Assembly: GCA_963842085.1 (NCBI GenBank)
Contig: CAWJET010000001.1
Location: 576,001 to 640,000 of the forward strand
From: an uncultured delta proteobacterium
GTDB lineage: Bacteria > Desulfobacterota > Binatia > Binatales > Binataceae
Reading direction: 5' to 3'
Length of the DNA: 64,000 nucleotides
Shown: one piece after another, positions 1-64,000 of the stretch
How positions within the stretch are numbered: position 1 is the stretch's first letter
How the letters are laid out: each line of letters opens with the position of its first letter
Made by a program: the position numbers and the translations under genes
Notes under the pieces: generated by a model
Databases searched by the model: none
What the model saw: only the letters and a program-made list of their open reading frames with translations
Told to the model about the DNA's origin: nothing

Positions 1-1
1 G

Positions 2-844
<843 letters not shown>

Positions 845-1185
845 TTTTTCGGGCGGATACCTGCTGACAATGGGCCCGCGCTTCGGGGGCGAACTACCGC
901 CTTGGACATATCGTGAGAAGAGGCGGAAGACCCTTCAGCACGCTGCGCAACTCGCTGACGGTGACGAACACGACGAACAACAGCCAACATATCGAAGCCG
1001 TCAAAGTGAGCGTCGGGCTGTGCACGAATATGAAGGCGAAAGAATTTAAGAAGATGGTTGCTTTGGGCCGGTACCCGCCAATGTATTCAAACTGACCCAT
1101 TACAGGCCCAATTGGTGCGTATCTATCCGTTTTTCGGTGGCGCTTTCCGTGAGCGACGGGCTATGCTCACTGGAAGAGTTGGTCA

Positions 1186-1431
1186 ATGAAGCGACGGCTT
1201 AAGGCTAGGAAATCAACTTTGCCGGATGCGAATCATCCGGAAAACAAAACCAGACAACTCTTGGCCGCCTTGCCTCCGGAGGAACAACGAATCGTAAGAA
1301 TGCGCTTCGGCATCGATAGTGAAGATTATGCAGTAAAAGAGGTCGCCCGGGTTCTCGGAATCTCGGAGGCTGAAGTCCGCGCAGTAGAGGATAAGTTTCT
1401 CGGGCGATTTAGACAAACCGGACCAACCTAG
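1186..1431 (+). CDS. Stand-alone sigma70 region 4-like HTH protein
   Basis: LAALPPEEQRIVRMRFGID..YAVKEVARVLGISEAEVRAVE resembles sigma70 r4 (LxxLxxREqxVlrlRFGl...TLeEvg..lgvs.ErVRqiE). Confidence 0.7.
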   Translation: MKRRLKARKSTLPDANHPENKTRQLLAALPPEEQRIVRMRFGIDSEDYAVKEVARVLGISEAEVRAVEDKFLGRFRQTGPT

Positions 1432-1455
1432 CGCAACTCGAAAGGAGTCCTCCCG

Positions 1456-1946
1456 ATGCCGACCAAGAAGAAACCCTCTCCGGCGCGACACAAGCCCGTC
1501 CGCCGAGCTCACAAGACCTCATCCACCGTGCCCAGGGCCCCCAAAGCCGCCAGCAGTTTTTCCGCGATGGCGTCGACGCAACTCAAGCAGTTGCGGAAAA
1601 CGGTCGATCAGCTCAAGGCTCGCCTCGAGAAAGAAGCCAGGGCGCGCTTGGCCGCTTCGACCGTTATTGGCGAGGCGAAGAAGGCTCGCGAAACCCTTAA
1701 GGTACAAATGAAGGCACTGCGCGACCAGGGCGCCAGCTTGACCAAGGAACTGAAGAAGGCGATGAGCCATGCCAGCAGGCGCGAAAACGCGCGTCAGCAG
1801 GCGGTCGTCAAGACTTCCGAGTTGCGTGCCGAACTCGCGCGCCGGACCGAGGAACTGAAACGCAAATCAGAAGAACTCGCCAGGCTGGCAATGGAATCCG
1901 CCGGGCGCGCCAAGGACATCATGATGAGTGGGGGATCGTCTGGGGC
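1456..1946 (+). pseudogene. Basic coiled-coil protein, C-terminus cut by IS3
   Basis: AAGGAG RBS, K/R-rich N-terminus and long heptad-like A/K/E/R region. The ORF runs into the IS3 left end at 1947. Confidence 0.6.
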
Positions 1947-2034
1947 TGTTCCCCGTCAGCACAAGTTGGACAATTCGAGGCGATTGAGGAAGAGAGGGTT
2001 TTTGGCTCATCTTTAACCGCGGAAGGAGCGGTAG

Positions 2035-2409
2035 ATGAGATCGAAAATCGATGCGCAGTCGGATGGGGCGGAAAAGGCGGTACGCGACATAAGGCGGGCG
2101 ACCCGCCGGCACTTCTCGGCTGAGGACAAGGTCCGGATCGTGATCGCCGGCCTGCGCGGCGAGGATAGCGTGGCCGAGTTGTGCCGCAAGGAAGGGATCA
2201 ACCAGAACCTCTACTATCGCTGGTCCAAGGACTTCCTGGAGGCGGGCAAGAGGCGGCTGGCCGGCGATACCGCGCGTGAAGCGACCAGCGATGAAGTCAA
2301 GGAGCTGCGGGCGGAGAGCCATCAGCTCAAGGAACTGCTGGCCGAACTGATGATGGAGAACCGCCTGCTCAAAAAAAGCGTGCTGGCGGATGGGGAGTCC
2401 GATATATGA
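2035..2409 (+). CDS. IS3 transposase OrfA (HTH)
   Basis: RRHFSAEDKVRIV...SVAELCRKEGI...YYRW. An A7G slippery site lies at 2371-2378, and the stop overlaps the orfB ATG (ATGA). Confidence 0.9.
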   Translation: MRSKIDAQSDGAEKAVRDIRRATRRHFSAEDKVRIVIAGLRGEDSVAELCRKEGINQNLYYRWSKDFLEAGKRRLAGDTAREATSDEVKELRAESHQLKELLAELMMENRLLKKSVLADGESDI

Positions 2410-3419
2410 GGTACGCGGCCGCCGAGAAGCTGGAGATCATCCGGCTGGTCGAGCAGTCGTCGCTGCCGGTGCGGCGCACCCTGGAGCAGATCGGCATCCC
2501 ACGGTCCACCTTCTATTGCTGGTACGATCGCTATCGAACTCGCGATGATGAAGGGCTGGAGGATCGCACGCCGGCGCCGCGGCGGGTGTGGAACAAGCTC
2601 CCAGCTGCAGTTACTCAGGCCGTGCTCGAGCTTGCGCTCAAAGAACCGCAGCTATCGCCGCGGGAGTTGGCGGTCTCGTTCGTCGACCAGCAGCAGTACT
2701 TCGTCTCGGAAGCCTCAGTTTATCGGCTGCTGAAGGCGCACGACCTGATCACCAGCCCGGCCTTCATCTTGATGAAGGCAGCCGACAGCTTCGCCCATCC
2801 AACCACCGCACCCAATCAACTCTGGCAGACCGACTTTACCTACCTGCGGGTGATCGGCTGGGGCTGGTTCTATCTGTCGACTGTCCTTGATGACTTCTCG
2901 CGCTATATCCTGGCCTGGAAGCTGTGTACCACCATGACTGCCACCGATGTCTCCGACACCCTCGCGATGGCGCTGCGCAACTCCGGGTTGGAGCGCGTCC
3001 GCGTCCGGCACCGGCCGCGCCTGCTGAGCGACAACGGACCGTCGTACGTGTCGGCCCAGCTTGGCTCCTGGCTCGCGGAGCATGGCATGATGCATACCCG
3101 CGGCAAGCCCTATCACCCGATGACCCAGGGTAAGATCGAACGTTACCATCGTTCGATGAAGAACCAGATCCTGCTCGAGAACTACTACCTGCCCGGTCAG
3201 CTCGAAGCGCGCCTGGCCGAGTTCGTCGACTACTACAACTCGCGCCGCTACCACGAAAGTCTCAACAACCTGACCCCGGCCGACGTCTACTTCGGCCGAG
3301 GTCCCGCGATTCTGTCACGGAGGAAAAATGCCAAACTGAAAACCATCGAAGCCAGACGCCGGCTGCATCATTCGTTCGCAGCCAAAGGTTCAACTCAGAT
3401 GGACCAGATCCTCTCTTAA
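2406..3419 (+). CDS. IS3 transposase OrfB (rve DDE core)
   Basis: WQTDFT, LSDNG and QGKIERYH DDE motifs. Confidence 0.93.
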   Translation: MRYAAAEKLEIIRLVEQSSLPVRRTLEQIGIPRSTFYCWYDRYRTRDDEGLEDRTPAPRRVWNKLPAAVTQAVLELALKEPQLSPRELAVSFVDQQQYFVSEASVYRLLKAHDLITSPAFILMKAADSFAHPTTAPNQLWQTDFTYLRVIGWGWFYLSTVLDDFSRYILAWKLCTTMTATDVSDTLAMALRNSGLERVRVRHRPRLLSDNGPSYVSAQLGSWLAEHGMMHTRGKPYHPMTQGKIERYHRSMKNQILLENYYLPGQLEARLAEFVDYYNSRRYHESLNNLTPADVYFGRGPAILSRRKNAKLKTIEARRRLHHSFAAKGSTQMDQILS

Positions 3420-3459
3420 TTCCTGTGCCAACTTGTCCAATAGGTTCTGACGACGTACA

Positions 3460-3880
3460 GTTCAAGGACCGGAACATTGAGATCTACGAGGACACTGATT
3501 TAGCCCAGTCGCTTCGCAACGCGGTCGGCATCGAGTCGCCGCGCGGTTTCAAGATCGGCAAGCCGAGTGTCGGAAAGAAAATTGACTTGGTCGTCGCGCT
3601 GGCGATGAGCGCATTGGCCGCGGTGCATCACGAACGAGCCGGCTGGGGTGTGCGGGAGTTCACTCGCCAAGCAGCCGAACGAGCAGCACTCGGCCTGCCG
3701 GAACCCCCGCCGGATACCACCTGGCAGGACGAGTACGACAACGAGAGGCGCAGGTTGCGGAACCTTTGTGCCGTGTGTCGCCGTGAGGTCGTTGGCACCG
3801 GCATCGACGAGCTCGGGAGGCGGTACCACCCTGAATGCTGGAGGGCTATCACCCTGAATGTTGGGAAGCGCCGAGCATGA
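3460..3880 (+). pseudogene. C-terminal fragment of a phage terminase large subunit-like gene, with a Cys/His tail
   Basis: SLRNAVGIESPRGFKIGKPSVGKKIDLVVALAMSAL resembles the TerL nuclease C-terminal KIDxxvAlxMA motif. The N-terminus is missing at the IS3 end. Confidence 0.6.
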
Positions 3881-4215
3881 TCATCTATCGGACCCTGCTC
3901 GATGAACTGGAGCGGAACGACCGGCTTTTCTGCTCCGACTGCTTCGAGCACACATTGCGGCACGCCCTCATCAAAGCGGCGCAAAAGGACGATCGTAACT
4001 TCCTGCTCTGCGAGAATTGCCGCGAACATTGGACGCCCGACCCGTCGGATTTAGCCGGCGCCATTCGCGATTGGGTGCTGGTGTTCACGACAGATGATCG
4101 CATGGCCGCCGTGCTGTGTGCCGAGTGCGCGGCTTCGCATCCCGAGCCCGCGATCGGCCTGCCGGAGATTGCGCGGTTGATCCTTTGGCGAAGCCCAGAC
4201 GGCCCGCTGCAGTGA
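3877..4215 (+). CDS. Small Cys-rich (three CxxC) hypothetical protein
   Basis: ATGA overlap with the upstream stop; CSDC, CENC and CAEC motifs. Confidence 0.55.
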   Translation: MIIYRTLLDELERNDRLFCSDCFEHTLRHALIKAAQKDDRNFLLCENCREHWTPDPSDLAGAIRDWVLVFTTDDRMAAVLCAECAASHPEPAIGLPEIARLILWRSPDGPLQ

Positions 4216-4590
4216 GGCGCCGCGCCATCACGTGTGCTTAAATTAGAAGTCGGATGGCCTTCATCGTACTCACTAAGACAATCGGGCCGAAGGGTCAGGT
4301 CCGTTATATCCAATTCGGAGAGCCCCACGAGACCATCCAAGAGGCTCGCAAAGTGGCTCAGTTCCCCAACTTGCGCGATCCAATCATCGTCGACCTCGCG
4401 CGCGCCGAGAAGGTTGAAAAGCTATAGCCCTGTTTCGCAAGGCGGATCGCGCGGACGGTCGCGCTGATAGGTGTCGAACGTGCCCAGCGGCGCGACAACG
4501 CAGCAAACAATAGGGAGTAGTCGGAAGAGTGACCCTCTGATCATCTCAATTCCCCAGTGATTTAGGGAACTTATCGCAGTGCACCGAGAT

Positions 4591-4626
4591 TTGCGATTAT
4601 TTCGATTGTTGCGTCTATTGCGATTA
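4591..4626 (+). promoter_or_regulatory. Four tandem 9-bp repeats, probable operator of the HTH/PIN operon
   Basis: TTGCGATTA-TTTCGATTG-TTGCGTCTA-TTGCGATTA, ending ~55 bp upstream of the ATG at 4683. Confidence 0.6.
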
Positions 4627-4682
4627 TAGGCTACAAAGGAGCTCAGGCGCCAGGGTTTGCCCATCCCCCAAGGAGGCCCAAC

Positions 4683-5141
4683 ATGAGACTCAGCCCCAAA
4701 AAGCTTGTTATCCCAACGACGAAGGAATCGAAACTTGCTGGCGAGGCCATCCAAAAACTGTCGTCTCACCTTTCCCGCGCGCGACAGGTCGACCTGATTT
4801 TGTCTACGCCTACCGGTAGTGCCGAACATGTCCCGGTGCCCGAACGGGCGGTAGAACTCCTTGCTGAAATCTTTCGTGAAACGGCCGCAGGCAACGCCGT
4901 TGCGGTATTGCCGGTGCATCGAGAATTGACGACGCAGGAGGCCGCCGATTTGATGAACGTCTCGCGGCCGTTCGTCATCAGTCTTGTCGAAAAAGGCGAG
5001 TTGCCGTGCCATAGGGTGGGCAGCCACCGCCGGATTCCGCTCGCCGCCGTGTTGGCACTAAAGTCGAAAGCTGATGCAGACCGCGACAAAGCTCTCGATT
5101 TCCTTGCCACGCAAGCTCAGGAATTAAAGCTCGGATACTGA
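4683..5141 (+). CDS. Excisionase-type HTH protein (antitoxin partner of PIN)
   Basis: AAGGAGG RBS; GNAVAVLPVHRELTTQEAADLMNVSRPFVISLVEKGELPCHRVGSHRRI; C-terminal AQELKLGY. Confidence 0.88.
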   Translation: MRLSPKKLVIPTTKESKLAGEAIQKLSSHLSRARQVDLILSTPTGSAEHVPVPERAVELLAEIFRETAAGNAVAVLPVHRELTTQEAADLMNVSRPFVISLVEKGELPCHRVGSHRRIPLAAVLALKSKADADRDKALDFLATQAQELKLGY

Positions 5142-5599
5142 GAGCAACTCAGTGGCCACCGACGCTGCGGTTCTGGACGCTTGCATCCTGTACCCCGCTC
5201 AACTCCGCGATTTTTTTCTGAGCTTGGCCGCGGCGGACCTTTTTCGACCGAAATGGTCGGACAAGATTCACGAAGAGTGGATCAATGCTTTGTTGGCGAA
5301 TCGCAGTGATCTTAAGCGAAGAGACCTCGAAATGACTCGCGATCAGATGAACAGATATTTTCTAGACTCCGTGGTACAAGGATTCGAGACATTAATTCCG
5401 ACGCTAACACTACCCGACCCGGATGACCGTCATGTCTTAGCTGCCGCTATCCATTCGCGCGCCCATGCGATCGTCACCGCGAACCTCCGACACTTTCCGG
5501 CCGCAGCACTAAAGCCACACGGCGTTGTGGCCGTAGGGCCCGACCAGTTCGCCAATTATTTGTTGGATCTTGACGAAAATGACGCGCTTTCGGCTCTAG

Positions 5600-6875
5600 C
5601 AGGCTGCGGAAAAAGTCCGGTTAGTTATGAATTTGTCCACTCCGGGTAGTTGTTAGTGTTATTGAGCGAGCATCTAAGGGCCAGCGCAGTGGAGCGCCGA
5701 CAGGTTCTGGTGTTCGCTTCAGGTGGCGATTGGCAAGAGGTTGCGCATCCTCACCAAGTTGTAGGCGGCGGCCGCGAAGGTAAACACCCAACCGACCCGG
5801 GCGGCACCCCGATGCCGGGTTTTGCGCAAGCCGCCGATGGTCTTCATCCAACCGAAGATCTCTTCCACCCGTTTGCGCTTGATCTGACTGATGGCGTAAC
5901 CCGGATGGCGAGTTGTGCGGTGGTCGATGGCGCTGTGCACTTTGCGCGCGACGTGCGGAGTAACCTGATGCGCGCGCAACTCACGCACCAATTCCTTCTG
6001 ATCGTAACCCTTATCGGCGCCCAGCGTGACTCGATGCTGGCCCGCGATCTGGGCCGCCATCGCGAGGGCCGCCTCGGGTTCGGCGCTGCCGCTGGCCTGA
6101 GTCAGCCGGGTGTTGACCACCAAGCCATGGCGATTGTCCATCTGCACGTGCCCGGCGTAACAGAGCTTGGCCTCTTTGCCCGACCCTTTGCGGGCCAGCC
6201 GTGCCTGGGGATCGGTGGTCGATTGGTGCGTGGCGTTGGTGCGTCGCTCACCATGGAAGTCCACGCTCGGGTTACCGGGATCATCGGGCGGGGTTTGCTG
6301 GTCGTCTCCTTTGCGCTTGAAACTCTTGTGTCCGGCCCAGGCCTCGATCAGGGTGCCGTCGACGGTAAAATGCTCGTTGGAGAGCAGGTCTTGGGCACGC
6401 GCTTGCTCGAGCACTGCGTTGAAAAAGCCCTGCGCTACCTCGGCCACCAGCAAGCGCTCGCGGTTCTTGGTGAAGACGGTCACGTCCCATACTGGGTCGT
6501 CGATGTTGAGCCCCACAAACCAGCGAAACAGGAAGTTGTAATCGAGCTGCTCCATCAAAAGTCGCTCACTGCGCACCGTGTAGAGCACCTGCAAGAGCAG
6601 CGCCCGCAGCAGCTTTTCGGGCGCGATCGACGGCCGCCCGCAGTTCGCGTAGACCGCGTCGAAGCGCCACGACGACTCCTTAAGGGCGGCGTCCACCATT
6701 ACCCGAATCGCTCGCAACGGATGATCCTTGGGTACTCGCCGCTCCGCCGATATGTAACTGAACATTCCGCTCTGCTGATGGTCCACCCCACGCATCACCG
6801 TCACCTCCTCCTACAACCTCTTCCTACTCCACTATATCCGATCGAGCGGAAAACTCCTCGTTTTTCCACAGCCTG
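5600..6875 (-). mobile_element. IS5-family insertion sequence, CTAG target duplication
   Basis: IRs CAGGCTGCGGAAAAA and (rc) CAGGCTGTGGAAAAA; CTAG at 5596-5599 and 6876-6879. Confidence 0.93.
5719..6804 (-). CDS. IS5-family transposase
   Basis: MRGVDHQQSGMFSY..RVPKDHPLR, TVDGT, GADKGYD and RKRVEEIFGWMK motifs. Confidence 0.93.
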   Translation of the reverse strand: MTVMRGVDHQQSGMFSYISAERRVPKDHPLRAIRVMVDAALKESSWRFDAVYANCGRPSIAPEKLLRALLLQVLYTVRSERLLMEQLDYNFLFRWFVGLNIDDPVWDVTVFTKNRERLLVAEVAQGFFNAVLEQARAQDLLSNEHFTVDGTLIEAWAGHKSFKRKGDDQQTPPDDPGNPSVDFHGERRTNATHQSTTDPQARLARKGSGKEAKLCYAGHVQMDNRHGLVVNTRLTQASGSAEPEAALAMAAQIAGQHRVTLGADKGYDQKELVRELRAHQVTPHVARKVHSAIDHRTTRHPGYAISQIKRKRVEEIFGWMKTIGGLRKTRHRGAARVGWVFTFAAAAYNLVRMRNLLPIAT

Positions 6876-7101
6876 CTAGCGAAGATGCGGAGCCGACTAA
6901 GGGCGCCTGCAATGACGCCCACAGAATTTGTTGATTCTATTGAGAGAGGGGGCCTACCGGGGGTCGCTATACGATTGCGTCGCCATACAACTCAACTCTG
7001 AGGCTCTTGGCGCCTGGCAAGTGTGGCCGCTCGACGGTTTTGTCCACAGCCGATCCTGACTTCCGACGGCCGCGCGGTGCGCTGTCGGTCATGCCGCCGG
7101 C

Positions 7102-7722
7102 GTGAAGTTTCTTGAACTCACGGCTTGGCGAACGGCTGTGTTTGGAGTAATTCAGCGATCCGGGGGAACAAACCAAACGCTCAAGAGTTCACTCCTTGTT
7201 GGCATGGCGGCGATGTTCCTTGCTTCCAGCTGCGCAACTCTTTTCACCAGTAACGACGTAACTGTGCAGATGAACTCGGACCCGCCTGGTGCAAAATATG
7301 ATGTGGGCCCCTTCTCTGGAAAGACACCAGATTCAATAGCGGTTCCAAAGAAGTCAATACCGGACTTCGCCACTTTTGAGATGCCTGGGTACGAAAGACG
7401 CACTGTGCCGGTTGAATCGGGAATCGCGGGCGTCTTTTGGATAAACATACTGTTCTGGCCGGGGATGATCGTCGACATCGTGACGGGCGATTATAAGACG
7501 CTGTCAGTCACCGAGATCTCGGCGACCCTCACGCCTCTCGCTGCGAACACGGCCGGGACTTCGCCACTTGCTCCTTCCGCTTCAGCTCCAGCTCAGCCCG
7601 GGATCTCGCCAGCTGCTGCGATCGCTAGCGATCAACCGAAGACTAATTCCAAACCTGCCGCGGTTCCAGTGGTGAACCCCCAAGGCGGGAACCAATGGAA
7701 ATCGTCCGACAATCCGCACTGA
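7102..7722 (+). CDS. Lipoprotein with PEGA-like domain and P/A-rich tail (start uncertain)
   Basis: Lipobox-like LASSC-ATL; NSDPPGA, GKTP and WINILFWPGMIVDIVTG. Confidence 0.65.
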   Translation: MKFLELTAWRTAVFGVIQRSGGTNQTLKSSLLVGMAAMFLASSCATLFTSNDVTVQMNSDPPGAKYDVGPFSGKTPDSIAVPKKSIPDFATFEMPGYERRTVPVESGIAGVFWINILFWPGMIVDIVTGDYKTLSVTEISATLTPLAANTAGTSPLAPSASAPAQPGISPAAAIASDQPKTNSKPAAVPVVNPQGGNQWKSSDNPH

Positions 7723-7770
7723 GCTAGGGCTGAGCACTCCTACCCGGGCGCTACTCACCCGGCGTACCAA

Positions 7771-8450
7771 ATGAAAAACCATTTGATGTGGACAACTTCG
7801 CTCGTAGCTATGTGCTGCGCCAACCTCGCAGTAGCGGCCCAGTCTATTTCACCTGCGACAAAAGAAATACCTGCAACTCATCAAAGCGCTGTGCTTCCGC
7901 GAACGGGATCAGACGAACCAGCCGACACAGCCACCAGGCGTAATTCAGAATCAATTCTAGAGATTCCCCAAGCGGTGAAGGGTTGTTGGGAAGCAACAAT
8001 GGATGGGCCGCCAGATTCATTTCAATATATTAAGGGCCCTCAAATTGGCGGGTGGGCCCGGGTGAAAAAACGCTTTGCTTTATCGAGACTGCTTCCCATT
8101 CGTTTCAGATTACCTATCAGACTGCAAATGCAGACCTCGCCGATGCCGCAAGCAAGGGAGGTAGGATCAGCGACTTCCAGTCGAAGGTAGAGGTGATTGG
8201 GAGCGACGAAAAGGGAAACTTCACACTGCGCTCAGTTGCAAGCGATCGGCAGAGCCTAGGATGGTTCTGGGGTCAAGTCGAATATACGACCATTAGCCAG
8301 CTTGAATGCAAATTTGAAGCGGAGGATTTGGTCGTTCAGGCGTCCTCACTCTCAAGCTGTACCGGAGCGCCGCGATCAGGTTGCGATGGCGGCCCAACGA
8401 GTACTTCCCAAGCGCATTTAATATTTCATCGAGCACGGGGCATCCCTTGA
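7771..8450 (+). pseudogene. Secreted hypothetical protein split by a frameshift near 8065-8070 (A-run)
   Basis: Signal-peptide ORF 7771..8190 and overlapping ORF 8052..8450 join at GTGAAAAAACG if one A is added. Confidence 0.5.
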
Positions 8451-8933
8451 ATTTGACTGCGCCGCAAAGGACCTATACCAGCCCACAAGCGCGAGCGCGG
8501 CGAGCGTGGCGGGGGTTCACGCAGCCCTGTCCTTGGGCTTGGTTTCAAACTCTAGTTGGTTTCCCCCGCCGTTTCGTCACAGTTGGGCGCCGCTCCTTTT
8601 TCCTGAAAGCCGACCACTGATATAGAGTTGATCGCGACACAACGTGGCTCCGTTCAGATTATGAAATCCGTAGATGTATTACGGACGCTCCGGATGGAGC
8701 GATCATTTGCTGCTCGGGCATTCCCTTTTGTGAAAATTAGGTCCTTCGCGCTCTGGCCAATCTATTGGTCGCCCTGGCCATGAGCAGTCAACACGCAGGC
8801 GCTCATTGAGGACGTAAGACTCGCGACCAGCGCGAGCGCAGCGGCGTGGCGCGGCTTCATGCGACACTGAGTTAGCAGAGATTCCGAACGACCGACAAAT
8901 GGCGGGCACGGATTGTCAAATAGACGGCGCCCC

Positions 8934-9599
8934 TTAATCACGCGCTCGATTGCGAATGGCGACACGCTCGGCGTCGAAGGCTTTTCGCCGTTCCTCCCGC
9001 CTCCTCTCCTCCTCCATCTTCGCCTGGTAAGCTTCGCGCTTCCGTTTCTGCTCATGCTCACGGTGTTTGCTGTAGTGGTCTCGCGCCGACTGCCTGTTCG
9101 AACAGATGGCACCGCACGTTTTCGATCTGTCATTCAGCGCCACGAACAGCTTGTCGCAAATCGGACAGATCCGTAGGCGATCTACGTCGCGACCTTTCAG
9201 CGCGTCGACCAGCCTAGGGACGGTGTTTGCTACCACCTCCACCAGGCGGTTTTCCGTGATCGTGAATCTCGACGGCGGTCCCTCGATAATAGGAATATTC
9301 CCGAATGGGCCTACAGGCGCCTGCCTGACGGCCGCAATTTCGCGAAGAAACCCGAGCGCCTCATCGCGATGCCTCTGGCGAAAGTAGCGGACGGTGCGTT
9401 CGTCACGGATGTGCTGAACGTCCAGGCCCGGAGGTAGTGCTGCTTTGTCGGGGTTGTTGATGAAGGCCACCCACTTGATGAGCGGGCCATAGAGCTCGTT
9501 CATCGTCGGCCGATGCCGTTCACGCTGCCGCGATCGCCTGCGCGCTGCCTTGTTTTTCCTAGGCTGTTTCTGGCCAGTTGCCTTTTTTGGCTTATGCAC
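8934..9599 (-). CDS. CGNR-like zinc-finger protein, probable element regulator
   Basis: RLRICPICDKLFVALNDRSKTCGAICSNRQSARDHY; divergent from the HTH gene. Confidence 0.7.
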   Translation of the reverse strand: MHKPKKATGQKQPRKNKAARRRSRQRERHRPTMNELYGPLIKWVAFINNPDKAALPPGLDVQHIRDERTVRYFRQRHRDEALGFLREIAAVRQAPVGPFGNIPIIEGPPSRFTITENRLVEVVANTVPRLVDALKGRDVDRLRICPICDKLFVALNDRSKTCGAICSNRQSARDHYSKHREHEQKRKREAYQAKMEEERRREERRKAFDAERVAIRNRARD

Positions 9600-9651
9600 G
9601 CCTGTGCTTAAAATCCATCATGACGGTGGGTTTAGGTGTATAGTCCGAGAT

Positions 9652-9936
9652 ATGAGCGGAAAAAGCAAGGCGAAAGAGACAGTAGGAAAACCCGGACTCG
9701 ACTTGGCAATGAGAACAATTCAAATCCCGAAACTCGCAAGCCTCCTGGGCAAGTCCGAATTTGCGCGGCGATGGGGCAAATCCCCCCAGATGGTGGACTA
9801 CCTAGTCGGCCGGCGGAAACTGAAATTCATCATGACGGCGAACGGCCGGCTATTTTTCCCGGAGGACGTTGAGCGCCTTCGCCGTGAGCGCGAACAGCGG
9901 CACGTACAGAAGGCAGAAGCCGCGATCGAAACGTAA
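9652..9936 (+). CDS. MerR/Xis-like HTH protein
   Basis: LLGKSEFARRWGKSPQMV...GRRKLKFIMTANGRLFFPEDVERL. Confidence 0.65.
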   Translation: MSGKSKAKETVGKPGLDLAMRTIQIPKLASLLGKSEFARRWGKSPQMVDYLVGRRKLKFIMTANGRLFFPEDVERLRREREQRHVQKAEAAIET

Positions 9937-10016
9937 AAAAGATTGCCACGAAACCCTTGTGGCGCAGGGGCTTTGTGAGGGTTGAGTCTCAAATGGGGAG
10001 ACCGCAGGATTGAGGC

Positions 10017-10262
10017 ATGGCGAAGCAAATGAACGCAGAACAGCGCAACTGTCGGCTTGATCGACAGTTTAGGATTAGGCCGCTGGTTCTTTCTGTTCGG
10101 CAGACCGCCGTGATGCTTAACGTGTCGCCGCGGCTCGTGACTGAGCTGATACGCGCACGTGAGATCCGAAGTTTGAAGATTGGCGGCCGCCGGATGATTC
10201 CGGAGACGGCGATCGTCTCGTATGTGTCGCGCGGGATGGAGCGCGCGGCGACGGGCGGGTAG
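10017..10262 (+). CDS. Excisionase-family HTH_17 protein
   Basis: LSVRQTAVMLNVSPRLVTELIRAREIRSLKIGGRRMIPETAI. Confidence 0.8.
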   Translation: MAKQMNAEQRNCRLDRQFRIRPLVLSVRQTAVMLNVSPRLVTELIRAREIRSLKIGGRRMIPETAIVSYVSRGMERAATGG

Positions 10263-10313
10263 AGACAAAAACAAAAGCGCCGACGCGGTTAGTGGCCACG
10301 CCGGCGCAGAGAC

Positions 10314-10928
10314 ATGGAACATGCGGCAGTGTTACGAGTACCCAAACTCGCGCAAAAAAGCAATGCGCTAAGCGCAGAAGACCTCGCACATGAGCTCGGG
10401 CGCGGCCGCGAACGTCGTGTCGGGCGCTCATCGTATCGTGTGCCGTGCGTGGTGCACGGCGGTCGCAGTCTCGAGATTTCTGAGAAAAACGGAAAGACGC
10501 TCTTTCACTGTTGGGCCGGCTGTAGCCAGGACGAGGTGCTCGCCGCGTTAAGGTCTCGCGGATTATGGCGCCCGGGATCGGCACCGCGCCGGCGTTCGTT
10601 CAATTGGGCGGAACATCTACTGCCTCCGCCAGTGACTCCGAGCTGCTGCTTCGAGGTGCCGCATAATTGTGAGCATTGGCAGCAATTCGATACCGACATC
10701 GTGCTCGCTGAGCTTCATAAGAACCTTGTCGAAGCTGCGGATGAAATCGTCAACTTGTACCGCATCGCGGGGTATGCGCTCAGCGCAGCAGAGCTTCGCG
10801 AGGAAATTGAACTTGCGGTTAGCTTGGCAGGCAGCGCGATCACTCCATGGAATCTGGACCCGACGATCGTGAAAGCGATCATGGAAATTGTTGTGGTGGA
10901 GGTGGGGGTGAACGGTGATGGAAATTAA
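10314..10928 (+). CDS. Primase-type N-terminal zinc-binding protein
   Basis: VPCVVHGGRSLEISEKNGKTLFHCWAGCSQDEVLAALRSRGLW (CxxH...HCxAGC). Confidence 0.7.
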   Translation: MEHAAVLRVPKLAQKSNALSAEDLAHELGRGRERRVGRSSYRVPCVVHGGRSLEISEKNGKTLFHCWAGCSQDEVLAALRSRGLWRPGSAPRRRSFNWAEHLLPPPVTPSCCFEVPHNCEHWQQFDTDIVLAELHKNLVEAADEIVNLYRIAGYALSAAELREEIELAVSLAGSAITPWNLDPTIVKAIMEIVVVEVGVNGDGN

Positions 10929-12489
10929 TGAAGGCATTGCGGGCGTCGAACGTCTTCGCGCACATGTCGCATTAAGACGTGTGTCGGACGAGTCCAAAGA
11001 GGCCGAGTCCGAACTGTGCGAAGCTCCGCGGCCGCTGCGGCGCCAATTGCCGCCGGCCGAGCCGTTTCCGGTCGATGCGCTGCCCGACGTACTGCGAGAG
11101 GCAGCGCTCGCGATACACGCGATTACGCGCGCACCAATCGCGATCGGCGCGCAGTCCGTGCTCGCGGTCGCTACCCTCGCAGTGCAGGCCCATGCGGACA
11201 TCGAGCTTCCGACGCGCGCGGTGCGGCCGCTGTCTTGCAACTTCATAACGATCGCGGATAGCGGCGATCGTAAGACCAGTGCGGATGACCTCGCGCTGAA
11301 ATCCATAAGAGATCGCGAGAAGCTGCTCACTCTCGACTATGAACGTGAGAGGAACGATCACGCGAATAGGCTTGAGGCTTGGGATAAGCAGCGCGCTCAG
11401 ATTCTCAGCGATAAGGGCAGATATCCCACCGCTGCCCAGAAACGTGCGGCGCTGGATGAACTTGGCGAGTCTCCGCTACCACCTCTGCTGCCGATGCTGA
11501 CATGTCCGGAACCGACCTTCGAAGGGTTGACCAAGCTACTTCGCGACGGTCAGCCGAGTATAGGCCTGTTCTCTTCCGAAGGCGGGCAATTCATTGGTGG
11601 TCACGCGATGAGCGCCGAGAATCGCCTTAAGACGGCCGCGGCATTCTCGTCGGTATGGGATGGAACCCCGGTGAATAGGGTCAGACAGGGTGATGGGTCC
11701 TTCGTCCTGCACGGCCGGCGAGTTGCTGTACATCTTCTCGTACAACCTGGTGTAGGTGCTCGTCTCTTCAGCGATGCAACTCTTGACGATCAGGGAACGC
11801 TGTCGCGATTGCTGGCGGCTTACCCGGAAACGACGGCCGGAACCCGTTTCTGGAAGGAGCCGGAAGATGCCGACTTTAGCAGGATTAGCAGCTTTAGCGG
11901 GTTGATCACTAAAATTCTAGAGACGCCAGCCCGCACTGGCGACAAGAGAAACGAGCTGGTGCCGCGGGTTCTGCGTCTCTCCCTGGCCGCACGTCGATTA
12001 TGGATTCAGTTTGTCGATCATATTGAAGCCCAAATGGGCGCCGGTGGTGATCTACGGCCGGTCCGGGCATTCGCGAGCAAAGCCCCGGAACATGCGGCGA
12101 GAATCGCCAGCGTATTTCAACTGATCTCGGATCTGGCTGCTCAAGACTTATCGGGGAAGCACATGGCGGCCGGGATAACCCTGGTCCAGCACTACATAAC
12201 TGAGGCTCTTCGTATTCATGCAGCCGGGTTAGATGATCCCGACCTCGTGCTGGCCTCGAAGCTGCTGGAATGGCTCACGGCCGATTGGTTGAAAAAAGAA
12301 CCAGACGGATATGTATCCCTGCCTGATATCTACCAACTCGGCCCTTCCGCCATCCGCGATAAAGGAACAGCTGGCCGCATCGTCGCGATACTCGTCGACC
12401 ACGGGTATCTGCGTCATCACGATGGTCCAATGAAGGTCGCCGGCGAGACACGAAGGGATGTGTGGGTCATCGTGAAGGAGGTCGGGTGA
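10915..12489 (+). CDS. DUF3987/YfjI-family replication protein (putative helicase)
   Basis: PFPVDALP, ADSGDRKTS (Walker A-like), EPTFEGL, SSEGGQFIGG, WDG, QP and SRLL motifs. Confidence 0.85.
   Translation: MMEINEGIAGVERLRAHVALRRVSDESKEAESELCEAPRPLRRQLPPAEPFPVDALPDVLREAALAIHAITRAPIAIGAQSVLAVATLAVQAHADIELPTRAVRPLSCNFITIADSGDRKTSADDLALKSIRDREKLLTLDYERERNDHANRLEAWDKQRAQILSDKGRYPTAAQKRAALDELGESPLPPLLPMLTCPEPTFEGLTKLLRDGQPSIGLFSSEGGQFIGGHAMSAENRLKTAAAFSSVWDGTPVNRVRQGDGSFVLHGRRVAVHLLVQPGVGARLFSDATLDDQGTLSRLLAAYPETTAGTRFWKEPEDADFSRISSFSGLITKILETPARTGDKRNELVPRVLRLSLAARRLWIQFVDHIEAQMGAGGDLRPVRAFASKAPEHAARIASVFQLISDLAAQDLSGKHMAAGITLVQHYITEALRIHAAGLDDPDLVLASKLLEWLTADWLKKEPDGYVSLPDIYQLGPSAIRDKGTAGRIVAILVDHGYLRHHDGPMKVAGETRRDVWVIVKEVG
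11874..11900 (-). repeat. Three 9-bp iteron-like repeats (inverted copy)
   Basis: CTTTAGCAG GATTAGCAG CTTTAGCGG is the reverse complement of the CTGCTAAAG unit at 12544. Confidence 0.6.
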
Positions 12490-12860
12490 TGGGATTCCAC
12501 AAATTTGACGCGTACGAGAATCTCTCAAAAACAGAAGGGTCGCCTGCTAAAGTTGCTAAAGCTGCTAAAGTTGACACGCTCGAGGCTCGCCCCGTCAATG
12601 AATCCGATCAACCCGGCCTGACTCCCGCGCAATCACCGCTCGCGACCCACCCTGCACCCGCGTCGCCGGTGGCGGTCGAGCTGATCTATGTCGAGCCGCA
12701 GCCGAAGGTGACACCGCTCGATCCTAAATTCCCACCGTGCAGGAAGTGCGGCGCACGGCGCTACTGGATCACGGACTCGGGCAAGGTCGTCTGCGGTGGC
12801 CCGGGCTGCGGCGAGGTCCGTTACATCCTGGCGTCGATCGAATATCACCCAATCGCGTAG
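12489..12860 (+). CDS. Hypothetical protein with C-terminal Zn ribbon
   Basis: Start overlaps the upstream stop; CRKC...CGGPGC. The AKVAKAAKV stretch is encoded by the repeats. Confidence 0.55.
   Translation: MGFHKFDAYENLSKTEGSPAKVAKAAKVDTLEARPVNESDQPGLTPAQSPLATHPAPASPVAVELIYVEPQPKVTPLDPKFPPCRKCGARRYWITDSGKVVCGGPGCGEVRYILASIEYHPIA
12544..12572 (+). repeat. Three tandem 9-bp repeats, putative replication-origin iterons
   Basis: CTGCTAAAG TTGCTAAAG CTGCTAAAG TT, just after the replication gene. Confidence 0.65.
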
Positions 12861-12874
12861 GGGCTTTCGGACCG

Positions 12875-14479
<1,605 letters not shown>

Positions 14480-14511
14480 ACCGTCGAAACACGTTTACGT
14501 AGCAGGATGTT

Positions 14512-14588
14512 TGGGGTGAGTGAAGGGATTTGAACCCTCGACCGCCGGAGCCACAATCCGATGCTCTGCCAACTGAGCTACACTCACC
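14512..14588 (-). tRNA. tRNA-His (GTG)
   Basis: Cloverleaf with G-1, anticodon loop TTGTGGC, C discriminator and CCA. Confidence 0.96.
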
Positions 14589-14648
14589 ACCCTCGATCTA
14601 TTCAATCCGCCCGGCGCCTTAAGCCGCCGCTATCGGAATTCGCCTCCG

Positions 14649-14725
<77 letters not shown>

Positions 14726-14727
14726 TA

Positions 14728-14801
14728 TCGGGGCGAGCCGATTTGAACGGCCGACCCCCTGCTCCCAAGGCAGGTGCGCTACCAGGCTGCGCTACGCCCC
14801 G
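14728..14801 (-). tRNA. tRNA-Pro (TGG), CCA not encoded
   Basis: CGGGGCGTAGCGCAGCCTGGTAGCGC...CTTGGGA...GTTCAAATC...CGCCCCGA; only a 2-nt spacer to tRNA-Arg. Confidence 0.95.
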
Positions 14802-15227
14802 AGCCTTTAGGAAGTAACACACGGACGATCCGCTCTCAACCAACGATCATCCGCACACCGGTTTTGTTCATCAATAGATTCGTGGAGCAACAGACAGTGC
14901 CGCATGCGAACGCAGTGGATAACGGCGTCGTTAATTCCGAGCGCAAAACTGGCCAGCGCGCTCCGGACCGATTGAGACTCCGCTGAGGCATATCACGTGT
15001 ATCGACGCATGACCCGGACTGCGCGCGGTGCAGTCGGCTTGCCGCAATCCACGGAACGCGTGAGTGCTATGCGTGCATAATGGGCTCGCATCCAGCGGTT
15101 CGGTCGCAACTTGCAAAACTCGCAATTTTCGGGCGAAAGTGACCGAATTCGAGACTTTCGGGTTCCCGGAGTCGCAGAAAGAGAAAAAGTCCGATCTCGA
15201 TACCGTGAATTCGTCACGGTTTTTCCG

Positions 15228-15243
15228 AGGCACAAGGTTTGCT
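15228..15243 (+). promoter_or_regulatory. Sigma54 (-24/-12) promoter
   Basis: AGGCACAAGGTTTGCT = GG-N10-GC. A perfect palindrome ACCGTGA-N5-TCACGGT lies at 15202-15220. Confidence 0.7.
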
Positions 15244-15253
15244 TGAACTGTTG

Positions 15254-15369
15254 TTGCGCTGACAATCTCCTCCCCCGAGACAACAGCGCCTGTCCCCCAA
15301 GCAAAGGCCGGGCTACTTGAACCGTTGGCTCCCCACCGCGGTCCCCACTCGTAGCCCGGCCGTTCTTTT
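15254..15369 (+). ncRNA. Candidate small RNA with C-rich loops and terminal hairpin/U tract
   Basis: Stems GCGCTG/CAGCGC and GGCCGGGCTAC/GTAGCCCGGCC followed by GTTCTTTT; four TCCCC motifs; directly downstream of the sigma54 site. Confidence 0.55.
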
Positions 15370-15381
15370 ATTGAAAGTCAA

Positions 15382-16233
15382 ATGATCGCCGACGCGCGAT
15401 TTGGCTGCGCTGCCGGCAAATCGCCAGAAGACCCGCGCGAATTCTCCCGGCATTTATCTTTCGGAATTTCTGATAGGCTGACGGAGTACCGGACGGCGGC
15501 GTCGTTGCTCGAGACGTTCATCGGTGCGCTGAACTGTCCGACCGGGGGCCATATCGACCGCCTGAGGCGACAAATTTGTCCACTGCTCGTCGTGACACTC
15601 GCGGCCGCGGTGGCCGTTTGGATCAGCGGATGCTGGATGGCAGCGGCTCAACTCGCGCCCATCGCCGCCAATGTTGCGGAGGATGTCGGCGGTGGAGCCC
15701 TTGAGCTGGCCGCAGGTGTTGGTGCGTCTACCCATCGGGCGGCCACTCAAGCGAAGCAAGAAGAGGAAGCGCGTGAGAGTGCAATGAACGGCGCCGACAG
15801 CTGCGACCAGCTCGAAGTCGAAGTCCCCGGCGTGATCGAGTTGCGCAGGAGTGCAGCCGGCGCGCCCGAATATCGCGAGCTGCAGGTAAGCGATTCGATC
15901 GACCAGCCGCAGTGGGCGCCGATCGCGGACAGTGAAACCACACCGGATGGCTGGCGGCCGGCGGTTAATTTTCTTCAGATGAATTTCTCGCCGCCGCTGG
16001 GCGCAGTGGTCCCCGAGAAGGCAAGCAGCTTTCTGGCGTACGCGCCCTCGCGGTTTATCACGGCAGCCGACAGCGATCGGCTTACCGCGATGACATCGAA
16101 TTTCGGCAAACCGGTCGGCACATTCACCTGGGACGGCCAGTATTACCACTACGTCGTGACGAGCACGCTGCCATGCTTTCCACCGCCGCCCGAGCGGATT
16201 GCCCAGGATGTCACTGCCCCTTCCGGTTTCTAG
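15382..16233 (+). CDS. Hypothetical lipoprotein (true start probably downstream)
   Basis: Hydrophobic stretch plus ISGC lipobox-like motif; coherent GC3-rich ORF. Confidence 0.6.
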   Translation: MIADARFGCAAGKSPEDPREFSRHLSFGISDRLTEYRTAASLLETFIGALNCPTGGHIDRLRRQICPLLVVTLAAAVAVWISGCWMAAAQLAPIAANVAEDVGGGALELAAGVGASTHRAATQAKQEEEARESAMNGADSCDQLEVEVPGVIELRRSAAGAPEYRELQVSDSIDQPQWAPIADSETTPDGWRPAVNFLQMNFSPPLGAVVPEKASSFLAYAPSRFITAADSDRLTAMTSNFGKPVGTFTWDGQYYHYVVTSTLPCFPPPPERIAQDVTAPSGF

Positions 16234-16270
16234 CTAATTCGGTTTATCGGTTGCGACGAGCGTCAGCGCC

Positions 16271-17218
16271 TCAGCGCCGTAGCAGCGGGATTACTTCTCT
16301 GGCGAATTGCTCGTGTTGCGCGTCGCGATCAGCGGGAGCGCAAACCAGATCCAGGTTGACGTCGCGAATGCCCGCTTTGACGAACTCGTCGATTCGCGCT
16401 GCGACGTCGGATGGCCTGCCGACGGCGGCGTAGCGCTTGGCAGGCTCGCGGAAATCCATCGCGTAGCGCTTGCTCAGATGGGTTGCCGCGACGTCGAGCG
16501 CCTCTTCATAGCTGGGCCCAAGCGTCACGAACAAATGCAGCGCCGTGCCGAAGTGCTCGAACTTGCGCCCGGCCTTTGCCGCCTCGCGCGCGATGAACTC
16601 GAGTCCCTCGCCGACCCGCTTGGGCGTCACCACGTACGGCATCCATCCGTCGCCCAGCCGCGCCGCACGCCTGAGCGCGGCTTCGGCGCGTCCCCCGACC
16701 CACACCGGCGGTCCGCCGGGAGTGCGCGGTTTCGGCAGCATCGTAATTTTCGCGAAGCTGAAATACTTGCCGTGATACTCGACCGGTTCCCCGGTCCACA
16801 GCCGCTTGAGTATTTCGATTCCCTCGTTCGCACGCCCGCCGCGTTGTTTGAGCGGAACGCCGCATGCCTCGTACTCGGGCGGAAATTCACCGCCGACGCC
16901 GACGCCGAAAATGAAATGTCCCGCACCCATCAGGCGGTCCACCGTCGCGACCATCTTTGCGACCGTCACCGGATGACGCAGCGGCAACAGGTAAATGCTG
17001 GTGCCAAAAATCAGCTTCGGGTTCAGCGCGGACAGGTAGGTCAACTGGGTCAGCGGATCGTCGATCGGTCCCGTGAACGCAACGTGATCCCCTGTCCATA
17101 CACTGTCGTAGCCCCACTCGGACAGAGTGCTGACAGTCTTGAGCGCGTGCTCACGGTTGGCCGCGGTGGTAATCGCACCGAACCGGATTGTGGAATTCAG
17201 CGGCAGCGCGTCGCTCAT
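16271..17218 (-). CDS. LLM-class flavin/F420-dependent oxidoreductase
   Basis: GYDSVWTGDH, LLPLRHP, GVGVGG and PPVWVGG. Confidence 0.9.
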   Translation of the reverse strand: MSDALPLNSTIRFGAITTAANREHALKTVSTLSEWGYDSVWTGDHVAFTGPIDDPLTQLTYLSALNPKLIFGTSIYLLPLRHPVTVAKMVATVDRLMGAGHFIFGVGVGGEFPPEYEACGVPLKQRGGRANEGIEILKRLWTGEPVEYHGKYFSFAKITMLPKPRTPGGPPVWVGGRAEAALRRAARLGDGWMPYVVTPKRVGEGLEFIAREAAKAGRKFEHFGTALHLFVTLGPSYEEALDVAATHLSKRYAMDFREPAKRYAAVGRPSDVAARIDEFVKAGIRDVNLDLVCAPADRDAQHEQFAREVIPLLRR

Positions 17219-17240
17219 ATCCGCACCTTCAAGCTCATGC

Positions 17241-18026
17241 TCACACCGAGCGCAGCGCGCCGCCGTCCACTCGGATCAAGGAGCCTGTCACGTAGGCCGC
17301 CAGCGGGCTCGCCAGGAACGCCGCGACCGCGCCGAATTCCGCGGGCGTGCCGAGCCGTCCGACCGGGATCGCCTGCGCGCTTCGCTGTACCGCCTCCTCG
17401 ACGGAAATTTTCTGGCGTTCCGCGGCCGCGCGGCTGAGTTGTACCATGCGATCGGTGGCGATCGCGCCCGGCAGAAGAGTGTTGACCGTTATTCCGTCGC
17501 GCGCCGTCTCTGTCGCCAGGGTCTTGGCCCATCCGACAATCGCACTGCGCAGCGTATTCGACACGCCGATTGCGGCGAGCGGTTCGACCACGCTGGTCGA
17601 GGCCACGTTGAGGATTCGGCCCCACTTTTGCGCCCGCATGTCGCCAAGCAGCAAGTCCGTTATGCGAAACAGCGGCATCACCATCGAATGGAACTGCTCC
17701 TCCCAGACGTTGGCCGGCACGCCGGCCACGCCCGACGGTGGCGGTCCGCCGGAATTATTGAGCAGGATGTCGATCGCCCCGAACCGTTTGCGCGCGGCGT
17801 TGGCGGCAGCCTCGAGGCTCGGCCACTTAGCCAGGTCCGCCGCAAATCCAATCGCCCTGGCGCCCCGCGACGTGATTTCGGCGACCGCGCGATCGAGCGC
17901 CTCCTGGCCGCGCGCAACCAGCGCGACCGCAACGCCCTCCGCCGCGAGCGCGTCGGCGACGCCGCGTCCGAGTCCCTTGCTGCCGCCAAGAATCAGCGCC
18001 GTTTTTCCCTTGAGTTGAAGATCCAT
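17241..18026 (-). CDS. SDR family oxidoreductase
   Basis: GGSKGLG, NNSGGP and VDGG. Confidence 0.9.
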   Translation of the reverse strand: MDLQLKGKTALILGGSKGLGRGVADALAAEGVAVALVARGQEALDRAVAEITSRGARAIGFAADLAKWPSLEAAANAARKRFGAIDILLNNSGGPPPSGVAGVPANVWEEQFHSMVMPLFRITDLLLGDMRAQKWGRILNVASTSVVEPLAAIGVSNTLRSAIVGWAKTLATETARDGITVNTLLPGAIATDRMVQLSRAAAERQKISVEEAVQRSAQAIPVGRLGTPAEFGAVAAFLASPLAAYVTGSLIRVDGGALRSV

Positions 18027-18051
18027 TTTTTCAGTACACCAGGTTTGATCG

Positions 18052-18612
18052 TTACGCGTCCTGCTTGCCGGCGCCCGGCAGGAAATCGTCGAGCGGCACG
18101 CCGAAGCTGTTGAGCGCCCACGAGACCAGGTTGTATTGCCCGATCGTGAAGACCGCGTCCATCATCTGCTCGATGCTGTAGCGCTCGGATAACTGCTGCC
18201 AGGTCTCGTCCGAAACCGCCGACTTCTCGTACAAATCGTCGGCAGCCTGGAGCAGCGCGGCGTCGTGTCTGTCCCAGCCGGCCTTCGGACCCTTGCTGAT
18301 TCGATCGATCTCTTCGTCGGTGAGCCCGGCGTTCTTGCCGATCCGCACGTGCTGCTCCCATTCGTATGGAGCCTGGTTCAGCCAGCCGATCCGCAGAATC
18401 AAAATCTCGCGGTCGCGCGCCGGCAGCGATTGATGCGACAAGATGTAGCCGGCGAAGCGCGACCAGCTTCGCGCCAGCTTTGGGTTCTGCATCAGCACCC
18501 TGATGATGTTAATGACCTCGCCGTTGACCTTGTTGCGCTCGGCCCGTTCGCGATCGTCGGCGCTAAGGGTCGAAAAGTCGCGGAACGGGACTCGTTGTTT
18601 TCTCGCCGTCAC
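18052..18612 (-). CDS. Carboxymuconolactone decarboxylase family protein
   Basis: LPARDREILILRIGWL...YEWEQH. Confidence 0.85.
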   Translation of the reverse strand: MTARKQRVPFRDFSTLSADDRERAERNKVNGEVINIIRVLMQNPKLARSWSRFAGYILSHQSLPARDREILILRIGWLNQAPYEWEQHVRIGKNAGLTDEEIDRISKGPKAGWDRHDAALLQAADDLYEKSAVSDETWQQLSERYSIEQMMDAVFTIGQYNLVSWALNSFGVPLDDFLPGAGKQDA

Positions 18613-18786
18613 GGATTACTCCTCCGTCGTCGTCATTGCTCGTGAGACCATTTTCTTCGCGTGATCAGATGTAATCCACAATCGTGATTTTCTCCAGCCG
18701 ATTTTGCATTCCGATTCTCCTGAAATCGTTGTAGCGAATTTGACGCGATCCCGGCGGCCTTGCACGTTCGCTTGGCGTCGCGCGTA

Positions 18787-19974
18787 ATGACCTCGGCGAT
18801 GGAATCGTTCGACGTTGTGATCGTGGGCGCCGGAGCGGCGGGGCTGATGTGCGCGATGACGGCCGTGAAGCGCGGCCGGCGCGTGCTGCTGCTCGAGCAT
18901 AACGATCAGCCGGGCGCGAAGATTCTTATCTCGGGCGGCGGCCGCTGCAATTTCACCAATCTTGAAATAGCGCCCGAGCGGTTTCTTTCCGGCAACCCGC
19001 ATTTCTGCAAATCGGCGCTCAGCCTCTACACGCAGCACGATTTTATCGCACTGGTCGAACGCCATCGCATTCGCTATCACGAAAAAACTCTCGGCCAGCT
19101 GTTTTGCGACGGCTCCGCGCGCGAGATCCTCGCGATGCTGCTGGCGGAGTGCGCGGCCGCCCGCGTCGATTTGCGCACGCGCCACAGCGTCACCGAAATA
19201 AGCCGCGCCGATCGCTTTCGCATCGAGACGAACAAAGGCAGCTTTGCGGCGCCGGCCTTGGTGCTCGCGAGCGGCGGCCTCTCCATCCCCAAGATGGGCG
19301 CGAGCGGCTTTGCATACGAGATGGCGCGGCGCTTCGGTCTCGCGGTCATCGAGCCACGGCCCGGCCTGGTGCCGTTGACGGTCGCGGGCGAGACGCTCGA
19401 ACTTTGCCGGACTCTCGCCGGCGTTTCGATCGACGCGATCGCCTCATGTGGCCGCGACAGCTTTCGCGAAAACATTCTATTCACGCATCGCGGCCTGTCA
19501 GGTCCCGCGATTCTGCAGATCTCATCGTACTGGCGCGAGGGCGACACGCTGTCGCTCAACCTCGCGCCTTCATTAGATATCGGAAGCTTCTTCGCGGAGC
19601 GAAAGCGCGCGCGGCCCAAGGCGGAACTGAAAACCGTGCTGGCCGAGGCGATTCCCGCTCGGCTGGCACATACTCTTGCCAGTGCCACGGCGTCCGATCT
19701 CCCAATCGCGAATATTTCCGACCGCACCCTTTTTGAACTGGCGCAACGGTTAAAGCGATGGCAGCTCAAACCAAGCGGCTCCGAGGGATGGCCCAAAGCC
19801 GAGGTCACAGTTGCCGGAATCGACACCGCCGCGCTGTCTTCGAAGACGATGGAAGCGCGCGCCGTGCCCGGTTTGTTTGCGATCGGAGAAGCGGTGGACG
19901 TAACGGGATGGCTGGGCGGCTACAATTTCCAGTGGGCGTGGTCGAGCGGATGGTGCGCCGGGCAGGCAGTCTGA
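18787..19974 (+). CDS. HI0933/BaiN-family flavoprotein
   Basis: GAGAAG, KILISGGGRCNFTN and GGYNFQWAWSSG. Confidence 0.92.
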   Translation: MTSAMESFDVVIVGAGAAGLMCAMTAVKRGRRVLLLEHNDQPGAKILISGGGRCNFTNLEIAPERFLSGNPHFCKSALSLYTQHDFIALVERHRIRYHEKTLGQLFCDGSAREILAMLLAECAAARVDLRTRHSVTEISRADRFRIETNKGSFAAPALVLASGGLSIPKMGASGFAYEMARRFGLAVIEPRPGLVPLTVAGETLELCRTLAGVSIDAIASCGRDSFRENILFTHRGLSGPAILQISSYWREGDTLSLNLAPSLDIGSFFAERKRARPKAELKTVLAEAIPARLAHTLASATASDLPIANISDRTLFELAQRLKRWQLKPSGSEGWPKAEVTVAGIDTAALSSKTMEARAVPGLFAIGEAVDVTGWLGGYNFQWAWSSGWCAGQAV

Positions 19975-19992
19975 ATTCGGCGGACTCTGTTT

Positions 19993-22386
19993 TCAATCCC
20001 GCTTGCCTTCGGACTCTTCGATCACACCTTCGGCAACGAGCTTCGACACGTCCGCGTCGGGCATTTCGAGAATCGTGCGGCAGATTTCGCGCGTGTGTTG
20101 TCCCAGAGCGGGCGCCGGCGCAACGATCGGTTCGGGAATCGTCGTCGCGTGAAACGCCGGCCCCTCGAACATCATCGCGCCCACACCCGGTTGATCCACC
20201 GGTTGAGGATAGCCGCGGGCGAGCAGGTGCGGGTCAATCGGCATGTCGCTCGCGTACATCATGAAGCCGGCAGGCACGCCGGCGCGCTGCAGGATTTCGG
20301 TCACTTCGCGATCGCTGCGCGCGGAAGTCCAGTCAGTCACGCGTCGATCGAGTTCTGCGCGATGTTCGATTCGGCCGCGCGCCGTTTCGTAATCGCGTGC
20401 GCGCGCCCAGTGAGGATCGCCGATAGCGGTGCGGAACCGGCACCAATCTTCGTGACTCCGAATCGTTATTACACACCAGCGCTCGTTTCCGGCACAGGGG
20501 TAAACGCCCCACGGCGCACCGCGCTCGCTTTGATTGCCCTGTGGCCCGGCGGAGCCAGGCTCGAGCGCCGCCTTGAGCATCAGATCGGCGAGCAGCCCGA
20601 TGATTACTTCGACCTGCGCCACTTCCAGGTGGCCGCCGACGCCGCGGCGCTCGCGCGCGAACAGCGTAGCCATCGCTCCCAGAGCCAGCATGCGGCCGGC
20701 CAGATGATCGGGATGAATCGCGCCCGACCCCGGCGGCATCCCACCCTCGGGAAAGTTCCACAGGTAGGTCATCGCGCCCGCGGTGCGGCTGTTCGGACCG
20801 AATCCGATCCAATCCTTCCACGGGCCGCTCGCGCCCATGAGCTGGCTCGAGACGAGCACGATGCGCGGATTGATTTCGCGCATCTGCTCGAATCCCAAAC
20901 CGACTTTTTCCATCGTGCCGGTGGAACTGTTCTCGATGATTACATCGGAAACGGCGACGAGTCGCTTGACAATCTCGAGTCCGCGCTCGGTCCGAAGGTT
21001 GACGCCGAAACTGCGCTTGCATCGGCTGGACGAAGCGAACGACGGGCTCATCTCCGAGCCCGCGATCATGCGGATGAAGTCGGGGTACGCGCGGGACTCG
21101 ATCTTGATTACGTCCGCGCCGTATTCGGCCAGCAGCCGGCCCGCTTCGACGCCGACGCCGCCGATGCCGAAGTCCAACACGCGCAGGCCGGTGAACGGAT
21201 ACCGCCGCGGCACAGAGCTAGCGGCAGGCGCGGCCTTCGCGCTGGGTGCGAGCGTATCGCGACTATGCTCGCCGACCGCGGGGGCGCGGCCGGTGAAACC
21301 GAGCCGACGGCCATCGAGCATGAAGAAGCCGTCGGCAACTCTTCCGTACACACCGTCCGCGACTTCGGCGTCGCGAAAAGTTTCGCGGACCGCGAAATGA
21401 TCCGCCGCCAGCACTTCGTCAGGACTCAGCACCGGCGTCATCGCAAGGCCGCGACGCTGCGCCTCGCGTGCCAAGTCAAGCTTGGTCTTGTCCCTGAAAA
21501 ATTCCGCGTACATCGGATCGAGAATGTCCGTCTGGATCGACATGCGCCCCAGCAGGTGATCGAAGTGTTCGGCTTGCAGGACCTGCGGCTCACCCAGCCA
21601 CGCCCGCATCGCCCGCCACTGTCGCGGATGCAAAATGATCAGGCGGACGTAGCCGTCGGCGCACGGGTACCTCGTGTAAACCGGCGCCGAACCGGATCGA
21701 ATTTCGTAGTATGAGCCGCCGCGAGATTTCGTCGCGCTGAAATTCGGCAGCGCCCAGTCGGAAGTCTGCGCCGCCGCCTCCATCACGGATACGTCGAGAT
21801 GCTGGCCGCGTCCCGTCTTCGCGCGATCCCACAGCGCCGCGACCGTCGCGAACGCCGCGGTAGTGCCCGCGATGTCGTACGCCATCGCGCCCGGCGGCAG
21901 CAGGGGAGGCTTGCCCGGCACGCCCGAGCGAAAAAGCAGTCCCGACATCGCAACCAGGACCGCGTCAACGGCGTGGTAGTCGCGATATGGTCCTGTCAGC
22001 CCGAAGCCGGTGATCGAGGTGATGATGAGCCCGGGATGACGCTCGAGTAAATCGCGACGATCGAGGCCGAGCGATTCGAGATAGCCTGGCCGATGCGACT
22101 CGATCCACACGTCAGCCGCGTCCAGCAGACCGTCGAGGCGCCGACGCCCCTCGACAGTTTCCATGTCGAGCGTGACGCTCTTCTTGCCAAGATTCCGTAC
22201 GGCGAAGTACAGGCTGATCGCGTCGTGAAACGGTGGGACTGCGCGCGATGCCGCTCCGCCCGGCGGCTCGACGCGGATCACCTCAGCGCCGAGGTCGGCG
22301 AGCAGCCTGCCGCATAGCTCGCCCTTCTCGTCGGAGTGATCGATCACGCGGATTCCAGTAAGGGGGCGGTCGAAATCAGGCGGCAT
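19993..22386 (-). CDS. Tandem two-domain family III CoA transferase (CaiB/BaiF)
   Basis: Two repeats of L.G.RV.D...LA(D/E).GA.VI.(V/I)E. Confidence 0.9.
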   Translation of the reverse strand: MPPDFDRPLTGIRVIDHSDEKGELCGRLLADLGAEVIRVEPPGGAASRAVPPFHDAISLYFAVRNLGKKSVTLDMETVEGRRRLDGLLDAADVWIESHRPGYLESLGLDRRDLLERHPGLIITSITGFGLTGPYRDYHAVDAVLVAMSGLLFRSGVPGKPPLLPPGAMAYDIAGTTAAFATVAALWDRAKTGRGQHLDVSVMEAAAQTSDWALPNFSATKSRGGSYYEIRSGSAPVYTRYPCADGYVRLIILHPRQWRAMRAWLGEPQVLQAEHFDHLLGRMSIQTDILDPMYAEFFRDKTKLDLAREAQRRGLAMTPVLSPDEVLAADHFAVRETFRDAEVADGVYGRVADGFFMLDGRRLGFTGRAPAVGEHSRDTLAPSAKAAPAASSVPRRYPFTGLRVLDFGIGGVGVEAGRLLAEYGADVIKIESRAYPDFIRMIAGSEMSPSFASSSRCKRSFGVNLRTERGLEIVKRLVAVSDVIIENSSTGTMEKVGLGFEQMREINPRIVLVSSQLMGASGPWKDWIGFGPNSRTAGAMTYLWNFPEGGMPPGSGAIHPDHLAGRMLALGAMATLFARERRGVGGHLEVAQVEVIIGLLADLMLKAALEPGSAGPQGNQSERGAPWGVYPCAGNERWCVITIRSHEDWCRFRTAIGDPHWARARDYETARGRIEHRAELDRRVTDWTSARSDREVTEILQRAGVPAGFMMYASDMPIDPHLLARGYPQPVDQPGVGAMMFEGPAFHATTIPEPIVAPAPALGQHTREICRTILEMPDADVSKLVAEGVIEESEGKRD

Positions 22387-22430
22387 GAAGCCTCATTTGA
22401 GACGGCTGACTCGGGCTGAAAGAGGCCGAG

Positions 22431-22507
22431 ATACGCTATATGTAGTGGCTCCGAAAGTGCGCACTACCATCGGTGGGTTCGTTCCGTCAAAAAATGATTT
22501 TCGCGGG
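22431..22507. repeat. Dispersed ~75-bp element, copy 1 (copy 2 at 58918-58995)
   Basis: ATACGCTATATGTAGTGG...CACTACCATCGGTGGGTTCGTTCCGTCAAAAAATGATTT. Confidence 0.6.
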
Positions 22508-22682
22508 CGAGTGTGGTCAGGCTCAGGTTCGGGGGTTGTACGGTTGCGATGGATGGGGTGCATAACGTTTGTGATAGCACGGCAGGGGCATCGTCGAGGA
22601 GGCTTAATTGTTCATCCCTGAACTAAAATGGCACTGCAACAAGGAGCGCGCGCAGCGCGCGAGCAAGAGACCGGAACCGGCT

Positions 22683-22905
22683 TCGCGTGCGCGAAGCTGT
22701 CCGAGATCCTTCCATCCGCTCGCGCTGCTCGCTTCGTCAGGATGACAACTCGCGTGGGGCGAAGGTGTCCGAGATTCCTTCGACTACGCTCAGGACAGGC
22801 TCTTCCATCCGCTCGCGCTGCTCGCTTCGTCAGGATGACAACTCGCGTGCGCGAAGCTGTCCGAGATCCTTCGTGCCGCTCGCGTTGCGCGCTTGGTCAG
22901 GATGA
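22683..22905. repeat. Cluster of REP-like repeats (GAGATCCTTC...TCAGGATGACA)
   Basis: A 48-bp exact duplication (22709-22756 = 22802-22849) and TCGCGTGCGCGAAGCTGTCCGAGATCCTT x2. Confidence 0.75.
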
Positions 22906-22958
22906 GGATCTGTCTGGCTCGCGCCGATTGCCCACTTGCATCGCCAACTTCACAACTT

Positions 22959-24194
22959 TCAGGCGGCTTTGCGCGCGCGCGGCGTGATGCGCACCGGCAG
23001 ATGCTTCAGCCCGTTGATGAAGTTCGAGCGCAGGCGCTTGACCGGGCCCGTGCGCTCGACCGACGCCACGCGCTTTACGAGTTCCTCGAACAGAATGTTC
23101 ATTTCGAGCCGCGCCAGGCTTGCGCCGAGGCAGAAGTGGGGACCGCCGCCGCCGAACGCGACGTGCTCGTTGGGCTTGCGCCTGATATCGAAGGTGAACG
23201 GGTCAGGAAAAATATCTTCGTCGCGATTGGCCGAGATGTACCAGATGCTGACCTTGTCGCCCGCCTTGAACTTTTGCCCGCGCAGCTCGGTATCGCGCGT
23301 GACGTTGCGGCGAAAGAACATCACCGGCGACGCCCAGCGCAGGATTTCCTCCGTGGCCGACGGCACCAGCGCGGGATCTTCCGCGAGCATTGCGAACTGC
23401 TCGGGATGCTCGATCAGCGCGTGCATCCCGTGCGACATCGCGTTGCGAGTCGTCTCGTTGCCGGCCACCGCGAGCAGCAGAAAGAAGACATTGAAGTCCA
23501 TCTCGGAGAGCCGGTCTCCGTCGAGGTCCGCGTTGAGCAGCGCAGTGACGATATCGTCGCGCGGCTGCTCGCGCCGCTGCCTGGCCAGCTCATTCGAGTA
23601 CATGTACATCTCGATCGCGGCATTCTGCGCCATCTGTTGGCTGACCGCGTACGCGGGATCCTTGCTGCCGATCATCCGGTTGCTCCATTCGAAGAGCTTG
23701 TGCCGATCCTGGTACGGCACCCCCAGCATCTGCGCGATTACCTGGAGCGGAAGCTCGGCGGCGACGTCGGTTACGAAATCGCAATCGCGCCTTTCAATCG
23801 CCGGCTCGAGAATTTCAACCACCATCTTCCGGATATGAGGGCCGAGCGCGTTGATCATGCGCGGCGTGAATCCTCGATTTACCAGCGAGCGGTAGCGCGT
23901 GTGATCGGGCGCGTCCATCGTGAGCATCATGCGGCCCTGCGCCGACAAGTCAGCCGCAGCGTCGGCATCCTCCAGCGCAACCACGCCGCCGCGCGACTGC
24001 TCGGAGGAATAGGTGACGCCGTCGCGGCCCACTTCGACCACGTCGTCGTAACGCGTAATCACCCAGAATCCGGGACCGCCCGGTTCATGATGATGGAAGA
24101 TTGGCGCGTTGTGCCGCAGCCAGGTGAACCATTCGTCGGGAACGCTCTGTTCAAAAACGAGCGGGTCGAGCAGATTGATCTCGCGAGCGTCCAC
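22959..24194 (-). CDS. Cytochrome P450 (CYP125-like)
   Basis: AVAGNETT, EEILRW and FGGGGPHFCLG; GGAGG RBS before GTG. Confidence 0.93.
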   Translation of the reverse strand: MDAREINLLDPLVFEQSVPDEWFTWLRHNAPIFHHHEPGGPGFWVITRYDDVVEVGRDGVTYSSEQSRGGVVALEDADAAADLSAQGRMMLTMDAPDHTRYRSLVNRGFTPRMINALGPHIRKMVVEILEPAIERRDCDFVTDVAAELPLQVIAQMLGVPYQDRHKLFEWSNRMIGSKDPAYAVSQQMAQNAAIEMYMYSNELARQRREQPRDDIVTALLNADLDGDRLSEMDFNVFFLLLAVAGNETTRNAMSHGMHALIEHPEQFAMLAEDPALVPSATEEILRWASPVMFFRRNVTRDTELRGQKFKAGDKVSIWYISANRDEDIFPDPFTFDIRRKPNEHVAFGGGGPHFCLGASLARLEMNILFEELVKRVASVERTGPVKRLRSNFINGLKHLPVRITPRARKAA

Positions 24195-24351
24195 AGCTGT
24201 GCCTCCGAGCCGAAATAGAATGCGTTCCAATGTACCAAGAGTGGCGCAGCGTGCGTCAATCACTCGAATGGACTAGGCCGAGCGCGGCGCCCTGGCTGTA
24301 CAATTGTGGGGCACGATTTTAGAGTCGAGCACACATAGAGGTTCATCAACG

Positions 24352-25482
24352 ATGCATACCGAGCTTTGCGACCGACTGGGAATCGAGTTCCCGATTTTCG
24401 CGTTCAGCCACTGCCGCGATGTGGTGGCCGCTGTCACCAAGTCCGGCGGATTCGGAGTGCTCGGGGCGCTGGCCTATCCGGCGGCTCAACTCGAGTACGA
24501 GCTGAAATGGATCGATTCGCAAGTGGGGGACAAGCCCTACGGCGTCGATATCGTTATCCCTGGAAAGTACGAAGGGATGGGCGAACTCGATCCGATAAAA
24601 CTCGAGCAGCAACTGATCGCGGCGATCCCGCCGCAGCACCGCGCGTTCGTCGATAAAATCCTCGAGCAGCACGGCATCCCCGATCTGCCGGCGGAAGAGA
24701 AAGGCGGCAGCGATCTGCTCGGATGGACGGCGGCCACGGCCGCGCCGCAAATTGAAGTCGCGCTGCGGCATCCCAAGGTCAAACTCGTCGCCAATGCGCT
24801 CGGCACGCCGCCCGCGGACGTGATCGAACGAATCCACAACTCGGGCCGCCTGATGGCGGCGCTGTGCGGCGCGACCAAGCATGCGCTCGCGCAGAAAAAA
24901 GCGGGCGTCGATATTCTAATCGCGCAAGGACACGAAGGCGGTGGGCACTGCGGCGAGATCGGCAGCATGGTGCTGTGGCCGGAGGTGATCGACGCCGTCG
25001 CGCCGCTTCCAGTTCTCGCCGCCGGCGGGATCGGAACCGGCAGGCAGATCGCCGCGGCGCTTGCGATGGGCGCGCAGGGCGTGTGGACGGGATCGATCTG
25101 GCTCACCGTGCAGGAGGCCGAGACGACTCCCGCCCAGCGCGAGGCGTACTTCCGCGCGAGCAGTTCCGACACGGTCCGCTCGCGCTCGTTCACCGGCAAG
25201 CCGGCCCGCATGCTGCGCAACGATTGGACGCAGGCGTGGGAGGCGCCCGACGCACCCAAGCCGCTGCCGATGCCCATGCAATACCTGGTGGCAGCTCCGG
25301 CAGCGGCCCGCGCGCGCCGCTACGGGGAGAAGGGAAACGCGTTGGGCTTCAATCCGGTCGGGCAGATCGTCGGCCGCATGAACGAGATGCGCTCAGTCAA
25401 GGAAGTCGTGTACCAGCTCGTCGATGAATATCTCGCGGCGGTGGAGCGGCTGGACAAACTGAGCTCGACGCAAACGGCCTGA
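24352..25482 (+). CDS. Nitronate monooxygenase family flavoprotein
   Basis: [22 protein letters not shown] and AAGGIGTG. Confidence 0.9.
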
Positions 25483-25513
25483 GCACATCGATAACGAACA
25501 CGGAGAAGCACCG

Positions 25514-26314
25514 ATGAGTGAACAGCCTCATGCGATCGTCGAGCGTTACGGTCACGTCCTGACGCTCACGATGAACCGGCCCGAGGCGCGCAACGCACTC
25601 TCGCCGGAGATGATGGACATCATGTCGAGCACGTGGGACGAGGTGAACTCGAATCCCGACATCCGCGTCGCGATCATCACCGGCGCCGGCGGCGCGTTTT
25701 GCGCGGGCGCGGATTTGAAGGCGATGACTCGAATGCATCCGGGCGACAGCTTTCGCCAGGGCAACGCCGGCGGCTTGAGCGCTGGTGTTATCAAGCCGCT
25801 GCTCAAGGGGTTCCGATTGACGAAACCGCTGATAGCCGCGGTTGAAGGCGCCGCGATTGCCGGCGGTACGGAGATTCTGCAGGCCACCGACATCCGCGTG
25901 GCCGGCGAGAGCGCGCGCTTCGGCGTCTCGGAGGTGCGATGGGGGCTCTTTCCGCTCGCGGGCTCGACGGTGAGACTGCGCCGCCAGGTTCCATACACCG
26001 TCGCGGCCGACATCCTGCTGACTGGGCGACATCTGAAGGCAGCAGAGGCAAAGGAAATCGGGCTAATCGGCTACGTCGTGCCCGACGGACAGGCGCTCGC
26101 GAAGGCCCGCGAACTGGCGGAAACAATCGCGGCTAACGGCCCGGTCGCTGTGCAAGCCGTGTTGCGCTCGATCCGGGAAACTGAATGCGTGCCGGAAGAC
26201 GAAGCGATGCGCGTCGAGAGCAAAATCGGGATGGAAGTTTTTCTCAGTGACGACGCCAAGGAAGGGCCGCTCGCGTTCATGCAGAAGCGCAAGCCCGAGT
26301 TCAAGGGCCGCTAG
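25514..26314 (+). CDS. Enoyl-CoA hydratase (crotonase)
   Basis: [16 protein letters not shown] and AGGTE. Confidence 0.93.
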
Positions 26315-26437
26315 ACACATCGCCTCCAGATGCAGCGGATCTACTGCATTTAGTCGCTCCCATTGAGCCGCTAAGTAATCTAACATCAGTTGCAGGACTC
26401 GCAGGGTCGAATCGCGCGAGCAGGTCCGGAGGTCTGG

Positions 26438-28285
26438 ATGGATTCAGCGGAAGCGAAAATTGCCGGCGGAAGCGCCACTCCTGCCGCGCACACCTCCGAA
26501 CCATTGACTCTCAGGATCAAGCTGCTCTACGGCGCCCCCAGTTTCGCCGGCGCCGCCATGGTCATCCCGATCTTCATCCACATGCCGAAGTTTTACGCCG
26601 ACGTCGTGCTGGTGCCGCTGGGGTATCTCGCGATGGCGATCGCGATCGCGCGTTCGCTCGACGCGCTGAGCGATCCGCTGATGGGCTGGATCTCCGATCA
26701 CACGCACACGCGGCTTGGCCGTCGGCGGCCCTACATGCTGATTGGCGCTCCGCTGTGCGGGGTGGCTTTTTTCTGCCTGCTGAATCCGCCGGCTTCGTTG
26801 ACCGGCGGCCGCGCGGCGCTTTGGTTCGGCGTGACCTTCATCCTTTACTTTATATTTCATACGGTCTATGTCCTGCCGCATTACGCGCTTGGCCCGGAGC
26901 TCACGCAGAACTATCACGAGCGCTCGACCCTGTTCGCGTGGCGCGAGTCTTTCACCATTTTGGGAACGATCGTCGCGTCGGCGGCGCCCGGCGTCATGAT
27001 GAAAGCGCTGCACCTGACCGACCGGCAAGTGTTTTTCCGGCTCGGCATCTTCTTCGGCGTACTACTCACCATACTCTACTGGCTGCTGGTGCTGACCGTG
27101 AAAGAGCGGCCCGACTTCGTCGCCCGCGAATCAAATCCCCTGGTGCCCGGCGTGCGGCGCGCGCTGCGCAACCGCCCGTTCGGGATTCTGCTCGGCAGCT
27201 ACGTCGTCGGGAGCATCGCCGGCGCGATTCCGGCCACGATGATGCCGTTCTTCAACGCCTACGTAATCCGGCCGGACAATCCGACTTTCTGGCTCTCGAT
27301 GCTGCTGCTCGGTTATTTCGCGTTCGGTTTTATCTCGCTGCCGATGTGGGTTTGGGTTGCACGCCGAGTCGGAAAGCTCAACGCGTATCTCGCGAGCTTT
27401 TTTCTCGGCATCACCGGCGGCGGCGCGATGTTCCTGCTCGGGCCCGGCGACACCTGGTGGCTGCTCGTGTTGATTTGCTGGGCGGGTATCGGATTCGGCG
27501 CCGGTTTGTTCCTGACGCCCTCGATGCAGGCCGACGTGATCGACTACGACGAGCTCTACACCGGCAAGCGGCGCGAAGCGCAGTACACTGCGTTCTGGTC
27601 GATGCTGCCGAAGTTCGTTGCGATTCCGAGCGCCGCTGTTCCGATCGCGATTCTCGCCTCGCTCGGCTACATCCCCAACGCCGTGCAGGCGCCGCGCGTC
27701 GTCTTCGCGATTCGGGCGATCTTCGCGCTGGGCCCGGCGATTTGCTCGATGCTTTCTTTCCTGATCGCGCGCAGGTTCCCGATCACTCAGACGATCCATC
27801 GCGCGATTCTCGATGGTATCGCGAGCCACACTCGCGGCGAAGCGGTTCTCGACCCGCTGACTGGGGTGATCGTGCCGCCGCCGAAACCCGGCCCTGACGA
27901 AGACGTCGGCTGGTTCCTCGACTACTTTTCCAGCGGCGAGCTTAAGCGCTATCTGGCCAAAGGCGCGTCGCAGCCGCTGCGCGACGTGCTCACGGTGGCG
28001 GCGATATCGATTGGCGTCTCGGTATTTTCGGTCATTTATGTACTGGATCGCGTCAGCTCGCTGCGCACCGATCCAGGTGCGATGATTTCTCTGATCGTGG
28101 TGACAGCAGGGCTTGCGTTCGCGATATTCGTTTTCCACCTGATGCGCCTTGGACCCGCGCGCCGGCTTGCGGCGGGCGAAGTGCCGGCCGACGTCGTCCG
28201 CGCCCATCTCGGCGAGGTCGCCGAAGCTCTCCGGGAAGGAACTCCCACGCCCGTGGTCGCCGCCAGTGTCACGAGCCGCCGCTAG
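26438..28285 (+). CDS. MFS transporter (GPH/MFS_2 family) with extra C-terminal membrane segment
   Basis: DALSDPLMGWISD..TRLGRRRP and ADVIDYDELYTGKRRE. Confidence 0.88.
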   Translation: MDSAEAKIAGGSATPAAHTSEPLTLRIKLLYGAPSFAGAAMVIPIFIHMPKFYADVVLVPLGYLAMAIAIARSLDALSDPLMGWISDHTHTRLGRRRPYMLIGAPLCGVAFFCLLNPPASLTGGRAALWFGVTFILYFIFHTVYVLPHYALGPELTQNYHERSTLFAWRESFTILGTIVASAAPGVMMKALHLTDRQVFFRLGIFFGVLLTILYWLLVLTVKERPDFVARESNPLVPGVRRALRNRPFGILLGSYVVGSIAGAIPATMMPFFNAYVIRPDNPTFWLSMLLLGYFAFGFISLPMWVWVARRVGKLNAYLASFFLGITGGGAMFLLGPGDTWWLLVLICWAGIGFGAGLFLTPSMQADVIDYDELYTGKRREAQYTAFWSMLPKFVAIPSAAVPIAILASLGYIPNAVQAPRVVFAIRAIFALGPAICSMLSFLIARRFPITQTIHRAILDGIASHTRGEAVLDPLTGVIVPPPKPGPDEDVGWFLDYFSSGELKRYLAKGASQPLRDVLTVAAISIGVSVFSVIYVLDRVSSLRTDPGAMISLIVVTAGLAFAIFVFHLMRLGPARRLAAGEVPADVVRAHLGEVAEALREGTPTPVVAASVTSRR

Positions 28286-28355
28286 TTGATAAGAAATTAG
28301 ACGGTAAGGGGGTTCGTGCCCGCCGCGCGAGTGCTTGCGACTGGAGGATTTGCCG

Positions 28356-29189
28356 ATGCCGTCAATCCCTGTAGTCTCCGCCAACGATTCTCCCGCCAAG
28401 GTCGTCGCGCGCCTGGAGCGCGACGGCGCCGTTGTGGTCACCGGAGTGATCGATCAAACCACTCGCGACGCGCTCGTGCGCGAACTGGCGCCTCATCTCG
28501 AAATCGCCGACCCGAACGCCAGCCTCAACAAAAAATACGCCGAAGACGGTGGAAATCCGGACTTCTATCCCGGCCACACCAAGCGCGTCACCGCGCTGGT
28601 CGCCCGGTCGGAAACCTTCCGCACCTTCGTGACGCATCCGCTGATGCTGTCGGCGTGCGACGCGATCCTGAAACCCAACTGCACGCACTACCAGGTGCAT
28701 GCGACCGCCGCGCTCAAAATCGGTCCCGGCGCGCGAGAGCAAGTACTCCATCGCGAGGAGGATCCGTATCAATTTTTTAGAGTTCCTCGTCCGCGCATGA
28801 TCCTCGCCAGCATGTGGGCGATAACCGATTTCACCGAAGCCAACGGCGGAACCCATATCGTTCCCGGCAGTCATCTGTGGCCCGCAGATCGCACCGCGCC
28901 TGCCGAGGAAGTCGTCGCGGCCGCGATGCCCGCGGGCTCGGTCCTGCTCTGGATGGGTGGCACGCTGCACGGCGCGGGCGCGAATCGAACCGACGAGTGG
29001 CGTTACGGCGTCTTCCTTTCGTATTCGCTCGGATGGCTGCGGCAGGAAGAAAACCAGTACATCGACACGCCCCGCGACGTCGCGCGCACGCTCTCCAAGC
29101 CCGTGCGCGATCTCGTTGGCTACCGGATGCACCTGGGACTCGGCTATGCCGACGTGCAGCCCAGGGATACTCGCGACGGGAGTCGCTGA
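28356..29189 (+). CDS. Phytanoyl-CoA dioxygenase family protein
   Basis: QVLHRE, DFTEANGGT..VPGSH, TLHGAGAN and LRQEEN. Confidence 0.9.
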   Translation: MPSIPVVSANDSPAKVVARLERDGAVVVTGVIDQTTRDALVRELAPHLEIADPNASLNKKYAEDGGNPDFYPGHTKRVTALVARSETFRTFVTHPLMLSACDAILKPNCTHYQVHATAALKIGPGAREQVLHREEDPYQFFRVPRPRMILASMWAITDFTEANGGTHIVPGSHLWPADRTAPAEEVVAAAMPAGSVLLWMGGTLHGAGANRTDEWRYGVFLSYSLGWLRQEENQYIDTPRDVARTLSKPVRDLVGYRMHLGLGYADVQPRDTRDGSR

Positions 29190-30421
29190 TGCGCAAGATT
29201 TCCTATCGCGTGCGGCCCGAGACCGCCGTGCTGACCAGGGGCTTCGACCCGAAGTTGTCGGTCGGCTCGGCCAGGCCGCCGGTCTACCGGAGTTCGACCT
29301 TCGTCTTTCCAAGTCCGGAGGCGGCAGAGCGTGCGTTTCGAATCGTGCTCGGAAAAATCCGTCCGCTCGGCGACGATCGTCCCGACCTGATTTATGCGCG
29401 GCTGAATCATCCCAACGCCGAAATCCTCGAGGAGCAGCTCGTGCCGCTCGAGCGCGGCGCCAATTCCGCCGCCATCTTCAATTCCGGCATGGCCGCGATC
29501 TTCACCGTGATGCTCGCGTTCCTGGAACGCGGCGGCTCGCTCATCTACACCCAGCCTCTGTACGGCGGCAGCCAACATTTGATCCACCAGGTAATCGAAC
29601 CGCTCGGTTTCGACGCGCGCGCAGTGCCCGCCGGCAATACCAAGGCGCTGACCGAGGCGATTGAGCAGGCAAATAATCTAAGCCTGGTTCTGATCGAGAC
29701 TCCCGCCAATCCCACCCTCGTGATGACCGATATCGCGCAAGCGTCCGCCGCGGTGCGCCGAAAACAAAAGCGCGCCTTGCTCGCCATCGACAACACCCTG
29801 CTTGGTCCCACGTTTCAGCATCCGCTGATTCACGGCGCCGACCTCGCGATTTACTCGGCGACGAAGTTCCTCGGCGGATTCAGCGACTTGCTCGCCGGCG
29901 CGGTACTCTCCGCGGATCCTGAATTGATCCAGACGCTGACCGGAATGCGCGCGCTGCTCGGCAACATCCTGCAGGCCGACGAATGCTGGATGCTCGATTC
30001 GCGCCTTTCGACCGTCGCGCTGCGGATGAATCGGCAGAGCAAGAACGCGCAGCGAATCGCCGAGCAGTTGGCCAGGCATCCGCGCGTCAAGCGCGTCATC
30101 TATCCTTCCCTGTTCACCGACCCCGCCCAAATCAGGATTCGCGACGCGCAGACCGACTACCCGGGTTCGCTCCTGTCGCTGGAGGTCGAGGGCGGAAAGA
30201 CCGGCGCTTTCGAATTCCTGCGCCACCTGAAGATCGCCAAGAACGCCGTCAGCCTCGGCGGCGTCGAAACCCTCGTATGCCATCCGATGACGACCACCCA
30301 CAGCGAGTTGTCGCCAGAGGAATTGTCGGCGGCGGGAATCAGCGAATCACTGGTGCGCATCTCGGTCGGCACCGAGCATTGGCGCGATCTGCTCGACGAA
30401 TTCACCCGCGCGCTTGGCTGA
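29189..30421 (+). CDS. Cys/Met metabolism PLP enzyme (cystathionine gamma-synthase / methionine gamma-lyase family)
   Basis: NSGMAAI, ETPANP, DNT, SATKFLGG and VSLGG. Confidence 0.9.
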   Translation: MRKISYRVRPETAVLTRGFDPKLSVGSARPPVYRSSTFVFPSPEAAERAFRIVLGKIRPLGDDRPDLIYARLNHPNAEILEEQLVPLERGANSAAIFNSGMAAIFTVMLAFLERGGSLIYTQPLYGGSQHLIHQVIEPLGFDARAVPAGNTKALTEAIEQANNLSLVLIETPANPTLVMTDIAQASAAVRRKQKRALLAIDNTLLGPTFQHPLIHGADLAIYSATKFLGGFSDLLAGAVLSADPELIQTLTGMRALLGNILQADECWMLDSRLSTVALRMNRQSKNAQRIAEQLARHPRVKRVIYPSLFTDPAQIRIRDAQTDYPGSLLSLEVEGGKTGAFEFLRHLKIAKNAVSLGGVETLVCHPMTTTHSELSPEELSAAGISESLVRISVGTEHWRDLLDEFTRALG

Positions 30422-30449
30422 AGCCTGCGCGAGCCGCGCCACCTGCCGC

Positions 30450-30806
30450 TCAGGTGCGGATCTCTTCCAGACGTCCCGTGTGGTTGTGGATACCCGCGCG
30501 CAAGTGATTGGCGTTGATACCCAAGGTCTCGCAGACCCGGACGAACGCGAACGGGCCGGATTCCTCGTCGGAGCTGAGCCATTCGGCCGCTTCGCGGAAC
30601 TCCGGGTTGTCGCGCGAAGTTGGACCGGCATCGCGATGAGTGAGGTAGCATCGGATGGCATCTTCGAGCACCGCGAAAAGAAGCTTACGCTCACCTTGTG
30701 TGGGCAGCTTCTTGCTGCGCGCCTCGGCGTACTGAACGGGCAAGATGCCTACATTGTGGAATATGCTTGGCAGATCGTCGGACGCCACGTATGTGCTCAA
30801 TTCCAT
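30450..30806 (-). CDS. Small hypothetical protein
   Basis: GGAG RBS; ILPVQY..ERKLLFAVLEDAI...EAAEWL..FAFVRVCETLGIN. Confidence 0.75.
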   Translation of the reverse strand: MELSTYVASDDLPSIFHNVGILPVQYAEARSKKLPTQGERKLLFAVLEDAIRCYLTHRDAGPTSRDNPEFREAAEWLSSDEESGPFAFVRVCETLGINANHLRAGIHNHTGRLEEIRT

Positions 30807-30855
30807 GTTTCTCCGCCTCCACTTCTGAGCCTTCGTCAAAATCTCTTACGCATTG

Positions 30856-30871
30856 AGCAAAACGTCTGCCA
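30856..30871 (-). promoter_or_regulatory. Sigma54 promoter for 30450..30806
   Basis: Minus strand TGGCAGACGTTTTGCT (GG-N10-GC), ~50 nt upstream of the ATG. Confidence 0.7.
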
Positions 30872-30998
30872 ATTGAAGTCTGCTGGCAAAAGGCCACTTT
30901 TTATTAGCCGTTAGCGGCCTCCCGAAGGACCCGGTAAATTTTTCATGACCTGAAGACGCGAGCAGTGCGTACGCAGAACTGCGACATCCGAAAAACGG

Positions 30999-31646
30999 TC
31001 AGGTCAATTTTATTCCGGTCGCGGCTTCGAGTTCGGCAATCGCTTGCGGGCCGCTCTCCACCTTGATGGTTGTCATACCCATGGCGCGAGCGGGTTTGAG
31101 ATTGCCGCCGAGATCGTCGAGATAGACGCACGCGTCTGGCTTGACGCCGAGCTTCTCGCACATCATGAGGTAGATCCGCGGATCGGGCTTGCGGATTCCG
31201 ACCTTTGACGATTCGAGCAGCTCGTCGAACAGTTCCATGATCTCGCGCGAGTAGATCGAGCGGGCGGTGGCGACGGCGCGGGCCGCGTCCGGCGGCATGT
31301 TGTTGGTGATGCAGCCGGTTTTGAACTTGCACTTAATACGCCACAGCGCCTCGATCATCTCGGGCCGGAAGTCGCCGCCCAGGAGCGCAAGGACGTCGCG
31401 GCCCGGTATCTCGTAGCCGAGCATCCTGGCTTCCGCCGCAAAGGCGGCGTCGAAGCCGGCAAAGTCAATCGCCGACCGCTCGAACATCGCCCACGCATTG
31501 TTCTCGTGATTGGTGGAATTGATCTTGCGGATCACGCCGAGCGGGATGCCTCTGTCGCGCTCATAGCGCGCGAAGGCCTCGAACGGCGAGGTCGTGAACA
31601 CGCCGCCGAAATCCCATATCACCGCTTCGATCACGTCAGTCTCCAA
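30999..31646 (-). CDS. HAD-IA family hydrolase
   Basis: WDFGGV, ITNN, RKPDPRIY and YLDD. Confidence 0.88.
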   Translation of the reverse strand: METDVIEAVIWDFGGVFTTSPFEAFARYERDRGIPLGVIRKINSTNHENNAWAMFERSAIDFAGFDAAFAAEARMLGYEIPGRDVLALLGGDFRPEMIEALWRIKCKFKTGCITNNMPPDAARAVATARSIYSREIMELFDELLESSKVGIRKPDPRIYLMMCEKLGVKPDACVYLDDLGGNLKPARAMGMTTIKVESGPQAIAELEAATGIKLT

Positions 31647-31775
31647 TCCTGTCGCTTCCGCACTTTTCGGTTTCCTTGCGCGATCATAATTGGGAACGAA
31701 CTAAACTATTACAAGCGATCGCCAGCATGCAGATCTCCGGGTTGATCGCGGGTCCTGCTATGCTCGCGGTTAGCA

Positions 31776-32582
31776 ATGCGCGTCTTCTCCTTCAGGGTTC
31801 TGTCCTGGAACTTGCACGGACTGGCTTGGCCGCTGTCCAGAGATCCTGACGCCCGAATGAATCGGGTTGGCGCGAAGATTCGCGAATTGGCGCCGGAGGT
31901 TGTCCTGTTGCAGGAGGTCTGGCTCGGCTCGCATCTCTCGCGTCTGACACGTACGCTCCAGCCGGATTGGATTCCAATATGTGTAAGGCGCCGCGTTGGC
32001 GGTCCGCGCGGCGGACTGCTCGCATTTGTCAGCGCTGCTGCCGGATGGCGCGTGCGCGGAGCGCCGAAGTTTCACGCCTTCGCCTCGAGCGCGCCCGCAT
32101 GGAAAGTCTGGGAGGGCGATGGACTTGGCGGGAAAGGTGTTCTGACGGTCGAGCTCGAGCGCGGTGAGGAGCGCATTTGCGCAGTCGATACTCATCTCCA
32201 GGCACAGTATTCCGGCAGCGACTATGCCGCAGTTCGGCAAGCGCAGTTGATCGAGGTGCGCGGGGTCGTTTCGCATCTCGATGCGACGGTACCCGCGATC
32301 GTTGCGGGAGATTTCAACACCGACCCGCACGAGCCGCTCTATTCACACATCGCGGCACTCGGAACGGATCTGACGGCCGAGGCGCGGAAGATATATAACC
32401 GCGGAACGACCGCGAACCAGCGCAATCAACGTGCCGAATGGATTGACTATATAGTCGCGGCAAACTCGCGGGCGTGGACGGCTTCTGCCGACCTCAAGCT
32501 AATCGCAAATCAGCGGGCCGATGTACCCTACTCCGACCACAGCGGTCTCTTCTGCACCATCAGGGGGGCGCTAACGCGCTGA
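31776..32582 (+). CDS. Endonuclease/exonuclease/phosphatase family protein
   Basis: SWN, LQEV, THL, GDFN, IDY and SDH. Confidence 0.88.
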   Translation: MRVFSFRVLSWNLHGLAWPLSRDPDARMNRVGAKIRELAPEVVLLQEVWLGSHLSRLTRTLQPDWIPICVRRRVGGPRGGLLAFVSAAAGWRVRGAPKFHAFASSAPAWKVWEGDGLGGKGVLTVELERGEERICAVDTHLQAQYSGSDYAAVRQAQLIEVRGVVSHLDATVPAIVAGDFNTDPHEPLYSHIAALGTDLTAEARKIYNRGTTANQRNQRAEWIDYIVAANSRAWTASADLKLIANQRADVPYSDHSGLFCTIRGALTR

Positions 32583-33767
32583 CAGGCGGAGTTCGCTCAG
32601 GCCTCTAAGCGCCAAGGAGCCGCGGTATTCCAGCTTGGCGGACGGGTCGGCCAATTGCAGGCGTGGGAATTTCTCCAGCATCGATTCGATTGCGATCGCG
32701 CCTTCCAGTCGCGCCAGCGGCGCACCGAGGCAGAAGTGGATTCCCTCGCCGAAGGACACGTGCTCGTTGGGTTCGCGCGCGACGTCAAACTGCTCCGGAT
32801 TTGGGAAGTGTGCGGGGTCGCGGTTGGCGGCGGCTAGAAGAATAAACGCGAGGCTGCCCGCGGGCATCTCAGTGCCGCCGATGTTGGCCGCCGCCGTCGG
32901 TATGCGGAGGGTCATCTGGACGGGCGGGTCATAACGCAGCATCTCTTCGATCGCTGTGGGGATGAGCTGGCGGTTCTCGCGCAGGCGATTTTGCTGCTCG
33001 GGATGGCGGCATAGCGCGAGCAGACCGTTACCTATCAGATTGGTGGTCGTTTCGTTTCCGGCAAGCAGCAGCAATACGACGAATGCGAGCAGCTCGTTTT
33101 CGCTGAGCGCGTCGGATTCGTCACGCGCGGCGATGAGCGCGCTGATCAGATCGTCGGCGGGATTCGCGCTGCGTTGCTTGATCGCGTCGGCCAGGTAGCG
33201 GCGGAGCTCATCTTTGGCCGCTATGCCGGCGGGGGACGGGCCGCTCGCCATGTCCTGGCCGAAGGAACTGACAAGATCGTTGGACCACTTTTTGAACTGC
33301 GCGTGATCGGCGGCCGAGACCCCGAGCAGCTCCGCGATCACAATCACCGGCAGCGGATTGGCCAGCGTGGCCATCGCTTCTACTTCGGATGAGTCAGTTG
33401 CTCGGCCCAGCAGGTCGGCGGTTATCTCCCGGATTCGCGGCTCGAGCTCGCGCACGCGTCTTGGGGTGAAGGCCTTGCTGACCAGGCGTCGCAGGCGGGA
33501 ATGCACGGGCGGATCGGCGGTGAGAATGGTCGGCGCGCCGCCGAAGGGATCGATTCGCTGACGAAACGGAATTTCGGGGCGGCGCACGGTGAAGCGTTCG
33601 TGATCGTGGAGGACGGTGATCACGTCAGCATAGCGGGCCACGAGCGTAGTCGGCATGTAGAGCTTGAGCTGGCGCGGAGGGCCGTCGAGCAGCGCGGGGA
33701 AGTGCGGATAAGGATTGGCACGGAATTCCTGGTCGAAAGGGTTGAAATAGAAATCTTGCTCAGGCAT
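32571..33767 (-). CDS. Cytochrome P450
   Basis: AGNETT, EEMLR and FGEGIHFCLG. Confidence 0.93.
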   Translation of the reverse strand: MPEQDFYFNPFDQEFRANPYPHFPALLDGPPRQLKLYMPTTLVARYADVITVLHDHERFTVRRPEIPFRQRIDPFGGAPTILTADPPVHSRLRRLVSKAFTPRRVRELEPRIREITADLLGRATDSSEVEAMATLANPLPVIVIAELLGVSAADHAQFKKWSNDLVSSFGQDMASGPSPAGIAAKDELRRYLADAIKQRSANPADDLISALIAARDESDALSENELLAFVVLLLLAGNETTTNLIGNGLLALCRHPEQQNRLRENRQLIPTAIEEMLRYDPPVQMTLRIPTAAANIGGTEMPAGSLAFILLAAANRDPAHFPNPEQFDVAREPNEHVSFGEGIHFCLGAPLARLEGAIAIESMLEKFPRLQLADPSAKLEYRGSLALRGLSELRLSAR

Positions 33768-33836
33768 CGGCGCCTCCGAGTGCTACGTCATAACAACGCC
33801 TACGGCGCCGCGAGTCCAGCGGAACTTAATTTAATG

Positions 33837-33929
33837 TGAAACCCGCGGCGGGTTTCAGCAGGGGTGATCGCCACCGGGTCCCTGCACCCGATGGCAAGAG
33901 AAGATGCGGGGCTTCGTCCCTGTTGGAAC
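33837..33929. other. Structured non-coding element of unknown type
   Basis: Near-perfect 21-bp palindrome, an alternative 13-bp stem and an inner stem-loop (see findings). Confidence 0.4.
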
Positions 33930-33938
33930 TTCCTCATT

Positions 33939-33967
33939 TGTCATTCTAGCACGAAGCGAAGAATCCC
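33939..33967. repeat. Degenerate REP-like unit
   Basis: TGTCATTCTAGCACGAAGCGAAGAATCCC is a reverse-orientation relative of the 22.7-kb repeats. Confidence 0.45.
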
Positions 33968-34062
33968 GGATTCTGTTTCCTTGAGCGGGAGCTGACGTTG
34001 ATGCTTTAATCGGCTCCTCAAGCATCCCGGACACGAGCGCTCGGCAAATAGAGGAACCCTTT

Positions 34063-35240
34063 ATGGCCTATGCACCTGACAACCGGCCGATTTACGACGC
34101 CGACAGCCATATCATGGAGCTTCCGGATTTTCTGCAGAAGTATGCGGACCCGGAGCTGTGCAAGGACATCCCGGCGGTAAGTTACAGCGCGTCGCTGGTT
34201 ACTGATGAGGAAGTCGCGGAGATCATGGCGCGCGGCGGACAGCATACTGAGCAGCATGTCGCCGAGATGATCGCACTCGGCGATCGCTTGATCGAAAGCT
34301 CCAAAGAGATCCAGGCGTTGGGCGCCTTTGATGGGCGCGATCGAAGGCTGTGGACATGCTCGGCTTCAAGAAACAGCTCGTGTTCGCGACGCACAGCGTG
34401 GCGATGCCGTTTTCACCGAGCTCGAAGATCGCGCCGAAGCTGCGCTACGGTGCGGCGCGCGCGCACAACCGGCACATGGCGGACTTCTGCGCGCACGACT
34501 CGCGCCTGATGGGGGTGGCGATCGCACCGCTGGACGAGCCGGAACTCGCGCTCGCGGAACTCGAGTTCGCGCTGAAAAGCGGCGCCAGGGCCATCTGGGT
34601 GCCCCATCATGCGTGCGGCGGCAGGTCGCCCGGCCACGTCGAATACGATGCTTTCTGGGCGCGGCTGGTGGAGGCGAACACGCCGTTCGTGATGCATGTC
34701 GGCGGCGCACCGCTGCAACTGGATAAAGCATGGGTGAACAACGGCCGGCCGCCGGTCAAAGACTGGATGGGCGGCGGCGAGAATCTTCGCACCAAGGACG
34801 TCGCCGTGCTGCACCAGGGGCCGGAGACGTTTCTCTCTATGATGTTGATCGACGGCGTCTTCGAGCGTTTTCCGAAGCTCCGCGGCGCATGCGTCGAGCT
34901 GGGCGCGGGATGGGTGCCGTCGCTGCTCGTGCGCCTGGACTGGGTGGCGAGAATTTGGAGCAAGACGGACGCGAACCTGGCGCGCTTCACGCGCAAGCCG
35001 TCCGAACAGCTTACGCAGCAGATGGCATTCACGCCGTTCGTGTTCGAGGACGTTGGAGCGCTTATCGATCAGTCAAACCCGGAGCTGTACCTGTTCTCGA
35101 CCGACTACCCGCACACCGAGGGCGGCCGCAACCCGCTGGCCCGCTTCGAGGCGGCGCTCGGAAATCGACCGGCGGCGATCCGCGATCGGTTCTATTCGGA
35201 AAATTTTCTCCGGATATTTCCGGAAGCACGCGCGTCCTGA
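34063..35240 (+). pseudogene. Amidohydrolase family protein, frameshift near 34345
   Basis: N-terminal DADSHIME in one frame; MHVGG, VELGAGW and FSTDYPH in the next ORF. Confidence 0.8.
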
Positions 35241-35270
35241 CTCGCGGCGACACGACAATCACAGGGATTT

Positions 35271-35302
35271 AGCGGCGGCGGACTTGAGAGTCCGCCGCCG
35301 CT
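35271..35302. terminator. Strong hairpin between convergent genes
   Basis: AGCGGCGGCGGACT-TGAG-AGTCCGCCGCCGCT. Confidence 0.65.
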
Positions 35303-35334
35303 TGGGCATCAGCACGCATTTGCTCGATGCTCGA

Positions 35335-36342
35335 TCAAACCTGGGCGCGGCTCGGGCGCATCCGGAGCATTTGCCTCAGGCCTAAGGTTGTCGAGCGCGA
35401 GTCGCGAACGCATTCGCGGAGCACCCCAAGATAGCTGCGGGTGAGGTGAACCGACTCCTTGAACTCCGACTTCGACATCAGCACCCGATGGAGTTCCGGC
35501 AACCGATAGAACGGTACGCTCGGGTAGAAGTGATGCTCGATGTGGTAGTTGACGTTCTTCGGGGCGACGAACACATGCTCGAGTATGGACGCGCGTATTG
35601 ACCTGGTCTGTGCGTAGGCGTTGGACCTGCCCCCGATGGCGGAATGCTCGGCGATGCTGCGGACGCGGAAAATTACGATGAGCCAGGTGAACAACGGAAC
35701 AAACCAGTACATCAGGAGAAGATGAAGCGCGCCGAACCAGGCGAACACCAGCAGCACCGCGGCGTAGAAGCCGTAGCGCGCGACCAGAAAACCGCGGCTC
35801 ACGCCGGTATTCCGCGACAGAAGAGTTCGCGCCAGCTTGAGATAGAAAATCGCGCCCAGCCCGGACACGTCGCGCAGCAACAGCATCGCGAGCCTAACCC
35901 AGTGCCTGGGAAATACCCACGTCGCATCGCCCTGGCGGCGGGCCCAGTCGGGATCCTGAGCGGTATTCAGATAGCGATGATGCGCGAAGTGGTTCTTGCG
36001 ATACGCGCGCGCCGAGATCAGGTTCGGCCATGCCAGAATGATCTCGGCGGTCCAGTCATTGAGGCGCCGGTCGCGGAACAACCGATAGTGAACGCCGTCG
36101 TGCATCAGGATGAGCAGCGCGTGTTGCCGCGCCCCAATGAATGCCACGGTCAGCAGGTACACGACGAGGTTGAAGTGGCGTTGGCAGAGACAGATGGCGG
36201 TCAGTATCAGCGTCCATTCAGCAAGGATATGAAGAGTACTTCTCAGCGGGCTATGAGCCGACAAATCTCGCAGCTCATCTTTGGTCAGCTTGATCGGAAT
36301 GGCGCCGTCAAAATCGTCCGACGGGCGATCCAGTGCGCTCAT
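35335..36342 (-). CDS. Membrane fatty acid desaturase family protein
   Basis: His boxes HDGVH, HFAHH, AEH and HIEHH, with TM segments. Confidence 0.9.
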   Translation of the reverse strand: MSALDRPSDDFDGAIPIKLTKDELRDLSAHSPLRSTLHILAEWTLILTAICLCQRHFNLVVYLLTVAFIGARQHALLILMHDGVHYRLFRDRRLNDWTAEIILAWPNLISARAYRKNHFAHHRYLNTAQDPDWARRQGDATWVFPRHWVRLAMLLLRDVSGLGAIFYLKLARTLLSRNTGVSRGFLVARYGFYAAVLLVFAWFGALHLLLMYWFVPLFTWLIVIFRVRSIAEHSAIGGRSNAYAQTRSIRASILEHVFVAPKNVNYHIEHHFYPSVPFYRLPELHRVLMSKSEFKESVHLTRSYLGVLRECVRDSRSTTLGLRQMLRMRPSRAQV

Positions 36343-36421
36343 TTGCTAGATCGATGTTCATATTTTTTCCTCTGTCTTTTTCATTTTGGGAAACTGTTCG
36401 CCGGATCGTTGTAGGACGAAT

Positions 36422-37105
36422 TCAGGCCTGGGCCTGGGCGGCAGCCATCTCCTCGATTCGCTGCGGATAGCGACTCGCTGCCGGCCTCAACCGATCGGAA
36501 TTGCCGAACCGAATAGTCAGGTAGTTGTCCGAAGTTTCGATCCTCAAGCGGTGAACGTTTGCGGTCAGCCTTGCCAGCGCTTCGCCTTCGAGGATCATCG
36601 GCTGAACCCACAGTCGGCCCTGGTCGGGACCTTCGAGATACGGATATTCGACGGGCGTTCCCGCATTGACGAATCCCATCGCCGCGTAGAATCCGGCGTG
36701 ATCGGATCTCCCGACCGCCAGGTACACGAGCACCGCCCGCGGGTTTCGTCGAACCACTTGAACCGCGATGCCGCGCCACGCCTGCATCCCCGCGCCTCGC
36801 GACAGCGACCAATGATCGCTGCATTCCAGCACCGACCGCGGCGCGTAGCGCGAAAGATCAGGCTGCTCGCAGCTTTGCGGAAAGGTCTCGAGATCGTGGA
36901 GCGCGACGCCCGCCGTCATGCGCTCGGCCGGGTCACGTTCCGTTTCGAACAATGCGTAGACGTCCGCGGCCGCGAGACGAACCGTGTTTGACGTATGCGT
37001 GCGGCCAACGTCTCTGAAGCAGGCTCCGTGCAGAGCGCGCGCATCGGCGAGGCGCTGGGCGAAAACGTTTCGATCGCCTTCTGTGGTTAAGAGGCGCATT
37101 TCCAT
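36422..37105 (-). CDS. Putative GNAT-fold acyltransferase (N-acyl synthase-like)
   Basis: AAAAGGAG RBS before ATG 37105; VLECSDHW, SRGAG and HAGFYAAMGFVNAG resemble GNAT motifs as in FeeM/LuxI-like enzymes. Confidence 0.55.
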   Translation of the reverse strand: MEMRLLTTEGDRNVFAQRLADARALHGACFRDVGRTHTSNTVRLAAADVYALFETERDPAERMTAGVALHDLETFPQSCEQPDLSRYAPRSVLECSDHWSLSRGAGMQAWRGIAVQVVRRNPRAVLVYLAVGRSDHAGFYAAMGFVNAGTPVEYPYLEGPDQGRLWVQPMILEGEALARLTANVHRLRIETSDNYLTIRFGNSDRLRPAASRYPQRIEEMAAAQAQA

Positions 37106-37314
37106 TGAATGTCTCCTTTTTGAGTTGTTTGAGCGATTGCGGAATGGAGGGTAGGGTGTAGATGGTACGGGGCGGCCCGCGGTTCTTCGCCGGCCGTATC
37201 GGAAGGAACGGACGTCGATGCTGCGCAACAACAAGTTGACACATTTGTGCGCCGGTGTTCGAAAAAAATTCAGTCATTGAAAAGAATAACGCCAGGTCAC
37301 TTTTTTGCTTGATT

Positions 37315-37449
37315 CGCTAACATATAGTCAACCGCTAACATCGATTATTGAATCGCGGGGCCTCCTCCGGTTGCACAATGCAACCAAGCAGGGATTTTCC
37401 TTTCCGCTAACTCCGTGCTTAACTGGAGTTAGCGTTAGCAGCACTTAGC
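37315..37449. promoter_or_regulatory. Array of GCTAAC/GTTAGC boxes and palindromes in the divergent promoter region
   Basis: CGCTAAC at 37315, 37333 and 37405; GTTAGC at 37428 and 37434; palindrome GGTTGCA-CAA-TGCAACC at 37369-37385. Confidence 0.55.
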
Positions 37450-37537
37450 TTGGCTGTTTCTATGGACTCGATGACGGGTTTGCAGAAGGATCGCGACAAC
37501 TAGAGCAACCAAAAAAAGTTTTTCGCCGTTCGATCAA

Positions 37538-38305
37538 TTGGCTGCCGACATCGTCAAGGCTGGCAGGGCTTCGCGCCCGGCCTCGGCGCCTGGCCGCAGC
37601 GTTCCTGCGGAAATTCGATTTCTCGAGCAATGCGACTACGGACGCACGCTACGCAAATCGTTCGGGCGCTCCGAGGTTCGGGAGATAGTCGCGGAAGCGA
37701 GAAGCGCCGTCTGGCCGCATTTGAACGCCGAATCCGTGAGACTGGTTTCGCCCAGGGAGTTTACGCGGCTCTGGTCGGGGTTGGGAGTTCGGTTCCAGAT
37801 GGCAAAACTCAGTGGCGCGGAGGGGCTTGGCCTGTTGGGTTTTTACGTGCGCAAAATTGGGGCGTCGCAGTTGCCGTTGATCTGCGTGAACACCGCGCAT
37901 CATCCCGCTGCGGTCGGCGCGGCGTTTTCGCACGAAATGGGCCATCACGTGATCGGACGGCTGTTTGATTCGCGCAAAAAACACGTTCAGTTCCTGGCCG
38001 ATGCCTTTGCAGAACATCTGAACGAACCGGAAGAACTGGCGGCTGACATGCTAGTGAGCCTGGGCGTGTTCCCCGAAGGAATCGCGCGAAAGATTTTCAT
38101 GAAACCGGAGAAAGGAAGCCCATCTAAATCCGCTGCCGAAGAACTCCCGGATTCAGTCTCCGCGAAGGTGCTCAAATACTTTGAATGTCGATACGGTCTT
38201 AGTCTCGGCGAGCCGGGTCCCTCTGCCAGGAAGCTTCAGTACCTGGCGGCTGTGGTTCATTTTGCAAAATTAAGACGCGCCATCCTCACCGAATACGACA
38301 TTTGA
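37538..38305 (+). CDS. ImmA/IrrE-like Zn metallopeptidase domain protein (start uncertain)
   Basis: ICVN...AAFSHEMGHH (HExxH) and a downstream EELAAD. Confidence 0.7.
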   Translation: MAADIVKAGRASRPASAPGRSVPAEIRFLEQCDYGRTLRKSFGRSEVREIVAEARSAVWPHLNAESVRLVSPREFTRLWSGLGVRFQMAKLSGAEGLGLLGFYVRKIGASQLPLICVNTAHHPAAVGAAFSHEMGHHVIGRLFDSRKKHVQFLADAFAEHLNEPEELAADMLVSLGVFPEGIARKIFMKPEKGSPSKSAAEELPDSVSAKVLKYFECRYGLSLGEPGPSARKLQYLAAVVHFAKLRRAILTEYDI

Positions 38306-38528
38306 ACTCGGACATCTTCTGTCGCGTCCAAAGCCGCCGGAGTTGCCGTAATGCCCGGTCGCGGCATCCTGATCGATGACGCGACAATTGCGCCAATTCG
38401 TATTAGATCATCGCCAAGGCGGCTGTGAACCGTCCCTGTACGTGAATCCGATTTACTTTTAGGATCACATTCGGTGCTTTTCAGCAGACGCAGAGGAATG
38501 CTGATCGACGCAACGGAGGAGAGGATAC

Positions 38529-39740
38529 ATGGAACTGGCACCCAAGCGGGCCGGATTCGTGCCCGAACGAATCAACCGGATTACCGACCACCTCGACAAG
38601 AACTACGTCGCGCCCGGCAAAATCGCCGGATGCCAGACGCTGGTGGCGAGGCACGGCCACGTTGCTTATTTCAAATCGCAAGGCCTGATGGACCGCGAGC
38701 GCCGCAAGCCGGTGACGGACGATACGATCTTCCGGCTGTATTCGATGACCAAGCCGATCACGTCGGTGGCGCTGATGACGCTCTACGAGCAGGGTCACTT
38801 CCAGCTCAACGATCCGGTGTCGCGCTTCATTCCGGCGTGGCGTGAGCACAAGGTGTGGGTCGCAGGCGAAGGCGCAAGCATGGAGACTGCGGCGCCGGTT
38901 CGGCCGATGACGATGCGTAACGTGCTCAGCCACACCGGCGGACTTACCTACGGCGCGACCAATCATCCCGTTGACCGCGCCTATCGCGACGCGGGAGTAG
39001 GACGCGGCGCGGGCGAGACGCTGAGCGGTTTTGCGGACAAGCTGGCGAAGGTGCCGCTGCGCTATCAGCCGGGAGAGCGATGGATGTATTCGCTCTCGAC
39101 CGACGTGTGCGGTTACCTGGTCGAGGCGATTTCCGGAAAGCGCTTCGACCAATATTTGCAGGAGACGATTTTCGATCCGCTCGACATGAACGACACTTCG
39201 TTCATGGTCGCGCCGCGCAAGGCCGACCGCTTTGCCGCGAACTATGAGCGGCAGGCCGACAAAACGCTGAAGCTGATCGACGATCCGGAGCGCAGCAACT
39301 ATCTGAACCAGCCCACGTTCTTTTCGGGCGGCGGAGGATTGACCGGCACGACTGCCGACTATCTGCGCTTCTGCGAGATGCTGCGGCGCGGCGGCGAGCT
39401 GGACGGCGCGCGCATCCTGGGACCTCGCACCATCGAGCTGATGCATCGCAACCATCTTGCCGGCGGCAAAGATCTGAGCGCGATGGCGATTGGCGCGTTC
39501 TCGGAAACCGCGTACGAAGGCGTCGGTTTCGGCCTGGGCTTCGCGATGACGCTCGGCCAGGTCGAGGCGGGTGCGCTCGGCGGCGGCGAGTACTACTGGG
39601 GCGGCGCGGCCTCAACAATCTTCTGGGTCGACCCGAAAGAGGACATGGTCGCGATTTTCATGACGCAGTTGATGCCGTCGGCCACCTTCAACTTCCGCGG
39701 ACAACTCAGGAATATCATCTATTCGGCCATCGTCGAGTGA
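38529..39740 (+). CDS. Serine hydrolase, beta-lactamase class C / EstB-like
   Basis: SMTK, LSHTGG, YS, GGGGL and WGG. Confidence 0.9.
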   Translation: MELAPKRAGFVPERINRITDHLDKNYVAPGKIAGCQTLVARHGHVAYFKSQGLMDRERRKPVTDDTIFRLYSMTKPITSVALMTLYEQGHFQLNDPVSRFIPAWREHKVWVAGEGASMETAAPVRPMTMRNVLSHTGGLTYGATNHPVDRAYRDAGVGRGAGETLSGFADKLAKVPLRYQPGERWMYSLSTDVCGYLVEAISGKRFDQYLQETIFDPLDMNDTSFMVAPRKADRFAANYERQADKTLKLIDDPERSNYLNQPTFFSGGGGLTGTTADYLRFCEMLRRGGELDGARILGPRTIELMHRNHLAGGKDLSAMAIGAFSETAYEGVGFGLGFAMTLGQVEAGALGGGEYYWGGAASTIFWVDPKEDMVAIFMTQLMPSATFNFRGQLRNIIYSAIVE

Positions 39741-39777
39741 TGCGCGCCGCCGGTGGCAAAGTGATTGGAGGTGAGCG

Positions 39778-40740
39778 ATGAAGGCTGCAGTCTACTATCA
39801 GAACGGCGGGCCCGAAGTTCTCAAGTACGAGGACGTTCCCGATCCCGAGTGCCATCCGAAGGGCGTAGTGATTCGCGTCGAGGCGGTGAGTATCGAGGGC
39901 GGCGACACGCTCAATCGCTGGCACGGCGCGCTGTCCAGCAAGCCCCATGTTGTTGGCTACCAGGCCGGCGGCGAGATCGTCGAGGTCGGCGCGGAGGTGA
40001 AGGACCTGAAGTTAGGACAGAAGGTCACCACCGTTAATGCCATGGGCTCGCACGCCGCGTTGCGCTCGGTGCCGGCGCGCAATGCGTGGCCGGTGCCGAA
40101 GGGATTCGACATCAAGCTGGCCGCGGCCATACCCGTGCCTTTCGGCACCGCGGACGATTGCCTGTTCGAGTTCGGGCGGTTGAAGGCGGGCGAGACGGTG
40201 CTGGTGCAGGCGGGCGCGAGCGGCGTGGGAGTTGCAGCAATACAGCTAGCCAAGCGGGCGGGCGCGACCGTGCTCGCGACGGCCTCGAGCAACGAGCGGC
40301 TGGAACGGCTGAAGCCGCTGGGTCTCGATCATGGGATCAACTATAAGACTGATGACGTCGTCAAGTCGGTGATGAAGATAACCCGCAACCGGGGCGTCGA
40401 CCTTGTCGTTGACCCCGTAGGCGGTGCGACGTTGCAAGGCAGCCTGCTATCGCTCGCCTATCGCGGGCGCGTGTCGATGGTCGGTGCGGCCGGCCGCGAA
40501 GCGATGACGATAGACGTCTCCTCGCTGATGGCGGGCAACCGCTCCTTGACCGGAGTTTTCCTGGGAGCGGAGATCGGCACCGATCGTGCGCATAACATGA
40601 TACAGCGCCTGATCGACGAGGCCGCGCGCGGCGAATTGAAGGTCGTGATCGATCGAACCTTCCCGCTGTCGGAGGCCGCCGCCGCCCACGCTTACATCGA
40701 AAGCCGGCAGGCGGTCGGCAGGGTTCTCCTAATCCCTTAG
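39778..40740 (+). CDS. MDR-family quinone oxidoreductase
   Basis: GGPEVL, AGASGVG and DPVGG. Confidence 0.88.
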   Translation: MKAAVYYQNGGPEVLKYEDVPDPECHPKGVVIRVEAVSIEGGDTLNRWHGALSSKPHVVGYQAGGEIVEVGAEVKDLKLGQKVTTVNAMGSHAALRSVPARNAWPVPKGFDIKLAAAIPVPFGTADDCLFEFGRLKAGETVLVQAGASGVGVAAIQLAKRAGATVLATASSNERLERLKPLGLDHGINYKTDDVVKSVMKITRNRGVDLVVDPVGGATLQGSLLSLAYRGRVSMVGAAGREAMTIDVSSLMAGNRSLTGVFLGAEIGTDRAHNMIQRLIDEAARGELKVVIDRTFPLSEAAAAHAYIESRQAVGRVLLIP

Positions 40741-40824
40741 GGGTCACCATCTTCGCGGATTCAGCTGGCGAAGAATGCCGGCGGCAACGAAAGCAAAGAC
40801 TCGTTCCAGGAAGAGATCTCGCCG

Positions 40825-41544
40825 CTAGGCCGCAAATATCTCTTCGAAGAAGTCGGCCATAGCCTTCCACGATCGCGCGTCCACGAGCTTGTTGTATCCG
40901 ATGCCGGGCATCCCGAGGCTGTCGGACTGCGGATTCGTAAAGCCGTGCTTTGCGCCTCCGTAGGTAGTGATCTGCCAGTCCGCACCGGCTTTGGTCATTT
41001 CGGCGGCCAAGGCAATGACCTGCTCGACCGGCACCAAGGTGTCGTCGGCACCGGTGCAGACGAGAATTTTCGCCTTGACCTTTCCAGCCTCGGCGGGTCG
41101 CTGTGTCTGTAGGCCGCCGTGAAAGCTGACGATGCCCCTGAGCGCCGCGCCGTCGCGAGCGAGTTCGAGCGAGAATGTGCCGCCCATGCAGAATCCGATC
41201 GCGGCCAATCGACCAGCGTCGGTCTGGGGAACTGAAGCGAGATAATCCAGAGCGGCGCGGGCGCGTTTGCGAAGTTCTGCCGGATCAGTAAACAGCGGGG
41301 TCGCAAGCTTCATCGCCTCGGGCAGGCTGGATACCTCGATTCCGTTGCCGTACGGGTCTCCCGCGAAAGCCACGTAGCCCAAAGCCGCCAGGCGCTCGGC
41401 GCGCTTCTTTGCATGCTCGCCCAAGCCGAACGCCTCAGGCATCACGAGAACTCCGGGCCGCTTGCCGGATTTCGTGTCGTCGAAAGCGAGATAGCCGCGA
41501 AGCGTTACGTCGCCGTCCTTGTATTCGATCGTTTCTGTCTTCAT
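40825..41544 (-). CDS. Dienelactone hydrolase family protein
   Basis: GFCMGG, SFHG and HGF. Confidence 0.9.
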   Translation of the reverse strand: MKTETIEYKDGDVTLRGYLAFDDTKSGKRPGVLVMPEAFGLGEHAKKRAERLAALGYVAFAGDPYGNGIEVSSLPEAMKLATPLFTDPAELRKRARAALDYLASVPQTDAGRLAAIGFCMGGTFSLELARDGAALRGIVSFHGGLQTQRPAEAGKVKAKILVCTGADDTLVPVEQVIALAAEMTKAGADWQITTYGGAKHGFTNPQSDSLGMPGIGYNKLVDARSWKAMADFFEEIFAA

Positions 41545-41707
41545 GCGAGTCTCCGATGGTTGTGGATCAGGCGCCATCTTGCACGATTCGGCCATTTTCT
41601 GAAAGCCGCGAAATAGTTGTAAGTTAACCCATCGAGGGTCGCGGAAGGCGCAATCGATTCGGCGCCGAGATTCGCCGCGCGACGAGAGTTCTGCTAGGAG
41701 CTTGGTT

Positions 41708-42202
41708 ATGGCAGATCCCGATTTCAGTCAGTTCAAGCTCGTGCACAAAGGGCATTCGTTTGAAGAGTTTCACCAAGGCCAGGTCTTCGAGCATCACTGG
41801 GGCCGCACGATCAACGCCGGCGACAATTCGATTTTCACCACCGCGACGCTCGCGCATTGCCCGCTGTACTTCAACGCCGAGTATGCGCGCGCGCACGGGC
41901 ATCCCGATGTGGTGGTTAATCCGATGCTCGTAGCGTGCACGGTGGTCGGCATCTCGGTCGAGGATTTGAGCGAAGCCGGCGGGCCCTTTCTCGGCATCAA
42001 CAATCTGGAATTTCACCGCCCGGTCTATCCCGGCGATACGCTGACCGCGCGCAGCACCGTCGTCTCCACGCGCGAATCCGCCAGCCGCGGAAATTTCGGA
42101 ATCGTCACCTGGCGCACCGAAGCGCGCAATCAACGCGACGAGCTCGTCGTCAGCTACGAGCGGACCAACCTCGTCGCCAAACGCAGAGGAGCGCCACTGT
42201 GA
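41708..42202 (+). CDS. MaoC-family dehydratase
   Basis: FEEFHQGQVFEHHWGRTI and PVYPGDTL. Confidence 0.88.
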   Translation: MADPDFSQFKLVHKGHSFEEFHQGQVFEHHWGRTINAGDNSIFTTATLAHCPLYFNAEYARAHGHPDVVVNPMLVACTVVGISVEDLSEAGGPFLGINNLEFHRPVYPGDTLTARSTVVSTRESASRGNFGIVTWRTEARNQRDELVVSYERTNLVAKRRGAPL

Positions 42203-43374
42203 GCTACATGACCGACGAGCGGCGGATGATCCAGAATGCGGCGCGCGATTTCGCGATGAACGAGGTGCTGCCAGTCGCGAACAAACTCGACCCCGAGCAA
42301 GGCGACATCCCGATGGCGCTGCGAGACAAGCTGGCAGAGATGGGCTACTTCGGCGTCGTCATCCCGGAGGAGTACGGCGGCCTTGGCCTCGGCGCGTTCG
42401 AATACGTGTTGATCACCGAGGAGCTCGCGCGCGCGTGGATGAGCGTCGCGAGCATAATCGCGCGCGGCAACGGACTCGGCGGCGGCTTCACGGCGGCGCA
42501 ACGGCGCGAGTACCTGCCGCGGATGGCGCGCGGAGAATTTCTCGGCGCGGCGGCGTTGTCGGAGCCGGATGCGGGCTCCGATCTCGCCAACGTCTCGTGC
42601 AAAGCGACGCGTGACGGCGACGGCTGGATGCTCAACGGCACCAAGACCTGGTGCACGTTTGCCGACGGCGCGGATTTCATCTCGGTGCTGGCGCGCACCA
42701 GGCAGCCGTCCGATCCGCGCCGCCGCCACGAAGGCATCAGCCAGTTCCTGGTCCTCAAGGAGCGCGGCAAGTTTCCGCCGGGGCTGACGGGCTCGCCGAT
42801 TCGCAAGATCGGTTACTTCGGCTGGAAGACGTGGGAGCTGCACTTCGACAACTTCAAACTGCCGGCCGACGCGCTGCTCGGCCGCGAGCGCGAGGACCGC
42901 GGCGAGGGCAAGGGATTCTACGGTGCGGTCAGCGGGCTCGAGGTGGCGCGCGTGCATACTGCGGCGCGTGCGATCGGACTTGCGCGCGGCGGCCTCGAAG
43001 ACTCGTTGGCATACGCGCAGAAGCGGGTGGCGTTCGGCCAGCCGATCGGAGAATTCCAGGCGATTCGGTTCAAGCTGGCTGAGATGGCGACCGAAATCGA
43101 AGCGGCGCGTCAGCTTACCTACTTCGTCGCCACCGAAGTTGACAGCAAGCGGCGCTGCGATAAGGAAGCGTCGATGGCGAAGCTGTTCGCCTCCGAGATG
43201 GCCGAGCGCGTCACCAGCCAGGCGATTCAGATTCACGGCGGGTACGGCTACACCAAGGACTTTCCGCTCGAGCGCTACTGGCGCGACGCACGACTAACCA
43301 AGATTTTCGAGGGCACTTCCGAAATCCAATTGCGGATCATTTCCGATCGCCTGCTGCCGAGAGTGAGAAAGTGA
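42199..43374 (+). CDS. Acyl-CoA dehydrogenase
   Basis: LSEPDAGSD, NGTKTW, QIHGGYG and IFEGTSEIQ. Confidence 0.93.
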   Translation: MSYMTDERRMIQNAARDFAMNEVLPVANKLDPEQGDIPMALRDKLAEMGYFGVVIPEEYGGLGLGAFEYVLITEELARAWMSVASIIARGNGLGGGFTAAQRREYLPRMARGEFLGAAALSEPDAGSDLANVSCKATRDGDGWMLNGTKTWCTFADGADFISVLARTRQPSDPRRRHEGISQFLVLKERGKFPPGLTGSPIRKIGYFGWKTWELHFDNFKLPADALLGREREDRGEGKGFYGAVSGLEVARVHTAARAIGLARGGLEDSLAYAQKRVAFGQPIGEFQAIRFKLAEMATEIEAARQLTYFVATEVDSKRRCDKEASMAKLFASEMAERVTSQAIQIHGGYGYTKDFPLERYWRDARLTKIFEGTSEIQLRIISDRLLPRVRK

Positions 43375-43856
43375 GTACGTCAATCTCGAAACTGACCGGC
43401 GCGGGAAATTACTTCGAAGACTTCGAGGTCGGCGCGAAAATGCGCCACGCACGCGGCACCACCATCGGCGAAATCGAAAATCAGATGCTCACGAAGCTCG
43501 TGCTGAACACCGCCGACGGCCACTACAACGAGCATCGCATGCGCTCGACGCAATTCGGCCAGCGCCTCGTCTTCGGCCTCGTGACCGGCTCGGTATGCAT
43601 CGGGTTGGCGACGCAGGACACCGGCGAAAATGCGCTCGCCGAGCTGGGCCTGACGGGAATCAGATTCACTGCGCCGGTCTTTCACGGCGACACGCTCTAT
43701 GCCTACAGCGAGGTGCTCGAAAAGCGCGACGCCGATCGCGACGACGCCGGCATCGTGCGCTTCAAGCATTGGGGAACCAAGCACGACGGGACCATCGTCT
43801 TCGAGGGCGAGCGCACGGTGCTGGTCAAGCGCCGCTCGCATTGGGGCGATCGATGA
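43371..43856 (+). CDS. MaoC-family dehydratase
   Basis: YFEDFEVG and PVFHGDTL. Confidence 0.88.
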   Translation: MSTSISKLTGAGNYFEDFEVGAKMRHARGTTIGEIENQMLTKLVLNTADGHYNEHRMRSTQFGQRLVFGLVTGSVCIGLATQDTGENALAELGLTGIRFTAPVFHGDTLYAYSEVLEKRDADRDDAGIVRFKHWGTKHDGTIVFEGERTVLVKRRSHWGDR

Positions 43857-45052
43857 GCGCGCGCACGGGACCGCTCACCGACGTTCGCGTGCTCGATCTG
43901 ACGCAGGCGCTCGCCGGGCCGTACTGCACGATGCTGCTGGCGGACCTTGGCGCCGACGTTATCAAGGTCGAGCCGCCCGCCGGGGACATGAGCAGGAGCA
44001 TCGGACCGCATCCAGCGGATCGAAGAGGCTGCGATTACGGCGGTTACTTCGCCAGCGTCAATCGCAACAAGCGCAGTATCGTGCTCGACATCAAGACCGA
44101 CGCGGGCCGCGACGCGTTTTTCAGGCTCGTGCAGACGGCGGATGCGGTTGTCGAGAATGCAAAGACTGGCGTGATGGATCGCGCGGGAATCGGCTACGAG
44201 CGGCTGCGCGAGATCAATCCTGCGCTGGTCTATGCCGCGATTCGCGGCTTCGGCGATCCCCGCACCGGCGCGAGCCCGTACGCGGACTGGCCCGCGTTCG
44301 ACATCGTTGCGCAGAGCATGGGCGGGCTGGTCGCGGTCACGGGTCCGCAGGGCGGTGGTGGCTATCGGGCTGGCCCGGCGGTCGGCGACATTTATCCCGG
44401 CACTCTCGCCGCGCTGGGAGTCGTGTCTGCCATTCACGCGGCACGCCGCACCGGGCAGGGACAATTCCTCGACGTCGCGATGTACGACGCGGTTCTCGCG
44501 CTGTGCGAGATGATCGTTTACAGCTACGGGAGCGGCGGCATCGTCCGGGAACCGGGTGGGAACGGGACGCCGGTGTTGTGTCCGTTCGATATTTTTCCGA
44601 CGCGCGACGGCGCCGTGGCGATCGCGGCGCCCGGCGAGAATCATTGGAAGATTCTGTGCGACGCGCTCGGTCGGCCCGAGCTTGTCACCGACGATCGTAC
44701 GCGCAACGTCAACCGGCGAGTCGCAAATGCGGAATTCGTGCGCGGCATTCTGACCGAATGGACGAAAGCGCGTAGTACGCGCGAAGTCGTCGACGCCATC
44801 GGCGGCAGAGTGCCGGTCGGCCCGGTCAATACCGCCAAGGATATTTTCGAGGATCCGCATCCGCGGGCGCGCGGCATGCTGGTCGAGGTCGAGCAGCCGG
44901 GCGACAACCCGCCGATTGTGCTCGCGGGATGTCCGATCAAGCTGACGGGTACGCCGTCGAGAATTTACGCGCGCGCGCCGCGGCTGGGCGAGCATACCGA
45001 GCAGGTGCTGGCTGATGCGGGAATTTCAATCGCGCGCAAGGAGCTATCATGA
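43853..45052 (+). CDS. Family III CoA transferase
   Basis: RVLDLTQALAGP and NRNKRS. Confidence 0.92.
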   Translation: MSARTGPLTDVRVLDLTQALAGPYCTMLLADLGADVIKVEPPAGDMSRSIGPHPADRRGCDYGGYFASVNRNKRSIVLDIKTDAGRDAFFRLVQTADAVVENAKTGVMDRAGIGYERLREINPALVYAAIRGFGDPRTGASPYADWPAFDIVAQSMGGLVAVTGPQGGGGYRAGPAVGDIYPGTLAALGVVSAIHAARRTGQGQFLDVAMYDAVLALCEMIVYSYGSGGIVREPGGNGTPVLCPFDIFPTRDGAVAIAAPGENHWKILCDALGRPELVTDDRTRNVNRRVANAEFVRGILTEWTKARSTREVVDAIGGRVPVGPVNTAKDIFEDPHPRARGMLVEVEQPGDNPPIVLAGCPIKLTGTPSRIYARAPRLGEHTEQVLADAGISIARKELS

Positions 45053-45957
45053 CGCTTCGACTAAGACGTTCAGAACTTTCGACGCCGGCTTCGAGTCCAA
45101 AGATGATCGAGAAGGCGATGGGTACGCCGGCCGACATGGTTTTTCTCGATCTCGAAGACGCGGTCGCGCCGGCGCAAAAAGAAGCGGCGCGCAAGAACGC
45201 CGTCGACGCGCTGCGCAACCTCGATTGGGGCAACAAGGTTCGCGCCGTGCGCGTCAACGGCGCCGACACGCACTGGGCGCACGACGATGTGATCGAAGTG
45301 GTCGAGGGCGCGGGCGACAAGCTCGACGTAATCATCGTGCCGAAGCCGAAGGCGCCGCGCGACATCTGGTTTTTCGACACGCTACTGACGCAGCTCGAGA
45401 CCAAACTCAATCTCAAAAACAAGATCGGTCTCGAGGCGCTGATCGAGGAGAGCGCGGCGCTGGCGCGGGTCGAGGAAATTGCCGCGGCGTCGCCGCGGCT
45501 CGAGGCGCTGATCCTCGGCTTCGGCGATCTGTCGGCCAGCCAGGGCATGCGCTTTGGCGTCGCGAGCGATCCGGCGAATCGGTATCCCGGAGACATGTGG
45601 CATCATGCGCGCGTGCGGATGATCACCGCGTGTCGCGCCAACGGCATCGACGCGATCGACGGACCCTTCGGCAACTTCAGGGATCCTGACGGCTACCGGC
45701 GCGAGGCGACGTGGGCGGCAACGCTCGGCGCGGTCGGCAAATGGGCGATACACCCGAGCCAGATCGAAATCGCCAACGACGTGTTCGCGCCGACGCCGCA
45801 CGAAATCGAGAACGCGCGCAAAATGTCCGAGGCCTACCAGGCCGCGACGCGCGACGGCGCGGGCGCCGCAGGCGCGGGCGGGATGCTCGTGGACGCGGTC
45901 GCGGTGCGGATTTTTGAAGGCGTGCTCGAACGCGCGCGGCTCACTGGCCGCGCATAA
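45049..45957 (+). CDS. CitE / malyl-CoA lyase family
   Basis: RRSELSTP, DLEDAV, GFGDL, IDGP and KWAIHPSQ. Confidence 0.9.
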   Translation: MTLRLRRSELSTPASSPKMIEKAMGTPADMVFLDLEDAVAPAQKEAARKNAVDALRNLDWGNKVRAVRVNGADTHWAHDDVIEVVEGAGDKLDVIIVPKPKAPRDIWFFDTLLTQLETKLNLKNKIGLEALIEESAALARVEEIAAASPRLEALILGFGDLSASQGMRFGVASDPANRYPGDMWHHARVRMITACRANGIDAIDGPFGNFRDPDGYRREATWAATLGAVGKWAIHPSQIEIANDVFAPTPHEIENARKMSEAYQAATRDGAGAAGAGGMLVDAVAVRIFEGVLERARLTGRA

Positions 45958-46039
45958 CAGTCACGCCTATGCGGCGCGCGCCAAGGGGATACCGGAGTCG
46001 ATCTGCGCTAAGCGTGAGGTCTAAAGGAGGACAACTACT

Positions 46040-47307
46040 ATGGGACGGATCTTCTTTCGTCGCGCGAATTTGATCGACGGCCGTAACGCGCCGAAGAAAA
46101 ACGCGACCGTCGTGGTCGAAGACGATCGCATCACCGCGGTAGCAACCAACGGCGACGCGCCCAAACCCTCCGCCAACGACGTGGTCTACGACCTTGCCGG
46201 CCGCTCGCTGATGCCGGGGATGGTGCAGTGCCACTATCATGGCGCCTACGCCGACTGCGAGCACATCGAAGATATCGACTTGAGGTATCCGGCGACGATG
46301 CTCGCGTTGATCGCCGCGAAAAACGCCGAGTTGCTGCTGCGCAGCGGCTTCACCGGCGCCGTGGGTGCAGGCACGCTGCACAACATCGACGCCACGCTCA
46401 AACGTGCGATCGATGAGGGCATTATACTGGGGCCGCGTCTCCTGCCGTGCGGACGTGAGTTCATTACCACCGGCGACTCGCCCGATGTCCATCCGAGCTG
46501 GTGGAAATTGCAGATGGAGGGAGGCATTCCGATCTGTGACGGTCCCGACGCGTTCCGCAAGGCGGTGCGCAGCGAAATCAAGGATGGCGCCGAAATCATC
46601 AAGCTTAATGTGACCGGCGGCCATGGGTTCGCCTTTCCCGCCGAGATGATGATGGTAACTCCCGAGGAGATGAAAGCCGCCGCTGATACCGCGCACGGAC
46701 GCGGCAAGAAATCCGCGGGCACATCGTTTCCAAGCGGGGCATCATGGCCGCGCTCGACCTGAGGTTCGACCTCATCGATCACGCCGATCAAATGGACGAC
46801 GAGTGCATCGAGCGCCTGGTCAAGCAGGGAACTTTTGTCACCCCGAGCCTCTACTTCACCTACGCGATGGCAGAGGAGCACCGGTGCAGCGGCAAGACCG
46901 AGTATTTTAACGACGAGATGAAACGCGGGCTCGAATACTCGTACAAGATGATCCCCAGGGCGCATGCGGCGGGCGTCAAGCTGGTCATCGGCGACGATTT
47001 TGGCATCGCCGGGCTGATGCATGGCGACTATGCGAAGGAGCTCGAGGCCTACGTGAAGGGCGCGGGAATTCCAGCCCTCGACGTGATCGGCTGGGCGACT
47101 CGCAACGGCGCCGAGATGCTCGGCATGAAAGACGACCTCGGAACTATCGAAGCGGGCAAGCTCGCTGACCTGCTGGTCGTTAACGGCGACCCGGTGCGCG
47201 ACATTAGGGTGCTGCAGGATCGCACGAATCTCGACGTGATAATGAAGGGCGGAAAGTTCGTCGAGTGCCAGCTCACGCCGGGCAAAGCAGTCGCCAAATC
47301 CGCCTAG
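46040..47307 (+). pseudogene. Metal-dependent amidohydrolase (prolidase-like), frameshift near 46710
   Basis: MPGMVQCHYH at the N-terminus. Adding one A in GGCAAGAAATCCGC gives GKKIRGH and joins the IDHAD...GKLADL part. Confidence 0.8.
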
Positions 47308-47313
47308 TCCTGC

Positions 47314-47370
47314 TTCGACACCGGCGATTTGAAGGACGCCAAAGCGCTGCTCGATGAGCCGGCGGCATGA
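47314..47370 (+). pseudogene. Remnant encoding FDTGDLKDAKALLDE
   Basis: Translates to the conserved C-terminus of adenylate cyclase/AAA-ATPase/TPR proteins (GFDTADLKDAKALLDEL). Confidence 0.55.
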
Positions 47371-47409
47371 GGAGTTCAGAATCAATCGCTTTCTTGAGGA
47401 GTAGCCGAG

Positions 47410-47739
47410 ATGGTTTATGAGCTGCGCGTTTACCACTGTGTCCCGGGACGCATGCCCGCAATCCTTAAGCGCTTCGATACCGTCACCTGCCGGTTGTTCG
47501 AGAAGCACGGCATCAAGCAGGTCGGCTTCTGGACGGTCGCGATAGGTGAGTCGAATTCCGACCTGGTTTACATGCTGCAATGGGAATCGTTGGGCGATCG
47601 CGACAAGAAGTTCGCCGCCTTTGCCGCCGATCCCGAATGGATCGAGGCGCGCGCGAAGTCCGAAGCGGACGGCGGCCCGATCGTCGCCTCGATCACCAAC
47701 AGCATTCTGATGCCGACCTCGTTTTCCGCACTCAAGTAA
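47410..47739 (+). CDS. NIPSNAP family protein
   Basis: YELRVYH..PG, GFWT and FAADPEW. Confidence 0.9.
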   Translation: MVYELRVYHCVPGRMPAILKRFDTVTCRLFEKHGIKQVGFWTVAIGESNSDLVYMLQWESLGDRDKKFAAFAADPEWIEARAKSEADGGPIVASITNSILMPTSFSALK

Positions 47740-47777
47740 GCGCGCGTTGAGGTCCGCGGCGCCTCAACAACTCCTCG

Positions 47778-47839
47778 GAGGGGTTAGACACCGCCGACCT
47801 GAAGGACGCCAGGTGCCACTCGACGAGCTAAACGCCTAG
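47778..47839 (+). pseudogene. Second remnant EGLDTADLKDA...LDELNA*
   Basis: Degenerate copy of 47314-47370. Confidence 0.5.
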
Positions 47840-48978
47840 CTGATCGCGCCGCATTTGCGGAGCGTCTCCAGATCCGAATTGGCGAAGCCCCAGTCGCGCA
47901 ATGCTTCTTCCGTATGTTCGCCCGCGCGCGCCGGCGGGCGTTGAATAGCGCTCGGCGTGCGGGAGAATCGCGGCGCCGGTCCCGGCTGCGTTACGCCACC
48001 ATCCTCGACGAAAGTTCCGCGATGCTTGTTGTGCGGATGCTTGGGCGCTTCTTCCATGCTAAGCACCGGCGCGAAGCAAATGTCGCTGCCTTCCATGATC
48101 TTGCACCACTCGTCGCGCGTCCTGGTGCGGAACAGAGTCTTCAACCGCTCCTTCATCTTGGGCCACGACTTGCGATCCTGCTGATGCGGCAGCTCCTCGC
48201 CCTGGAGTCCCGACAGCCGGATCAACTCCGCGTAGAACTTCGCCTCGATCGATCCGATCGCGACGTACTTGCCGTCGCTCGTTTGGTAAACGTCGTAGTA
48301 ATGTGCGCCAGTGTCGAGGATGTTGTCGCCGCGCTCGTTGTTCCAGAACCCCGAGCCGTGCATGCCGTAAATCGCGGTCATCAGCGACGCTGCTCCATCG
48401 ACCATCGCCGCATCTACCACCTGCCCCTTGCCGGACTTCTGCGCTTCGAGCAGTCCCGCGACCACTCCCAGAGCCAAGTAGAGCGCGCCGCCGCCGAAAT
48501 CGCCAACCAGGTTCAGCGGTGGTACCGGCGCCTCGCCCTTGCGACCGATGCTGTGCAGCGCACCCGACAGCGCGATGTAGTTGATGTCGTGGCCGGCGGC
48601 ATGCGCGAGCGGTCCTTCTTGACCCCATCCGGTCATGCGCCCGTAGATGAGGCGCGGGTTGCGCTTGAGGCAATCGTCGGGGCCAAGGCCAAGCCGCTCG
48701 GTCACGCCAGGACGGTAACCTTCGATCAACGCGTCGGCTTTCTCGACCAGCCGCAACACGGCCTCGATCGCTTCGGGCCGTTTGAGGTCGAACGCGACCG
48801 AGCGCCGGCCGCGATTGAGCAGGCTGTATTTCGGATCCATCGCGATTCCCAACCCCGCTTCGGCCGCGCGATCGATTCGCAGCACATCGGCGCCCATGTC
48901 CGACAGCAGCATCGCACACATGGGACCGGGGCCGATCCCGGCCAGTTCGATGACGCGATAACCTGACAGCACTCCCAT
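47836..48978 (-). CDS. Alpha-methylacyl-CoA racemase-like CaiB/BaiF protein
   Basis: ELAGIGPGP, GHDINY and NLVGDFGGG. Confidence 0.92.
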   Translation of the reverse strand: MGVLSGYRVIELAGIGPGPMCAMLLSDMGADVLRIDRAAEAGLGIAMDPKYSLLNRGRRSVAFDLKRPEAIEAVLRLVEKADALIEGYRPGVTERLGLGPDDCLKRNPRLIYGRMTGWGQEGPLAHAAGHDINYIALSGALHSIGRKGEAPVPPLNLVGDFGGGALYLALGVVAGLLEAQKSGKGQVVDAAMVDGAASLMTAIYGMHGSGFWNNERGDNILDTGAHYYDVYQTSDGKYVAIGSIEAKFYAELIRLSGLQGEELPHQQDRKSWPKMKERLKTLFRTRTRDEWCKIMEGSDICFAPVLSMEEAPKHPHNKHRGTFVEDGGVTQPGPAPRFSRTPSAIQRPPARAGEHTEEALRDWGFANSDLETLRKCGAIS

Positions 48979-49044
48979 GATCCTCACCTCAATGCCGGTG
49001 CGACGGCGCACGACCTTGCAAACCTTATTCGATCCGGTCGCAGT

Positions 49045-49650
49045 CTATTTCAGCCCACGGACCTTTTTGTTGGCTTCACGCCCGAGACATTTTTGCAGCC
49101 ACGCCGCAACGTTCGGCCACGACGACAAGTCGAGCTTCATCATCGGTATCCAGCTCATGACCGCGGCCACGTTCAGGTCCGCGATCGTGAAATTCCTGCC
49201 GAGCAGGTATTCCTTGCCCTTGAGCGCTTCCTCGAGCGCGTTCAGTGGCGCCTTCAAAGCTTCGACCGCAGCTTGCGCGGCCTTTTCGTCGCGTTGCTCG
49301 GGGGGATTCATCACCCGGTTGCGCAAAATGGTGATGAGATGCGGCTCGACTTCGGTCATCGCCCAGAAGCTCCACTTGTAGATTTCGGCGTGCGCGGCGG
49401 GCTCCGGCGGCCACAGTAAATTTTTGCCGTACTTTTCAGCGAGATAGAGATTGATCGCCATCGACTCCCAGACCACGGCGCCGTCGTCTTCGAGCACCGG
49501 CACGTGCCCGTTGGGATTGAGTTTGAGATGCGCGGGCGACTTGGCCTCGGTCGTCGGCATCGGATTGTGCTCGTACTTGACGCCGAGCTCTTCGAGCGCC
49601 CACAAGGACCGGGCGCTGCGCGATCTTGAAGTTCCGTGAAGTTTTGTCAT
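49045..49650 (-). CDS. Glutathione S-transferase
   Basis: LNPNGHVP, WESMAI and FTIADL. Confidence 0.92.
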   Translation of the reverse strand: MTKLHGTSRSRSARSLWALEELGVKYEHNPMPTTEAKSPAHLKLNPNGHVPVLEDDGAVVWESMAINLYLAEKYGKNLLWPPEPAAHAEIYKWSFWAMTEVEPHLITILRNRVMNPPEQRDEKAAQAAVEALKAPLNALEEALKGKEYLLGRNFTIADLNVAAVMSWIPMMKLDLSSWPNVAAWLQKCLGREANKKVRGLK

Positions 49651-49925
49651 GGTGCTTCCTCCGATGCTCGCATCTTACTACCAGCCATCAGGTTCCTTAC
49701 AAGCGGCAGGGGGTGACTCCTGCGCCCAATGTTAAGAAGGTCGGCACCGCTGCGGTGAGCGGGCTTAGCCTTGTGAGAACTCGCCGCCTTACTGTGCGCG
49801 CTCGACGGACGGGCGGGCCGTGGCGAATTCGCGATGGATTTGCGCAAGACTTAATTCCTGAGCAAAAAGACCAGATTGCTGCTACAGAGAATCAATGATC
49901 CCTCTTGTCCGCGCCGCACGCCGGC

Positions 49926-52289
49926 TCAGGGCTTTAATCCGAACACGGCCACGCTGCTGGGGGTGCCCACGTAGACTTTGCCATTGGCGATCGTCGGCGT
50001 GATGAACTTATTGTCCGTAAAACTGTCGGCCGGCACCGTACTGCTATTGTAAAGCTCGGTGGCCAGGTTCGTCGCGTCGTAGGCGTGCAGAACTCCAGCC
50101 GACCCGTTAGCCTGCACCGCCCACACGATTGCGTTGCTCGTCCCGTTGGCCGAAATGCTCGGCGACGTTCCCGGATAGCCGTAGGTCTCGCTGCTGCTCG
50201 ACGACGGCGTCGCCACCAGCCTGGCCTGCGAAAACGCGAACGCCTGAAGTGGTTCACTCACGCCGCCATAGTAAAGAGTGCCGTTGAAGTACGCCGGCAT
50301 CGCCCATTCGCCATTGTCCAATGCGCCGGCCAGCACCTGGTAAGCGTTGGTATTATTATTGGAGTTGAACTTGCCCATGTTGTCGCGGTCGACGAGATAG
50401 ATGTTCGTGTCCTTGCCGGCGCCAACCGCAAGATGCCTGGTGGTGCCCGTCGAGTCGGTCATGTCGGGCAGCACCATCGCTCCGCCCGAACCTAAATCCG
50501 TATCGCCGTTCGACTCGCTGACCGTGTTGTAGGCCTCGAAGTAATCGGCGACCTGCAATCCGCTCGAGTTGGACAGTTTCAGGAGGCCGTTGCCGAAGTC
50601 TCCCTTATTGGGAAATCCTCCGACCAGAGTCGTGTCGAAAGTCCCGTTACCGTCAAGAAGGTAGATGTTGCCCAGGCTGTCGGCGGCCAGTCCCCCGCCG
50701 GCCTGCCAAATCGCGCCTTCACTGCCGTTGGGCGTGACATCGAGAACGGAAGTCTGCGCCAAAGTGGTCTGATCATAGGCCATGATCCAGCCGTTGTAAG
50801 GCTGGATGTCGCAATGCGATGCCCACGCGGTGATCAATTGGCCATTGAGCAGTAGCAGTCCCGCCCGTTCCTTGTACTGTTTCGGACTGAAAGCAGGACC
50901 GGGGGCAAACGTCGCGGTGACCGTTACCGGACCGCCGAACTCTTCGGCTCCAGTCGTCATGTCCAGCGCGTGGATGCGCTGGAAGTAGGCGCCCGACGTC
51001 GTATTCTTGGACATCGCGACCACGTAGATAATGCCGTTGGGACCCGCAGAGGGATCGATCACGGGCGTGGATGTGATACCGATCTCGGGCGTCACTTGGC
51101 TGCATCCTCGGTCATCCGAGGCAACCTCGCCCGACCCAAGCACCGACACGTGCCACAGCGGCGGGCCGGCGCTATCGGCGTCGAAGGCGTAAACGGTGTC
51201 ATTCTCGGTGACGACGTAGAGCACGTTGTGCGTGCCCTGGCCCGGGATACTCACCTGCGTCTTGATGAGCGGTTGCGCGTCCACCAATCCGTCAACCGAA
51301 TCCTGGAACAGTTGACCGAACGAAGTCTTGACGTTGCTGGTGGTGAGCGTTTGCTCGGTCAGATTTTGTCCGGTGCGCGCGTTGTCATTGTGATAGGTCA
51401 GTACGTCGGTCAGGACAGCGGCAGTCGAGGTCGCCGTGGGAGTCGGCGTCGCGGTCAAGCTCGCAGTTGAAGTAGCAGTCGCCGTCTGAGTTGCCGTCGC
51501 GGTTCGAGTTGCAGTCGCCGTTGCCGTCGCGGTTCGAGTCACTGTCGGTGTGGGCGTCGCGGTCGCTGTTGCCGTTGCCGTCGGCGTTGCGGTCGCGGTC
51601 GCGGAGGCGGTAGCAGTCGCGGTCACCGTAGCGGTTCGAGTCGCGGTTGCCGTAGGCGTGCTCGTAGGAGTCGCCGTTTCGGTAGCGGTCTTAGTTGCAG
51701 TTGCCGTGGCAGTTGCGGTCGCGGTTCGAGTCGCCGTTGCGGTGGGGGTGCGCGTTGGCGTAGCCGTCGGAGTCGGCCGCTTACGCTTTTTTGCCGAGCC
51801 TGTCAGTTTGACTGTGGCTGACCTAGCGCCCGCCGTCGCGTCGCTGCTAACTCTGATTTTCGCCGAGAAACTGCCCCCAGCGTCGGATGGCGCAAACGCC
51901 ACCGTGACGGTGGCATTTCCATGCGGCTGAATTAGAAACGCGCCCTGTCCCGACGCGATCTTGAAACAAGGGCTTCCGCTTGCGGGAGCGACGGTCACAG
52001 ATAGTGCGATCCCGCCGGTGTCCTCAACGATGAAGGACCTTGTCTCTGATACAGTCTGGCTGGAGAGATCGATCGTGTCTAAGGGGAGCGGATTTGGCGT
52101 CACCGCCAGCTTGCTCACATGCGCGCGGCTGCTGGCATCGCCGCTGGTCATCTGGGCATGCGCACTCGCCGCAACAAAGATCGCAGCCGCGATAAACGAC
52201 GCAATCGTCCATAGTGAGGATACCAACCGCAGCCGGCGCCGCACGATCGTCTCGAGCCCTCCCTCTCGAATGCGGTCCAAGCGGGCCAC
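49926..52289 (-). CDS. Secreted protein: Ig-like domain, T/A/P linker, PQQ-type beta-propeller (likely start GTG 52244)
   Basis: Signal peptide ...AASAHA; VTVAFAP; [22 protein letters not shown] and [11 protein letters not shown]. Confidence 0.85.
51420..51775 (-). repeat. Low-complexity (TA/TP)n coding repeat
   Basis: [11 protein letters not shown]... linker. Confidence 0.85.
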
Positions 52290-52406
52290 TGAGAAAGTGA
52301 AGGCCCACCACCGCTACAACCAGACTCTAATTTTAGCAGTTCGTCGGCAGCGACAAAACTTGGCGATGAAACTATTTATGTGCTCGCCCCCCCACGCGCG
52401 CCGTGA

Positions 52407-53450
<1,044 letters not shown>

Positions 53451-53569
53451 CAGGTTGCGGAAAAACTCAATGAAAGACGATTTCGGCGAAGAGTAAGCAT
53501 TACTACGATCACGAGAATGCGTCTTGGATCAATGTCATCAGGAGTCAAAAACCCTTTTTCCGCAACCTG
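53451..53569. mobile_element. 119-bp MITE with IS5-type ends
   Basis: Perfect TIR CAGGTTGCGGAAAAA / TTTTTCCGCAACCTG; CTAG duplicated at 53447-53450 and 53570-53573. Confidence 0.88.
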
Positions 53570-53577
53570 CTAGGCAT

Positions 53578-53769
53578 CTATCCGAACAGCCCGGCGATCG
53601 TCGTCACAATCCACATGACGGCCATCGCGATGAAAAATGCGCATACCAACTCGCCGATCAGGCGATCGACGGCGACTTCCCATCCTGGTATTTCGGAGTC
53701 CTTCGCGTGATCGATGAAACCGACGGAATGGATTTCTGTCGCCCGCTTCCGATGAACCATCGTAGCCAT
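53578..53769 (-). CDS. Small membrane protein
   Basis: CAGGTG RBS-like site; a single C-terminal TM helix. Confidence 0.5.
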   Translation of the reverse strand: MATMVHRKRATEIHSVGFIDHAKDSEIPGWEVAVDRLIGELVCAFFIAMAVMWIVTTIAGLFG

Positions 53770-53883
53770 AAGTCACCTGCCTCGTTTGCCCGGTCTGAGC
53801 CGTCACAAACAAGGCGTGACAAGGGACTGAACGCTTCGTTCAACGGGATCGAACGACGCAAGTTTTAAAGTTTTGGCCGACGA

Positions 53884-54915
53884 TCAGGACAAATTCGCCA
53901 GTTTCAGGCGATAGACCTCCTTTGCCGTGCGATGGAACAGCTGCGCCTTCTCGTCCTTGGTAAAACCCGCCGCGATCTTCTTGAACGCGTTCCACAGCAC
54001 GGCGTACGAGCATGAAACCCGATCGACCGGGAAGTTGCTCTCGAACATACACCTGCGCGGGCCGAAGTGATCGATTGTGTGCAGGTAGTACTCCCGCGTC
54101 GCCGCCACCAGTTCGTCCGAGGTCGGTGGCGCCGGCCTGCGATGCCACCCGAAGCCGTTCACCGGCATGTTGATTCCACCGAGTTTGGCCACGACGTTGG
54201 GGCATCGCGCGAGTTCCGCTATGTTCTTCTTCCACTCGCCGAATATTTCCGCGCGCCGGCCCTCGTAAGGACCGATCCCGAGTGGTCCGCCGAAGTGATC
54301 GAGCACGATTGTCGTATCCGGGAACGCCGTCGCCAGCGCAGTCACCGCCGGCATCTGCGGATGGTACTGCCACGCCTCGAAGCTGAGATTTAAGCCCCGC
54401 AACCTGGCGAAGCCTTCACGAAAACGCGCCGATTCGTACAAATCCGCAGGCGGATTGGTGTGCGAATTGCGCACGTCCGGACTCGCATCGAAACCGCCCG
54501 CATGCCGAATACCGCGGAAGCGCGCGGGCGCCGCCGCGATATGCGCCTGCAAGACCTCTTCGACTGCGGCGCCCAGGGTCAAATCCGCAAAGCCCACGAT
54601 TCCCGACGCGACGCGAGTCTCGCCGTATTGCCCGCTTGCGCTTTGGGCCGCGATGCCGTTGACGAACTCGGTCTCGCCAACCGGCCGCATCGCCTCCGGG
54701 CCGTCCGCGCGATACATCGACATGCATTCGACGAACACCGTCGCGAGCACGCGATGCCCCGAATTGGTGTCGCGCAAGATCTCGTCGAGCATGTAGCGGC
54801 TGTCCGGATGGTCCCACAGGTGATGGTGGGGGTCGACGATCGGCAGCTGGGGTTCGAGCGGAGCCTCGGTGACTTGCGCTAGCCACGCGTCGCGTTCATT
54901 TTCTTTCGTCGCCAT
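53884..54915 (-). CDS. Amidohydrolase family protein
   Basis: DPHHHLWD, LDHFGGP and FESNFPVD. Confidence 0.9.
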   Translation of the reverse strand: MATKENERDAWLAQVTEAPLEPQLPIVDPHHHLWDHPDSRYMLDEILRDTNSGHRVLATVFVECMSMYRADGPEAMRPVGETEFVNGIAAQSASGQYGETRVASGIVGFADLTLGAAVEEVLQAHIAAAPARFRGIRHAGGFDASPDVRNSHTNPPADLYESARFREGFARLRGLNLSFEAWQYHPQMPAVTALATAFPDTTIVLDHFGGPLGIGPYEGRRAEIFGEWKKNIAELARCPNVVAKLGGINMPVNGFGWHRRPAPPTSDELVAATREYYLHTIDHFGPRRCMFESNFPVDRVSCSYAVLWNAFKKIAAGFTKDEKAQLFHRTAKEVYRLKLANLS

Positions 54916-55023
54916 ATCATTCGCCTCTGAACTTCGCCGGACGCTTCGTTACGATCACTATCCCAACTAACATCGGGTGTGATAGCTCGACAATCGCAAT
55001 GCGCGTTCAACACGAGGAGTAAA

Positions 55024-55803
55024 ATGGAGCCACTGAAAAGACTCGAGCGCTCGGTGAAGGGACGGGCTGTGCTCATTACCGGGGCCGCCAGCGGGATGGG
55101 CCGCGCCACCGCTCACTTGTTCGCGCAGGAAGGCGCGCTCGTCGCGGCAACCGATATCAACGAGGCGGGAGTTGCGCGCGTGGTCGAGGAAATTGCCGCC
55201 GCCGGAGGGACCGCGCACGGATGGCGCCTCGACGTGTCGGACGCGGCTGAGATCAAGCGCGTCGTCGCTGAAGTCGCCGCGCACTTCGGCCGTCTCGACA
55301 TCCTCATCAACAACGCCGGCTTCGGTGGCTTCTCCCCGCTCGATGCCAGCGACTACGACCAAATTTGGGACCGCACCCTCGCCGGCTTGCTCACCGCGCA
55401 ACAGCGAATGGTCCGCGCCGCGCTGGTGCATCTGCGCAAGTCCGACGCCGCGCGCATCGTGAACATCGCATCGACCGAGGGCCTCGGCGCAACTCCCGGC
55501 GACAGCCCCTACGCGGTCGCCAAGACGGGAGTCATAGGACTCACACGGGCGCTGGCGGTCGAGCTCGGGCCCGAAGGCATAACCGTCAATTGCATCTGCC
55601 CCGGACCGATTCGCACCGCGCTTACCGACGCGATTCCCGAAGAGCACAAGACGATTTTCGCCAAGCGCCGCACGGCATTGAAGCGATACGGCTATCCGGA
55701 AGAAGTCGCACACATCACGTTCAGCCTCTGCCTTCCCGCCGCTTCGTATATCACGGGCGCGATCATTCCGGTTGACGGGGGCCTGATGATCCGCAACGCA
55801 TAA
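55024..55803 (+). CDS. SDR family oxidoreductase
   Basis: TGAASGMG, NNAG and YAVAK. Confidence 0.92.
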   Translation: MEPLKRLERSVKGRAVLITGAASGMGRATAHLFAQEGALVAATDINEAGVARVVEEIAAAGGTAHGWRLDVSDAAEIKRVVAEVAAHFGRLDILINNAGFGGFSPLDASDYDQIWDRTLAGLLTAQQRMVRAALVHLRKSDAARIVNIASTEGLGATPGDSPYAVAKTGVIGLTRALAVELGPEGITVNCICPGPIRTALTDAIPEEHKTIFAKRRTALKRYGYPEEVAHITFSLCLPAASYITGAIIPVDGGLMIRNA

Positions 55804-55833
55804 CTGTGACAACATCATCGCGGAGGTGTTCCG

Positions 55834-56217
55834 ATGGCTGACGATTCGGCAAAGAAAGGAATGGAGTTGCGAGAGAAGTTGTGGGGCGAGAAGGCCGCCC
55901 GGGACGGCGACGCGTTCCTGAGAAACTTCGACGAAGGGTTCGCCGTCTTTCTCAACGAGCAACTGTTCGGCACTATCTGGAACCGCCCCGGCTTGCCGAT
56001 CAAGTTGCGCTCGCTAATCACGATGACGGTGCTGATGGCGCTCGGGCGCGGGCCTGAGCTTCGACTGCACATGCGCGGAGCGTTGAACCTCGGCATCCCG
56101 CCCGAAGAGATCAAAGAATTGATCGTCCAGGTCTCGCAGTACAGTGGCGTGCCGACCGCAGTCGAAGCGATCCGCGCGTTCAACGAAGTGACTGCCCCAC
56201 CGAAGACTAAGGAGTGA
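55834..56217 (+). CDS. Carboxymuconolactone decarboxylase (PcaC-like)
   Basis: FGTIWNRPGL..RSLIT...HMRGALNLG...YSGVP. Confidence 0.88.
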   Translation: MADDSAKKGMELREKLWGEKAARDGDAFLRNFDEGFAVFLNEQLFGTIWNRPGLPIKLRSLITMTVLMALGRGPELRLHMRGALNLGIPPEEIKELIVQVSQYSGVPTAVEAIRAFNEVTAPPKTKE

Positions 56218-58867
56218 CGTGGGTTCGGCTCCCAGAGCTGCCGAGCAGCGTTTCGAGGTGCGGCAGGGCGTCTTCCAGGGTCGCGTGCTTTTCGATCGCG
56301 TCGAGGAAAGGATCGCGCTTCATGCGTGACATTCGCGGCGGCACGGTCTTGATGTTATAGACCGCCGGATCGAGCGACGGCTTCAGTTCCTTCCAGGTCA
56401 TCGGCGCGGAAACGGGCGCGCCCGGCATCGGCCGCACCGAAAACGGGGCGGCAATAGTCTTGCCGTGGCCGAGTTGCAGGTAGTCGATATACACTCGGCC
56501 ATTGCGCGAGCGAGCATTGCGATTGATAGTGGCTATTTTCGGAATGCGATTGACTACTACTTGCGATACCAACTCCGAGAACATTTTTGCCTGTTCGTAA
56601 GTATATTTCGGCGCCAGACCCACTACCACGTGAAGACCCATTTGGCCCGAAGTCTTGAGACACGGCTCGAGCCCGACTTCGCGCAATACGGCGCCTACCT
56701 CGCGCGCAACTTCGACCGCGTGCCGGGTGGTGCTGCCCTTGGGATCGATATCGAACAGCAGCCAGTCGGGACGTTCGAGATGGACGATGCGCGACGACCA
56801 GATGTGAATCGTGATGGCAGCCAGGTTGGCCACGTAGGCAAGCGCCTCCTCGCTGTCCAGGATGAAATACGAAATCTCGCGCTGCGAGTCCTCGGAATAG
56901 ATCCTCTCGGTGCGAATCCATCGCGGCACAAAGGCGGGCGCGTCTTTCTGATAGAACATCTTGCCCTCGATTCCATCAGGAAACCGCGTCAGCATCACGG
57001 GCCGATCTTTCAAATACGGCAGCATCCATTTCGAAATCGCGCGATAGTACGCGACCAGGTCGCCCTTGGTGTAGCCGTCCGCCGGCCAGAAAACTTTCTC
57101 GGGATTAGTCACCGACGCCTTCGGCTCCAGGGCTGAAGGTGTCGCGGCCTTGGCGCGTCCTTTGCGAGCTTTCACGTCGGCGCCTCCGTTCTGAGCAGGA
57201 CCGGGAGCCTCTTCGTTTTCGATATCGTCCGGCGCGTCCGAGCGCACGCCGGGACCGTCGTAGATGCAATCCCGGGGATCGACGTCCTCGGCCATGCCCA
57301 TGAAGCTGGGCTGGCGGATACCGCCGCTGTCTGTCCATTCGGTGAAACGAACGTTGCAAACCAGTTCCGGCCGCACGAAATGCGCGCCTTTTTCGGGCGT
57401 CGGTTCTCCCGCGGCCGGTTTGCGGAACGGCGACGCCGATTGCGCGCGCTCCGCGAGCATCGTGTGGATTTTGCGCAGGGTGTCCTGATTGAAGCCGGTG
57501 CCGACCTTGTCGGTATAGCGCAACGCGCCGGCGGAGTCGTATTGACCGAGCAGCAACGCGCCGAAATGAGTGCGGGTGCCGTCGGGGTCGCTGTAGCCGC
57601 CGATCACGAAATGTTCGGTCAACGGGCGTTTGATCTTGAGCCAATCTCCGGTGCGCGTCCCGCGATAAGGAGCGGCGCGCAATTTGGCGACCACTCCTTC
57701 CAGCTCATGCTCCGATATCGCGGCGTAGAAATCCCTGCCGCGTCCGATAACGTGATCGCAATAGCGAACCGGCCCCTCGCCGTGGAGCAGTTCTCGGAGA
57801 AGACGCTTGCGTTCTTCGAGCGGCAGCGTGCGCGTGTCGAAACGATCGAAGCCCAGCAGATCGAAAACGTAGTATGCGACCGGGACCGCGAGGCTCAGCC
57901 GGGCGATTTGCCGGGCATTGTTGACGTGCATTCTTCTTTGCAGGAGCTGAAAACTCGGACGCCCGCGCTCGTCCGGCGCGACGATCTCGCCGTCGAGCAC
58001 GAACCGATCGAGCGCGATCGAGTTGAGCGCGAGCACCACCTCCGGATATCGATTAGTAATGTCGGTGCCGCTGCGCGCGTACAAGTGAGTATTCTCGCCT
58101 TCCCGAATAGCCAGTACGCGCACGCCGTCGTACTTGATTTCGAATAGCCACTTGTCATTGTCGAAAGACTCGTCAACTGTCTTGGCGAGCGTTAAAGGGA
58201 AGTCCGAATGCCTGAGTTTGCTGCCCAGTTCCGGAAGATGCTGGCGCGCAAGTTTGTCGGCAACCCGGCGCTCGGCGGCCGGCGCCCCGGCCAATTCCTC
58301 GATCGTCAAGCCCGACAGGACCGAGCGCGGATGCGCCTCCAGAACGTCGTCGGTCGTCGCGTACTGGTCGCGCTTCTTGATCAGGAGCCAGTTCCGCTGG
58401 TCATTCGTGCCGCTATTGCGACGCCCGCCCGTGCGCACGAGCGTGAACGCGCCGTTGAGCTTGAAGCCGTGCAAGTTGAGGTCGATTTTGCCGTTGCGGA
58501 CCGCCTCGGCCGCGTCGCCGGGCGGGTCGATGACATCGTACACGCCGCGATCCCACACGATGACCGAGCCCGCGCCGTAGTTGCCCGGCGGAATGACGCC
58601 CTCGAAGTCGCCGTACTCCAGCGGATGGTCTTCGACGGCGACCGCAAGATGCTTGTCGGCGGGATTGAGCGAGGGGCCTTTGGGCACCGCCCACGAACGC
58701 AAAACGCCTTCCATCTCGAGTCGAAAATCGTAGTGGAGGCGCCGCGCCGCATGCTTCTGAACGACGAAGGTGCCGCCGGTGGTAGGAACGGGGCCCGGAA
58801 CCTCGCGTCCGAACGGTTCCGGAGTGTGTTCCGCGCTTCGTTTGCTCCGGTATTTGCTCAGCGGCAT
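56207..58867 (-). CDS. ligD: NHEJ DNA ligase D (phosphoesterase-ligase-polymerase)
   Basis: FVVQKHAARRLHYDFRLE, EIKYDG, EGVVAK, FDIDP and KTSGQMGLH. Confidence 0.95.
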   Translation of the reverse strand: MPLSKYRSKRSAEHTPEPFGREVPGPVPTTGGTFVVQKHAARRLHYDFRLEMEGVLRSWAVPKGPSLNPADKHLAVAVEDHPLEYGDFEGVIPPGNYGAGSVIVWDRGVYDVIDPPGDAAEAVRNGKIDLNLHGFKLNGAFTLVRTGGRRNSGTNDQRNWLLIKKRDQYATTDDVLEAHPRSVLSGLTIEELAGAPAAERRVADKLARQHLPELGSKLRHSDFPLTLAKTVDESFDNDKWLFEIKYDGVRVLAIREGENTHLYARSGTDITNRYPEVVLALNSIALDRFVLDGEIVAPDERGRPSFQLLQRRMHVNNARQIARLSLAVPVAYYVFDLLGFDRFDTRTLPLEERKRLLRELLHGEGPVRYCDHVIGRGRDFYAAISEHELEGVVAKLRAAPYRGTRTGDWLKIKRPLTEHFVIGGYSDPDGTRTHFGALLLGQYDSAGALRYTDKVGTGFNQDTLRKIHTMLAERAQSASPFRKPAAGEPTPEKGAHFVRPELVCNVRFTEWTDSGGIRQPSFMGMAEDVDPRDCIYDGPGVRSDAPDDIENEEAPGPAQNGGADVKARKGRAKAATPSALEPKASVTNPEKVFWPADGYTKGDLVAYYRAISKWMLPYLKDRPVMLTRFPDGIEGKMFYQKDAPAFVPRWIRTERIYSEDSQREISYFILDSEEALAYVANLAAITIHIWSSRIVHLERPDWLLFDIDPKGSTTRHAVEVAREVGAVLREVGLEPCLKTSGQMGLHVVVGLAPKYTYEQAKMFSELVSQVVVNRIPKIATINRNARSRNGRVYIDYLQLGHGKTIAAPFSVRPMPGAPVSAPMTWKELKPSLDPAVYNIKTVPPRMSRMKRDPFLDAIEKHATLEDALPHLETLLGSSGSRTHVTP

Positions 58868-58917
58868 TGCTGGAAGCGCGATTCTGACCGGTCGATTACA
58901 GGCGAAAAAAGCGATTC

Positions 58918-58995
58918 ATACCATATGTTGTGGTCTTCCGACGGTTTCACTACCATCGGTAGCTTCGTTCCGTCAGAAATTATTTCGGCCGCGGG
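58918..58995. repeat. Dispersed ~75-bp element, copy 2
   Basis: ATACCATATGTTGTGG...CACTACCATCGGTAGCTTCGTTCCGTCAGAAATTATTT. Confidence 0.6.
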
Positions 58996-59117
58996 CGGGC
59001 GTCGGCCGGTTGAGGGTGACCGTGGCGAGTATCCGGCATCCTGATGCATGCCGTACGCGTAGCACAGAAAATGCACCTTCGTCAGGCTGAACAGTTCATC
59101 CCCGAGCCCCGCGCGAT

Positions 59118-59999
59118 TCAGCGGGCGCGGCGGCTGTGTGGCGCCCGGCGCGAGCCCTGCGCGACCTTGCGCTCCTCGCGTTCCGAGGCAGCAGGCGCCT
59201 CTTCGCGATCCTCGTTGACCGCGACGCCACGCTTTTTGAGCGATTCCTTGAGCGCGCTCATCAGATCGATGACCTTGCCCTGGCGCACTTCGGGCGCCGG
59301 CTCGGTCAACTCGTGGCCGGCGAGCTTCTGCTCGGCCGCCTCGATCACGCGCTCACGGTAATTGTCCTTGAACTCGGACGGATCAAATTTTTTCTGAGTC
59401 AGATCGTCGAGCAGCCGCTGCGCCAGCCCCAGTTCCGATTCCTTCACCGGAGCGTTGGCGCCGTGATCGATCTCGCCGAACGACCGGATCTCATCGTTGT
59501 AGTACATCGTATGCAGCATCAGGCCGCCTTCGTAGGGACGTATCAGGACGATCCGTTCCTTGCCGCGCATGGTGAATTTTGCGACCCCGACCCGTCCCGC
59601 CTTGGTCATCGCTTCCTGCAGCAGATGGTAGGCCTTGGCCGAAGTCGGTTCGCATCCGAGCAGGTATGAATTCTCGAAATACACGGGATCGACTTCCGAC
59701 GCGGGAATGAAGCCGGTTATCTCGACCGCGCGATCGGCCTGGGCCTCGAGCTTTTTCAGTTCCTCGTCGGTAAAGGTGACGTATCGATCTTTCTCGATCT
59801 CGTAGCCGCGGACCAACTCGCTTCGATCGACGAGCTTGTCTTCCTTGGGACAATAGATCTTCTGCTGAATCCGGCTCATGTCCTTCGCATGCAGCAGATG
59901 GAAGCTGACCGATTTGGAACTCGTCGCCGGGAACAATCTAACCGGGATGGATACGAGTCCGAACGTGAGACTGGCGGTTGATAACGAACGAGCCGGCAT
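59118..59999 (-). CDS. ku: NHEJ Ku protein
   Basis: TFGLVSIPV, LVRGYE, DPVYFENSY and VIDLMSALKESL. Confidence 0.95.
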   Translation of the reverse strand: MPARSLSTASLTFGLVSIPVRLFPATSSKSVSFHLLHAKDMSRIQQKIYCPKEDKLVDRSELVRGYEIEKDRYVTFTDEELKKLEAQADRAVEITGFIPASEVDPVYFENSYLLGCEPTSAKAYHLLQEAMTKAGRVGVAKFTMRGKERIVLIRPYEGGLMLHTMYYNDEIRSFGEIDHGANAPVKESELGLAQRLLDDLTQKKFDPSEFKDNYRERVIEAAEQKLAGHELTEPAPEVRQGKVIDLMSALKESLKKRGVAVNEDREEAPAASEREERKVAQGSRRAPHSRRAR

Positions 60000-60244
60000 G
60001 ACTTGAAACCTCCCACGCGGGTATTAGGGCAAATCGTACAGTAAATCGTGTTCCCGGACGCTTAACCGTCAACTTTCCCCGGACCTGCCTTCTTATATTT
60101 CGCCGCGAGCGAAATCCAGTAGGGGCAGTCGGGTTGGTGCTTCAAGATTATCGTGAGAAATCCGCTGAGTCACCTGGGAAGGCCAAAATATTGAAATAAA
60201 ACGGGGCTCTTCAGGCGAGCGGGAGTCGCGATGGGCCGGATGAC

Positions 60245-61174
60245 ATGCGCCGCGAGTTCGACTATTTTGCGGACCGGATGGCGACGCGCGGCACTGCCGG
60301 CGGGGTATTTTCATTCCCCGAGGATCTTTCTTACGCGCGTCAAATTGCGCGCTTGATTCGCGCTCCTTTGTGCCGAATTTCGACCCATCAGTTCCCGGAC
60401 GGGGAGACGCTCACCAGCATCCAACGGGTCCATGCTCGTGCGGAAGCGATTTTGGTGCGGCGGTTGGACCACCCGAACTCGAAAATCGCGGATACGTTGT
60501 TCGTTGTCGATGCTCTGAGACGCGGCGGCGCACGGGAAATAACCCTAGCGGTCCCCTACTTCCCCTACTTGAGGCAGGACAAGGTCTTTCACCGCGGCCA
60601 GGCGCTTTCAGCAAAGGTCTTTGGCGACCTTATCGGGAATAGCTTCGAGCGCGTGATGACGATCGATCCGCATCTTCATCGCCTACGTGCTTTGAGCGAT
60701 GCGATCCCGTGTCGAACGCTACGCTTGTCCGCGGCTGATCCGATCGCTAACTGGGTGCGCCGCAATTGTCCTCAGGCGGTGGTGGTGGGTCCCGATATCG
60801 AATCGACCGACCTCGTTCGAAATGTTGCCGAAGCCGCACGAGCGGAATGGATCGCCGGGCGCAAGCGCCGCCTCGCCGACAGAAGCGTTATCGTCGAATT
60901 CGATGGATTGCGGATTACCGGAGGCGCCGTCATAGTCGATGACATCGGGAGCACCGGCGTGACGCTGGCGGCAGTCGCCAAGACGCTTCGCTCGCACGGT
61001 TTCGGTCCGATTGATGCGGTGGTTGTGCATGGGTTGTTTGCGAAAGACGCGATCGGGCGAATTCGGCGCGCCGGAATCCGACGGATTGTTTCATCCGACA
61101 GTGTCGTCCATTCGACCAACGCGATTAAGACGGCGCCGCTGATGGCTCAAGCACTGATGAGAACCGCTTCGTGA
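60245..61174 (+). CDS. prs: Ribose-phosphate pyrophosphokinase family
   Basis: FPDGE, PYFPYLRQD, DPH, GPD and VDDIGSTG. Confidence 0.85.
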   Translation: MRREFDYFADRMATRGTAGGVFSFPEDLSYARQIARLIRAPLCRISTHQFPDGETLTSIQRVHARAEAILVRRLDHPNSKIADTLFVVDALRRGGAREITLAVPYFPYLRQDKVFHRGQALSAKVFGDLIGNSFERVMTIDPHLHRLRALSDAIPCRTLRLSAADPIANWVRRNCPQAVVVGPDIESTDLVRNVAEAARAEWIAGRKRRLADRSVIVEFDGLRITGGAVIVDDIGSTGVTLAAVAKTLRSHGFGPIDAVVVHGLFAKDAIGRIRRAGIRRIVSSDSVVHSTNAIKTAPLMAQALMRTAS

Positions 61175-62568
61175 AAGCCCCGGGTCCGATTCTGCGATTC
61201 CTCGGGGCGGCAGGCACGGTCACGGGCAGCAAGTTTCTGCTGACGGGCGGCGATCGCCGCATGCTGGTCGATTGCGGCCTGTTCCAGGGGCTCAAGCAGC
61301 TCCGCCTGATGAATTGGCAACCGCTGCCGGTCGACGTGCACGACATCGATGCGGTGCTGCTGACGCATGCGCACCTGGATCACAGCGGCTACCTGCCGGC
61401 GCTGGTGCGCGACGGTTTTCGCGGGAAGGTGATTTCGACGCCGGGAACCCAGTCCTTGTGCCGGATCCTTCTTCCGGACAGCGGTCATCTCCAGGAGGAA
61501 GAGGCCGACTATGCGAACGCCAAAGGATATTCCAAGCACACGCCTGCGCTGCCGCTCTACACCGAAAAAGACGCGTGGAATTCGCTCGATTGTTTTTCGC
61601 CGGTGGAATTCGACACCAGGGTCGACCTGGGCCCAATAACTGCGCAGTTTCTGCATGCCGGGCATATTCTCGGAGCATCGCTGATAAGTATCGAGATAGA
61701 CGCTCCCCGCAGAAAAAGAATCCTCTTCACGGGCGACCTGGGACGTCCGACTCATCCGATCCTGCGCGCTCCCGCGCCGCCGCCCGCCGCCGACGTGATC
61801 GTGATCGAATCCACCTACGGCGATCGGATTCATGACGATGCCGCGTCGCAGCAACGTTTCGAAGATGCGATTTCAAAAACGATCGAGCGCGCCGGCGTCG
61901 TCATCATTCCGTCCTTTGCCGTCGACCGCACCGAGGTCATCCTGCACCAGCTGGCGCGCTTGCGCGAAGGCGGGCGAATCCCACGTACGCCGACCTTCGT
62001 CGACAGCCCGATGGCGCTGGCCGCGCTGAAGATTTACGAAGAATCCATCGCCCGTGGCAGCCCCGAAGTCCGCGCCGATATCGTGCACGCAAAGAACTTC
62101 TTCAACGATCAGGACCTGACCGAGATCAAGACCGTGCAGGAATCGATACGGCTGAACTCGATGCCGGGACCGATGATCATCATCTCGGCGTCGGGAATGG
62201 CGTCGGGCGGCCGCGTCCTTCATCATCTCAAGAGACGCCTGCCCGACCGCCGCAACACGGTGATTCTCGTCGGGTACCAGGCCGCGGGAACCCGCGGCAG
62301 ATCGCTGCTCGACGGCGCTCGAATGGTGAAGATGCTGGGAGACTACGTACCGGTCGCCGCGGAAATCGTCGATGTCCCCGGCTTCTCGTCGCATGCCGAT
62401 CAGCGGGAAATCCTCAACTGGCTGAAGCTCGCCCCGGTTGCGCCGCAGATCGTCTATATCGTTCACGGTGAGCCACCGGCGTCCGAAGCGCTGCGTGAGC
62501 GCATCGCGCACGAGCTGGGATGGAATGCCGTGGTGCCGCGCAATCTCGAGCAGGTGCGTATAGGCTAA
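61171..62568 (+). CDS. MBL-fold beta-CASP ribonuclease
   Basis: GAAGTVTGS, THAHLDH, ESTYG, ASGMASGGR, SSHAD and VHGE. Confidence 0.92.
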   Translation: MKAPGPILRFLGAAGTVTGSKFLLTGGDRRMLVDCGLFQGLKQLRLMNWQPLPVDVHDIDAVLLTHAHLDHSGYLPALVRDGFRGKVISTPGTQSLCRILLPDSGHLQEEEADYANAKGYSKHTPALPLYTEKDAWNSLDCFSPVEFDTRVDLGPITAQFLHAGHILGASLISIEIDAPRRKRILFTGDLGRPTHPILRAPAPPPAADVIVIESTYGDRIHDDAASQQRFEDAISKTIERAGVVIIPSFAVDRTEVILHQLARLREGGRIPRTPTFVDSPMALAALKIYEESIARGSPEVRADIVHAKNFFNDQDLTEIKTVQESIRLNSMPGPMIIISASGMASGGRVLHHLKRRLPDRRNTVILVGYQAAGTRGRSLLDGARMVKMLGDYVPVAAEIVDVPGFSSHADQREILNWLKLAPVAPQIVYIVHGEPPASEALRERIAHELGWNAVVPRNLEQVRIG

Positions 62569-62574
62569 CGATCC

Positions 62575-64000
62575 GTGGCGCACTTCCGGCTGAAACATCT
62601 ACCGCTCGATACGCTGCGCGAGCACGTGATTGTAGTTCACGAGCGCGCGGTCCGCAGTGGAGAGCTGGGGCTACACCCGCTCGACCGCGCACGTGTCTTC
62701 GGCATCGATAGCGAAACCGGCAAACAGCGCGAAATCACCGGCGTCCTGAACGTCTGCAACGACCTCTTGCTCGAAGCCGACGAAATCGGACTCTCGGAGG
62801 AAGCATTTCGCGATCTCGGCTTGCCCGATGGCGCCGAGGTGGGGGCGACCCTCGCGGTTGCGCCGGCAAGCGTGGACTTCGTCCGGGCCAAGCTTCGGGG
62901 AAAACACCTGAGGCGGGAGGATTTCGATGCGATCCTGACTGACGTTGCGGCCCGGCGCTATTCACGCATCGAACTTTCGATGTTCGTGTTGGGTTGCGCC
63001 TTTCAGAAATTTGATCTGTCGGAATTGAGGGACTACACGCTGGCGATGATCGCCACTGGCGAGCAGCTCACTTTCGGCGACTCGATTGTCGCCGACAAGC
63101 ACTGCATCGGCGGTGTTCCCGGCAACCGAACCACCATGATCCTGGTTCCGATTCTCGCGGAACTCGGACTCAAAATTCCCAAGACTTCCTCGCGCGCGAT
63201 AACGAGCCCTGCAGGCACCGGCGACACGATGGCGGTGCTGGCAGACGTCGCGCTCTCGCCTGAACGGTTGTATCGGGTTGTCGAGGAAGTCGGCGGATGC
63301 ATCGCGTGGGGCGGCGCGCTCGAGTTGGCGCCGGCTGACGACATCCTTATCACGGTCGAGCGCCCGATGGAGATCGACACTGAGGCGCAGATGGTCGCCT
63401 CGATTCTCGCCAAGAAAAAAACCGCCGGCGCGACGCACGTTCTGATCGATATACCCGTCGGGTCTTCGGCCAAGGTGAAAACTCCCGAACTCGCCCGGCA
63501 TGTCGCAGAGTTGTTCAAGGCCGTGGGCGAGCGGATCGGCCTGCGGCTCGAGATCGTGACCACCAGCGCGCTCGGGCCGATCGGCTACGGCATCGGGCCG
63601 CGACTGGAAGCGCTCGACGTCCTTTCGGTCCTCCGATGCGAACCCGGTGCGCCCGCCGATCTGCGCGAAAAGTCACTGATGCTGGCCGGGCGTCTGCTGG
63701 AAATGACCGGCGCCGAGCCCCCCTCGCGCGGCTATGAGGCGGCTCGCCGGACACTCGATTCCGGCGCTGCTCTCAAAAGGTTCGACCGAATCGTTGCCGC
63801 GCAGGGACGTCGCGAGATTCCTCCCGAAGCGCCCTGGCGCCGAAGCTTTGCGGCTGGACAAGCCGGCAGGATTGCGCAGATTGACTGCTGGCAAATTTCG
63901 CGCGTAGCAAAACGCGCCGGCGCACCTTCAAATGCGTCGGCAGGTGTGAAGCTGTACAAAAGCGTCGGCGATACTGTGGCGCGGGGCGAGCCGATTTTCG
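62575..64000 (+). CDS. AMP/thymidine phosphorylase family protein (3' partial; absent from ORF track)
   Basis: Manual translation from GTG 62575: DKHCIGGVPGNRTT, PKTSSRAITSPAGTGDTM and QMVASILAKK. Confidence 0.9.
   Translation, partial: MAHFRLKHLPLDTLREHVIVVHERAVRSGELGLHPLDRARVFGIDSETGKQREITGVLNVCNDLLLEADEIGLSEEAFRDLGLPDGAEVGATLAVAPASVDFVRAKLRGKHLRREDFDAILTDVAARRYSRIELSMFVLGCAFQKFDLSELRDYTLAMIATGEQLTFGDSIVADKHCIGGVPGNRTTMILVPILAELGLKIPKTSSRAITSPAGTGDTMAVLADVALSPERLYRVVEEVGGCIAWGGALELAPADDILITVERPMEIDTEAQMVASILAKKKTAGATHVLIDIPVGSSAKVKTPELARHVAELFKAVGERIGLRLEIVTTSALGPIGYGIGPRLEALDVLSVLRCEPGAPADLREKSLMLAGRLLEMTGAEPPSRGYEAARRTLDSGAALKRFDRIVAAQGRREIPPEAPWRRSFAAGQAGRIAQIDCWQISRVAKRAGAPSNASAGVKLYKSVGDTVARGEPIF

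Follow-up and report, generated by a model that had tools for sequence, protein, structure and literature searches.

The stretch of DNA between a tRNA cluster and a lipoprotein-like reading frame, in a genome of the Binataceae, raises the question of what it encodes: a regulatory RNA, the leader of the following gene, or simply a DNA site. Binatia are widespread soil and sediment bacteria that are known from metagenomes only. The window, which is the whole stretch of 64,000 nucleotides that we analysed, corresponds to C1:576001-640000 of a 4.93-Mb, two-contig genome. A first-pass annotation of this DNA had suggested that the region holds a candidate sigma-54-dependent small RNA with four C-rich motifs resembling the anti-Shine-Dalgarno (anti-SD) sequence, and that this RNA represents an unannotated regulatory family. 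We therefore examined this proposal by comparison with other genomes of the genus, the family and the class.

A predicted small RNA with two stem-loops

On the plus strand, we delimited a predicted sRNA of about 115 nt at 15254-15369. Its start was placed at the usual 12-nt distance from the GC of the -12 promoter element, and its 3' end at the T-run. It opens with stem-loop 1 (SL1, 15256-15289), whose outer stem is formed by GCGCTG (15256-15261) and CAGCGC (15284-15289) and whose inner stem, TCTC/GAGA, carries the loop CTCCCCC (15270-15276); the core CCUCC is part of the C-rich apical loop CUCCUCCCCC (15268-15276 region). SL1 is followed by a linker (15290-15306) that is predicted to be single-stranded and bears the motif UGUCCCC(C)AAGC. 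The letters of the linker at 15292-15300 are GTCCCCCAA (GUCCCCCAA in RNA form), with a C-run at 15294-15298. In stem-loop 2 (SL2, 15307-15361), a G+C-rich basal stem of 11 bp, in which GGCCGGGCTAC (15307-15317) pairs with GTAGCCCGGCC (15351-15361), supports an apical hairpin with the loop CUCCCCA (CTCCCCA at 15329-15335 in the DNA), and a further motif, GTCCCCA (15341-15347), lies in an internal loop and is lineage-specific. The T-rich tail GTTCTTTT (15362-15369) comes after SL2 and forms with it an end that resembles an intrinsic terminator, since a G+C-rich stem of 11 bp is directly followed by a U-run (GUUCUUUU). A simple terminator scanner missed SL2 because its loop limit was 8 nt. Of 57 members, 40 have five or more T within the 9 nt that follow the stem; the other 17 have no T-rich tail, their terminator being weak, and in two genera the tail is C/U-rich instead.

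The predicted fold is unusually stable: for a stretch of 117 nt we obtained a minimum free energy of -45.4 kcal/mol (z = -4.86), a value not reached by any of 200 dinucleotide shuffles. Two open reading frames overlap the element, one at 15111-15320 on the plus strand and one at 14993-15304 on the minus strand. Both were rejected as coding sequences: they span the variable promoter spacer, and they are broken by indels of 1-2 nt among close relatives, which argue against a coding frame. The non-coding stretch of about 115 nt with two stem-loops and a T-run, as described in the first-pass annotation, was all found in the sequence.

That annotation had also named a search against Rfam as a check. 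We ran cmscan with Rfam 15, which we take to include models for the Qrr, RsaE, sX13, Pxr and cuckoo/alpha-r14 RNAs, on positions 14000-16500 with E values up to 10. The only matches were four tRNAs and chance hits on those same tRNAs; nothing was matched inside 15200-15370, so that no Rfam family matches the element.

Distribution of the element and its boundaries

The element is single-copy in the window's own genome, as judged by BLASTN, and the same method detected it, at 75-92% identity, in 33 of the 36 other genomes of the genus. To look further, we used two covariance models: R1, built from 30 sequences of the genus (alignment A1), and R2, built from 55 diverse members (alignment A4). 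R1 detected it in 109 of the 150 other family genomes, belonging to 20 of 30 genera; among the good-quality family genomes 77 of 95 were positive, the window's genome counted. There is nearly always one copy per genome, the exception being one genus with three tandem sibling copies.

R1 gave no match in the remaining 41 of the 150 family genomes. In one genus without a model match, the syntenic position (L327:941-1070, minus strand) is occupied by a diverged copy, and the model negatives thus include at least one false negative; at the syntenic locus of four other model-negative genera we found nothing.

When 150 other genomes were drawn evenly from the class, R1 and R2 each matched 14 of the 17 genomes of the family. 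In the 18 other families of the class neither model detected a true element, all matches there being false. Thus the weak R1 match L049, in family f2, lies in a G+C-rich and apparently coding sequence without the promoter, and two weak R2 matches in family f4 proved to be common terminators with the same GGCCGGGC stem. We also searched named genomes with the pattern TGTCCCCAAGN{2,6}GGCCGGG, which gave at least 120 stretches; among the 80 listed, 24 were confirmed by the model and the others were rejected as chance. The labels of the 24 confirmed loci listed are mostly Candidatus Binatus, Binataceae, Binatia or 'uncultured delta proteobacterium', with three other labels. The name 'delta proteobacteria' still stands on many records of Binatia.

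The tallies for genus, family and class, and the orthologue searches described below, include the unpublished genomes G018, G023, G195, G213, G215, G228 and G239. One G023 sequence is contained in A1 and hence in R1; alignments A2-A4, R2 and all motif counts are free of unpublished genomes.

The limits of conservation coincide with those of the predicted RNA. In the genus alignment, the sequence from about 15256 to the T-run is almost invariant, with the invariance beginning within a few bases of 15254, and similarity collapses directly past 15369, even within the genus. Taken with the conservation across the family, the covariation, the fixed promoter, the accessible C-runs and the lack of an Rfam match, this supports the idea of an unannotated sRNA family. 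We consider the odds to be much better than even that the element is a hitherto undescribed sRNA gene of the Binataceae.

The helices are maintained by compensatory changes

The first-pass annotation had called for a homologue search with covariation analysis; the element was found across the family, as described above, and its helices covary. In the alignment of 55 diverse members, 19 of the 29 pairs have changes on both sides and 96.5% of the cells are paired. None of 500 shuffles of these 55 members reached any of five covariation measures, and when the pairing partners were slid by 1-3 columns, pairing fell to 35-48%. In the larger set A2, 23 of the 29 pairs covary.

The 55-member and A2 alignments were both fitted to the model. 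We also aligned 47 members by MAFFT alone and folded the result with RNAalifold, a procedure that is blind to structure; compensatory changes were observed in 9 of 20 pairs, and the stems of SL1, of the SL2 base and of the SL2 apex were all recovered.

Both helices of SL1 covary. In SL2, compensatory changes are present in all 6 pairs of the apical helix and, at the upper end of the basal stem, in 3 pairs, or 5 when A2 is used. Several positions show graded series of pairs: G-C, G-U and A-U occur 17, 7 and 6 times at the base of SL1, and U-G and U-A 18 and 12 times in SL2. As such G-U intermediates are valid on the plus strand only, they fix the strand of the RNA as plus.

A sigma-54-type promoter at a fixed distance from the RNA

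A sigma-54-type promoter is located at 15229-15243 on the plus strand, with GGCAC as the -24 element (15229-15233), the spacer AAGGT and TTGCT as the -12 element (15239-15243). A distance of 10 nt separates GG from GC, as in the consensus TGGCAC-N5-TTGCW, the sequence here being aGGCAC-AAGGT-TTGCT. We observed GG[CT][AG][CT]-N5-TTGC 8-11 nt before the covariance-model start in all 59 members considered. The -24 and -12 elements do not vary among the aligned genus sequences, in contrast to the N5 spacer and the bases leading to the predicted +1, which change freely. The near-consensus -24/-12 promoter that had been proposed is therefore both present in the sequence and held at a fixed distance from the RNA in 59/59 members. 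Sigma-54-like promoters are a limited set in this genome, with 9 strict and 96 loose matches. The genome has one rpoN gene (PF04552, 215.7 bits) and 24 matches above 120 bits to the activator domain PF00158; no activator gene lies near the sRNA, the nearest being about 148 kb away.

Two sites upstream of the promoter, both on the plus strand, are conserved. The distal, enhancer-like site TCGCAACTTGCAA (15104-15116) is centred 119 nt upstream of the -24 GG. It reads TCGCA-ACT-TGCAA and agrees at 9 of 10 positions with TTGCA-N3-TGCAA, the consensus quoted for the LuxO sites upstream of the qrr sigma-54 promoters (PMC3352281). No position of the distal site varies within the genus alignment. Among 57 members, 27, which represent 10 of 19 genera, have a site at -117 to -124 from the GG that agrees in 8 or more of 10 positions (shuffle rate 0.26%), and agreement reaches 10/10 in two other genera. 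The proximal box TCGCAGAAAGAGAA (15172-15185) corresponds to the family motif TYGCA-N4-RNGAA and is nearly invariant in the genus. Its strict form was detected at -45 to -105 in 41 of 57 members, which represent 16 of 19 genera (shuffle rate 0.09%), and starts 55-59 nt upstream of the GG in 35 of the 41 carriers. This box is only half-palindromic in most genera, and in one (locus L039) it lies within a perfect 22-nt palindrome.

The two sites are centred at about -78 and -144 from the predicted +1, in keeping with activator sites expected at about 80-150 bp. The combination of box and promoter occurs twice in the genome; the second instance, whose -24 element is GGCGC, appears to be a chance match. 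A search of the genome for the palindromic motif of the distal site gave 21 sites, mostly within genes. Similarity to LuxO sites gives a lead to a putative activator of the NtrC/LuxO type and not an identification, and this likeness of DNA sites may reflect TGCA half-sites that are general in the NtrC family.

Between the proximal box and the promoter lies an A/T-rich spacer (15186-15228, plus strand) that ends in a T-run. It holds the inverted repeat ACCGTGA-ATTCG-TCACGGT (15203-15221), which the first-pass annotation had described as a perfect palindrome preceding the promoter. That description did not hold: the repeat consists of 7-nt arms (ACCGTGA/TCACGGT) around an asymmetric 5-nt centre, and it is not conserved within the genus, for which reason we rejected it as a regulatory site. 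All that recurs in the spacer of relatives is a GAATT-like patch and the T-run ahead of the promoter; the spacer might act as a bend or as an IHF site.

C-rich motifs and a possible mode of action

The four C-rich motifs claimed for this RNA are all in the sequence, but only those of the SL1 loop, the linker and the SL2 apical loop are family-wide; the fourth (GGUCCCCAC) is confined to the window's genus and a few neighbouring genera. Across the family, the SL1 loop reads CUCCUCCCCC, CUCCCCCC or CCCCC, and the SL2 apical loop reads CUCCCCA or UCCCCCCAA. Of all unpaired segments, the linker, with the family motif UGUCCCCAAGC, is the best conserved in the family. The loop sequences are lineage-specific (CCUCCCCC versus CUCCCCCC versus UCGUCCC).

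The RNA contains 39% C and 24% G, and this skew of C over G is confined to the unpaired parts. Runs of at least four C have a mean unpaired probability of 0.92, as compared with 0.35 elsewhere, a prediction obtained in 55 of 55 members, and at least three such runs are present in 49 of 57 members. The 16S rRNA of the genome ends in ...CACCUCCUUUCU at its 3' end, and the SL1 loop has the same CCUCC core. The suggestion that these motifs resemble the anti-SD sequence is supported by this shared core.

We then looked at the start sites of the genome, using an approximate gene call of our own, with 4138 genes over 82% of the genome. For the SL1 loop, complementary 7-mers show an enrichment of 4.4-7.5 fold at positions -45 to +10 of the 4138 starts relative to the genome; for the SL2 loop the value is 5 fold, and for the linker 1.2-3.2 fold. 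GGGG is present at -20 to -3 in 338 of the 4138 genes (8%), as compared with 87 in a control window. This enrichment follows from the likeness to the anti-SD sequence and is no independent proof of targeting.

Targets were predicted from duplex energies on the same gene call. The best duplex in the genome, at -31.7 kcal/mol, comprised 16 bp and one bulge and involved the ribosome-binding site (RBS) of a BBP2 porin. Its 26 orthologues retain no more than a strong generic SD core (GGGAGGAG or similar); the full 16-bp match is confined to the window's genome, and the porin is no more than a candidate target. The gene hpf, located downstream of rpoN, was rejected, its site being absent in two genomes of the same genus. 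Neither of the two candidates followed up, porin and hpf, thus provided a specific conserved mRNA target. Hfq and CsrA were not found in this genome, which is scored as 100% complete.

The reading that we favour, with a probability of about 0.6, is that of a stand-alone, activator-dependent sRNA whose C-runs would pair with G-rich, SD-like sites. An NtrC/LuxO-type enhancer-binding protein, encoded elsewhere, would bind the TYGCA-containing sites at 15104-15116 and 15172-15185 and, once bound, would switch on the sigma-54 RNA polymerase at GGCAC-N5-TTGCT. The transcript would start near 15254 and end at the SL2 terminator. It would fold into two stem-loops that expose three family-wide C-runs (four in the genus) in the loops and the linker, and these C-runs would pair with G-rich, SD-like mRNA sequences and block ribosome binding, without Hfq. 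The comparison of relatives demonstrates a predicted gene with its promoter elements, its structure, the accessibility of its C-runs and its independence from the downstream gene; from there we infer that transcription would depend on sigma-54 and on an activator answering to a signal, and that the RNA would reach its targets by base-pairing. For pairing with G-rich, SD-like sites as the mode of action, taken by itself, the odds are roughly even.

Alternatively, the RNA could be a sponge, transcribed from the same sigma-54 promoter, whose YUCCCCA motifs would titrate a protein that binds C-rich motifs, following the logic of CsrB/RsmZ and CsrA. The same short motif is indeed present 3-4 times, always in loops or the linker and with a mean unpaired probability of 0.92, and sponge RNAs often have tandem sibling copies like the three found in one genus; the failure to find a specific conserved mRNA target would also be in line with this. 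However, we know of no candidate protein, CsrA and Hfq both being absent, and the SL1 loop carries the exact anti-SD core CCUCC, with a complement that resembles the ribosome-binding sites of the genome. Moreover, base-pairing sRNAs of this class also commonly have repeated seeds, and the C-loop sRNAs that have been studied pair with RNA, as reported for sX13 (PMC3771888). We therefore regard a protein sponge as unlikely.

Independence from the neighbouring genes

Upstream of the sRNA gene and divergent from it, on the minus strand, ARAGORN identified a tRNA cluster at 14404-14802, with the order Pro(TGG)-Arg(TCT)-His(GTG)-Lys(CTT). This cluster was upstream and divergent in 31 of 38 loci and is the only family-wide neighbour; five of the seven loci that lack it had flanks of 700 nt only. 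In the window, an integrase adjoins the tRNA-Lys, and the tRNA cluster is an integration site.

Downstream, a lipoprotein-like frame of 283 codons (15382-16233) follows on the same strand; it matches no Pfam family. The distance from the T-run to the likely true start of this gene is about 175 nt. The element could accordingly be a cis-acting leader of this gene, either a 5' UTR or an attenuator, at least in the genus, where homologues of the frame lie behind the element on the same strand in all loci giving a match. In other genera, however, no such homologue was found behind the element in any locus. We tested the next gene in 52 loci (50 of them from other genera), using a codon-usage score trained on the window's genome and a distance of up to 450 nt downstream: in the 47 loci called with confidence, the best-scoring gene runs opposite to the element in 33 cases and in the same direction in 14. 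A next gene that is convergent in 33 of 47 loci indicates that the element is not a 5' UTR. Furthermore, the collapse of conservation past the T-run, even within the genus, and the 11-bp G+C-rich stem with its T-run, which looks like a terminator, argue against a leader, which we consider very improbable. The first-pass annotation had given the 5' UTR of the lipoprotein gene as one scenario that would refute it; the data contradict this scenario, the gene being syntenic in the genus only. An independent transcription unit, as predicted from its own promoter, its terminator-like end, the convergent next gene and the end of conservation at the T-run, is thus supported.

A DNA-level element that is not a functional RNA, such as a protein-binding or recombination site, would suit the position beside a tRNA cluster serving as an integration site, with an integrase at tRNA-Lys, but this has very little probability given that compensatory changes keep the helices, G-U intermediates are valid on one strand only, promoter and terminator are in the right order and orientation, and the strong C-over-G skew is found only in unpaired parts.

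Comparison with known small RNAs

Among the closest known designs is sX13 of Xanthomonas (PMC3771888). This sRNA of 115 nt does not need Hfq, and its C-rich loops serve to repress mRNAs in which a G-rich motif lies close to the start codon. Both RNAs are about 115 nt long and strongly structured, with CCCC/CCCCC in apical loops, and the absence of Hfq here matches the Hfq-independence of sX13 (PMC3771888). In both cases G-rich motifs are present at a minority of RBSs, 5% in the sX13 organism (PMC3771888) and 8%, counted as GGGG, here. They differ in that sX13 has three simple hairpins, whereas our element has two stem-loops and a conserved linker motif. They also differ in phylum and in the sigma-54 promoter and enhancer sites found here, none being known to us for sX13. 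There is no similarity in sequence or model between the two (no Rfam match at E up to 10).

The qrr genes of Vibrio are the main targets of LuxO, and Qrr sRNAs need Hfq. Our element shares with them an sRNA gene that has a sigma-54 promoter and upstream sites of the TTGCA-N3-TGCAA type (PMC3352281). Sibling copies, here in one genus, are a further likeness, and the sRNA gene appears to have the sole promoter in the genome with such an arrangement of sites. Unlike Qrr, however, it has a C-rich seed that resembles the anti-SD sequence, it gives no match to a Qrr model, the genome has no Hfq, and the activator gene closest to it is about 148 kb distant.

Multiple unpaired motifs, C-rich or resembling the anti-SD sequence, that are thought or shown to pair with RBSs characterise RsaE/RoxS and further UCCC-motif sRNAs of Firmicutes, as well as the CCUCCUCCC sRNAs CcsR ('cuckoo') and NfeR1 of Alphaproteobacteria. 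The presence of several such motifs in one small RNA is what our element has in common with them. RoxS (PMC8216469) and the cuckoo RNA (PMC4615179) belong to this group. NfeR1 is connected to NtrBC through a feedback loop (PMC10746234), and is not known to us to have its own sigma-54 promoter. All of these RNAs differ from the element in their promoters and phyla, and no homology was detected (no Rfam match).

Pxr of Myxococcus is an sRNA that was reported to depend on a sigma-54-type promoter, and it belongs to a lineage formerly placed among the 'delta proteobacteria'. The first-pass annotation had drawn this parallel, which stands for the type of promoter and goes no further. The element has no similarity to any Rfam family; to our knowledge, Pxr does not have an architecture of C-rich motifs. 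The element belongs to none of the sX13, RsaE/RoxS, CcsR, NfeR1, Qrr and Pxr families. It is a new RNA family that would work like two known designs, the C-loop sRNAs resembling the anti-SD sequence and the sRNA genes driven by sigma-54.

Significance for the Binatia

In the full-text literature we found no paper on small or noncoding RNA or on sigma-54 for Binatota, Binatia or Binatus. The present analysis provides a well-delimited RNA family that is lacking in Rfam, with alignments of model quality (A2-A4) ready for curation. The predicted promoter architecture is complete and can be tested in a surrogate host, and the RNA offers a marker transcript to seek in soil metatranscriptomes. It would add an independent case, from a distant phylum without Hfq, to the sRNAs whose C-rich loops mimic the anti-SD sequence, and a further case of an enhancer-dependent sigma-54 promoter devoted to an sRNA. 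For this uncultured phylum it would be the first regulatory RNA.

A bolder and more tentative possibility, to which we give rather low odds, is a circuit resembling that of LuxO and Qrr, in which a dedicated activator of the NtrC/LuxO type would have the sRNA gene as its only or main direct promoter target, and the sRNA, acting as a mimic of the 16S anti-SD sequence with 3-4 C-run seeds and without Hfq, would respond to that one signal by broadly reprogramming the translation of several hundred genes with a G-rich RBS. If true, this would give Binatota not only their first regulatory RNA but also their first defined circuit from signal to output, evolved independently of that of Vibrio.

Variant copies of the sRNA gene

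In G120, a genome from another genus of the family, we observed three sibling copies of the sRNA gene arranged in tandem over about 560 nt (L251:500-1056). The first and third copies each have their own box and predicted sigma-54 promoter. The middle copy, which is diverged in sequence and carries the loop CUCCCUCCUCC, has no evident promoter at this locus and may be co-transcribed with copy 1.

The T-run is missing from the first of these tandem copies, and in members from two genera (loci L086, L088, L089, L114, L090 and L102-L109) it is replaced after SL2 by a C/U-rich tail, of which GUCCUCCCCC and AAUCCCAUCC are examples. Either termination differs in these members or the tail is an additional C-motif.

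A diverged copy of the sRNA was also observed at the syntenic position in G186 (L327:941-1070, minus strand), whose genus was scored negative by both covariance models. Both upstream boxes, proximal and LuxO-like, are kept there together with GGCAC-N5-TTGCG; the C-run is gone from the linker, and the motif CCUCCCCAAGCC is found 3' of SL2 instead. At the corresponding tRNA-Pro locus of G207 (L326), from a genus devoid of the sRNA, we found no sRNA gene beside tRNA-Pro. The tract GTGGGGGGAGGTGGGGGGTG lies beside the tRNA gene at this locus (L326:1703-1722); it is C-rich when read on the tRNA strand and would fall in the putative leader of the tRNA operon.

Further LuxO-like palindromes and the porin upstream motif

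The genome that contains the window (G000) has a second palindrome elsewhere, in the region C1:3116102-3116500: TCGCATTCTGCGA is located about 107 nt 5' of TGGCAT-N5-TTGCT, which is followed downstream by small ORFs in tandem with hydrophobic C-termini; this region is possibly another promoter under a related activator. Two more intergenic TTGCA-N3-TGCAA palindromes were also observed: TTGCACAATGCAA at window positions 37371-37383 (C1:613371), flanked by divergent genes, and the perfect palindrome TTGCAAATTGCAA at C1:1273559, which has an activator-domain match at a distance of about 1.7 kb. No sigma-54-like promoter was found within 300 nt of either of them.

Upstream of the BBP2 porin gene, the motif GGTAYGAATCTTGW is conserved in 25 of 27 genomes, namely G000 (C1:2800206-2800219, equivalent to L252:95-108) and 24 of the 26 orthologous loci, at 20-126 nt 5' of the porin start, itself approximate. 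Its spacing is sigma-54-like, the -12 C is replaced by A or T, and genera without the sRNA also carry it upstream of this gene.

A putative integrated element at tRNA-Lys

The tRNA-Lys gene (window 14404-14479) is adjoined by two genes on the opposite strand, one for a DUF3987 protein (10915-12489) and one for an HTH_17-containing tyrosine integrase (12737-14473); the reading frame of the integrase overlaps the tRNA gene at its end. The region 10915-14479, with the DUF3987 and integrase genes, looks like an integrated element sitting at tRNA-Lys.
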